Shown: positions 1 through 41,295 of the stretch, piece by piece | How the letters are laid out: every line of letters begins with the position of its first letter | Numbering within the stretch: the stretch's first letter is position 1 | From: Pseudomonadota bacterium | Lineage (GTDB): Bacteria > Bdellovibrionota > Bdellovibrionia > Bdellovibrionales > SG-bin7 | Direction: 5' to 3' | Assembly (NCBI GenBank): GCA_034439715.1 | Contig: JAWXAY010000049.1 | Location: forward strand, 1 to 41,295 | DNA length: 41,295 nt | Made by a program: the position numbers and the translations under genes | The notes under the pieces: generated by a model | What the model saw: the letters and a program-made list of their open reading frames with translations, nothing else | The model's database searches: none | Told to the model about the DNA's origin: nothing

Positions 1-900
1 CCCTCTGTATATATAAGTCAATTTGGCGTTTCCAAAGAGCGCATGGGCAAGTTCGCGCTGTGATCGGAGATTAAATGACCAGCCCACGTTGAGATAGATT
101 TCGTTCTCTAGACGAAACATTTCAAATTTGATCTTGTTAGCGAGAGTCTTTGCCCGGCCAAAATTGAAAGGCAGACCACGCCAATTCAAACCAATTATAC
201 CCATGATAAAAGGCGTCTCCGTTTTTTCGAAATAGTGCCATTCCGAAGACGAGGCGATGCCACGAAGGTGAAAAAATAATTGCAGGGTGAGTTCTGTATC
301 CTTGCAATTGTATTCGAGTAGGCTTGCCAAATTGGCCAATCGAATATTGCCATCGCCTATCGTTTCCCTAAAGCCCTTATGATCAATCGCCAAATATTCT
401 CGAGCGAGATACTTCAGCGAGTGACAGCGCTCCATTCGCGGATCAGCATGACTGATAAATTTATTGTTGCGCAACGCTCGCGACAAGGCTTGGGTATCGT
501 AGATTTTGCAGAAATCCTTTAGATTGAACCGATAGTTGCTTGGGTTAGCTCGAGCAGTGGGTAATATCTGATGATATCTCCTTAATAGCAGTGGCAGATC
601 AAATGCAGCATTGTGAAAGACAATTATCCCGGTGTAAGCCGGATTTAAAAGCGTGACCTGGATTGCTTTTTTAAAGATTCCGTCGGACGGTTCCGTCTTT
701 TGATCGAAGCGATCCAGGTGGAACGCGGCGGAGAAAATAGTTTTTCCCTCATCATAACTCCATCCGATGGATGCGGTAAGAATTTCTGTGTCTATTTCGA
801 GCCCGGTCGTTTCCACATCGATACTAATATATGGCGGTGGTTCTCGAATAAAATTTTGAAGATCGATGTCTCCTGCATTGATTTTACTTTGGGTTAACAT
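1..900 (-). CDS. Family A DNA polymerase, 3'-5' exonuclease domain plus start of polymerase domain (3'-truncated by window edge; not in ORF track)
   Basis: Hand translation from ATG at 900 (GAGGT SD just upstream) is open for 300 codons: MLTQSKINAG...ISIDVETTGLE (ExoI)...VFHNAAFDL (ExoII)...HSLKYLAREYL...YNCKDTELT (ExoIII)...LENEIYLNVGWSFNLRSQRELAHALF (PolA thumb-like motif). Confidence 0.9.
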   Translation of the reverse strand, partial: MLTQSKINAGDIDLQNFIREPPPYISIDVETTGLEIDTEILTASIGWSYDEGKTIFSAAFHLDRFDQKTEPSDGIFKKAIQVTLLNPAYTGIIVFHNAAFDLPLLLRRYHQILPTARANPSNYRFNLKDFCKIYDTQALSRALRNNKFISHADPRMERCHSLKYLAREYLAIDHKGFRETIGDGNIRLANLASLLEYNCKDTELTLQLFFHLRGIASSSEWHYFEKTETPFIMGIIGLNWRGLPFNFGRAKTLANKIKFEMFRLENEIYLNVGWSFNLRSQRELAHALFGNAKLTYIYRG

Positions 901-2497
901 CGAGAACCTCATTTCCATTATTATTTTGACTGCGCCGTTCGGCTAAAAATTCGATAAATTCCTTTAGTTCGTCTGGAGACGTATCTCCAAAAGCGTCATA
1001 TAGGGCTCGCCCCTTTTCCCTAATAACTTTATCTTCCAGATCTAGACTTTCAAAAACGGAGCGAAATACTTTATTGCAGAAGTCTTTAAAGGTGATTGGC
1101 TGTGGTGTGGGACCATATTTCTGTATTTCCTCAAGGACATTGAATTCCAAAATATTTTTGATACTAAAATAAATACGGTAACGGGGATGCTGTTCCACCT
1201 GACCAGAGCGAGATTTGAAAACCATCTTGCCTATAAATTCACTTTGATACCAATCGTTGAATTGCGCCGATGCATCCGTGAAGGTTGTCGTGCTCGCTGG
1301 CTTATAATCAGGAAAACCAAAATATTCGACCCGAAGGCCTATTGATTTGAGAAGCCGCCACCTAACACAATAGGAGAGCATGAAGCTCTTACGGACCCAG
1401 TCAAAATATGGCGAATCAAATTCGAGGTTGTTCATTGGCGACTCGTAATTCGGATCAATGTCTTTGCTTTTTACTTGAATGAACCCACCATGGTGAAAGG
1501 GCTTGATTCGCTTTAGATGACTCCGGGCGGAGAAGTACATAATCTGCGATTTATATTCAAATTCGGCGAGTCGCTTAATGTTTCGGGTATCGATGTTCCG
1601 TTGGTTGAACCTGAATGCGGGCAATCTTATATCGTGGGAAGTGGTTCGATCAATTTTCCATTCCTGATCGTTATCTTCGCCACGAGTTTGGGTTACTACA
1701 CCCTCGTCACGTGCGGCGGCCTCCGCTAATGCGACCACATGGTCAGAATCATAAATGTCCGTCCATTGATAAATTGGTTTTCCGTCGTAATCCGGAGGAT
1801 GCGATCTCAGCAGCCTTACATCTTCTATATATTCTTGATATTTCTCATGGAATACGGTGATCGCTTTGGTATCGGTCCCAAGTATTCGTACCAGCTCGTT
1901 TGCGCAAAAACCATATCGATAAATTGCGTGATCAAGGTTCGGTTTGAGCGGCTTGGCTTTGAGATCTGCTATTCCCATGAGGCCGCAAAAGAAATGATCT
2001 GAGATTGCTATCTTGTAGTCTCGATCCAGCTTTCTCCCTTCCTCTGATTGGGCTTTCCCAATGACATTGCGGAAGCGCTTAAAATCCTCGTAAGTGAGAG
2101 CGGAGTTTGCCATTAAAAGTAGTTTGAGTGAAAGCACGCGTGATAAATGGGAGTCAAGCTTACTCATTGACAGTTCCCTCATACGTGAAGAGTGCTCCTG
2201 GACTTGTTCCTTGGTTGCGTCGGAAAGCACAATGCAGTCAATATTCTGATTCGGATTATCAGCGTGAACCGTTTGATGACCTTTAAAGCACGCGTAATTT
2301 TCGACTAAAAAATATTGATTTTGATCTCGCCAGACGCGGATGTATTCCGTGAATGCATAGTCATGCAGGATTTCGATGTACCCCCTGACAATCTGTTCGT
2401 CGGCTGTGGCGACATTTGTAACTTCCAACGCATCAGGAGTAAGCTCCGGATCTATATGAATGGAATTGAGCGGGAGGAGATTGGTTTCAACTTTCAT
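884..2497 (-). CDS. Hypothetical protein with degenerate N-terminal ParB/Srx-like domain
   Basis: 537-aa ORF, ATGA-coupled to upstream gene. N-terminus LLPLNSIHIDPEL...IRVWRDQNQYFLVENYACF...IDCIVL follows the ParB N-domain pattern but lacks DGxHR. Confidence 0.55.
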   Translation of the reverse strand: MKVETNLLPLNSIHIDPELTPDALEVTNVATADEQIVRGYIEILHDYAFTEYIRVWRDQNQYFLVENYACFKGHQTVHADNPNQNIDCIVLSDATKEQVQEHSSRMRELSMSKLDSHLSRVLSLKLLLMANSALTYEDFKRFRNVIGKAQSEEGRKLDRDYKIAISDHFFCGLMGIADLKAKPLKPNLDHAIYRYGFCANELVRILGTDTKAITVFHEKYQEYIEDVRLLRSHPPDYDGKPIYQWTDIYDSDHVVALAEAAARDEGVVTQTRGEDNDQEWKIDRTTSHDIRLPAFRFNQRNIDTRNIKRLAEFEYKSQIMYFSARSHLKRIKPFHHGGFIQVKSKDIDPNYESPMNNLEFDSPYFDWVRKSFMLSYCVRWRLLKSIGLRVEYFGFPDYKPASTTTFTDASAQFNDWYQSEFIGKMVFKSRSGQVEQHPRYRIYFSIKNILEFNVLEEIQKYGPTPQPITFKDFCNKVFRSVFESLDLEDKVIREKGRALYDAFGDTSPDELKEFIEFLAERRSQNNNGNEVLDVNPK

Positions 2498-2820
2498 GTC
2501 GAGCCATTTCTAGACATGGTGTCTATCTTAATCCCTTTGGTTTTCTGCTCGACTGAATCATCGTTTTTCTTAAGAGGATTCCTTTCGTTAATTCTCTCAG
2601 CCATCGTGAAGATGTAATCAAAATAAGTGGACATCAAATTGGCATACACGCCGAAATCCTTAAATTCGAAATTAGGTTTCCTGGAATGCTTAGCCAAAAT
2701 GGCCATGCAATGGATATCGGCCATAAGCCTGTAAAATATTTTTCTGCACTCGAAAGTGGCTACTTCGATTTCAAGTAAATCCACATTGTCGTTATCAATA
2801 TATTTTTTCATTTTTTTCAT
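2494..2820 (-). CDS. Hypothetical protein (108 aa)
   Basis: ATGA overlaps at both ends, with the ATPase stop and the ParB-like start, support a real operon member. No recognisable motif. Confidence 0.7.
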   Translation of the reverse strand: MKKMKKYIDNDNVDLLEIEVATFECRKIFYRLMADIHCMAILAKHSRKPNFEFKDFGVYANLMSTYFDYIFTMAERINERNPLKKNDDSVEQKTKGIKIDTMSRNGST

Positions 2821-3881
2821 GATTGTACTTTCCCTTCGTACTGCCCACCTGGGCCGTTACCTTCACCATTGGATGCCTGTGTGATCGCCAATTGGGCTGG
2901 ATTTTTGGACTTTGTGCCGCGCCGCTGAGATGGGACGGGGGATTTGGGAAGAACGGCTTCAATTGCTGCCCTAAGATTATCGTCCACCATCTGGCATACA
3001 CCAGAGTCGCAGCCTTTCGTAATTTCTAGGCGCTTGCACAGATCAAAGTAGCTGCTGCGGGAGAGGCCCGTAAGTCGTGTAAATACCTGAACACGATCTG
3101 CCTTCGGCAAACTGGCGGCATCGCACATATCGATGATCGTACATATCAAACTATATTGAGGATCTGCTTCGACGAGATTTGCGACACCCGTTTCCCATGA
3201 ACTCGGAGAGCCTTTCATAATGGCCACGGCTTTTTCAAACAGCCTTAGATCAAAACCCGTGCATCCAGGATGCAGATGCTGGTTGAGATATTCGATCAGA
3301 GCTGTCATCTGAATCGGTTCAATCCCATATCTGTCGGGTACCTTAGCAAATTGATTGATAAGATATTTCTTCTCCTCAAAAGTCAGGGCGTAGCAATAGG
3401 CGAGAAGCCTGCTGGCGAGCGCCTGTGCGTGTGGAGATTCTTCGGAATCATATTGATTTGTTAGGATGATAACCTTTCCCTCAAAATCAAACTCCCGTAC
3501 CGGCAGACCTTCCCTCTTTAAGATCGCATCTGAAACATTAATCCTGATCGTCCGTTTCCCCGTTCGTGGATCAGGTGCAAGTACGCACTTAAATAATGTT
3601 TGAATCAGGCTATTTCGACTGTGAGAAGTGTCGTCGATAAGTATCAGTGCGTTCCGATTTTCATAAAGACTTCGAGCAAGGGCAAGGGGTGCATTATGAA
3701 GCGCGAATGGAACGTAATCGACGCCCGCTTCTTTGAGGATACCCTGAACCAAGCTGGTCTTCCCGTGACCCGCAGGCCCGTGGATACAGCTATTGCCGGA
3801 ACCTTTTACTGTCGCCATAATATTTTGATTTACGATTTCCCGTTTGTGATTAAGTGAGACCTCAGGATTAAGGTTTGCCAT
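2817..3881 (-). CDS. AAA+ P-loop ATPase with C-terminal HTH-like motif
   Basis: Walker A IHGPAGHGKT, Walker B LILIDD, sensor-1 IILTN, Arg finger ALASR, C-terminal FTRLTGLSRSSYF; GGAGG SD. Confidence 0.85.
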   Translation of the reverse strand: MANLNPEVSLNHKREIVNQNIMATVKGSGNSCIHGPAGHGKTSLVQGILKEAGVDYVPFALHNAPLALARSLYENRNALILIDDTSHSRNSLIQTLFKCVLAPDPRTGKRTIRINVSDAILKREGLPVREFDFEGKVIILTNQYDSEESPHAQALASRLLAYCYALTFEEKKYLINQFAKVPDRYGIEPIQMTALIEYLNQHLHPGCTGFDLRLFEKAVAIMKGSPSSWETGVANLVEADPQYSLICTIIDMCDAASLPKADRVQVFTRLTGLSRSSYFDLCKRLEITKGCDSGVCQMVDDNLRAAIEAVLPKSPVPSQRRGTKSKNPAQLAITQASNGEGNGPGGQYEGKVQS

Positions 3882-4215
3882 TGTTCATTTCCTCCGATTG
3901 ATTTTCATGTTTTCTTAGAATGTATTGCTTTGGACTGTTCTCACCTTTAACGGTGGATAATCGAAATAGGTGCCGCCCGTTAACGATCAAGCACTCGACA
4001 TTCATTTTACCGAGGACTCGCCCAACGGCTGCGTCAGCCACGTTTTGATAAAATCCGGAAATGCGGACCAGCGTGGCGATCTGGCTGAGCGTCAAATAGA
4101 TATCCGGTCGGTCCACATATAAAGTCGCGATTCGATAAGCTGCTTGCAGCAGTTTCCGTTCATCAACTTCTTTGCCATCCTTATAGTGATATGTGCGTGA
4201 TCGATTGTGAGCCAT
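3868..4215 (-). CDS. Small putative winged-helix DNA-binding protein, first gene of leftward operon
   Basis: AAGGAG SD. LTLSQIATLV...DAAVGRVLGKMNVECLIVNGRHLFRL resembles helix-helix-wing. Overlaps ATPase start. Confidence 0.6.
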   Translation of the reverse strand: MAHNRSRTYHYKDGKEVDERKLLQAAYRIATLYVDRPDIYLTLSQIATLVRISGFYQNVADAAVGRVLGKMNVECLIVNGRHLFRLSTVKGENSPKQYILRKHENQSEEMNNGKP

Positions 4216-4290
4216 CAGATCTCCTTTGGTTTGCCGTGATGAGATATCACTGAGCCCTCGAAGAAGTACTAAATCTGAATTCGGAAATAC

Positions 4291-4307
4291 CCCTGGCGCT
4301 TGCTACT
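4291..4307 (-). repeat. Left copy of 17-bp inverted repeat (minus strand AGTAGCAAGCGCCAGGG)
   Basis: CCCTGGCGCTTGCTACT at 4291-4307 is the exact reverse complement of 5383-5399. Confidence 0.95.
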
Positions 4308-4319
4308 TTTCAGAAACTT

Positions 4320-5387
4320 TTGGCCTGGCCCGTTCATTTAATATTGTGTAATCTGAGTGCTGTGAAAAAAAGCCGTATACCGAAATCTGATGAGTTCAAT
4401 TTCTTTGAGATTTTTGGGGGAGATCCAGAATCTTCTCCCTTTTCTGTATTTTGGCAGCTGGGTCCGAAGAAAAATCCTAAGAAAACGGTGCGGATATATC
4501 AGGAGTCTAGAAAGCTTGAGTTTCTGAAAGACCCTCTCACTAGAGAAATGCATGAATATACCGCCGGAGTGATGGGCGTACCATTTGACAGATACTTAAG
4601 AGGATTGATCGATTTTTGGATCGAGTATTTGTTAAGTCTGAACGATGTACCAAGAGCACAAAAACAACTAATTATTAAGGAGTCTAAGGCAGCTCCAGAG
4701 CACATTTTCCGGTATGGTGAAAATCTTGGCAAATATAAGATATTTCGGTTTTCAAATCGTCAGTTTTTGCCGTCTCAAATTTCGACCAATTTTATTTTAG
4801 ATAAGCGGGGAAAGGAAATTGAAGTCGAGCTGCGCCTTCCGAAAAATCTTGGCAAGGCTATCAATCAGCATTTTTCAAAAAACAAAAATGGCCCGTCCAT
4901 TCAAGTATTTTTGAGGCGCCTGTTTGAGCGATTTCTCATCGCTAATGGTTTGGAATATATTCAAATAGATTTTGATAAAAAATCACATGAGCATTTGGAG
5001 AATCAAATTCAAAGAATTTGCGAAATAAAAGCTTGGAAACCTTGTAAGTTTAAATCTCCGCCCATACTCAATACTGCTAAAGAGTTCGACCATGAATTTC
5101 TTGCCTGTAGCTATTTAATAGAACAATCCGTAGACCGCCTCATCGCCTTTAACAGGTGTGTTGAAATAAAGAAGGTGATCACGCTGAGGTCTGGGTACGA
5201 TCCCTTTAGAGTGGCTTTGCATTACATTTCATATGTATTTTGGAGTACTCCGAGCAGCTTCTTATCTCTTTTAGTTTTGCAGGAATATCGTGCTTTTGAC
5301 CGTGACGGATTTATTTTCATTTCTGAAAGACTTGGGGCGAAATCGATCAGTGCCTTCATAGAGAAAGTAATTGAATCAAAACAGTAG
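4320..5387 (+). CDS. Hypothetical protein with 3-4 ribbon-helix-helix-like modules (putative regulator); start may be GTG 4362
   Basis: RHH-like segments RKLEFLKDPLTREMHEYTAGVMGVPFDRYLRGLI, EVELRLPKNLGKAINQHFSKNKNGPSIQVFLRRLFERF and VITLRSGYDPFRVALHYISYVFWSTPSSFLSLLV. Stop TAG lies inside the right repeat. Confidence 0.6.
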   Translation: MAWPVHLILCNLSAVKKSRIPKSDEFNFFEIFGGDPESSPFSVFWQLGPKKNPKKTVRIYQESRKLEFLKDPLTREMHEYTAGVMGVPFDRYLRGLIDFWIEYLLSLNDVPRAQKQLIIKESKAAPEHIFRYGENLGKYKIFRFSNRQFLPSQISTNFILDKRGKEIEVELRLPKNLGKAINQHFSKNKNGPSIQVFLRRLFERFLIANGLEYIQIDFDKKSHEHLENQIQRICEIKAWKPCKFKSPPILNTAKEFDHEFLACSYLIEQSVDRLIAFNRCVEIKKVITLRSGYDPFRVALHYISYVFWSTPSSFLSLLVLQEYRAFDRDGFIFISERLGAKSISAFIEKVIESKQ

Positions 5388-5399
5388 CAAGCGCCAGGG
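5383..5399 (+). repeat. Right copy of 17-bp inverted repeat AGTAGCAAGCGCCAGGG
   Basis: Exact reverse complement of 4291-4307. Confidence 0.95.
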
Positions 5400-5432
5400 T
5401 TCATGTTTGCTGGAAGATAGTATTTTGAACTG

Positions 5433-5714
5433 GTGCATTGCAATTCAAAAAAAATCTGCTGTTCATGTAGCAGAGAATTATTTCTAACTGAATTTTATAC
5501 CAAAGGCCATGGTCGCTGGAGCGCCTCATGCCGTGCATGTGAACTTGCCAGAAAAAAAGAGCGATGGTTAAAAAATAAGCGAAAGAAGTCTCGGACTCGA
5601 AGTAAGAACGTCATCGATGTAGACATCTGTCAAATTTCTTTCAGCGGCAACCCTCATTGGGAAACGGTTGAGGAATATTTAAAGGATCTACTAAATGGCA
5701 CAAGCAAAGACTGA
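5433..5714 (+). CDS. Small basic zinc-ribbon protein (CxxC...CxxC)
   Basis: CCSC...FYTK...CRAC followed by a Lys/Arg-rich helix. Overlaps recombinase start by 20 nt. Confidence 0.7.
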   Translation: MHCNSKKICCSCSRELFLTEFYTKGHGRWSASCRACELARKKERWLKNKRKKSRTRSKNVIDVDICQISFSGNPHWETVEEYLKDLLNGTSKD

Positions 5715-7296
5715 CACTTCAAATTTAATTAAGAGAGTTGCCATTTTATGTAGGGCTTCGACTCAAGAGCTTGCAGAAGCAGAAACACTCCGGCAGCAAG
5801 AAAATATTTGCCGTGAGTACGCCGAATCACTTTCTAGACAAACCGGCATAACTCATAAAATTGTGCATATCTTGGTGGAAGAAGGCGTTAGTGGGGCTTC
5901 GAAAAAACGACCGAAATTTGAACAGCTAAAACATTTGATAAAAACGAAACAAATTGATGGGGTGATTACAAAGGAGCTTTCGCGCCTGAGCAGATCCCTT
6001 TCCAGTTTTGTGGCCTTCTGTAGCCTGTGCAAGCAGCATGGAGTTTTTTTACACATTACAAACCTTCCTGACCTAAATCCAAATACCGCTACAGGCTCTA
6101 TGGTTTTGTCCGTGCTTGCGTCTATGTCCGTTTTTGAAAGAGAGATTTGCATTGAGCGAGTGAAAGATACTCTTCGGTCGGCGGCCCTGCGGGATTCCAA
6201 AATCAATGGCGGTTCAGTGATTTATGGATTTCGTAGGCACGAAACTAAAAAGGGTTGTTGGGTACCAGACGAAGAGGAACTTAAGAATATTGAGTTTATG
6301 ATGAAGACTTTCATTGAAGTCGGCAGCATCACGAAAGCAATTAATATTTCCACAAAATATGGAATTCGTAATAAAAATGGAAACAAATTCGACTGTACGT
6401 CACTGAGAAAACTTTTTGAAAACCGAAAACTCGTAGGCGAACTACGAGTGGTTCATGGCGACAGCGACGAATTGGAAACTTTTGTTCCGCTCCCCTTTGG
6501 GGCGGTTGTTGAAACCACCCTATTTGAAAAGGTTCAGAAGCAACTGGCGGTCAATGATTCAGCAAGAGCAAATCTCAATCGACGTGGCAATAAAGTTTAT
6601 CTATTCACAGGCCTTCTTTATCACACCAATGGTGCATCCTATGCTGGCCAGTCCGCGATCTGTCGGAATGGTCAAAGAAAAAATTATTACTTCGAATCCG
6701 CAACTAAATCCCGAATTGATGCCGACAGGCTTGAAGAAAAAGTTCTTAAAGATTTATGCAAATCCATTGAAAGTGAAGTTGAACTTGAAAAGCACATCAA
6801 AACGATTTCAGACACCCGCGATAAGAAGGTGAATATTATCGCTTCTGAAATTAAACGTCGCCGGAGCGAGCTAGAAGATATCGCAAAGAAGGAGTTCGAC
6901 ATTGTGAAGGGAATATCTGCTCTGGGCACACAAGGATCGCCGACAACTTTGAAATGGCTGGAGGAGCAGGTTAACCTTGTTTCAAGGGCCAAGAACAACT
7001 GCGGTGAACGCTTGTCAGAGCTTGAGCAAGAAAGAGAGCAACTATTGAAAGCCGACGTGAATCTTAAAAAACACCAGAATCAGGCGTTGGAAATTTTTCG
7101 TCGAATGAAAAAAGCCGATCCCGTAAGACAGCGACAATTCCTTAGACAAGTGCTTGAAAAAGTTGAAATTTCCCCCTCGGGGGAGGTTCGTATAATTTGG
7201 AAATTTTCTGGAGTGTTCACCGGTCCGGAGGAAATGGTTGCGTCCGGACAAAATTGGCTCAGGAGGAGGGATTCGAACCCCCGACCAGCCGGTTAA
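5695..7296 (+). CDS. Large serine recombinase (integrase)
   Basis: Resolvase catalytic domain LCRAST, EEGVSGA..KRPKF, LSRLSR, ERE.I.ER; recombinase domain YGF; coiled coil; 533 aa. Confidence 0.95.
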   Translation: MAQAKTDTSNLIKRVAILCRASTQELAEAETLRQQENICREYAESLSRQTGITHKIVHILVEEGVSGASKKRPKFEQLKHLIKTKQIDGVITKELSRLSRSLSSFVAFCSLCKQHGVFLHITNLPDLNPNTATGSMVLSVLASMSVFEREICIERVKDTLRSAALRDSKINGGSVIYGFRRHETKKGCWVPDEEELKNIEFMMKTFIEVGSITKAINISTKYGIRNKNGNKFDCTSLRKLFENRKLVGELRVVHGDSDELETFVPLPFGAVVETTLFEKVQKQLAVNDSARANLNRRGNKVYLFTGLLYHTNGASYAGQSAICRNGQRKNYYFESATKSRIDADRLEEKVLKDLCKSIESEVELEKHIKTISDTRDKKVNIIASEIKRRRSELEDIAKKEFDIVKGISALGTQGSPTTLKWLEEQVNLVSRAKNNCGERLSELEQEREQLLKADVNLKKHQNQALEIFRRMKKADPVRQRQFLRQVLEKVEISPSGEVRIIWKFSGVFTGPEEMVASGQNWLRRRDSNPRPAG

Positions 7297-7329
7297 CAGC
7301 CGGCTGCTCTACCACTGAGCTACTCCTGA
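7255..7329 (-). tRNA. tRNA-Asn (GTT)
   Basis: Reverse complement TCAGGAGTAGCTCAGTGGTAGAGCAGCCGGCT-GTT-AACCGGCTGGTCGGGGGTTCGAATCCCTCCTCCTGAGCCA folds as a cloverleaf with encoded CCA. Confidence 0.97.
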
Positions 7330-7392
7330 ACATAAGAAAACAGTGGAATATCAGCCTACTATAGCTAAATTTTATTGTCTATTTTTTAGAGA

Positions 7393-8004
7393 CTACTTTT
7401 TAATTCCTTCATCAGCTAATTTTTTAAGCTCTGCAACCATTGTTTCGAATTGCTCAGACTTAAACAGCAAGCCATCCCACGTCAAAAAACCGCTGGGAGT
7501 GAGGGCAAAACTCGATTTTTCGCCGTCAATAAATTCAACGGCTAAAAGCTCATCATTTTTTGTCGGAACAAATGGGGGCGGGCGAGGATCTTGGATAGCA
7601 AGGGTACAGTATTTTGCGAGCCATTTTTCAATGGCAACTGTATCAAGTCCTTTTTTTTCAGGCGCTACAGTAATCCAATTCATACCCTCTTGCTCAACTT
7701 TCAATCCCGACTTTGTTTGCAGACTCTTAACCCGAGTTTCGCACCAGCGAAGGCTTTCAGCACTGCTTGAAACACCGGGGCGAGTGGCTTTAATTATTTT
7801 TTTATTCATGGTTTTTTGTTTTAGAACTCCCTCTTCAGCATTAGCGCGCGACAATTCGACACGGACAGGACTTGATTCGGATAAATAACCTATGGCTTGT
7901 ATTGTTTCGCTCAAATGGCCTTTTTGCACATACTGAATTGTCCAAAGGACAGACATAAAACAGATCACAAGTGTTATAACTTTGAGCTTGAGACCTAATT
8001 TCAT
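7393..8004 (-). CDS. Hypothetical membrane-anchored protein
   Basis: 203 aa, N-terminal hydrophobic helix, GGGGG SD-like sequence; lies between two tRNAs. Confidence 0.7.
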   Translation of the reverse strand: MKLGLKLKVITLVICFMSVLWTIQYVQKGHLSETIQAIGYLSESSPVRVELSRANAEEGVLKQKTMNKKIIKATRPGVSSSAESLRWCETRVKSLQTKSGLKVEQEGMNWITVAPEKKGLDTVAIEKWLAKYCTLAIQDPRPPPFVPTKNDELLAVEFIDGEKSSFALTPSGFLTWDGLLFKSEQFETMVAELKKLADEGIKK

Positions 8005-8035
8005 TTAAACCCCCAAAAAAATTTTCATAGAAAAA

Positions 8036-8112
8036 TGGTGCGCCCGGAAGGAGTTGAACCTCCGACCACATGATTCGTAGTCATGTACTCTATCCAACTG
8101 AGCTACGGGCGC
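8036..8112 (-). tRNA. tRNA-Arg (ACG)
   Basis: Reverse complement GCGCCCGTAGCTCAGTTGGATAGAGTACATGACT-ACG-AATCATGTGGTCGGAGGTTCAACTCCTTCCGGGCGCACCA. Confidence 0.97.
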
Positions 8113-8170
8113 ACAGAACCTTAACTTTTAAGTTTTGCACTGTAGACATAATGTGCTAATAAATCAAGTC

Positions 8171-8758
8171 ATGGATACTTCTCTCATCTGGAAAAACTGC
8201 TTAACCGATGCGCAAAAATTAATATCAACTTTTATGTCGGAAGGCCAAAACTTAGAGGCTTGCGCTCGATTTTCAACATTATTGATAGATACATTTAAAC
8301 ATAATCAAATCGCCTTCGCCTGTGGAAATGGCGGCAGTCATTGTGATGCCATGCATTTTGCTGAGGAGTTTACGGGTCGCTACCGAAAAGAACGCAGACC
8401 ACTCGGCGCTTTAGCTTTAGGAGATCCCAGTCATATTACCTGCGTGGGTAATGACTATGGTTTCGAACACATTTTTGAGAGACAGCTTCGCGGTCTGGGT
8501 AAAAAAGGTGATTTGTTGCTGGCGATTTCAACTAGCGGAAATTCTAAAAATGTAATATTGGCGGTCGAGGCCGCTAAAGCAATTGGGATGAAAACCGTAG
8601 GTCTCTTAGGGCGGGACGGTGGAAAACTTAAAAACCAATGTGATATTTCTATCGTGGTGCCCGCTCAGACTAGCGACCGAATCCAAGAAATCCATATCAA
8701 GATAATTCATACGGTTATCGAGACCGTTGAGCGCGCATTGTTCCCAGAAAACTATTAG
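8171..8758 (+). CDS. gmhA: D-sedoheptulose 7-phosphate isomerase (SIS domain)
   Basis: CGNGGSHCDAMHFAEE, ISTSGNS, RIQEIH motifs. ATG 8171 preferred over TTG 8135. Confidence 0.93.
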   Translation: MDTSLIWKNCLTDAQKLISTFMSEGQNLEACARFSTLLIDTFKHNQIAFACGNGGSHCDAMHFAEEFTGRYRKERRPLGALALGDPSHITCVGNDYGFEHIFERQLRGLGKKGDLLLAISTSGNSKNVILAVEAAKAIGMKTVGLLGRDGGKLKNQCDISIVVPAQTSDRIQEIHIKIIHTVIETVERALFPENY

Positions 8759-8830
8759 GCTTGCCTTGGCATTAGGGCTATGGCAATTTGGCTTTTAGCC
8801 GTGAGCGTTTTATTACGTTTGTTCCATCGT

Positions 8831-8922
8831 GGAGAGGTGGGTGAGTGGCTTAAACCAGCAGTTTGCTAAATTGCCGTACGGTTAACACTGTACCGCGGGT
8901 TCAAATCCCGCTCTCTCCACCA
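8831..8922 (+). tRNA. tRNA-Ser (GCT)
   Basis: GGAGAGG acceptor, GCAGT-TTGCTAA-ATTGC anticodon arm, long variable arm, GCGGG-TTCAAAT-CCCGC T arm, CCA end. Confidence 0.96.
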
Positions 8923-8945
8923 ACTCGATTTCCCACGTTAAAAAT

Positions 8946-10985
8946 CTAAAGGTATGTTGTTGTTGTAGTGGGAAATGCCACATTACATGGTCCACCAAAC
9001 CCAAAAAGACCGAATGACAGACGGCGAATTAAAACATCCGCTTTGGTGCCTGCCGCAATAGTGCCAAAACCCGTTTTTGCATCTGTTGGAGGGAACAACG
9101 TGCAAGATCCCGTATAAGGATAATTCCATGTGTATAGAATAGCTTTGGCAGTATCGCGAATAAGGTACAAATCAAAAATCTGATTACCCCCGATAACCCC
9201 CACATACTTGTAATAAAGTCTTGGCGCAACATCCACTATGACTACAGTGGCTGACGTTGAAACTGAACCAGCAATGTTACTGGCCGTCATTTTGTAAACG
9301 CCGGCGTCACTAAGGAAAGTACCGGCTTTTTGGTAATATGAAGTTTCTTGATTAGGAATTATAACGCCGTCTTTCTGCCACAAAATCTTTAAGTCGAAAC
9401 CGGTAACTTGCGCTTTTAGAAAGAGATTTTCTCCGGAGTTTAAAGTTATATTTGTTAAACCAAGGGTAATGACGGGTGGAGCTAACACAGAGACATTTAC
9501 TTGCGACGTGTTTGAATCTAAGACGCCATCATTGGCCTTGTATGTAAAGATATCAGCCCCCATAAAAGCTGCGTTTGGGGTGTAACGAAATCTGTTATTA
9601 ACTACAGCAACTTTTCCATTTGTTGGCTGTGTGACTACTGAAAAATTTAGTATAACGCTATCGATGTCAGTAGCATTTGGTGTGATATCGACTCCCGCTT
9701 GAGTTGATTGAGCAGTTACCGGTAACGATACAGGTGGATCATTCACGGGCGTAACATTTATAGTAATGATTCTTGGCAAAGAAGTTAAACTGGCATCACG
9801 GGCAGCAAACTGAAAACTATCGGCGCCGTTAGAATTGGCATTAGGTCTGTAAGTTAATGTTCCCACACTGACGTTAAAATTCGAGATAAAACCTCTGGTG
9901 GGTTGTGTGACCAACCGATAGGTAATTGCATCGCCATCGGAATCGGTAGCCAACAATTGTATGTTTGTGCTCGTATCTTCGTTAACAGCTACAGTTACGT
10001 TTTGCGCGACAGGAGCATCATTGACGTTATTAAGATTTACTGTAATCGCTGCGGTATTTGAAAAATTGACTCCATCCCTTGCTCTGAAAGTAAAGGTGTC
10101 AGCACCGTTGGCATTAACGTTGGGTGTGTATCTGAAAGCACCTGTGTTGATGTTGGTTATAACTACGATACCTTTTTGTGGTGGCGCAACCAGCGAGTAT
10201 AAAATACTATCACCGTCAATATCCGCAGCACTTAAAACCCCATTGACCGCAACATCTTCATCCGTATTTACATTTCCATTTGTCGCGACTGGCAAATCAT
10301 TGACTGTGGCGATAGTCAAATTAACGGTTCCTTCTGCAGAGGTTAGTTCTCCATCAGTGACATTATAAGAAAATGAGTCAGCCCCGTTAGCATTCGCTTG
10401 AGGAGAGTACACATAACTACCGTCCGGGCTAACTACTACAGAACCTTTCAGCGAAGTTTTCGCGATACTAAAGGTGAGCGCCGAACTATCAACGTCAGAC
10501 CCTAATATTTTTCCCATTTTTACAGTATCTTCGGTGGCGGTTACAGCAGTTGTAGTTGCATTTGGCGCGTCGTTAACTGGAGTGATTTCAATGTCGATTC
10601 TATGTCGCTCCGATAAAATACTATTATCAATAATTGCAACAACTTCAAATGAATCAAGTCCATTGTTGTTTTCATCGGGTACATATTCAAAATTTGCAGT
10701 GATTTCGTCAAATGAATTTATTTTTCCTAAAGTGGGTTGAGTGGCGACAGAATATTTAAGACGATTATCGGGATCAGCATAAACTCGTGCTTGGCCAGAA
10801 ATTGTGATGTCTTCTAAGGTTACTAATTTACTTTGGGCATCTGAATTTATATTCGAGGCTAAATAGCTGAATTGCTCTGAACCAAGACTTCTAAATCCCT
10901 CTTCGCCACAGCTCTGAAACGATACGACAATTGCTGAAAGGTAGCTGCAAACAACAAATACACTGAGTATCTTTTTAATCGTCAT
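8946..10985 (-). CDS. Secreted/lipoprotein-like adhesin with five Big_9/cadherin-like (tandem-95) repeats, an I-set-like Ig domain and a short C-terminal tip
   Basis: Signal ending FQSCG; repeats bounded by VND-xP with ED...D.D.D.L...YTP.AN.NGAD.F; WQKDG...DAGVY Ig motif. ATG 10985 has GGGGGA SD (track start 10997). Confidence 0.85.
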   Translation of the reverse strand: MTIKKILSVFVVCSYLSAIVVSFQSCGEEGFRSLGSEQFSYLASNINSDAQSKLVTLEDITISGQARVYADPDNRLKYSVATQPTLGKINSFDEITANFEYVPDENNNGLDSFEVVAIIDNSILSERHRIDIEITPVNDAPNATTTAVTATEDTVKMGKILGSDVDSSALTFSIAKTSLKGSVVVSPDGSYVYSPQANANGADSFSYNVTDGELTSAEGTVNLTIATVNDLPVATNGNVNTDEDVAVNGVLSAADIDGDSILYSLVAPPQKGIVVITNINTGAFRYTPNVNANGADTFTFRARDGVNFSNTAAITVNLNNVNDAPVAQNVTVAVNEDTSTNIQLLATDSDGDAITYRLVTQPTRGFISNFNVSVGTLTYRPNANSNGADSFQFAARDASLTSLPRIITINVTPVNDPPVSLPVTAQSTQAGVDITPNATDIDSVILNFSVVTQPTNGKVAVVNNRFRYTPNAAFMGADIFTYKANDGVLDSNTSQVNVSVLAPPVITLGLTNITLNSGENLFLKAQVTGFDLKILWQKDGVIIPNQETSYYQKAGTFLSDAGVYKMTASNIAGSVSTSATVVIVDVAPRLYYKYVGVIGGNQIFDLYLIRDTAKAILYTWNYPYTGSCTLFPPTDAKTGFGTIAAGTKADVLIRRLSFGLFGFGGPCNVAFPTTTTTYL

Positions 10986-11015
10986 TACATCCCCCATGCA
11001 CTAACTTATATGTAA

Positions 11016-11031
11016 TGCAATTCAAATGCCG
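11016..11031 (-). promoter_or_regulatory. Putative sigma54 (-24/-12) promoter for the Ig-repeat gene
   Basis: Minus strand CGGCATTTGAATTGCA has GG-N10-GC with TTGCA, ~30 nt upstream of the start codon. Confidence 0.65.
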
Positions 11032-11144
11032 TCATTCGGAGGGTTTTTCAATATCTTATAATCAAATACTGTCCAAAATTAAGTCTGCTGTACACAGGCC
11101 CAACGGGTCAAAATGAGACGAAAATTCGCACGGATCTACTGACT

Positions 11145-11732
11145 CTATTTTTTACCCCAAATTTTTTCGAGGTATTGGTCTCTGCCAGAGTTGTGGCGAT
11201 AATACTTGTAGCGGATTGGATTTTTTTTGTAATAATCCTGGTGGTACTCTTCGGCCCTATAAAAGGTCGTAGCCAATGTAATCTCCGTCACAATCTTCTT
11301 TCCGAATTTTTGGGACTTGTCCTTGTTTTCTTTAGATTGTGTGGCCTGTTTTTTTTGTTCGTCGTTATGATAAAAAATGGCCGTGCGATATTGACTGCCA
11401 ATATCTACAAACTGACTGTTTAGTGTTGTGGGATCAATATTCATCCAAAATATTTCTAATAACTTTTCGTAACTTACTTTTTTAGGGTCAAAAGAAATCT
11501 GCACAATTTCAGTGTGTCCCGTGGTACCGGCCGACACCTCTTCGTAAGTAGGATTCAGTTTCGGCCCCCCCATATATCCCGAAATGACTTCTTTGACTCC
11601 ATCTAGTTTTTCAAATGGGGGCTCCATACACCAAAAACAGCCACCGGCGAAAGTCGCTGTTTCGAGCTTATTGTCTTGGGCCCAAGTGACTCCGATATTT
11701 AGAAAAATAATCGCAAAAATTAGGTTTTTCAT
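11145..11732 (-). CDS. msrA: Peptide methionine sulfoxide reductase A with signal peptide
   Basis: AGGCFWC, AEEYHQDYY motifs. ATG 11732 (TAATG overlap) gives signal MKNLIFAIIFLNIGVTWA. Confidence 0.93.
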   Translation of the reverse strand: MKNLIFAIIFLNIGVTWAQDNKLETATFAGGCFWCMEPPFEKLDGVKEVISGYMGGPKLNPTYEEVSAGTTGHTEIVQISFDPKKVSYEKLLEIFWMNIDPTTLNSQFVDIGSQYRTAIFYHNDEQKKQATQSKENKDKSQKFGKKIVTEITLATTFYRAEEYHQDYYKKNPIRYKYYRHNSGRDQYLEKIWGKK

Positions 11733-12841
11733 TAATGTGGTACTCCTGTTATAAATGGTAGCACAATCGAAACTATAAAAAGCAAGACAATGATCCATTC
11801 CAGCAGTTCCATGCGAAAAGTGTTGCTTTGGTCATTAACTTTTTCGTAAATACTTTCAAGCGCGCTAATTTTACGAAGTATGCTTTTATCCCACTCCTCT
11901 AAGTGAAATTTGTTAGAGACCATTCGATAGACTCGCGCCAAGTATTGGTCGCCCAGTAATTTTAGGGCATTATTTATTCCCTCAAAAAGAAAGGCGCTAT
12001 CAATTTGGAGACGACCAATTTTTCTCAGTTCAGAGTTCACCACGCCCGGAAAATTAAATTTTAATTTCGCCAGCCGACTTGCCGTTTCATAAGCACGATC
12101 GAGCGAGTTGTCTAATTTTAAATCTAGATAGGATAATTGTAGTAACTCAACGTTTGCAAACTCAATGACGGCCCGAACATCGTCAGCTTTTGGGTCGATT
12201 AGTATGGCCGTATTCCAATCAAGAATCATTAAGTCATTGTTGGTGTACCCCAGGTGGGCACTTGTCGCATCTCGAATTTCATCATCAGATAGATCCTGCT
12301 GTTCTGATCTTAAAATTTTTGCAATAACCAAAGCGTTTCTCTTGATAAAATCCGTGAGCGGCGAAGCCATGGAGTAGTTTGTAATTTGGAAAACCTTATA
12401 CTCCTCAAAATGCTCATTGATCATAAGTTTATCAATCGCAGGTTCAATTTCATTAACCAGGTTTACCATTACTTCACGGCATTTTTTCTCTAGAACTTCA
12501 TTTTCATAAAGCAAAAAACTTAAATCGACTAGAGATTCCAAAGTTCCGGTAAATGGTATTTTTATTTGCATAGAAATGGCGCCGAAATCAAAAATCGTAG
12601 CTTCGATTTCGGGAAGGGTTGCAAAGTTTCCGATATTAATTTCTGTAATAGTTTGGCTAATTTTAACAGGCTGGGGCTCAAACTCGAAATACCAAGGCGA
12701 GCGTTTATCCTGACGAATTTTTGCACGTTCGGTTAACTGAGTGAATCTTTTTTGTGCCCTTTCGAGATCAATGGCAAAGCCCACGTCGTAAGCAAAATAG
12801 ACGTGTGCGATACCCTTTTCAATTACTGTCGGTTCGCCCAT
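11732..12841 (-). CDS. Conserved hypothetical protein, RMD1/DUF155- or CorA-like helical fold with C-terminal TM (LEWIIVLL)
   Basis: FDFGA motif and C-terminal ELLEWIIVLLFIV. ATG 12841 has GAGG SD. Confidence 0.6.
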   Translation of the reverse strand: MGEPTVIEKGIAHVYFAYDVGFAIDLERAQKRFTQLTERAKIRQDKRSPWYFEFEPQPVKISQTITEINIGNFATLPEIEATIFDFGAISMQIKIPFTGTLESLVDLSFLLYENEVLEKKCREVMVNLVNEIEPAIDKLMINEHFEEYKVFQITNYSMASPLTDFIKRNALVIAKILRSEQQDLSDDEIRDATSAHLGYTNNDLMILDWNTAILIDPKADDVRAVIEFANVELLQLSYLDLKLDNSLDRAYETASRLAKLKFNFPGVVNSELRKIGRLQIDSAFLFEGINNALKLLGDQYLARVYRMVSNKFHLEEWDKSILRKISALESIYEKVNDQSNTFRMELLEWIIVLLFIVSIVLPFITGVPH

Positions 12842-13190
12842 AGGCGTCCTCAAATCTCACCACATCATCCAACTCGGGCGTCGAAACCTCAAAGATGTCA
12901 GTATCTTCAAGTGCAATCATACGGTGTTTTCGGCGAGGCAAAATGTTATGCGCTTGTCCCACTGACAAAATAGTGCTTTCCAACTTTCCCTCGTCACTTT
13001 CGTATTGAAACTCTATTTTTCCTTTATGAATTAAGATTGTTTCTTCTTTAGTGAGATGATGTTGAAGGGAGAGCTTGTGACCCTTGTTGATATGGAGAAT
13101 TTTACCGACATATTTGGCTGTTTTGGCCCAGATGAGCTCATAACCCCACGGCTTTTCAACTCTCTTAATTTCTGACTTGGACACCGTCAC
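12819..13190 (-). CDS. Cupin domain protein (mannose-6-phosphate isomerase C-terminal-like)
   Basis: KPWG, LSLQHH..KEE, HR, EVSTPELDDVVRFEDAYGR. Confidence 0.85.
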   Translation of the reverse strand: MTVSKSEIKRVEKPWGYELIWAKTAKYVGKILHINKGHKLSLQHHLTKEETILIHKGKIEFQYESDEGKLESTILSVGQAHNILPRRKHRMIALEDTDIFEVSTPELDDVVRFEDAYGRTDSN

Positions 13191-13296
13191 CCCTTGTCCA
13201 CCGCTTGTCAGCAGACCAGAATAGTTTATTTGGTTCCCAGGCTTAAGTCCAGAGTCAAGTTTCTATATCTACGCGCCGAAGAGAGACATTGAATAT

Positions 13297-13863
13297 ATGA
13301 GTTATAAAATTAAGCCCCGAACCAATTTTAGGCGAGCCACGCGCTATCAATTACATCCCCAAGAGCGGAAAGTAGTGCGTTTTTCTTCTTCTAGTGGGGC
13401 CACACACTCCCACCATGGTGAACTCCTTGATTTTTCTGCAAATGGCGTAGGTTTTATTTTGCCTTTGGCGCTTGCTCCTGATTTCAACGAACACATTAAT
13501 TTGTCCTTTGATCTGCCTGACGGGGAAACGGTGGCCTGGATTGCTGCGGTAAGGCGTCTTGAAACATTGCCCCAAAACTTTGTAAGAGTCGGCGCTGAGT
13601 TTATGGACCCACCCAACAAGATTAGAGAGCTCATTCGCGACACAGTGAGTGGCAACAAGCGGCGGTCTGTAAATGCCGTATTTACGAATTTTTGGGGCTC
13701 TGGGGTAAGGCAATGGGTCAATGCTAAAGAGCTCTCGGGCAACTGGCAAAATGCGCTGCTGGTAGTAGCCCTTTTGGGCTTCGGAACCTATTTGTATTAC
13801 TATTTAAATTCTAGTTCCGACTTTCAAAACTTGCCTTGGCTCGAAAGTTTTATTAGTAAATAG
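13297..13863 (+). CDS. PilZ domain protein with C-terminal TM helix
   Basis: RRATR (RxxxR) and DFSANG (DxSxxG) c-di-GMP motifs. Confidence 0.85.
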
Positions 13864-13891
13864 CCTTCAGAATCATTTTTTTGGAGGAAAT

Positions 13892-14317
13892 ATGTCAAAA
13901 GAGCTCACCTTTAGTATCATTAAACCAAATTCTATGAATAAAAACTGCATTGGAAAAATCATAGATATTTTTGAAAAAAATGGCCTTCGAATTGCCGCCG
14001 CAAAATTAACAGTCCTTTCAAAAAGTAAGTGCGAAGAGTTCTATGCGGAACATAAGGCACGACCTTTCTTTGGCGAATTAGTCTCGTTTATGACTAGCGG
14101 GCCTGTCCTACTAATGGCTCTTTCAGGCGAAGGGGCTGTTAGCAAAAATCGAGAAGTCATGGGCGCTACCGATCCCAAAAAAGCGGCTCCCGGCACTATC
14201 CGTGCACTTTTTGGCGACAGCATGGGCGAAAATTCCGTTCATGGCAGTGATAGTGCCGCAAGTGCAGAGCGAGAGTTGGCTTTGTTTTTTGAGCCCAAAG
14301 AAATTTGCAATAAATAG
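13892..14317 (+). CDS. ndk: Nucleoside diphosphate kinase
   Basis: [20 protein letters not shown]. Confidence 0.98.
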
Positions 14318-14319
14318 TT

Positions 14320-15459
14320 TTGTCGATTAAATCGGGCGATATTTTAGAGTTAAGTATTGAGAAATTAACTTTTAAGGGCGCAGGCATAGCTCGCATTGAT
14401 AATTTTGTGGTATTTGTCCCTGATTCCTGCCCAGGCGATAAAGTCCGAGTAAAAATTACGAAGCTAAAGTCTACTTACGCCGAAAGTCGTCTCATAGAGG
14501 TTATCACCCCATCACAATCTCGTATAACTCCACCGTGCCCCTATTTCTCAGAATGTGGGGGCTGCCAATGGCAACATATTAACTACCCAGGGCAAATCTC
14601 TGAAAAAGGTTTGTTCCTAGAAGAATACTTTAATAAACACCTCAAAGTAGAAATTGAACGACCTATTTTTGTCTTTCCCTCTGACAAAGAGCTTCATTAT
14701 CGAAACCGTATTAGACTACATTGGGACGGGGAAATTCTCGGATACTTCAAAAGAACCTCTCACCAAATTATTCCCATCTCCGCCTGTTTAATTGCCAATG
14801 AAAAAATTAATTTAGTACTATCTGATCTTAGGCGTGAGCTCTGCAACAGCCACACGGGCCATAGGCGCGAGGCAGATATTTTTGTTGATGCTATGGGTAA
14901 AGCAGTCTTCAATATTTCACCACAAAACTCCCCCGCCATGTCTTTTCGACAGGTTAATGATTTTGTAAATTCAGCGCTGATAAATCAGACCAAAAATCTG
15001 ATCTCACAAAATATAAAAAATACCTATGATTTATATTGCGGCGAAGGCAATTTTGCTTTTTTTCTGGCGAAAAACTTAACCACAAAAATCATCGGCGTTG
15101 ATGTAAACAAAGAAAGTATAAAGAGAGCTGAGCAGAAAAGAATTCCCGGTACCGCTTTAAATTTACAGTTTGTTGTTCGAGATTCTTTAAAATATTTATG
15201 TGACCTAAAAACAATCCCGGCTGATTCCTGTTTTATTCTGAATCCCCCTAGATCGGGTTGTGCTCCAGAATTGATCATCGAAATACTTCGCCTTAGGCCT
15301 GCGCAAATTCTTTTTATTAGCTGTGACCCCCCAACCTTGGTAAGGGATCTGGTGGCTCTTGTGAAGGTCTACGATCTCTCATCCCTTTTTGCCTTTGATA
15401 TGTTTCCCCAAACCTTTCACGTTGAATGCCTAGTTAGTCTTGAACTTAGAGTTTTCTGA
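14320..15459 (+). CDS. 23S rRNA m5U methyltransferase, TRAM domain (RlmD/TrmA family)
   Basis: TRAM N-terminus, CPYFSECGGC Fe-S motif, SFRQVN, DLYCGEG, NPPR, ISC, FDMFPQTFHVE. Confidence 0.9.
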   Translation: MSIKSGDILELSIEKLTFKGAGIARIDNFVVFVPDSCPGDKVRVKITKLKSTYAESRLIEVITPSQSRITPPCPYFSECGGCQWQHINYPGQISEKGLFLEEYFNKHLKVEIERPIFVFPSDKELHYRNRIRLHWDGEILGYFKRTSHQIIPISACLIANEKINLVLSDLRRELCNSHTGHRREADIFVDAMGKAVFNISPQNSPAMSFRQVNDFVNSALINQTKNLISQNIKNTYDLYCGEGNFAFFLAKNLTTKIIGVDVNKESIKRAEQKRIPGTALNLQFVVRDSLKYLCDLKTIPADSCFILNPPRSGCAPELIIEILRLRPAQILFISCDPPTLVRDLVALVKVYDLSSLFAFDMFPQTFHVECLVSLELRVF

Positions 15460-15506
15460 CACATAGCATTTTTGCTCAAACCCAAAAGTTTTGATAGGTT
15501 TAATGG

Positions 15507-16259
15507 GTGATCAGATTAATTTTCTTAATACTATTATTAGCTTCCTGTTCAACATCCAACAAACATTCAAATAGCAAAGAGCTTTCTGAACTCCACCTTT
15601 CTCTTGGCACCGCACATTTAACACAAAAAAATTATCCGGCAGCACTGCGAGAGTTACTAGAGGCAGAACGACTGGATCCTACAAACTCGATAGCCCATAA
15701 TAATTTAGGCCTTGCCTACTTTGTGCGTAGTGACTTTTTAAAAGCTAAGGAACATCTCAAAAAAGCGTTAGAACTAAAACCTGAGTACGCCGATGCCCGA
15801 AGCAATCTTGGCCGCGTCTATCTAGAAATGGGCAATTACAGTCTCGCCGCAACCGAGTTTGACAAAGTTACCAAAGACTTACTTTATCCCGCCCCAGAAA
15901 AGGCATTCGTTAATTTAGGAATCGCGTATTTTAGCCTTAAAGACTACGCTACAGCTGAAAAGCATTTCGTTACGGCAATTGAGCTCAACAAAGATTATTG
16001 TGACGCCTATGTTTTTTTGGGAAGAACGTACTTTGAACAGAAAAGTTTTGCAAAAGCTGCCAAGCGGTTAGATTATGCTTCTCAGGTTTGTAAAAAAGTC
16101 GGATTTGATGAGCCACAGTATTTTAGCGCTCTTGCCTATGTCAAATTGGGTGAAAAGGAAAAGGCTGTAGCTCGCTTGGAGCAAATTATTGATGCAAGCC
16201 CAGAGGGTCCATACACGCAGAAATCAAAGGATCAGCTCAACATTTTAATCAAGGAATAG
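15507..16259 (+). CDS. TPR lipoprotein, type IV pilus secretin pilotin (Tgl/PilF/PilW-like)
   Basis: Lipobox LASC, TPR repeats, LLYPAPE motif, position upstream of rodZ-like gene. Confidence 0.8.
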   Translation: MIRLIFLILLLASCSTSNKHSNSKELSELHLSLGTAHLTQKNYPAALRELLEAERLDPTNSIAHNNLGLAYFVRSDFLKAKEHLKKALELKPEYADARSNLGRVYLEMGNYSLAATEFDKVTKDLLYPAPEKAFVNLGIAYFSLKDYATAEKHFVTAIELNKDYCDAYVFLGRTYFEQKSFAKAAKRLDYASQVCKKVGFDEPQYFSALAYVKLGEKEKAVARLEQIIDASPEGPYTQKSKDQLNILIKE

Positions 16260-16263
16260 GATT

Positions 16264-17199
16264 TTGAAGCATACAGGACAAATTTTGCGAGATTGCCGGG
16301 AAAAAAAGGGAATTACTCCTAGCGAAGTTTCTATGGCGACCAAAATTGGCGTCAAAATTATTGAGGCCATTGAACGTGGAGATACACGTTCTCTCCCGTC
16401 TAAAGCGTTTCTACGTGGATTTATCCAGACCTATGCCACCTTTCTTAAGCTAGACACACACGAAGTAATGAATAGCTTTCTAGAAGAAACTGGCGGCAAA
16501 GATCGGCGGCATGCTTCCAATAATCCTTCCAATACGGTGGATACTCCAAAGGCCCCATCGCCCTTGCCACTCGAAAATAAAAGTCAAAAAATCGTAATTC
16601 AGGCCGCCATTGTTCTTGCCGTACTGATTGTAATTTTACTAGTTAAGTTTTTAATTAACACAATTGAAAAATACGAACACGATGCCAAGCCCCCAACTCC
16701 AGCAGAAATTGCCACAACTTTAAAAAACGATACTCTGGCGCCAGAAATCAAACCAGAGTCCAATGTTACACCCGAAAGTGCACCAGCTCCTATTGCTGTC
16801 CCACCGCCCGCCGCCGTCGTACCGATCGCTCCGACCGCACCAAAAGTACTTGCGCCAACACCTGCTATTCCACCGCCAGTTGAAACGGCGAAACCAACAC
16901 CTGCACCAGTCGAAAAACCTTCGGAGCCAAAAAAAGCGTTATCATCTGAGACCGGAGCAACTATCCAAAGCAAGGAACTCATTATCGAAGCGCTTGATGC
17001 TGTCGATATTTTTTATTGGGTAGATGGTGGTCCAACAAAAAAAGTTAGGCTTGAACCAGATCAAATTCAAATTATTAAGGCTGCTAAAACCATAAAGGTT
17101 GAGGTTAGTGACGGCGGAGCCATAGATGTGATTTTCAATGGTGAGGACCAGGGCGTTCCCGGGAAACTTGGAAAATCCATGCAGTTAAGTTACCCCTAA
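16264..17199 (+). CDS. rodZ: RodZ-like protein (HTH, TM, Pro-rich linker, DUF4115-like C-terminus)
   Basis: GQILRDCRE...AIERG...FLRGFIQTYATFL HTH; single TM helix. Confidence 0.8.
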   Translation: MKHTGQILRDCREKKGITPSEVSMATKIGVKIIEAIERGDTRSLPSKAFLRGFIQTYATFLKLDTHEVMNSFLEETGGKDRRHASNNPSNTVDTPKAPSPLPLENKSQKIVIQAAIVLAVLIVILLVKFLINTIEKYEHDAKPPTPAEIATTLKNDTLAPEIKPESNVTPESAPAPIAVPPPAAVVPIAPTAPKVLAPTPAIPPPVETAKPTPAPVEKPSEPKKALSSETGATIQSKELIIEALDAVDIFYWVDGGPTKKVRLEPDQIQIIKAAKTIKVEVSDGGAIDVIFNGEDQGVPGKLGKSMQLSYP

Positions 17200-17200
17200 A

Positions 17201-18526
17201 GTGAACTACACGGTTTCATTTTTTCTTTTTACTTTAATAGTCAAAATTATTCTCGGGGTCGTTATTCCTCTCTGTTCCGACGAAGCCTATTATTGGGTCT
17301 GGGCCCATAATATGCAGCTTAGCTTTTTCGATCACCCTCCAATGGTTTCTTGGCTATTTTTTTTAGGTATCCCGTTTGAAAGATTTTTAAGTGGCCCCAG
17401 AATTCCTGGTATTGTACTTGGTCACATCACGCTTTTTATTTGGTTTAAAATAATCTCTCCCCATCTTGATTTAAAAAAACAAAAGTGGCTGCTCTGGGCC
17501 CTGCTATTAACGCCGCTTACTGGGCTGGGATCATTGATTATTACTCCGGATTTACCGCTCCTATTTTTTTGGTCAGTATCACTTTTATTTTTCCTTAAAC
17601 TCACTGCGCACAAAAAGTCCACTGACGCAATTATCCTGGGCGCGGCGCTCGGGCTCGGATTTTGCTCTAAGTATCATATGGTACTTTTTTTTCCTCTGGC
17701 TTTTTTATGGTTGTTCCATCAACGCCGAGAACTGGTTTTACCCCTAACCGCTTACGTGAACGTGGCAGTGGCGTTTTTAGTTTTTAGCTTTCCCGTACTT
17801 TATTGGAATTATACAAATGATTTTATTTCGTTCAAATTTCAACTTAATCATGGTTTAGGACAGGTCACCTCTAGTCCCTATTGGAGCCTTAAATATATTT
17901 TCGACCAGTTCATTTTGATATTACCCCCTATTCTTTTCTTAGCCTGGCGAAAACCCGAAAATCGTCGGCTTGATTGGCTTCGTTATTTTGGCTGGGGACC
18001 AGTTCTTTTTTTCTTGATAACTTCTTTAAAAGGCAGAGTCGAGGCCAATTGGCCACTTGTTGGCATTCCCGCGCTTGTTTCTTTAGCGGTGATAAATTCT
18101 GACTCCAGCCTGAATTGGATCAAAGGCTCTGTGGCTGCGTGGGCTTCCATTTTTGTAATAATCTTGGGTATTATTTTTTTACCGCTCGAGGGTTTTAAAA
18201 TCTCGAACTCGAAGATTCGAGAACTTCGGGATATGAAGGCGCTACTCCCACTGACCGAAGAATACTCGCCACTGTATGTCAGCACATACCAAATGGCCTC
18301 CCTACTTACTTATTATTCTAGAAAACCAATTTATAAGTTAAAGGGCGTTGGCCGAATTGACTTTTTTGATTTTTTAGATGCCTCAATGCCAAAAGATAAA
18401 AAGTTTTTTTGGATCGCCCCGTCTGCTTCATATCTACCGGTTTGGTTAGATTCGCATGCAGCTCATTTAGTGGGACCTAACTCAGTCGCGACAGATTCCT
18501 ATTTATTTGAGGTGGTGTCTCCTTGA
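17201..18526 (+). CDS. Glycosyltransferase family 39/83 (ArnT/PMT-like) membrane protein
   Basis: DEAYYWVW, DHPPMV, TPDLP, SKY; many TM helices. Confidence 0.88.
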   Translation: MNYTVSFFLFTLIVKIILGVVIPLCSDEAYYWVWAHNMQLSFFDHPPMVSWLFFLGIPFERFLSGPRIPGIVLGHITLFIWFKIISPHLDLKKQKWLLWALLLTPLTGLGSLIITPDLPLLFFWSVSLLFFLKLTAHKKSTDAIILGAALGLGFCSKYHMVLFFPLAFLWLFHQRRELVLPLTAYVNVAVAFLVFSFPVLYWNYTNDFISFKFQLNHGLGQVTSSPYWSLKYIFDQFILILPPILFLAWRKPENRRLDWLRYFGWGPVLFFLITSLKGRVEANWPLVGIPALVSLAVINSDSSLNWIKGSVAAWASIFVIILGIIFLPLEGFKISNSKIRELRDMKALLPLTEEYSPLYVSTYQMASLLTYYSRKPIYKLKGVGRIDFFDFLDASMPKDKKFFWIAPSASYLPVWLDSHAAHLVGPNSVATDSYLFEVVSP

Positions 18527-19728
18527 AAAAATGGTCATTCCTCATTACCGTTATAATTGCAATTACCTCTTACGGAATTTTTTTGAATCTTTTTTCGATT
18601 TCAATTTTGGACTCTAACCTTGCCGGGCTTTCTCACGGCGGTAAATACTATGATTACCGGGGAGTAACCCACGTCCACTCATCGCTCAGCACGGGCAGCG
18701 CTCCACAGGATGAAATTGCGGCCGATGCCCGTGAGGCGGGCCTAGATTTTATATTTTTTACTGAGCTAAATTATTTTGGGCAAGGTCCTCGACCCGAAGG
18801 ATATTTTGAAAAGGTATTAATGCTTCAGGCCGATGAAATCAGTTATTTAGATAGTCACCTTTTGCTTTATAGTCTTAATAAAAAAAGTTTTTCGACACTT
18901 GGCGATGGCCAGGTTTATTTATCGGATTTGCTTTCGCGCCGCCGGCATGACCAGGTTAATGAATTTGCGGTTTTGGCTCATCCCTATAAGGATGGCTACC
19001 TTTGGTCGGGAGAATATCCCAATGGTCTTTTGGGCATTGAAACCTTGAACTTAAAAAGCATTTGGCAAGAGGCTTGGAATACCACAAGGCTTTCGTTTTT
19101 ATGGAGCTTGTTTATTTATCCGTTTAACCCACAACTTTCGTTGATGCGAATGTATGTTGAACCAAAAAAAGAGTTAGCCCTTTGGCAGTCTTTAAATCAA
19201 AAGGGCCATACCACAGCTTTTTTGGGTAACGATACAACGGCACATGCTCTCCCCCTTGGAAAAGGCATGTTTAAGTTTCCTACTTATTTAGATTCCTTTA
19301 AGATTGCGTCCAACCACATTCTACTGCGCTCGGAATTAACAGGGCAGCTTGCGGGCGACAAAGAAAAGATTTTTCGCGCGCTGATGAACGGCCAATTTTA
19401 TTTATGCCTCGATCTGTTGGGCGATCCCAAAGGATTTTCAGCCGAACTCCTTGATCAATCCACAACGCTTTTGTTGGGCGAGCACACAACTTTTAAGCCA
19501 AACCTAAAAATCCTGGTAACCCTGCCAAAAAAACCTTTTGTACCCTTTGAGATCGGGCTCTATAAGGACGGCACCCTTCAACAAACGTCAAACCAACAAA
19601 CCGCTCTTTTTTTAATCAAGGAAAAGGGTGTGTACAATATACTTGTTAGAACCATCCCGACCCTGCCTCTTCCTGACGGACGAAAGTGGCTACCCTGGAT
19701 ATATACCAATGCCTTTTATATAATGTAG
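18523..19728 (+). CDS. Membrane-anchored PHP-domain protein
   Basis: HVHS, LAHP, GND..AH motifs; N-terminal TM helix. Confidence 0.7.
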   Translation: MKKWSFLITVIIAITSYGIFLNLFSISILDSNLAGLSHGGKYYDYRGVTHVHSSLSTGSAPQDEIAADAREAGLDFIFFTELNYFGQGPRPEGYFEKVLMLQADEISYLDSHLLLYSLNKKSFSTLGDGQVYLSDLLSRRRHDQVNEFAVLAHPYKDGYLWSGEYPNGLLGIETLNLKSIWQEAWNTTRLSFLWSLFIYPFNPQLSLMRMYVEPKKELALWQSLNQKGHTTAFLGNDTTAHALPLGKGMFKFPTYLDSFKIASNHILLRSELTGQLAGDKEKIFRALMNGQFYLCLDLLGDPKGFSAELLDQSTTLLLGEHTTFKPNLKILVTLPKKPFVPFEIGLYKDGTLQQTSNQQTALFLIKEKGVYNILVRTIPTLPLPDGRKWLPWIYTNAFYIM

Positions 19729-19828
19729 CCTCCTGCGTCGCGTTATATGCTTCTGCTCATTGCTAGTAAGGCCTCGTTTTTATATTTAAAGTTACTGAGT
19801 ATTTAAACCAAAAAATATCGAGGAAAGC

Positions 19829-21376
19829 ATGACGACCGCCTGGCTAATCGAAGAATCTTTGAAAAAAAATTTGGGAACACTAAGTCGCGATGGAGCGCTA
19901 ATTGTTAAGACCGGACAGTTCACAGGACGCGCGGCCAAAAATAGATTTGTAGTCAACAAGCCAGCCTTGAAAAATTTGATCGATTGGGGCCTTATAAACG
20001 TCCCTTTAGACGAAAAAGTGAGCCAGCAGGTTTTTGAAACTGGAGTTAGTTTCCTGAAAAAAACATCAACCTATTCTATGCGTGGTTTTGTTGGCGGATT
20101 TCCTATTGAAGTCATGTCAACCTCACCTTGGCATATCGCTTTTGCTAAAAATATGTTCCGCGAAAAAACTATTGCTGCAATTGCAGAAAAAGCGCCGCCG
20201 GGCAAAGTCATTCGAATTTATCATATTCCCTTTAGCACCAGTCACAGCTTAGGTTTAACAAATGTCGAAGAAACAATAATTCTATTAGATCCCACTGAAC
20301 TCAAAGTCGTCATTATGGGAACAGCCTATGCCGGTGAAATTAAAAAATCGGCTTTTAGCCTTTGTAATTTTATATTTCCCCAGATGGGATATTTTCCGAT
20401 GCATGCCTCTGCCAATTGTTTAAAGGACGGCAGCGAATCTTCGGTTCTCTTCGGTTTATCAGGAACTGGCAAAACTACTTTGTCAGCTAGCCCCGACCGC
20501 TATTTGATTGGTGATGATGAAATTGTTTGGACCCCGTCGGGCCTTTCAAACATGGAGGGCGGCTGTTACGCCAAACTTATTGGATTATCCCTTGCCAAGG
20601 AACCTGAAATATTTAGAGCCAGCAACCGCTTTGGCTCGATTTTAGAAAATGTTGTTTTTGACGAGGACACAAAAACCGTCGACTTTGATGACCAGTCCAT
20701 CACAGAAAACACTCGCAGCTCTTATTCACTCGACGCTTTAGAAAAAACTGCCAATCAATTTCATGAAGCTTCGGCACCAAAAAATCTTATATTTTTAACT
20801 GCGGACGCTTTTGGTGCACTTCCGGCTGTGGCTAAACTTAATTCTTATCAAGCCCAATACCACTTCTTGTCGGGTTACACGGCAAAACTTGCCGGAACAG
20901 AAATTGGAGTCAAAGAACCCGTCGCTGTCTTTAGCACCTGTTTTGGTGCGCCCTTTATGCCTTTAAATCCTGCTAACTACGCCTCTCTTCTTGCAAAATA
21001 CATGGAAAGTTCTAAGGCGCAGGTTTGGTTGCTGAATACCGGCTGGACTGGCAAGGGCTACGGTCACGGCGATAGATTTCCGCTGGCTGTTACTCGCGAA
21101 ATATTAAGAAATATCCAATCGGGCCATTTAACAAAAGCGCCCATGAGTCAACATGCTACCTTTGGTTTTGAAGTGCCCACAAGTATTTCTGGTGTTGATG
21201 GTAAGTTCTTGCAGAGTCAAGATCCTGAGCAAGTAAGTATGCTGGCCGAAAAATTTATAGATAACATGAGCAAGTTTTCAAATCTTGAATCAGGCGTTAT
21301 CGAAAAGGGTGGGCCCCGCCCCCCAAAGCATCACGGCACTAATTCCAAAAAGTCAGGCCCTGGCCACTTTTTGTAA
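19829..21376 (+). CDS. pckA: Phosphoenolpyruvate carboxykinase (ATP)
   Basis: TGRAAK, YAGEIKK, MHASAN, FGLSGTGKTTLS, LIGDDE, EGGCYAK, NTGW. Confidence 0.96.
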   Translation: MTTAWLIEESLKKNLGTLSRDGALIVKTGQFTGRAAKNRFVVNKPALKNLIDWGLINVPLDEKVSQQVFETGVSFLKKTSTYSMRGFVGGFPIEVMSTSPWHIAFAKNMFREKTIAAIAEKAPPGKVIRIYHIPFSTSHSLGLTNVEETIILLDPTELKVVIMGTAYAGEIKKSAFSLCNFIFPQMGYFPMHASANCLKDGSESSVLFGLSGTGKTTLSASPDRYLIGDDEIVWTPSGLSNMEGGCYAKLIGLSLAKEPEIFRASNRFGSILENVVFDEDTKTVDFDDQSITENTRSSYSLDALEKTANQFHEASAPKNLIFLTADAFGALPAVAKLNSYQAQYHFLSGYTAKLAGTEIGVKEPVAVFSTCFGAPFMPLNPANYASLLAKYMESSKAQVWLLNTGWTGKGYGHGDRFPLAVTREILRNIQSGHLTKAPMSQHATFGFEVPTSISGVDGKFLQSQDPEQVSMLAEKFIDNMSKFSNLESGVIEKGGPRPPKHHGTNSKKSGPGHFL

Positions 21377-22333
21377 TATTGTACCAAAGAGATTTTCGCC
21401 ATTTTGATTTAACATTTTAATTTCGATTGTGTCGCCGATTTTCATAAACGGCGTTTTAAATTCACCGCTTTTAATTTTTTCTCGCATTCTTACTTCTTGA
21501 ATGCAGCTGGCTCCGACGCTTTCGTCAGCGTTTGAAACGGTGCCACTACCGATAATTGTTCCTGCCGATAGATTCCTCGTACGAGCAGCATGAGCTATCA
21601 GTTGTCCAAAATGAAAGTGCATTTCTTTTGCATTGGCCTTACCAAAAAATTCTCCGTTTAGATTTACTAGCACTGGTAATTTAATTCTACCGTTACTCCA
21701 AGCCAAATCCAATTCATCAGCTGTAATGGCAAATGGCGCAAAGGCTGATGCTGGCTTACTTTGGAAAAAGCCAAACCCTTGAGCTAATTCTTCAGCAACA
21801 AGTCCCCTTAAAGAAACATCGTTAATGAGGACAAATAGTAAAATACACTTTAGCGCGGCTTCCGGAGAAACGCCCATCGGCACATTCGAAGTAATCACTC
21901 CTACTTCGCCCTCAAAATCAGTGCCATGACCCATCTCTATTTGCGGAATGTCCGCACGGGGAGCCAGAAATTCATCGCTCATGCCCTGGTACATTAGTGG
22001 CACGGTATAAAGACTCTCCGGCATTTCGGCATTACGCGCTTTACGTACCAATCGTACGTGCTCTAAAAATGATGAGCCATCAGCCCACTGAAATGATCGG
22101 GGCAATGGAGAATGAAAATCCGCCTCATTTACGTTAAATGAGTCACTGACATTACCAGCGTTAAGATCCTTATAAATTTTTTCTAATTTGGAAAAAGTCT
22201 CTTGCCAGTTTTCGACGGCCTCTCTTAAACAAGATGCGACTCCAGTCGCCTTAATGGCCAATTTATTATCCTGACTTACAACGACTAATTCGCCATCAAG
22301 CTTTTTTGCGTGTTTTAATGTACCTAGTTTCAT
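21353..22333 (-). CDS. Fumarylacetoacetate hydrolase family protein
   Basis: MKLGTL...DG.LVVVS, DFEGE, NDVSLR, GSGTVSN. ATG 22333 with AGGAG SD. Confidence 0.9.
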   Translation of the reverse strand: MKLGTLKHAKKLDGELVVVSQDNKLAIKATGVASCLREAVENWQETFSKLEKIYKDLNAGNVSDSFNVNEADFHSPLPRSFQWADGSSFLEHVRLVRKARNAEMPESLYTVPLMYQGMSDEFLAPRADIPQIEMGHGTDFEGEVGVITSNVPMGVSPEAALKCILLFVLINDVSLRGLVAEELAQGFGFFQSKPASAFAPFAITADELDLAWSNGRIKLPVLVNLNGEFFGKANAKEMHFHFGQLIAHAARTRNLSAGTIIGSGTVSNADESVGASCIQEVRMREKIKSGEFKTPFMKIGDTIEIKMLNQNGENLFGTILQKVARA

Positions 22334-22386
22334 AGTTCTCCTAAAAAATGCTGGCGCTGTTTCTAGCTTTAACATATTCTAAACTC

Positions 22387-23031
22387 ATGTCGCTAATTCT
22401 ATACAGCTACTTTCGAAGTTCCTCCAGTTATCGTGTGCGAATAGCTCTCAATTTAAAAGGTCTTGAGTATGAAATCAAGCCTGTTCATTTGATGAAAAGC
22501 GGCGGCGAACAGAATATGCCGGAATATAAAAATCTAAATCCTTTAGGAGAGGTTCCTTGCTTAGTTCATGACGAAATGGCCGTTGGCCAGTCGATGGCAA
22601 TTATTGAGTATTTGGATCGGATTTTTCCGGAGAAAAGGCTCTTTCCTGTAGCGGCGGCAGAGGGTGCGCATGTCCGACATTTTTGCGAGGGCATTAATAG
22701 TGGCATTCAGCCATTTCAAAACCTTAAGGTCTTACAAAAGATAGAAAAAGACTTTGGCGCAACTCAAGAGATGAAAAGCTCTTGGGCAAAACATTGGATT
22801 ACAGAGGGGTTTAAAGGTCTCGAAAGGCTTCTGGAAAAACACTCCAGAAAGTATTCTTTTGGCGACGAACTAACTGCGGCCGACTGTTTTTTAATACCGC
22901 AGGTATTTAGTGCAAAAAGATTCAATGTCGACATGATTCCATTTAAAAAAATTCAAAGTGTCTATAATCACTGTACCAAATTACCAGAATTCGTTAAGGC
23001 TTCTCCAGAAAATCAAGTAGACTTTGAATAA
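22387..23031 (+). CDS. maiA: Maleylacetoacetate isomerase (GST zeta)
   Basis: LYSYFRSSSSYRVRIALNLKG, QSMAIIEYL, IQPFQNL. ATG 22387. Confidence 0.93.
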   Translation: MSLILYSYFRSSSSYRVRIALNLKGLEYEIKPVHLMKSGGEQNMPEYKNLNPLGEVPCLVHDEMAVGQSMAIIEYLDRIFPEKRLFPVAAAEGAHVRHFCEGINSGIQPFQNLKVLQKIEKDFGATQEMKSSWAKHWITEGFKGLERLLEKHSRKYSFGDELTAADCFLIPQVFSAKRFNVDMIPFKKIQSVYNHCTKLPEFVKASPENQVDFE

Positions 23032-23957
23032 TCCTCGCCATTCAGAGCTAAAAAAATAATCAAAACCACAGTAGCCACAATTCCTGCAGCTAACATGGTG
23101 TGCAATACTGTGATCAACGCAGGCAGAAAGAATTTAATGTTGGCAATACCCAGCGCCACCTGCACTAGTACCAGCGTAATTAATATGCGCGAGGTCTGCA
23201 CGATCCGAGGTTGTAAGACTCGGACTTGGCTTAAGTTCAGAAAAGTAAAAAACATAATTACTGTCAATAATGTTAAATAGGCGCCTAGTCTATGCATCAC
23301 ATGTAAACCCACGAGGCCCTCAAGTGTAGGGACCAACTTTCCAAGACAAAGTGGAAAATCAACAGAACAGGCCAGGCCGGCATAATTAGATGCAACCTTG
23401 CCACCCAAAACAATCTGCAAACTCACCACCATTAAAACTATAATTCCGCCAAAGACTACCCATCGAGGGGCCGGCATGCTTTTCCTATCATTTTTGTTCA
23501 TACTTATTTTCACGCTCTTGGGCAGCGACAAATATATCCAAAGCATCAGAGACAAAAAACCAATTCCCAAAACTAGGTGTGTGGTCACATACCCTGGCTC
23601 TAAAAGCTTAAGCACCGTAAGTGCTCCCATTGCCACTTGAACGCCATAAATCACTAGCGCTAAAAATCCTGTCATTTTAATATTCTTTGAAATATTTTTA
23701 TTTGTTAAAATCTTGCCAAACATCAAAACCGTAAAGACACCCATGGCGCCCGCCAACGCTCGGTGAATAAACTCAAAATAAACTTGAGGATGGTAATCGG
23801 GAATAAACTTACCGAAACACAATGGCCAATCGGGGCAGGCCAATCCAGCATTCATAGCGCGAGTCGCGCCACCCAGCCCAATTACCAAAATAATAACGTG
23901 AAGAAGAAGTCTAAAGGTTTTTAAATAGCGTTCGCTCACAGGAAAATTCCATACCAC
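23013..23957 (-). CDS. ctaA: Heme A synthase (COX15/CtaA); start may be GTG 23939
   Basis: AGLACPDWPLC, EFIHR, HRLGA. Confidence 0.92.
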   Translation of the reverse strand: MVWNFPVSERYLKTFRLLLHVIILVIGLGGATRAMNAGLACPDWPLCFGKFIPDYHPQVYFEFIHRALAGAMGVFTVLMFGKILTNKNISKNIKMTGFLALVIYGVQVAMGALTVLKLLEPGYVTTHLVLGIGFLSLMLWIYLSLPKSVKISMNKNDRKSMPAPRWVVFGGIIVLMVVSLQIVLGGKVASNYAGLACSVDFPLCLGKLVPTLEGLVGLHVMHRLGAYLTLLTVIMFFTFLNLSQVRVLQPRIVQTSRILITLVLVQVALGIANIKFFLPALITVLHTMLAAGIVATVVLIIFLALNGEDYSKST

Positions 23958-24811
23958 TTATCAAATACAGGTGCGATCATAAACAAAACCATACTGACGT
24001 TTATCCAAGTAAAAAAGCGAACCCAGCCAATCTTACCAACGGAAGCAAAAAATCTAAAAAATTCTAGCAGTACTTTGAGCGCCACCGGAACAACAACACA
24101 TAAATAGGCTAAATGAGATTTCACAAACAATGGCGAAGCTAAGGCCAGAGCTACATATGCAAACACATAAAGTCCCATAAAATATAGGGTATCCCCGTCT
24201 CCTCGCACGGCCGGAAGCACGGGTACTCCTCCTGCAGTATAATCATCTTTAATTTTCATAGCGATGGCCCAAAAGTGGGGCATTTGCCACAAAAACATAA
24301 GAAAGAACAGATATACACTTTCAGTCGAAGTGATCTGCGTATTTGCCGCTGAATATCCGATAACTATTGGCAGTGCCCCCGGTATCGCCCCGGGAACCGC
24401 GCCAAACGCCCATTTGGGTTTCCAAATGAGAGTATAAAATCCATTATAGAAAACTAGTGTTAATAAACCCAAAACTAATGTGATAAGGGAACATTTTGAG
24501 GTAAACCAAACTCCAAGAGCTAAATAAATCAATCCTAAAAAAAAAGATTTGTTAGCTTCAAATTGCCCCGTAGCTAATGGCCGTCGGGCTGTTCTTTGCA
24601 TTTTTTTGTCGAGTTCTATTTCTTGAAGTTGATTGAAAATAAAACTCGATGAGCCCAAAAAAAATAGACCGAGCATTAGGTTCCAGTAGTTTGAAACTTT
24701 AATGCCTTGGTTGGGGTCGACTCCTAATAAAAAGCCGAGCGTGCCCGCAATAAGAATAAATATTACGATGCCAATTTTAGTGAGATCTAAATAGGCTCTT
24801 ACAATGCTCAT
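23936..24811 (-). CDS. ctaB: Protoheme IX farnesyltransferase (heme O synthase)
   Basis: DKKMQRTARRPL, GAIPGALP, WQMPHFWA; ATG 24811 preferred. Confidence 0.93.
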   Translation of the reverse strand: MSIVRAYLDLTKIGIVIFILIAGTLGFLLGVDPNQGIKVSNYWNLMLGLFFLGSSSFIFNQLQEIELDKKMQRTARRPLATGQFEANKSFFLGLIYLALGVWFTSKCSLITLVLGLLTLVFYNGFYTLIWKPKWAFGAVPGAIPGALPIVIGYSAANTQITSTESVYLFFLMFLWQMPHFWAIAMKIKDDYTAGGVPVLPAVRGDGDTLYFMGLYVFAYVALALASPLFVKSHLAYLCVVVPVALKVLLEFFRFFASVGKIGWVRFFTWINVSMVLFMIAPVFDKWYGIFL

Positions 24812-24815
24812 AAAA

Positions 24816-25151
24816 TTAAAGCGTACTCTGTTCAAAAACTCGCGTGTAAATATCCAATGCGCAAAAGAAAAACATTAAAAATACAAAAAAGACAGCAACG
24901 CCAACGATGGCCCTGTTCATTAAGTTATCGTATTTTAAGTGCATAAATATCGCTAACACCGCAAGCGCTTTAATGGTTGCTATCAAAAAGGCCACTGGAG
25001 TATTGAGTGCCCCTAAGTCGACTTGGGCAACTGCCACCGTAACTACTGTTGCAATCAATAAAAAAGTGAAAACCTTTAAATAGGAACCCAAGTCGGGATG
25101 ATTGTCGTGTGAATGCGAGTCTGCTGACGCGTGTTCTTTTTGTGATGCCAT
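24816..25151 (-). CDS. Cytochrome c oxidase subunit IV
   Basis: KA.LV...FMHLKY motif, 3 TM helices, operon position. Confidence 0.88.
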   Translation of the reverse strand: MASQKEHASADSHSHDNHPDLGSYLKVFTFLLIATVVTVAVAQVDLGALNTPVAFLIATIKALAVLAIFMHLKYDNLMNRAIVGVAVFFVFLMFFFCALDIYTRVFEQSTL

Positions 25152-25163
25152 TTCTAAAACTCC

Positions 25164-25811
25164 TTAACCTACCAAATAAAGTAATGGAAAAAGATAAATC
25201 CAAATTAAGTCTACTAGATGCCAAAAAATTCCGACGCCTTCGACCGGAGTATAATAATGAGGCCCAAAATCACCACGTCGGGTCTTGATTGCCACCCATA
25301 AAATCATGCCCATTCCAATTAAAACGTGTGTGCCGTGGAGTCCGGTCATCATAAAATAAAGTGAGAAATAAAGACCTTGATTAACTGGTACATCTACTCC
25401 GACAGGTGCATAGGCAAAATGTTTGCCTGGAAAGATATGCTCATGAAACTTGTGGGAATATTCAAAATATTTCACCACCATAAAAATAAGTCCACAAACA
25501 ACCGTTAATATTAAATTCCAGAAGGCCTTCGTGTTTTCTTTTTTCTGAATGTAATGAATGCCCAGCGCCATGGTTAGTGAACTCGCGATCAACACTACTG
25601 TGTTGAGTGCGCCCATTCGCCAATCCAAAAGGCTGGATCCAAAAACAAAAATTTCCGGGTAGATATTTTTATAAAGCGCATAGGCTACAAACAAGCCACC
25701 AAACATAAGTATTTCGGTCGCCATAAAAACCCAAACGCCCTGCTTAGCCGTAGAATATTGGTGCTCAGGGCTTTCGTAATGATGTAAGTGATGGGGTTTA
25801 TCTGTACTCAT
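25164..25811 (-). CDS. Cytochrome c oxidase subunit III
   Basis: TEILMFGGLF, TGLHGTHV, WHLVDLIW. Confidence 0.95.
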   Translation of the reverse strand: MSTDKPHHLHHYESPEHQYSTAKQGVWVFMATEILMFGGLFVAYALYKNIYPEIFVFGSSLLDWRMGALNTVVLIASSLTMALGIHYIQKKENTKAFWNLILTVVCGLIFMVVKYFEYSHKFHEHIFPGKHFAYAPVGVDVPVNQGLYFSLYFMMTGLHGTHVLIGMGMILWVAIKTRRGDFGPHYYTPVEGVGIFWHLVDLIWIYLFPLLYLVG

Positions 25812-27393
25812 AGGGACCTGCCGTTACTACTGGTGTATTAATAAAGTTTTCATGAGGAGGAGGCGAAGATGTCTGCCACTCTAATGTAGTTGAGCCCCAA
25901 GGATTATCAGACGATTTTTCGCCCTTAAAGAAACCATTGATTAAACAATACAGTCCGATTAAGAAGCCTGTGCCAATCATCCATGCGCCAACTGATGAAA
26001 TCCTATTTAACGATTCATAGATCGGAAGGTAGGTGGCATAACGCCTTGGCATACCTTGAGCGCCCAAAATAAACTGCGGAAAAAAGGTAACGTTGAAACC
26101 AAGAAAAATAAAAACAAATGACACTCGAGCAATCGAATCATTTACAACTCTACCAAACATTTTTGGAAACCAGTGGTAAAGACCTCCCATAATTGACATG
26201 AGAGTTCCCCCGACCATCACATAATGAAAGTGGGCAACCACAAAGTAGGTGTCATGAAAATGCACGTCTACAGCAAGCACCGCAAGCATAATTCCGGTAA
26301 CTCCACCAATTGCAAATAAGAATAAAAATCCCAGAGCAAAAAGCATAGGGGCATCAAAACGTATGGAGCCCTGATAAAGGGTAGCAAGCCAGTTAAACAT
26401 CTTAATCGCCGTTGGCACGCCCACCAACATTGTGAGAAATGAGAATATCAAACCAGCGACCTCTGACTGACCGCTCAAAAATAAGTGATGGCCCCAAACG
26501 AAAAAGCTGACTAACGCGATCGCAAGCGACGAGTAAGCAATTGCCGTATAGCCAAAGATGTTTTTCTTAGAATACGTCGTGATAATTTCACTCACTATTC
26601 CCATCGCAGGCAAAATCATGATGTAGACAGCGGGGTGAGAATAAAACCAAAAGAAGTGTTGGAATAAAACGGGATCGCCACCCAGCGCGGGATCAAAAAC
26701 ACCCACACCCAAAAGTTTTTCTAGAATTAATATCATCAGTGTTATGGCTAAAACTGGAGTAGCTAAGATTTGAAGTATTGCCGTAGAGTAGAGTGCCCAA
26801 ACAAATAATGGCAGGCGGCTCATTGTCATGCCCGGCGCCCGTAATTTATGAACTGTTACCAAAAAATTGACGCCCGTTAAGATAGAAGAGAAGCCCATAA
26901 TAAAGGCTCCGGCAACCATTATGACAGTACCGGCAAAGGACTTGTTGATGCTATAAGGTGTGTAGAAAGTCCAACCAGTATCAGCGCCTCCCAAAACAAG
27001 CGATGATACAGAAACAGCGGCACCAATCATTAGACAGTACCAGCTCAAAAGATTTACCCGAGGAAAGGCCACATCTTTGGCGCCAATTTGTAAAGGTAAA
27101 AAGAAGTTTCCTAGAAATGCCGGTATGCCAGGGATAATAACCATGAAAACCATTATCGCTCCATGCATAGTCATGGCACGATTGTATCCGTCAAAAGTGC
27201 TAAAAAAACTGAGACCCGGGGTAAATAACTCTAGCCGAATCAGCATGGCATACGTTCCGCCAATCAAGAAAAATGTCGCAACGGCCATAAAATACATTAG
27301 CCCAATTCTTTTATGATCCGTTGTTGTCAACCATGACCAAAGACCCTTGCCGTGATCAAGGTAGCTATGTGAATGGGAATCTGCGTGAGCCAT
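25798..27393 (-). CDS. ctaD: Cytochrome c oxidase subunit I (A2 type)
   Basis: DHKRIG, WFYSHPAVY, WGHH, HFHY. Confidence 0.97.
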   Translation of the reverse strand: MAHADSHSHSYLDHGKGLWSWLTTTDHKRIGLMYFMAVATFFLIGGTYAMLIRLELFTPGLSFFSTFDGYNRAMTMHGAIMVFMVIIPGIPAFLGNFFLPLQIGAKDVAFPRVNLLSWYCLMIGAAVSVSSLVLGGADTGWTFYTPYSINKSFAGTVIMVAGAFIMGFSSILTGVNFLVTVHKLRAPGMTMSRLPLFVWALYSTAILQILATPVLAITLMILILEKLLGVGVFDPALGGDPVLFQHFFWFYSHPAVYIMILPAMGIVSEIITTYSKKNIFGYTAIAYSSLAIALVSFFVWGHHLFLSGQSEVAGLIFSFLTMLVGVPTAIKMFNWLATLYQGSIRFDAPMLFALGFLFLFAIGGVTGIMLAVLAVDVHFHDTYFVVAHFHYVMVGGTLMSIMGGLYHWFPKMFGRVVNDSIARVSFVFIFLGFNVTFFPQFILGAQGMPRRYATYLPIYESLNRISSVGAWMIGTGFLIGLYCLINGFFKGEKSSDNPWGSTTLEWQTSSPPPHENFINTPVVTAGPYEYR

Positions 27394-27403
27394 GAGGTAT
27401 CTC

Positions 27404-28360
27404 CTACTTTAAACTTTTCAAAAATTCGATCACTGCCGATATTTCCTGTTCAGAAATTTGACCGGCAAATGGCGGCATGACGCCTTTTGCAAAACCGGCG
27501 ACTGTCTTTGCGTTGGGATTTAATACGGATTCACGAACATAGTTTTCGTCATACTGAGCACTGCCGCCACCTTCAAGCAACCTAGCTGTGCCAAACATGC
27601 CCTTATAGCTGGGACCAATACTGGGCTTTCCATCAGTTGTATGACAAGCGACACAGCCTTTATCGAGGTAAACTTTTTTGCCCATATCGGCAAGGCTCAA
27701 TCCTTTATACGGGTCTGTCGCAAGCCAATTTTCAAATGCCTCCGGAGACAGAACTTTTACTTTTGCTAACATCTCTGAGTGCTTGGCGCCGCAATACTCG
27801 GTACAGAAAACTTGAAACTCACCCTCGTAATCAGAATTAAACCACACGCTCGTAAACATCCCTGGCACCACATCTTGCTTAATACGAAATGCAGGAACAA
27901 AAAAGCTATGTAAAACATCCGTTGAACTCATAATTAATTTAATCGGCTTACCTACCGGCACAATAAGATCGGGAGAGCTGCGACCGCTTTTATATTTGAA
28001 TTCCCAAGACCACTGCTTTGCAATTACGTGAACTTCAAAAGAATCTTTGGGTGGATTTCGCATCTGATCGTAAACGTACCAGCCCCATCCAAATACCAAC
28101 ATGAAAATCAAAAAGGGAATAAAACTCCAGGTAAACTCGAGGAGACCATTGTGAATTAACCCACCAGGCTTATCAGCAGCCGTGCGCCTTTTGTATTTGA
28201 AGGCAAAATAGATCATTCCACCAATTAATAGAAAACAAGAAATCGTACTAGAAATTACGAGAAAGCTATAGAGATCATCAACCTGACGAGCAATTTGCGT
28301 TCCCTGAAATGGCATAAAGGAATTGCCCCCTGCCAATGCATGATTTGTTAACCACATCAT
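27404..28360 (-). CDS. coxB: Cytochrome c oxidase subunit II with fused cytochrome c
   Basis: DVLHSF, CuA CTEYCGAKHSEM, C-terminal CVACH. Confidence 0.96.
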   Translation of the reverse strand: MMWLTNHALAGGNSFMPFQGTQIARQVDDLYSFLVISSTISCFLLIGGMIYFAFKYKRRTAADKPGGLIHNGLLEFTWSFIPFLIFMLVFGWGWYVYDQMRNPPKDSFEVHVIAKQWSWEFKYKSGRSSPDLIVPVGKPIKLIMSSTDVLHSFFVPAFRIKQDVVPGMFTSVWFNSDYEGEFQVFCTEYCGAKHSEMLAKVKVLSPEAFENWLATDPYKGLSLADMGKKVYLDKGCVACHTTDGKPSIGPSYKGMFGTARLLEGGGSAQYDENYVRESVLNPNAKTVAGFAKGVMPPFAGQISEQEISAVIEFLKSLK

Positions 28361-28364
28361 GAGT

Positions 28365-29192
28365 TCACTCCTCAGTCCTTTTCATTCGCTGTTTAATCCA
28401 AAACCCACCAAAAAACAGAGCCATCAAAAGCACCGTAAGACCTGCACCTGCGCGCATAATATTAAAGGCGTAGATTGTGTATTTGCTTTTCTTGGGATCG
28501 TATTTAAAACAAAAAAGCATAAAGTTACTGACAATATTGCTTATTTTGAGATGACTAGCTTCTGTCAGCGCCAAACTCATGGTTTTGGGTTCAAAAAATA
28601 CTCCATGTAAATAACGGGCTATCTTTTTTTCTGGAGTAATCATAATTGCTGCCGAAGCATGGGCCCACTCTTTAGTTTCCTCACTCCATTGGTACTTAAA
28701 TCCGACCTGTTTGGCCAGCGCCAGAACATCCTGTTTTTTTCCTGTCAAAAAATGCCAGCCTTCTTGTGCTCCGGGCGCAGAAAAAGCCTCTACGTAGCTT
28801 TTCTTTTTTTTGAGTGCTATTTCGGGCGTTTCTTTTTCATCAAAACTTATTGCCACAAATTCATAGTCTCGACCCGCCTTTTCAGAAATCTTTTGTAAGG
28901 CCTCGGCCACGCCATTAAGATGAAAATTACATAAGTTTGAGCAGCCAAAATAAACTAATGAGAGAATAACGGGTCTACCCTCAACAAAATACTGAGACAG
29001 TTTTACGGTCTTTCCTGACTCATCAATCAAATCAATGTCCGTATTCAGGCGATGATCAAGGCGCTCCGTAATGCCCACATTTGCAAGCTCCTTGGGTTTC
29101 TCGCTAGCCTTGAGCTCCACTTTTTTAGTGTCATAGGCCTGTGCAGAAATGCATAGGATGCTAGTAGAAAGAAGCGCTAGCCAACGTTGCAA
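28365..29192 (-). CDS. SCO1/SenC copper chaperone
   Basis: CSNLC (CxxxC) and downstream His (WAHAS). Confidence 0.9.
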   Translation of the reverse strand: MQRWLALLSTSILCISAQAYDTKKVELKASEKPKELANVGITERLDHRLNTDIDLIDESGKTVKLSQYFVEGRPVILSLVYFGCSNLCNFHLNGVAEALQKISEKAGRDYEFVAISFDEKETPEIALKKKKSYVEAFSAPGAQEGWHFLTGKKQDVLALAKQVGFKYQWSEETKEWAHASAAIMITPEKKIARYLHGVFFEPKTMSLALTEASHLKISNIVSNFMLFCFKYDPKKSKYTIYAFNIMRAGAGLTVLLMALFFGGFWIKQRMKRTEE

Positions 29193-29194
29193 GT

Positions 29195-29746
29195 TTATTT
29201 CTCCCCTTGGGCAAATTTTTCAAGCGCTTTAAGGTCGTCTTTGGGCAAGTTTTTAGAAACAGAACGAATGAAATGTACAATGGCCCAACGATCTAATTTT
29301 GATAAGTGACCAAATGGGGCCATAGCTGTTCCTGGCAATCCGCCAGTTACCGTTTTATATAACTGAATCGTAGTACCGCCAGCTGTCCATTTTCCTTCAA
29401 CTAAATTTCTGGGCTTGGGATTCATGGTTCCACTGGCTGGCCCGTCACCCAATCCAGAATTTCCGTGGCATACTGAACAAGACGTCGCAAACTTTTCTTT
29501 TCCGTACGTAACTAAGGCGGGTGTTGAAATCCATGGTGAGGTATTTTTACTTACATCTTCTTGAGGTGCTTGGCCTGTTGCCTCTGCCGTTGCGGCATTT
29601 ACTTCGACCTTTAGTTTGGGCTGATCAAGACCAAGAACGCCTTTATGAATAAAAGAAATGTAAATAAAAAAGCCAAAAGAAAAAACCATACTAAAAACAA
29701 AGGCCCAAAACCCGCTCCGGTTGTAATCATTTCGATCCAATCCCAT
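29195..29746 (-). CDS. Membrane-anchored c-type cytochrome
   Basis: CSVCH, PRNL, GTAMAPF; first gene of oxidase operon. Confidence 0.9.
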   Translation of the reverse strand: MGLDRNDYNRSGFWAFVFSMVFSFGFFIYISFIHKGVLGLDQPKLKVEVNAATAEATGQAPQEDVSKNTSPWISTPALVTYGKEKFATSCSVCHGNSGLGDGPASGTMNPKPRNLVEGKWTAGGTTIQLYKTVTGGLPGTAMAPFGHLSKLDRWAIVHFIRSVSKNLPKDDLKALEKFAQGEK

Positions 29747-29957
29747 TTTTTTACCCCAATAATTGTCTGATTTTTAAATAGATAGCTAGCATTATGAAAA
29801 ATTCCTGTCACGCATAAATAACTATTATAATTAACTGTTGCTGCTCAAGTTTTGTGCTTACAAGCCAACCGGATTTGTCTCAAAACGAAACAACATTGTC
29901 CTGTTTCACAAAAACTTCTATTAGCTTTGGACCCGTTGGGGTTATAATTGAATCATT

Positions 29958-30407
29958 ATGAAACTAAAAAATACTTTATTCCTAGGGTTTGTCCTTTTAT
30001 CAATGTCATGTGCCACCACTCCAGACCTGGGTTCGTTCGATAAAATGGTTTTTAACGGAATGGACAAGGACCAAGTGCTGAACGAAGTGGGCACGCCTCA
30101 ATTGACCAAGCGCCGAAACGGAATGGATATTTGGCAGTTCTCTTTTTATCAAGGCGAGAATAAAACCATAAAAGAAGTCCACTTTAAAGACGGTAAGGTT
30201 GTCTACAGGGGCGCCTCCATTTTGCCAAAGTCAAATGAAACTGCCAAGTCTATCGATGAGCGAAATGCTCGGTCAAATGCGGCGCAGTCGGCATCTGGCG
30301 CAAGCATTGTGGACTCCGAGTCTGCTTCTAGTAAAATTAATAGAATGAACCAAGAGCTTGAGGCTGAGCTTCCCAATAAAAAGCCCGAATACCAAGACCT
30401 CGAATAA
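29958..30407 (+). CDS. BamE/SmpA-like lipoprotein
   Basis: Lipobox SMSC, GMDKDQVLNEVGTP motif. Confidence 0.7.
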   Translation: MKLKNTLFLGFVLLSMSCATTPDLGSFDKMVFNGMDKDQVLNEVGTPQLTKRRNGMDIWQFSFYQGENKTIKEVHFKDGKVVYRGASILPKSNETAKSIDERNARSNAAQSASGASIVDSESASSKINRMNQELEAELPNKKPEYQDLE

Positions 30408-30417
30408 TAGCATTTAT

Positions 30418-30912
30418 CTACTTTTTGATAATGATTCTTTGCGACTCAACTTTTTCGGGAATTTTTTCGTGGATTTCAGATTTATCAGATTCATTTTCTG
30501 TTGAAAAGTTACCGTACTGACTTTTCATTTTCTGTTTTAGTTTGTCCAGCTTACCATCAACACCCGTATCTGACTCAATATCCTCTACAGTCCGAGGTGT
30601 TATTATTGAGTAGGACCTGGTCCCATTTTCGGCTTCTCGTCCTGGGTGCCGGTATTTTATGTGTTCCACTTCTTTGTTAAACTCTACTAACGATTTTTCG
30701 CCCTGCTTGTGCTTTTCTTCGATTTCCTTGAGCAACTCTTGGGAATGTCCTCGATCTTTTTCAAGTTTTTTTCTGACAATGAGTTCTTTGAGTTCCTTTT
30801 CCCTCATTTCAATTTCCGTAGAAAGCTTTTGCAGGCTTGATTTATGATGCTCCCAATCGTCAGCCGTCGCCACTGCTGTTAAAAAAACCAAGACTAGTGT
30901 TGATGAAATCAT
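30418..30912 (-). CDS. Secreted coiled-coil hypothetical protein
   Basis: ATG 30912 (ATGA overlap) gives signal MISSTLVLVFLTAVATA; charged helical body. Confidence 0.65.
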   Translation of the reverse strand: MISSTLVLVFLTAVATADDWEHHKSSLQKLSTEIEMREKELKELIVRKKLEKDRGHSQELLKEIEEKHKQGEKSLVEFNKEVEHIKYRHPGREAENGTRSYSIITPRTVEDIESDTGVDGKLDKLKQKMKSQYGNFSTENESDKSEIHEKIPEKVESQRIIIKK

Positions 30913-31508
30913 GCCATCCCCATATCTGTTATTAGTTTTTGTTCCCATGATATTCCGATAGGCAAATTTTTAATACGGTTAACTAACAGTGCCGACTTAA
31001 CTGCATTTATAGAGTTTATTCTCATTGCCCCCTGTTGAATAGAGCTCATAATTTTTTCTACATCCCAGGCAAAGCGTGCATCTGTTAAAGCTCCCCTCAG
31101 TTGCTCTTTGGTATCTCTAGAGTCGACATTCCAAATCAAAAGATCGTAGATGTAAATCCCGTCACGTGCCATAGAAGCGTCTGAATTTCCAAATGCTGCT
31201 ATGTCTGAAAGGTCAGCTTCGTTTCGTGGTGGCGACCGAGGCTTTAAAATCGCGGGAGGTGGATCAAGCATAATAGGAGGTGGATCATCCGCAGGTTCCT
31301 CAAAAAGGGGCGCGGCCTCTGGCGCTGGCGCTGGCGCCAAAAAATCGGGGACTAATTCTGCCTCGGCTCTGACCCCTTCAGGCGCGGCGCCTTCTTCGGT
31401 GCGGGCGGTGCCATCAAGCTCTATAATTACGTTAGATGAGCAGCTTGGACATCTTTGAATTCCAAAGTCAGCGTCAATATTAGTGCTGCACTTAGGACAC
31501 ACTACCAT
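30909..31508 (-). CDS. Zinc-ribbon hypothetical protein with Pro-rich linker
   Basis: CPKC...CPSC at N-terminus; directly downstream of secA. Confidence 0.7.
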   Translation of the reverse strand: MVVCPKCSTNIDADFGIQRCPSCSSNVIIELDGTARTEEGAAPEGVRAEAELVPDFLAPAPAPEAAPLFEEPADDPPPIMLDPPPAILKPRSPPRNEADLSDIAAFGNSDASMARDGIYIYDLLIWNVDSRDTKEQLRGALTDARFAWDVEKIMSSIQQGAMRINSINAVKSALLVNRIKNLPIGISWEQKLITDMGMA

Positions 31509-31521
31509 CTTCTACCTTCTT

Positions 31522-34260
31522 TTAAGTAGCGCCATGACACTTTTTAAATTTCTTGCCGCTGCCGCATGGGCACGGGTCGTTTCTTCCAACCTTTGGCTGA
31601 TCTCTTGTTATGGGTTCCCGCGGCCCCTGGGGACCGGCCCCGCGGGAACCCTGACTTCCGTGATTCAGGCTCATTTGTTGCTGGGGCTGAGCTAGTGGCA
31701 TGAATGGCATTCCCGTCGCTGGACCCACTGGCGCTCCTTCAGCCGGATTATTGTAATTAAACTGCTCTTCATCAAATGTTTGATCGGGCTCCAGTTCATC
31801 AGCGGAAGCCGGCTTTTCTACGATTTGAACTTTCAGTAATTTTTCTAGAGTTTCATTCCTTGTCAAAATCTGCATTTGCTCAAAGGCTCTGAAGGCTTCT
31901 TTTTTGTATTCTATAAGGGGATCTTTTTGGCCGTAAGCTCTTAGGTTAATTCCTTCTTTTAAGTGATCCACTTGGGCAAGATGTTCTTTCCAGCGAGTAT
32001 CCATGGTCTGAAGTAATATCATTTTTTGCAGCTGAGCAAAGTAGGGTCCCAATTTTTCTTTTTGTTGATCAAAAGCCACCTTCACAGGAGACTTTACTAA
32101 CTCAACTAGTTTTTCGCTATTAAGATCAGCCGCCTTCGCAAACTCAATGGTCACACCGAACTGCTGCCCCAGAGCCAGAGCCAGTCCATCCAAATCCCAC
32201 TGCGACTTTTTGCCATCGACAGGAGCAAAGGTGTCTAACAAGTCAGAAACATTATCAGAAAGCATTTCGATAACAACTTCGTCTACATTGTTATTCTCTA
32301 ATATTCTTCGGCGAAGGCTATACACATAGGTTCTCTGTTGATTCATCACATCGTCATATTCTAAAAGATGCTTACGAATATCAAAATTATGTCCCTCTAC
32401 TTTTCGCTGAGCAGACTCAATGGCTCTGGTTACCATGCGTGCAGTAATCGGCTCATCGTCGGGCACTTTAAGTGTATTCATGATTCGCTGAAGTCTTTCA
32501 CCGTTAAAAATTCGCATGAGGCTATCTTCAAGAGAAAGAAAAAACTTAGAGGCTCCGGGGTCTCCCTGTCGGCCAGCGCGACCTCGCAACTGATTATCTA
32601 TTCGTCGAGATTCGTGGCGCTCAGTTCCAACTATATATAGGCCACCCGCTGCAATCACATCTTTTTTTTCTTGCTCCGTAACCTCACGATATTTTTCAAC
32701 GGATTTTTCAAACTCTTCGGGCGTGGCTGTCTTGTTTTCGAATTTCGCCAAAACTTCTGGGTTTCCACCGAGAAGAATATCTGTGCCTCTGCCGGCCATA
32801 TTTGTGGCAATCGTCACGTTCCCTTTTCTCCCGGCTTGCGCGATGATATCGGCTTCTCTCTCGTGATGTTTCGCATTCAAAACATTATGACGGATATTTA
32901 GATTTTTTAAAAATCGACCCAACAATTCACTTTTCTCAATGCTCGCTGTCCCCACAAGGCACGGCTGGCCGGCCGCTGTGCGAGTTTTAATATCTTCAAC
33001 GATTGCTTTAAATTTGGCGTTCTCGGTTTTGTATACAACGTCCTCGTGATCAGTTCGGTGAATGGGTTTGTTTGTGGGAATAGCTACTACTTCTAACTTA
33101 TAAATCTTTTTAAATTCAACGGCCTCGGTCTCTGCTGTACCGGTCATGCCTGAAAGTTTTTTGTACATTCTAAAAAAGTTTTGAAAAGTAATTGTGGCCA
33201 AGGTTTGATTCTCATTTTTAACCTTAACGCCTTCTTTGGCCTCAATGGCTTGGTGAAGGCCGTCGCTCCAACGCCTGCCAGGCATGAGGCGCCCGGTAAA
33301 TTCATCAACGATAACGATTTCTCCGTCTTTGATCATGTAATCGACATCAAGTTTATAGAGATGGTGTGCTTTCAAGCCCTGATAAACATGGTGAAGAAGT
33401 TCAATGTGTTTTGGATCGTAGAGATTGTCGATACCCAATAGTTCTTCAACTTTAGAGTTTCCCTCATCAGTCAAAGAAGCCGTGCGGGATTTTTCTTCCA
33501 TTATATAATGTTTCTCTTTTACTAAATGAGGAACTATTTTGTTAACTGTGTTGTATTTTTGGGTTGATCCTTCTGAGGGGCCCGAAATAATAAGGGGTGT
33601 TCTAGCTTCATCCACTAAAATGGAGTCACACTCATCGACGATAGCAAAATTGAGCACGCGTTGGACATAGTCATCAATGTTGAATTTCATGTTATCACGG
33701 AGGTAATCAAATCCGTACTCGTTGTTCGTGCCGTACGTTATATCTGAATTATATGAAACTTTTCTTTGCTGATCTGAAAGCTCGTGCACAATAATTCCCA
33801 CGCTTAGACCCAAAAAATTATAAAGGCGACCCATCCATTCTGAGTCCCTTTTCGCCAAATAATCATTCACAGTAACTACGTGAACGCCATTTCCGCTAAG
33901 TGCATTTAAATATACCGGTAACGTGGCAACGAGAGTTTTCCCTTCTCCCGTTTTCATTTCTGAAATAGAACCTCGATGTAGAGTAATACCCCCAATTAAC
34001 TGTACGTCATAATGTCGCATCCGCAATACACGCGTTGAGGCCTCGCGACAAACTGCAAAAGCTTCGGGTAAAACATCATCAAGCGAAGCGCCATTGGCAA
34101 TTTTTTGCTTAAATTCCAACGTCTTCGCTTTTAGCTGATCATCGGTAAGAGCTTTTATTTGGGGCTCTAGCGCATTAATGGCCGCGACTATAGGTTGAAG
34201 CTTCTTAATATCTCGTTCGTGTTTGGTGCCAATTATTTTTGTGATAAACTTTGCAAACAT
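31522..34260 (-). CDS. secA: Preprotein translocase ATPase SecA
   Basis: [53 protein letters not shown]. Confidence 0.99.
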
Positions 34261-34280
34261 AAGTTATAGCCTAGCAAAAT

Positions 34281-34790
34281 CTAAAGAGGATTGTCTATAA
34301 CTGCTGGAGATGATTCGATTATTGGGTTTACCTGGATTTGTCTCAAGCCTTCATAAATGGCAATTGCGACGGCATTGGCCAAATTCAGACTTCTGATCGG
34401 TCCGTACATGGGCATGTAATACGCCTGCGCGCCGTGTTGTCTAATTAGTCCCTCCGGCAGTCCTTGTGTTTCTTTACCAAAGATCAGCCAATCGCCAGAC
34501 TGAAACCTAGCATCGGAATAAATATTAGCGGCTTTTTTTGAAAAGAAAAAGACCCGAGAAAAATCTGGCACGGTTACCCGCCAAGCTTCATACGAAGAAT
34601 GCCTGTGCCACTTTAGGTTGGGCCAATAATCAAGCCCAGCTCTTTTTAACTGTTTGTCGTCAATTTTAAAACCAAAGGGTTCTATTAAGTGAAGTTCACA
34701 GCCAGTGCCTAAGCAAGTTCGCCCTATATTACCGGTATTATTTGGAATTTCTGGTTCCAACAAGACAATATTAAACACGGAACTAAACAA
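34281..34790 (-). CDS. trmL: tRNA (cytidine/uridine-34 2'-O)-methyltransferase
   Basis: PEIPNNTGNIGR, RAGLDYW, FGKETQGLP, RSLNLAN. Confidence 0.93.
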   Translation of the reverse strand: MFSSVFNIVLLEPEIPNNTGNIGRTCLGTGCELHLIEPFGFKIDDKQLKRAGLDYWPNLKWHRHSSYEAWRVTVPDFSRVFFFSKKAANIYSDARFQSGDWLIFGKETQGLPEGLIRQHGAQAYYMPMYGPIRSLNLANAVAIAIYEGLRQIQVNPIIESSPAVIDNPL

Positions 34791-35376
34791 ACCTGCAGAT
34801 TTCTTTACCTAAATTAGTCAAAGAAAAGCGGCGGCCTTTATCAACAATTATCTGCATACGCTCAAGCTCTCGGCAAACATCAAGTGGGTATACAATCGTA
34901 TCCTTACGATTTGATTCAGCTAGCTTTTTTATATAACAAATATGTCTTTCGGTCAGGGTGGTAACCATCGGGGGTTGTTCTATGAGCGCCTTGGGCCAGT
35001 CGCCGTCGCCCAACAATATTGCACTTTTTGGAAGTTTTGCAGGGTTTAGACAGTAACAATAAGTTGCTACTTCGCGGCCATCTGACAATAGGGCCTTAAT
35101 CTCGTGACGTATATGAAGGCTTCTTTTTGGATCTAGGGGAGAATAGCCATGATACTCATCCAAAATCTTTAGTAGAAATTCGCACTCATTGAGCTCAATT
35201 ACCGTGCCAGGTACGCTGGTTTGCCCATCTAAAATAAATACTGGAAAGCCCACTTCTAAGCGATATACCGAGCCTTTAGCTTCAGCCGTTGTTCTGGATT
35301 TGATATAGTTGGCAACCATGCCAAAATGTACCATTCCTTCCGAAAACGACCCATAAATGAAGACAGAATCTATCAT
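34783..35376 (-). CDS. Gamma-glutamylcyclotransferase-like (AIG2) domain fused to a putative C-terminal winged helix
   Basis: VFIYGS, G..Y....FP, VPG, LDEYHG, GDW; C-terminal LTERH...RELERMQIIVDKGRRFSLTNLG. Confidence 0.75.
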   Translation of the reverse strand: MIDSVFIYGSFSEGMVHFGMVANYIKSRTTAEAKGSVYRLEVGFPVFILDGQTSVPGTVIELNECEFLLKILDEYHGYSPLDPKRSLHIRHEIKALLSDGREVATYCYCLNPAKLPKSAILLGDGDWPKALIEQPPMVTTLTERHICYIKKLAESNRKDTIVYPLDVCRELERMQIIVDKGRRFSLTNLGKEICRFV

Positions 35377-35596
35377 TCAACCGCCCTTAATAAATTTACG
35401 TACTTAATGTCGAGCTCGCTAGGAAAGTTCGTCGGGTATAACAAAAAACCCAACCAAGCGCAACAGGATTGTCAAATTCGTTGCCAAGATTAAAACTACA
35501 AAAACAATTTTTCAGAAAAATATTTTTCATTGGCACAATTCAAGTCTAGAAAAAAACTCAAGAAGGTAGTATTAATCTTTAAACCGACCGCAATAA

Positions 35597-35938
<342 letters not shown>

Positions 35939-35980
35939 AAAAGAAACCTTTAACCTTTATCTAAATTGGGGGAATAAATT

Positions 35981-37390
35981 ATGGATGTAAATGCAGTTCT
36001 TGAAATGGCCAAAGCCAATGGTTGCAAAATGGTGGATCTCAAGTTTTGCGATCTTCCCGGAATGTGGCAACACTTTACAATTCCTCTTCACCAGTTAACA
36101 AACGAAGTCTTTGAGGAGGGCCTTGGTTTTGACGGAAGCTCCATTCGTGGTTGGCGTCATATTCATGAATCAGACATGATCGTCATTCCTGATCCAACGA
36201 CGGCAAAGATGGACCCCTTTATGGAGGTTCCGACATTAAGCTTGATTTGTAATATTCATTTGCCTGATACGCTCTTGCCCTACGAGCGAGACCCCCGACA
36301 AATTATTAAAAAAGCTGTCGCTTATTTAAAATCAACTGGAATTGCTGATACTGTTTATTTTGGACCCGAGGCAGAGTTTTTTATTTTCGACGACGTTCGC
36401 TATGAACAAACCAATAATGGTGGATTTTACCGTATTGATTCCAAAGAGGCAGCTTGGAATACGGGTCGCGATGAGAGTGGTAATTTAGGTTACAAACCAC
36501 GCACCAAAGAGGGCTATTTTCCGGTTGCACCCCATGATACTCTCCAAGACATCCGTACCGAAATCTGTCTGGAGCTTGAGCGCCTCGGAATGTTGGTCGA
36601 AAGACAACACCATGAAGTAGCTTCTGCTCAGGGAGAAATCAACATTCGCTTTGATGAAGGTCTTAGTATCTGCGACAAAATGATGTGGTTTAAATACGTA
36701 GTAAAAAACGTAGCGCAACGACATGGTAAAACGGCAACCTTTATGCCGAAACCTATCTTTGGCGACAATGGCTCTGGAATGCACACGCATGTTTCGCTTT
36801 TTAAAAATGGACAAAATCTTTTTTCTGGAAATAAATATGCTGGTCTTTCTGACGCCGCTCTTTATTTTATTGGCGGCATTTTAAAACATGCGCCAGCGAC
36901 ATGCGCTCTTACAAATCCAACGACAAATTCATATAAGAGACTGGTTCCTGGCTTTGAGGCTCCCGTCAGACTTGCCTACAGCTATAAAAACCGCTCAGCT
37001 GCCCTGCGCATTCCTAATTCAGGTTCAAATCCCAAGGCCAAACGAATTGAATTTAGAACGCCGGACCCCAGCGCAAATATTTATTTAAACTGTGCCGCGA
37101 TATTAATGGCGGGACTTGACGGAATTCAAAATAAAATCCATCCGGGAGAGCCTCTCGACAAAGATATTTATGGCTTGAGCCCCCAAGAACTAAAAAATGT
37201 GCCGCAAGTACCCGGCTCCTTAGAAGAGGCGCTAACAAACCTCACCAATAACGGGGATTTTTTAATGAAAGGCGAGGTCTTTTCTAAAGAACTCTTAACG
37301 ACATGGGTTGACTATAAGATTACGAACGAAGTGCGACCTATGCAGCAGAGACCTGTGCCCTACGAATTTCACCTTTACTATGATCTTTAA
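35981..37390 (+). CDS. glnA: Type I glutamine synthetase
   Basis: FDGSSI, HHEVA, TFMPKP, NGSGMH, NRSA, RIEFR; adenylylation-site Tyr in DKDIY. Confidence 0.98.
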
Positions 37391-37396
37391 AAAAAT

Positions 37397-38257
37397 TTAG
37401 GGGAGCCCGAGCTTGGCTCTGGTTTCTTTGACGCTTGCGACTTCTTTGCCAGACTTTTTTACGATTTTAGCGAGCGCTTCAACTAGCGCTCCGTTAGATC
37501 TAGTTTTTTTGCCGTCCGGCAAATAAAAGGTGTCTTCTAGGCCGGTTCGTACATCTCCACCCAATTGCGCCGCTTTTTCCAGTACCGGCCACACTTCGTC
37601 ACGCCCAATCACAATAACTTGCCAGTGAGCTCCGGGAGTTAACTCCCCGATCAATAGTGGAAGCCACTTGGGATCTGCCGGCATGCCGCTAGCTACCCCC
37701 ATCACAAAAGATACCATTGCGGGTTTTTTTAAAAGACCCTTTTTTTCGAACATAGGAATACTTCTCACGATCCCTGTATCAAAACATTCACACTCTGGCA
37801 GGATATTGTAATCATGCATGACTTTCAAAAACTGCTCGATTTTTTCAACCGGATTATCAAATAAAAAAGGTGGCCAAGCCCAATTGCCGTCGTTTTTAAT
37901 TTTTAAATAGTTAAGTGAACCTGCATTCAAAGCAGCCATCTCGGGCTTTACTAACTTCAAACAACTAATCGCCCCCGAAATATCGGGACCGACCGTGCCC
38001 GTCGACATATTAATAATTATTTTTGGCACTTTTACCTTAATCGCATCACATATATCTTTTACTACTTTTGGATCCCAGGTCGCCAGATGCCCCTTGCCGC
38101 CCTCTTGATTGCGAAAATGGCAGTGCACTATGCTCGCTCCGGAATTGTAGGCCTCAAGAGCCGCGTTCGCCATTTCTTCGGGAGTAACCGGCACGCCGGT
38201 TTCTTTAGGGTCCGTCAACACTCCCGTTAATGCGCAGGTAATCGAAATCTTATTCAC
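37397..38257 (-). CDS. Beta-keto acid cleavage enzyme (BKACE/Kce family)
   Basis: ITCALTG, PVTPEE, HCHFR, NMSTG, RTGLED. Confidence 0.9.
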   Translation of the reverse strand: MNKISITCALTGVLTDPKETGVPVTPEEMANAALEAYNSGASIVHCHFRNQEGGKGHLATWDPKVVKDICDAIKVKVPKIIINMSTGTVGPDISGAISCLKLVKPEMAALNAGSLNYLKIKNDGNWAWPPFLFDNPVEKIEQFLKVMHDYNILPECECFDTGIVRSIPMFEKKGLLKKPAMVSFVMGVASGMPADPKWLPLLIGELTPGAHWQVIVIGRDEVWPVLEKAAQLGGDVRTGLEDTFYLPDGKKTRSNGALVEALAKIVKKSGKEVASVKETRAKLGLP

Positions 38258-39393
38258 AGGCCTTCCATTTTAATGATGATCTCTTTCATGATTTCATTGG
38301 AACCGCCACCAATACCCGCCAGCTTTGAATCACGAAAGTATCTCGCGACTTCGTACTCGCTCATGAGTCCGTACCCACCGTGTAGTTGCGTGCATTCTTC
38401 TGTCACACGCTGCTGAGCTTGAGCGGCGAGCAACTTTAGCATCGATACTTCTTTAGAAAAATCTTTTTTTGCATTCGCAAATTCAACGCAGCTATGAGTG
38501 AAGCTCTCGATCATTTTTATTTCTGCGGCTATTTGTGCAAGCTTATGTTTCGTCACTTGTAACTCGTTCAAGTTCTTGCCAAAAACGGTTCTGGATTTTA
38601 CATATTCTTTGGTTAATTGATAACAGCGTTTCATGACCCCTAACATTTGTACGCTGGCCGCAAGTCTTTCATACTGAAATTGCTGCATTTGATAAATGAA
38701 CCCGCTATTTTCTTCGCCAACGAGATTTTCCTTAGGAATTTTAACATTATCAAAAATAATTTCGGCAGTGTCAGATGATAGGTGACAGATTTTTTTTAAT
38801 ACCCTACTGCGCTTAACTCCCGAAAGATTTGCCGGAACTATAAACAAAGAAAAACATTTGTGGCCCGCCTCTTCTTTCGTACGAACAAGAGTCGTATAAA
38901 AATCAGCTTGGGTGCCATTGGTGATAAACATTTTGGTGCCATTCAATATATAGTGGTCACCCTTTTTTTCGGCGCGGGTATTTAATCCCGCCACATCTGA
39001 GCCACAATTGGGTTCCGTCACTGCAATGGCCCCAATCATTTTTCCGGCAATTGCAGGTCTCAGAAATTTTTCTTTTAGCGCCTCTGAGCCATGTTCGTTC
39101 AGCGCGGGCGTTGCCATGTCGGTTTGCACCGCTAGACCCAACGCCACGCCCAGTGAACCACACTGCGCCATTTCCTCAGTGAATATCATAGAAAATGTAT
39201 ATTCGGCCTCTGCGCCACCATACTTAGAACTGAACGGCAGACCCAAGAACCCCAGTTCACCACAACGCGACCACACATTTCTCGGCGTGAAACCTTGGTC
39301 CTCCCAGTGCTCGACGTTAGGCCGGACTTCTCTATTAATAAAATCTCGCACGGACTTACGAAAGAGTTCATTTTCTTCACTAAATTGAATCAC
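38254..39393 (-). CDS. Acyl-CoA dehydrogenase
   Basis: AVTEPNCGSD, NGTKMFITNG, R.VFG, QLHGGYG, IGGGSNEIM. Confidence 0.95.
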   Translation of the reverse strand: MIQFSEENELFRKSVRDFINREVRPNVEHWEDQGFTPRNVWSRCGELGFLGLPFSSKYGGAEAEYTFSMIFTEEMAQCGSLGVALGLAVQTDMATPALNEHGSEALKEKFLRPAIAGKMIGAIAVTEPNCGSDVAGLNTRAEKKGDHYILNGTKMFITNGTQADFYTTLVRTKEEAGHKCFSLFIVPANLSGVKRSRVLKKICHLSSDTAEIIFDNVKIPKENLVGEENSGFIYQMQQFQYERLAASVQMLGVMKRCYQLTKEYVKSRTVFGKNLNELQVTKHKLAQIAAEIKMIESFTHSCVEFANAKKDFSKEVSMLKLLAAQAQQRVTEECTQLHGGYGLMSEYEVARYFRDSKLAGIGGGSNEIMKEIIIKMEGL

Positions 39394-39515
39394 TCAGCAC
39401 CACCCGCTAGCCCTTGGTTTATAGATAGTCCACATTTAGTAATACGTATTAACAATTAGAGCATCCTTACCGATAATATAGATGTAATGGTACACCAATA
39501 AAAAGAGGTTACTAA

Positions 39516-39941
39516 ATGTTTTCTGCAAACATCAAAGTCTTAGTCGTGGATGACATGGAAACTATGCGCGCCATGCTAAACAATTACCTCACTGATATGG
39601 GATTCAAAAAAATCGTTATGGCAAACGATGGCGTTAATGCTATCGAAAACTTAAAGACTGCAGACAAAACCGGCAACCCCTTTCAACTAATTATTTGCGA
39701 TTGGGACATGCCCAATATGAATGGAATCGAGTTTTTGAAGATATGTCAGGGCGATGAAAAGTTTAAAAATATTCCAGTGATATTTGTGACCGTTGAGGGC
39801 AACCAAAAAAATATTTTAGAAGCTATCACTCACGGGGTTGCGGACTATATTGTAAAACCCTACACGCAGTCATTGCTTCAATCAAAACTTCAGCGTGTTT
39901 TGAATCGAATTCAAGGCTCCGCCACTAAACAAACGGGCTGA
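39516..39941 (+). CDS. Single-domain response regulator (CheY-like)
   Basis: VLVVDD, CDWDMPNMNG, T, KP. Confidence 0.92.
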   Translation: MFSANIKVLVVDDMETMRAMLNNYLTDMGFKKIVMANDGVNAIENLKTADKTGNPFQLIICDWDMPNMNGIEFLKICQGDEKFKNIPVIFVTVEGNQKNILEAITHGVADYIVKPYTQSLLQSKLQRVLNRIQGSATKQTG

Positions 39942-39945
39942 TAGC

Positions 39946-40578
39946 TTAACCTTTAACAAATGGGTTATGTCGCTTTTCTTGGCCAATAAGTGTCTCAGAC
40001 CCATGCCCACAAAGTACGATTGTCTCGTCAGCCAGAGTATAAAGTCTGTTTTTAATTGATTTACTTATTTTGCCCGAATCGCCGCCCCAGAGATCTGTTC
40101 GGCCTATTGATTTTTTAAAAAGTGTGTCGCCAGAAAACAAAATCGATTCATCCGACTCAACATGGAAACAACAAGAGCCCGGCGTATGACCCGGAGTAAA
40201 AATAGTTTTTATTTTTTGGTCGCCAAATTTTATTTCCATTTCATCTAAAAGATATTTGTCTACACCTGGAGGTTCCTCGACCTTAAAACCAAACATATCG
40301 GCCTGCATTTTTAGATTTGTCCACAGATAGAGGTCTTCTTTATGGAGATAGGTTGTTGCCAAAGTATCCAGCTTAATCTGTTTTGTGGCCATCATATGAT
40401 CAAGATGCGCGTGAGTATGCAGGAGCCCTAACACTTTTAGCCCCTTGGCGTGAACCAAAGATAAAATTTCATTCGGCTCGTCGCCTGGGTCAATTATGAT
40501 GGCCTCATTAGTTTTTTCATCAGACAAAATAAAGCAATTACATTCAAAAGAGCCGACAACCAATGAGTCAATTTTCAT
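39946..40578 (-). CDS. Metallo-beta-lactamase fold hydrolase (glyoxalase II-like)
   Basis: THAHLDH, TPGHTPG, SGDTLF, GHG. Confidence 0.93.
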   Translation of the reverse strand: MKIDSLVVGSFECNCFILSDEKTNEAIIIDPGDEPNEILSLVHAKGLKVLGLLHTHAHLDHMMATKQIKLDTLATTYLHKEDLYLWTNLKMQADMFGFKVEEPPGVDKYLLDEMEIKFGDQKIKTIFTPGHTPGSCCFHVESDESILFSGDTLFKKSIGRTDLWGGDSGKISKSIKNRLYTLADETIVLCGHGSETLIGQEKRHNPFVKG

Positions 40579-40807
40579 CAGACAGCTCTGATATTGGCTC
40601 TGGTTTTGGCTTTAATTGGCCGATTTGTTGATAAAGGTCAGTAAAGCCCAAATTGCCGTCAAAATATTCTTTAACAAGGGCATCGCCTCCCTCCACACGT
40701 TTAGCTGCACTAATGAGCCTTAGTTCCATCCAGCGGTGGACCCCAAAGATAAAGGCTATTACAGCTACAAAAAATGTAATCCAAATCCGTTTGACTCTTG
40801 TTTCCAT
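40568..40807 (-). CDS. Small single-TM hypothetical protein
   Basis: GAGG SD, N-terminal hydrophobic helix, overlaps MBL start. Confidence 0.6.
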   Translation of the reverse strand: METRVKRIWITFFVAVIAFIFGVHRWMELRLISAAKRVEGGDALVKEYFDGNLGFTDLYQQIGQLKPKPEPISELSDEN

Positions 40808-41048
40808 GGGAACCTCTTCGTAGTATTTTAAAAATCTTTTGGGATATTTGCAACTTGGGCCCCTCGACCATCATGAAAAAGTTCAATAATAGCTATAATA
40901 ATGACCATTCTCCGGTGCTGCAGATAGATTTTGAATTTTCTTTTTGACCCATACCACCCATGTTAGTGTATTAGTACGTTTAACTTTTAACTGAGCCTTT
41001 CGGGTTTGCCCGGGTTTAATTAAAGGTCATGTATTTTTGGAGGCCAAT

Positions 41049-41295
41049 ATGGCAAAAAAGCTTTATGTAGGAAATCTATCTTTCAACACCACTGATGAGA
41101 CTTTACAGGCTAAGTTTGGTGAGTGTGGCGCAGTTGAGTCTGCGAAAATTATAACTGACAGAGCTACTGGTCGAAGCAAAGGCTTTGGCTTTGTGGAGAT
41201 GTCTAGCGACGACGAAGCTAACGATGCTATCAGTAAAATGAATGGCACCGATTTCGACGGTCGTAAGATTGTTGTTAGCGAAGCTAAACCACAAG
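41049..41295 (+). CDS. RRM RNA-binding protein (3'-truncated by window; not in ORF track)
   Basis: Hand translation MAKKLYVGNLSF (RNP2)...DRATGRSKGFGFVEM (RNP1); GGAGG SD. Confidence 0.95.
   Translation, partial: MAKKLYVGNLSFNTTDETLQAKFGECGAVESAKIITDRATGRSKGFGFVEMSSDDEANDAISKMNGTDFDGRKIVVSEAKPQ

Follow-up and report, generated by a model that had tools for sequence, protein, structure and literature searches.

The window, a stretch of 41,295 nucleotides at the start of contig C49 of a Bdellovibrionota genome (G000), begins with a group of genes that abuts a tRNA-Asn gene (Table 1). The initial annotation had placed here a large serine recombinase (LSR) at the tRNA's 3' end and, divergent from it, an operon of overlapping genes that includes a family A DNA polymerase (PolA). 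All of these open reading frames lie where they had been placed, and neighboring frames of the operon overlap by 14, 4, 4, and up to 35 nt. Two forward-strand frames between the operon and the LSR, which encode 355 aa and a 93-aa Cys4 protein, had been overlooked, as had the continuation of the LSR frame through the att core and into the tRNA.

Table 1. Features of the element end within the window, with partner positions on other contigs
Feature	Position	Strand	Remarks
PolA, N-terminal third	1..918	-	3'-5' exonuclease, thumb start; rest at G000:C46:1-1839(+)
ParB-like protein, 537 aa	884..2497	-	ParB/Srx N-terminal fold (predicted), conserved helical C-terminal part
Small ORF, 108 aa	2494..2820	-	operon member
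AAA+-type ATPase, 354 aa	2817..3881	-	C-terminal HTH-like motif; phrog_1250 family
ORF, 115 aa	3868..4215	-	no match in Pfam, PHROG, NCBIfam
20-bp inverted repeat (19/20) around 355-aa ORF	4291..4310 (left arm), 5380-5399 (right arm)		
355-aa ORF	4320..5387	+	341 aa in database call; common only to the G385 island
Cys4 zinc-finger protein, 93 aa	5433..5714	+	overlaps LSR start
LSR	5695..7296	+	533 aa integrated; 687 aa in modelled circle
attP element-side arm	7233..7245		inverted partner G000:C10:17707-17719
13-bp att core (tRNA 3' end)	7250..7262		repeat at far boundary, G000:C10:17731-17743
Inferred crossover dinucleotide TC	7259-7260		inside att core
tRNA-Asn(GTT)	7255..7329	-	intact target gene

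Because the window starts where its contig starts, we sought the remainder of the element on other contigs. The element was rebuilt across three of them (C49, C46, and C10) to 29.6 kb plus an unassembled insertion sequence (IS). C49 and C46 join through a 15-nt in-frame overlap of their ends, and contig L082 crosses this join with 100% identity across 15,654 bp. Left ends of the IS, which is putatively IS66-like by its hallmarks, were matched to right ends by their 8-bp target duplications in four of four cases, and C46 pairs with C10. The IS interior, transposase included, is unassembled, and the PF03050 profile matched only a fragment at an unrelated place. The rebuilt element is limited on both sides by a 13-bp direct repeat of the tRNA-Asn 3' end. 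This repeat gives the second att site that the initial annotation had expected, but it is not a long tRNA fragment; no such repeat was found. In the inferred attP, the TC dinucleotide is the center of an unbroken run of 13 symmetric pairs, and the 13-mer of its element-side arm occurs twice in the genome. The tRNA-Asn gene is 95 to 97% identical to those of three family members. A short core repeat at both ends, a symmetric attP, and an LSR with serine catalytic and recombinase domains are what is found in an LSR-integrated island. Among 384 genomes of this order, four carry a member of the PolA family, and the host Pol I is encoded separately, on contig C12. Judged from its sequence, the rebuilt unit is an integrated element and not core genome, as had been proposed.

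The LSR matches PF00239 (1e-25), PF07508 (2.6e-7), and phrog_95 (4e-69), and CcrB ranks among its top NCBIfam matches (1.7e-18, short of the cut-off). Its frame crosses the att core into the tRNA, whose antisense strand supplies the final 13 codons. The attP site lies inside the LSR gene, and modelled excision adds, in frame, a 167-aa tail with an HTH and a recombinase domain. An LSR that runs outward across att and gains an in-frame tail on modelled excision was seen in every one of the 16 islands whose core could be scored. The LSR/tail pair at G327:C19, which has no scorable core, was left out of the 16, and a candidate at G217:C25, with its two genes out of island order, was dropped before the test. 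The 93-aa protein is conserved ahead of these LSRs; its four cysteines are invariant in six copies, and it weakly matches the N termini of phage endonucleases. It is a candidate directionality factor or regulator. Precise att sites and the full-length form of tRNA-targeting LSRs are now available, whereas cloning from chromosome annotation would give such LSRs in truncated form.

The whole PolA (907 to 913 aa; database entry P0151) combines an exonuclease domain (PF01612, 1.1e-11) with a fold similar to the Klenow/Bst fragment of Pol I (E 1e-20, 13% identity). The Klenow fold, motifs A (Asp), B (RxxxK...Y), and C (Asp), TGR, and motif 6 are all present. Across nine of nine aligned homologues (39 to 85% identity), the Asp of motif A, the Arg, Lys, and Tyr of motif B, the Arg of motif 2, the Gln of motif 6, and the Asp of motif C are invariant. 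The homologues are 870 to 960 aa long, and exonuclease motifs I to III are intact in all eight that are full length. Motif A reads DISGLD and motif C reads HDQ, both off the Pol I consensus. The fingers carry a beta-rich insertion of about 170 aa, at roughly residues 640 to 810, for which a PDB sequence search gave no match. Identity to the host Pol I is below 30% and confined to short stretches, and a comparison with 72,556 plasmids and 50,697 phages returned partial matches of 23 to 26% only. PolA is a putative proofreading family A polymerase that keeps its catalytic residues. It adds to description a very divergent PolA lineage that serves as an island backbone gene, and it is a candidate proofreading or self-priming enzyme for biotechnology.

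Immediately upstream of PolA, in all five islands that show both genes, lies the gene for the 537-aa protein. Searches of Pfam, PHROG, and NCBIfam with this protein gave no match. In a structure model with a mean pLDDT of 53, residues 1 to 115 match the fold of PadC (VIA Z 9.9, rmsd 2.6, 98 aligned), and the top Foldseek rows are all ParB/Noc/Srx, but with E > 0.001. We call the protein ParB-like from the predicted fold match of residues 1 to 115 alone. The canonical arginine patch with which ParB binds CTP is GxxR; it is not present in four aligned copies. A ParB CTPase would have a parA/parS partner, but no ParA-type gene is common to the islands.

The initial annotation had counted the AAA+ ATPase and a wHTH protein as further members of the module. 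Searches of Pfam, PHROG, and NCBIfam did not confirm the wHTH label of the 115-aa ORF, and membership in the module was supported for neither gene. The ATPase matches phrog_1250 (6e-11), and its Walker A and B motifs, sensor Asn, and Ser-Arg are invariant in 17 aligned homologues. It is missing from the other PolA islands examined and is, by this distribution, a predicted accessory gene. Long ATPase matches (E < 1e-15) occur in 24 other genomes of the 384, and none of 14 fetched ATPase loci carries a PolA or ParB-like gene; the ATPase was rejected as a marker of the element. Other islands have an ORF of 116 to 145 aa at the position of the 108-aa ORF, and homology between them was not detected. 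The small ORFs, among which an OB-fold SSB partner might be expected, gave no family match.

The 355-aa ORF has four database relatives, itself counted. An inverted pair like that around it arose in 0 of 200 Markov shuffles, and its G385 homologue is flanked by a 14/16 inverted pair. It is not a homologue of the 417-aa Rep-like ORF (hhalign probability 0.3%). The 417-aa ORF itself had no match in Pfam, PHROG, or NCBIfam, and its Rep_trans/Phage_CRI label is a lead only (atlas TM 0.33 to 0.38). A Rep_trans-like gene follows PolA in two of the four islands in which that place is visible. The element also carries a tyrosine recombinase, a repressor, and the stress/defense cargo TerC, SbtA, and IetAS. 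A search for an iteron-like origin found none.

The absence of virion and conjugation genes, first noted for the part shown, extends to the rebuilt remainder. In a comparison with PHROG, the ORFs of the rebuilt element (IS interior unassembled) gave no head, packaging, connector, or tail match. Pfam scans of the G000 element turned up no relaxase, coupling protein, or type IV secretion system (T4SS); all four carrier genomes do have VirB4-like genes, but at other places. The element ORFs scanned include no primase gene, and none matched a D5/Cch2 or DUF927 helicase in scans that do detect DUF927 in sister islands. One protein alone comes into question as a helicase, a DnaB_C-like P-loop protein of 171 aa (in G385, E 8e-6 across 36 residues); G384 and G070 lack its gene, and in G000 an IS interrupts it.

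A search for co-occurrence of PolA, the ATPase, and an LSR had been suggested initially. The ParB-like and PolA genes do recur with an LSR, in islands of four other genomes of the phylum, but without the ATPase. The pair is adjacent in G000, G125 (the same genome as G384), G161 (the same as G385), G070, and G613, and it always lies beside an LSR, of two types, and a tRNA end (tRNA-Asn, -Glu, or -Asp). Four copies, 20 to 30 kb in size, are bounded or nearly bounded; they lie in different genera, with backbone genes intact and no virion genes. In a sister island (G385:C4), Prim-Pol/DUF927 fills the same slot, and the LSR is 45% identical to that of the G070 PolA island; a second G385 island has RepB-primase/DUF927 in this slot. 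In the carrier G161, which is 94% complete, no canonical Pol I was found. This would fit a PolA that serves the host, or mere incompleteness of the genome.

A check for attP-junction reads and raised coverage had been proposed. Contig depths over element and flank were 12/12, 14/14, and about 6-9.5/9 in three runs; the element exceeded its flank only in run X6, where it has variant letters. Among the loose ends listed from the four contig sets, in which rare variants are lost, neither an attP nor an attB junction was found. Neither excision nor amplification was supported by this test of depth and junctions.

We favor, at roughly 55%, the reading that this is a cargo-carrying Bdellovibrionota island whose replication slot holds the pair of ParB-like protein and family A polymerase. 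Since the element has its own PolA and ParB-like protein, while genes for a virus, for conjugation, for a primase, or clearly for a helicase are absent, and since the pair recurs in similar islands, we infer that the island probably copies itself by a route that is not yet described. The LSR would carry out both integration and excision of the island, with the crossover at TC. On excision, the gene would again encode the full LSR with its HTH and recombinase-type DNA-binding tail, so that circle and integrated copy would have different LSR enzymes. The island's own proofreading polymerase would copy the free circle, with the ParB-like protein as its origin-binding, clamp-like, or partition partner. 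Priming could come from a nick (in view of the Rep_trans-like gene), or else the primase of the host or the polymerase on its own could provide it. Dimers of the circle may be resolved by the tyrosine recombinase, and transfer between cells may rely on a helper. A more specific and rather doubtful proposal is that PolA, with its insertion, and the ParB-like protein together make up a replicase of two proteins that both initiates and completes replication of the circle with no primase or helicase. The fingers insertion would then be a template-binding or strand-displacing module, by analogy with the role of MP, which acts in trans for CCPol; the ParB-like protein would be an origin loader or sliding clamp, and the att-split LSR would be a state switch.

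The island might instead be plainly integrative and passively replicated, with the polymerase as cargo; in company with the ParB-like protein, it would then have an auxiliary role in repair, in gap filling, or against phages. A module with neither primase nor helicase and a depth that is not raised in three of four runs agree with this, as does the presence of defense cargo such as IetAS on islands. Cells are also known to have auxiliary PolAs whose B3 residue is Leu (APEX and CHEAPs; PMC10201439), and eight of nine homologues of the element PolA have Leu there. However, the pair lies in the conserved backbone by the recombinase, in the slot of the primase-helicase of sister islands, and not in variable cargo. 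PADLOC matched neither the ParB-like protein nor the scanned neighbors. We consider passive replication somewhat unlikely.

The initial annotation had also offered a satellite or a prophage, and the lack of capsid, terminase, and portal matches among the element ORFs speaks against both. A phage satellite or other helper-dependent element would replicate after helper infection and be packaged in foreign capsids. The element resembles the PICI/tycheposon layout in that it has a repressor, a polymerase, and an integrase at the end of a tRNA, and the size of the four copies is in agreement. This is nevertheless improbable: none of the four carrier genomes gave a PF03237 match, and IMG/VR scans with the ATPase and with the PolA and ParB-like alignments, pattern-based and so weak, gave no confirmed relative. 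That the element is a decayed prophage which lost its structural genes is very improbable and largely refuted. A stand-alone exonuclease-plus-polymerase PolA without a 5' nuclease is typical of phages (fold matches), and an M23 peptidase of the element matches endolysin profiles. Yet the M23 gene accompanies a dihydroorotase-like gene in two islands, no PolA relative with more than 80% coverage exists in the 50,697 phage records, and intact backbones without virion genes recur across genera.

The favored reading, an island with a ParB-like protein and full-length PolA as its module beside an LSR, is undescribed in the literature searched, which included few subscription papers. Casposons are integrative and carry their own family B polymerase. 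The element polymerase is of family A, which sets it apart from casposons and also from pipolins, which, in the part of the account available (PMC11551731), are likewise integrative, with their own polymerase and defense cargo, but of family B and non-homologous. Tycheposons, as far as the accessible text of their report goes (bioRxiv 10.1101/2020.12.28.424599), also integrate at tRNAs, by a tyrosine integrase or an LSR, bring adaptive cargo, lack genes for capsids and conjugation, and may have a replication module of polymerases, primases, and helicases. Their integrase, mostly a lineage-specific tyrosine recombinase, points inward, whereas the element LSR runs outward across att. The split LSR is foreshadowed by the DsiB islands at ssrA of Dehalococcoides (McMurdie 2011, PMC3146451). 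In the portions of that paper at hand, a CcrB-like LSR of about 540 aa likewise has its 3' end over att, and the proposal is that it becomes complete solely when circular or beside an adjacent island. These IME-like islands form tandem arrays and have a ParBc gene in their module; the same portions describe no A-family polymerase and no defined 150- to 185-aa HTH and recombinase-domain tail.

The initial annotation had held that island-borne polymerases are of family B only, which does not stand, as modules of LSR and A-family polymerase have precedent (PMC7581432, PMC10061031, PMC2579912). SCC elements combine the two (PMC7581432), and SCC of pattern 2 (CCPol-MP-Cch2 with CcrC; Bebel 2020, PMC7581432; Rice 2023, PMC10061031) are likewise LSR-integrated, capsid-less, non-conjugative cargo islands with an A-family polymerase operon in their core; in vivo replication of SCC itself has not been demonstrated (PMC7581432). 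CCPol lacks most of the exonuclease and cannot do without a D5 helicase and an SSB partner of OB fold, whereas the element PolA has its whole length, unbroken proofreading motifs, and the fingers insertion, with the ParB-like protein as fixed partner and no D5/DUF927 helicase. The element, unlike SCC, targets a tRNA end. TV-Pols (Iyer 2008, PMC2579912) are superfamily A polymerases of mobile elements that adjoin resolvases or lambda-type integrases, and a replicative role is proposed for them as for PolA. However, they are minimal (400 to 600 aa), never nuclease-linked, and tied to a D5 helicase, in contrast to the 907-aa PolA with PF01612. By sequence criteria, the predicted element PolA is neither an SCC CCPol nor a TV-Pol, as it has a full exonuclease but no D5 helicase and, among family matches, no SSB partner. 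The module does without the helicase that goes with every characterized island-borne PolA, and it offers a small, directly testable system in which to study the replication of such islands.

The window is the beginning of a contig (C49) from a 3.26-Mb assembly that is 95.7% complete, and we rebuilt the island at its tRNA-Asn gene from C49 and two further contigs, C46 and C10. Re-calling from sequence placed the ORFs, their reading-frame overlaps and the tRNA as in the initial annotation, and family scans backed a large serine recombinase (LSR), a PolA exonuclease and a P-loop ATPase. The ParB label of the protein encoded before PolA is based on a fold match over its first 115 residues, and the 115-aa ORF, for which family scans gave no hit, is a putative wHTH protein. 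The ends of C49 and C46 share 15 nt, in frame; a public 44-kb contig covers the join with zero mismatches, and the complete 907-aa PolA is present as a database protein. C46 carries the remainder of PolA, a tyrosine recombinase, a 276-aa ORF, an XRE repressor and a small P-loop gene before it reaches an IS end. This multi-copy IS interrupts the assembly (ends of C19, C61, C68 / C10, C3, C76, C80, C32). All four IS left ends match a right end through a unique 8-bp target duplication, which scaffolds C19-C3, C61-C80, C68-C76 and C46 with the start of C10.

The second att copy that the initial annotation had proposed to look for was present on C10, where 13 bp from the tRNA 3' end recur, giving an island of 29,577 bp, IS interior excluded. 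Around a TC dinucleotide, the inferred attP is symmetric over 13 consecutive pairs; attB lacks symmetry of this kind. On C10 the cargo comprises TerC, UPF0114, SPFH, DoxX, two LysR, HPF, HtpX, DedA, M23, an amidohydrolase, P-II with SbtA, DUF6671 and an IetAS pair. Family scans of the island ORFs gave no match to head, packaging, tail, T4SS, relaxase or primase families. The host lineage of the SbtA bicarbonate transporter is presumably a heterotrophic predator. Past the att boundary lies a Gp49-like pair of toxin-antitoxin type that shares 91-97% identity with a pair in an island of G002, which belongs to a different genus; this suggests older island material beyond the element's edge. The 58-nt stretch shared by C46 and C83 is a possible recombination site or terminator. 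The inverted repeats around the 355-aa ORF may be operator sites, or may mark off a cassette that can invert or a very small mobile unit.

Coordinates of features in the genome under study (G000) and related genomes
Feature	Location	Remark
Inverted repeat	window 4291-4310 and 5380-5399	19/20; exactly encloses 355-aa ORF
Homologue of 355-aa ORF, G385	L100, flanks of 4703-5737	inverted pair 14/16 either side; similar GTAGCA core
58-nt stretch	G000:C46:2894-2948	after tyrosine recombinase
58-nt stretch	G000:C83:4654-4711 (L079)	83% identical; upstream of truncated LSR island
Multi-copy IS	G000:C46:4693-4789	
SbtA, P-II partner, DUF6671, LysR	G000:C10:9803-12940 (L077)	island cargo
Second att copy	C10 17731-17743	
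Gp49-like pair	G000:C10:19426-20168 (L077/L078)	
Gp49-like pair, G002	L025:3732-4468	tRNA-Asn island
tRNA-Ser 3' fragment	G000:C98:19433-19451 and 33717-33735	duplicated 14 kb from gene; marks another island
Tandem LSR-island arrays, tRNA-Asn	G384:C13:137144-175990; G385:C3:49765-104461; G115:C43:2705-23929	

The att core sits 13 codons ahead of the LSR stop. When the ends were joined as on excision, in a modelled circle, the LSR entered a 687-aa frame and gained a 167-aa tail with an HTH and a recombinase-domain piece. We examined 17 LSR/tail pairs, each on one contig, of which 7 had built the profiles. In 16 of the 17 the core lay at the 3' end of a tRNA gene (Asn, Asp or Ala) or, in tandem arrays, at the duplicate of that end, and fusion was in frame in 16/16, with all three codon phases used (3, 7 and 6), as against 0 of 200,000 by shuffling. 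Phase changes just twice on the LSR tree; thus, the independent evidence amounts to three lineages, not sixteen. The tail always comes after its own LSR, and two cross pairs in tandem arrays were out of frame. In these arrays neighbors of differing phase are unfused, and one same-phase neighbor has produced a chromosomal LSR-tail fusion. A natural fusion of 683 aa exists (P0168), as does a truncated one inside the array of G115:C43, and five of the 16 islands have no ATG, GTG or TTG from core to HTH. For DsiB, McMurdie et al. described the same LSR/att overlap and proposed a gene complete only on the circle (PMC3146451). Our best guess is that the tail would provide additional attP-side DNA binding, promoting integration. 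Artificial integrase-RDF fusions are reported to shift toward excision (PMC12286644); the Cys4 protein encoded before the LSR is a better candidate directionality factor than the tail. The tail profile matches 177 of the order's 384 genomes (E <= 1e-12; many partial), so islands with a split LSR could be one of the order's main island types.

Searching with the C-terminal half of PolA returned nine proteins including itself, at 39-85% identity. All nine share the catalytic Asp, Arg, Lys, Tyr, Gln and Asp, and the exonuclease motifs are retained in all eight full-length copies. Eight of the nine have Leu at position B3 (Klenow 762), a residue that is common to several unrelated PolA clusters and not a lifestyle marker (PMC10201439). 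In fold comparison the predicted structure (pLDDT 81, pTM 0.81) aligns with Pol I fragments, sharing 13-14% identity, and it fits phage PolAs no better. Alignment and model show a partly beta-rich insertion of ~170 residues in the fingers that separates the GR hairpin from motif 6; no sequence match to it was found in the PDB. The host's own Pol I resembles the island PolA over only 78 residues, at 29%. Canonical Pol I was not detected in G161 (=G385; 94% complete) and is present in the other four carriers; in G613, C15 carries a third PolA-like gene.

Of the 384 genomes of the order, 4 carry a member of the PolA family; of 401 sampled across the phylum, 3 carry the ParB-like gene, with G613 and G640 as new carriers. 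The ParB-like gene immediately precedes PolA in G125/G384, G161/G385, G070 and G613; in G640 the contig stops before the PolA position. An all-against-all comparison of four islands left only ParB-like, PolA, the tyrosine recombinase and XRE in common, and the last two are found too in islands without PolA. The initial annotation had placed the ATPase in the PolA module. This did not hold, since the ATPase is absent from every other PolA island examined: G385 keeps the LSR-to-DUF6671 order minus the ATPase, and the ATPase's relatives in the order lie at loci without PolA, as judged from the 14 fetched out of 24. Such phrog_1250-like ATPases recur near response-regulator/periplasmic-binding/kinase clusters (L063-L076), with T4SS-like genes by eye. 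The G070 island has a different LSR type and lies at tRNA-Glu/Lys. On G385:C4, an LSR 45% identical to that of G070 is followed by a Prim-Pol/DUF927 gene in place of the pair. It is chiefly this replacement in the same slot that points to a replication role for the pair, and island replication is inferred solely from gene slot and conservation. A 417-aa ORF follows PolA in G384 and G070, with a weak Rep_trans-like lead.

At least half of the query words were present in 8 of the 24 sequencing runs listed, all microbial mat and 3 possibly the source. In two or more of the four contig sets, contigs ran across the junction on the tRNA side. The signs of activity proposed in the initial annotation were raised coverage and attP junctions. 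Element depth equaled that of the flank in three of the four sets, and none of the loose ends listed formed a circle junction. In the remaining set (X6) element depth was ~2x flank, and the element there carries variant letters. The run data neither show nor exclude rare excision.

We conclude that the island is a real, rare new form of polymerase-carrying LSR islands. The literature searched described neither this PolA lineage nor its ParB-like partner; tycheposon supplements may list PolA profiles. In SCC elements an LSR goes together with a polymerase of family A (PMC7581432; PMC10061031), TV-Pols adjoin resolvases and integrases (PMC2579912), and tycheposons have integrases that target tRNA genes, along with cargo and optional replication genes (preprint). 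The island departs from the features that define these three: its polymerase is complete, with proofreading, no D5 helicase was hit among the ORFs scanned, and its LSR faces outward; its small ORFs gave no family match that would mark an SSB. However, it resembles all of them in its way of working.
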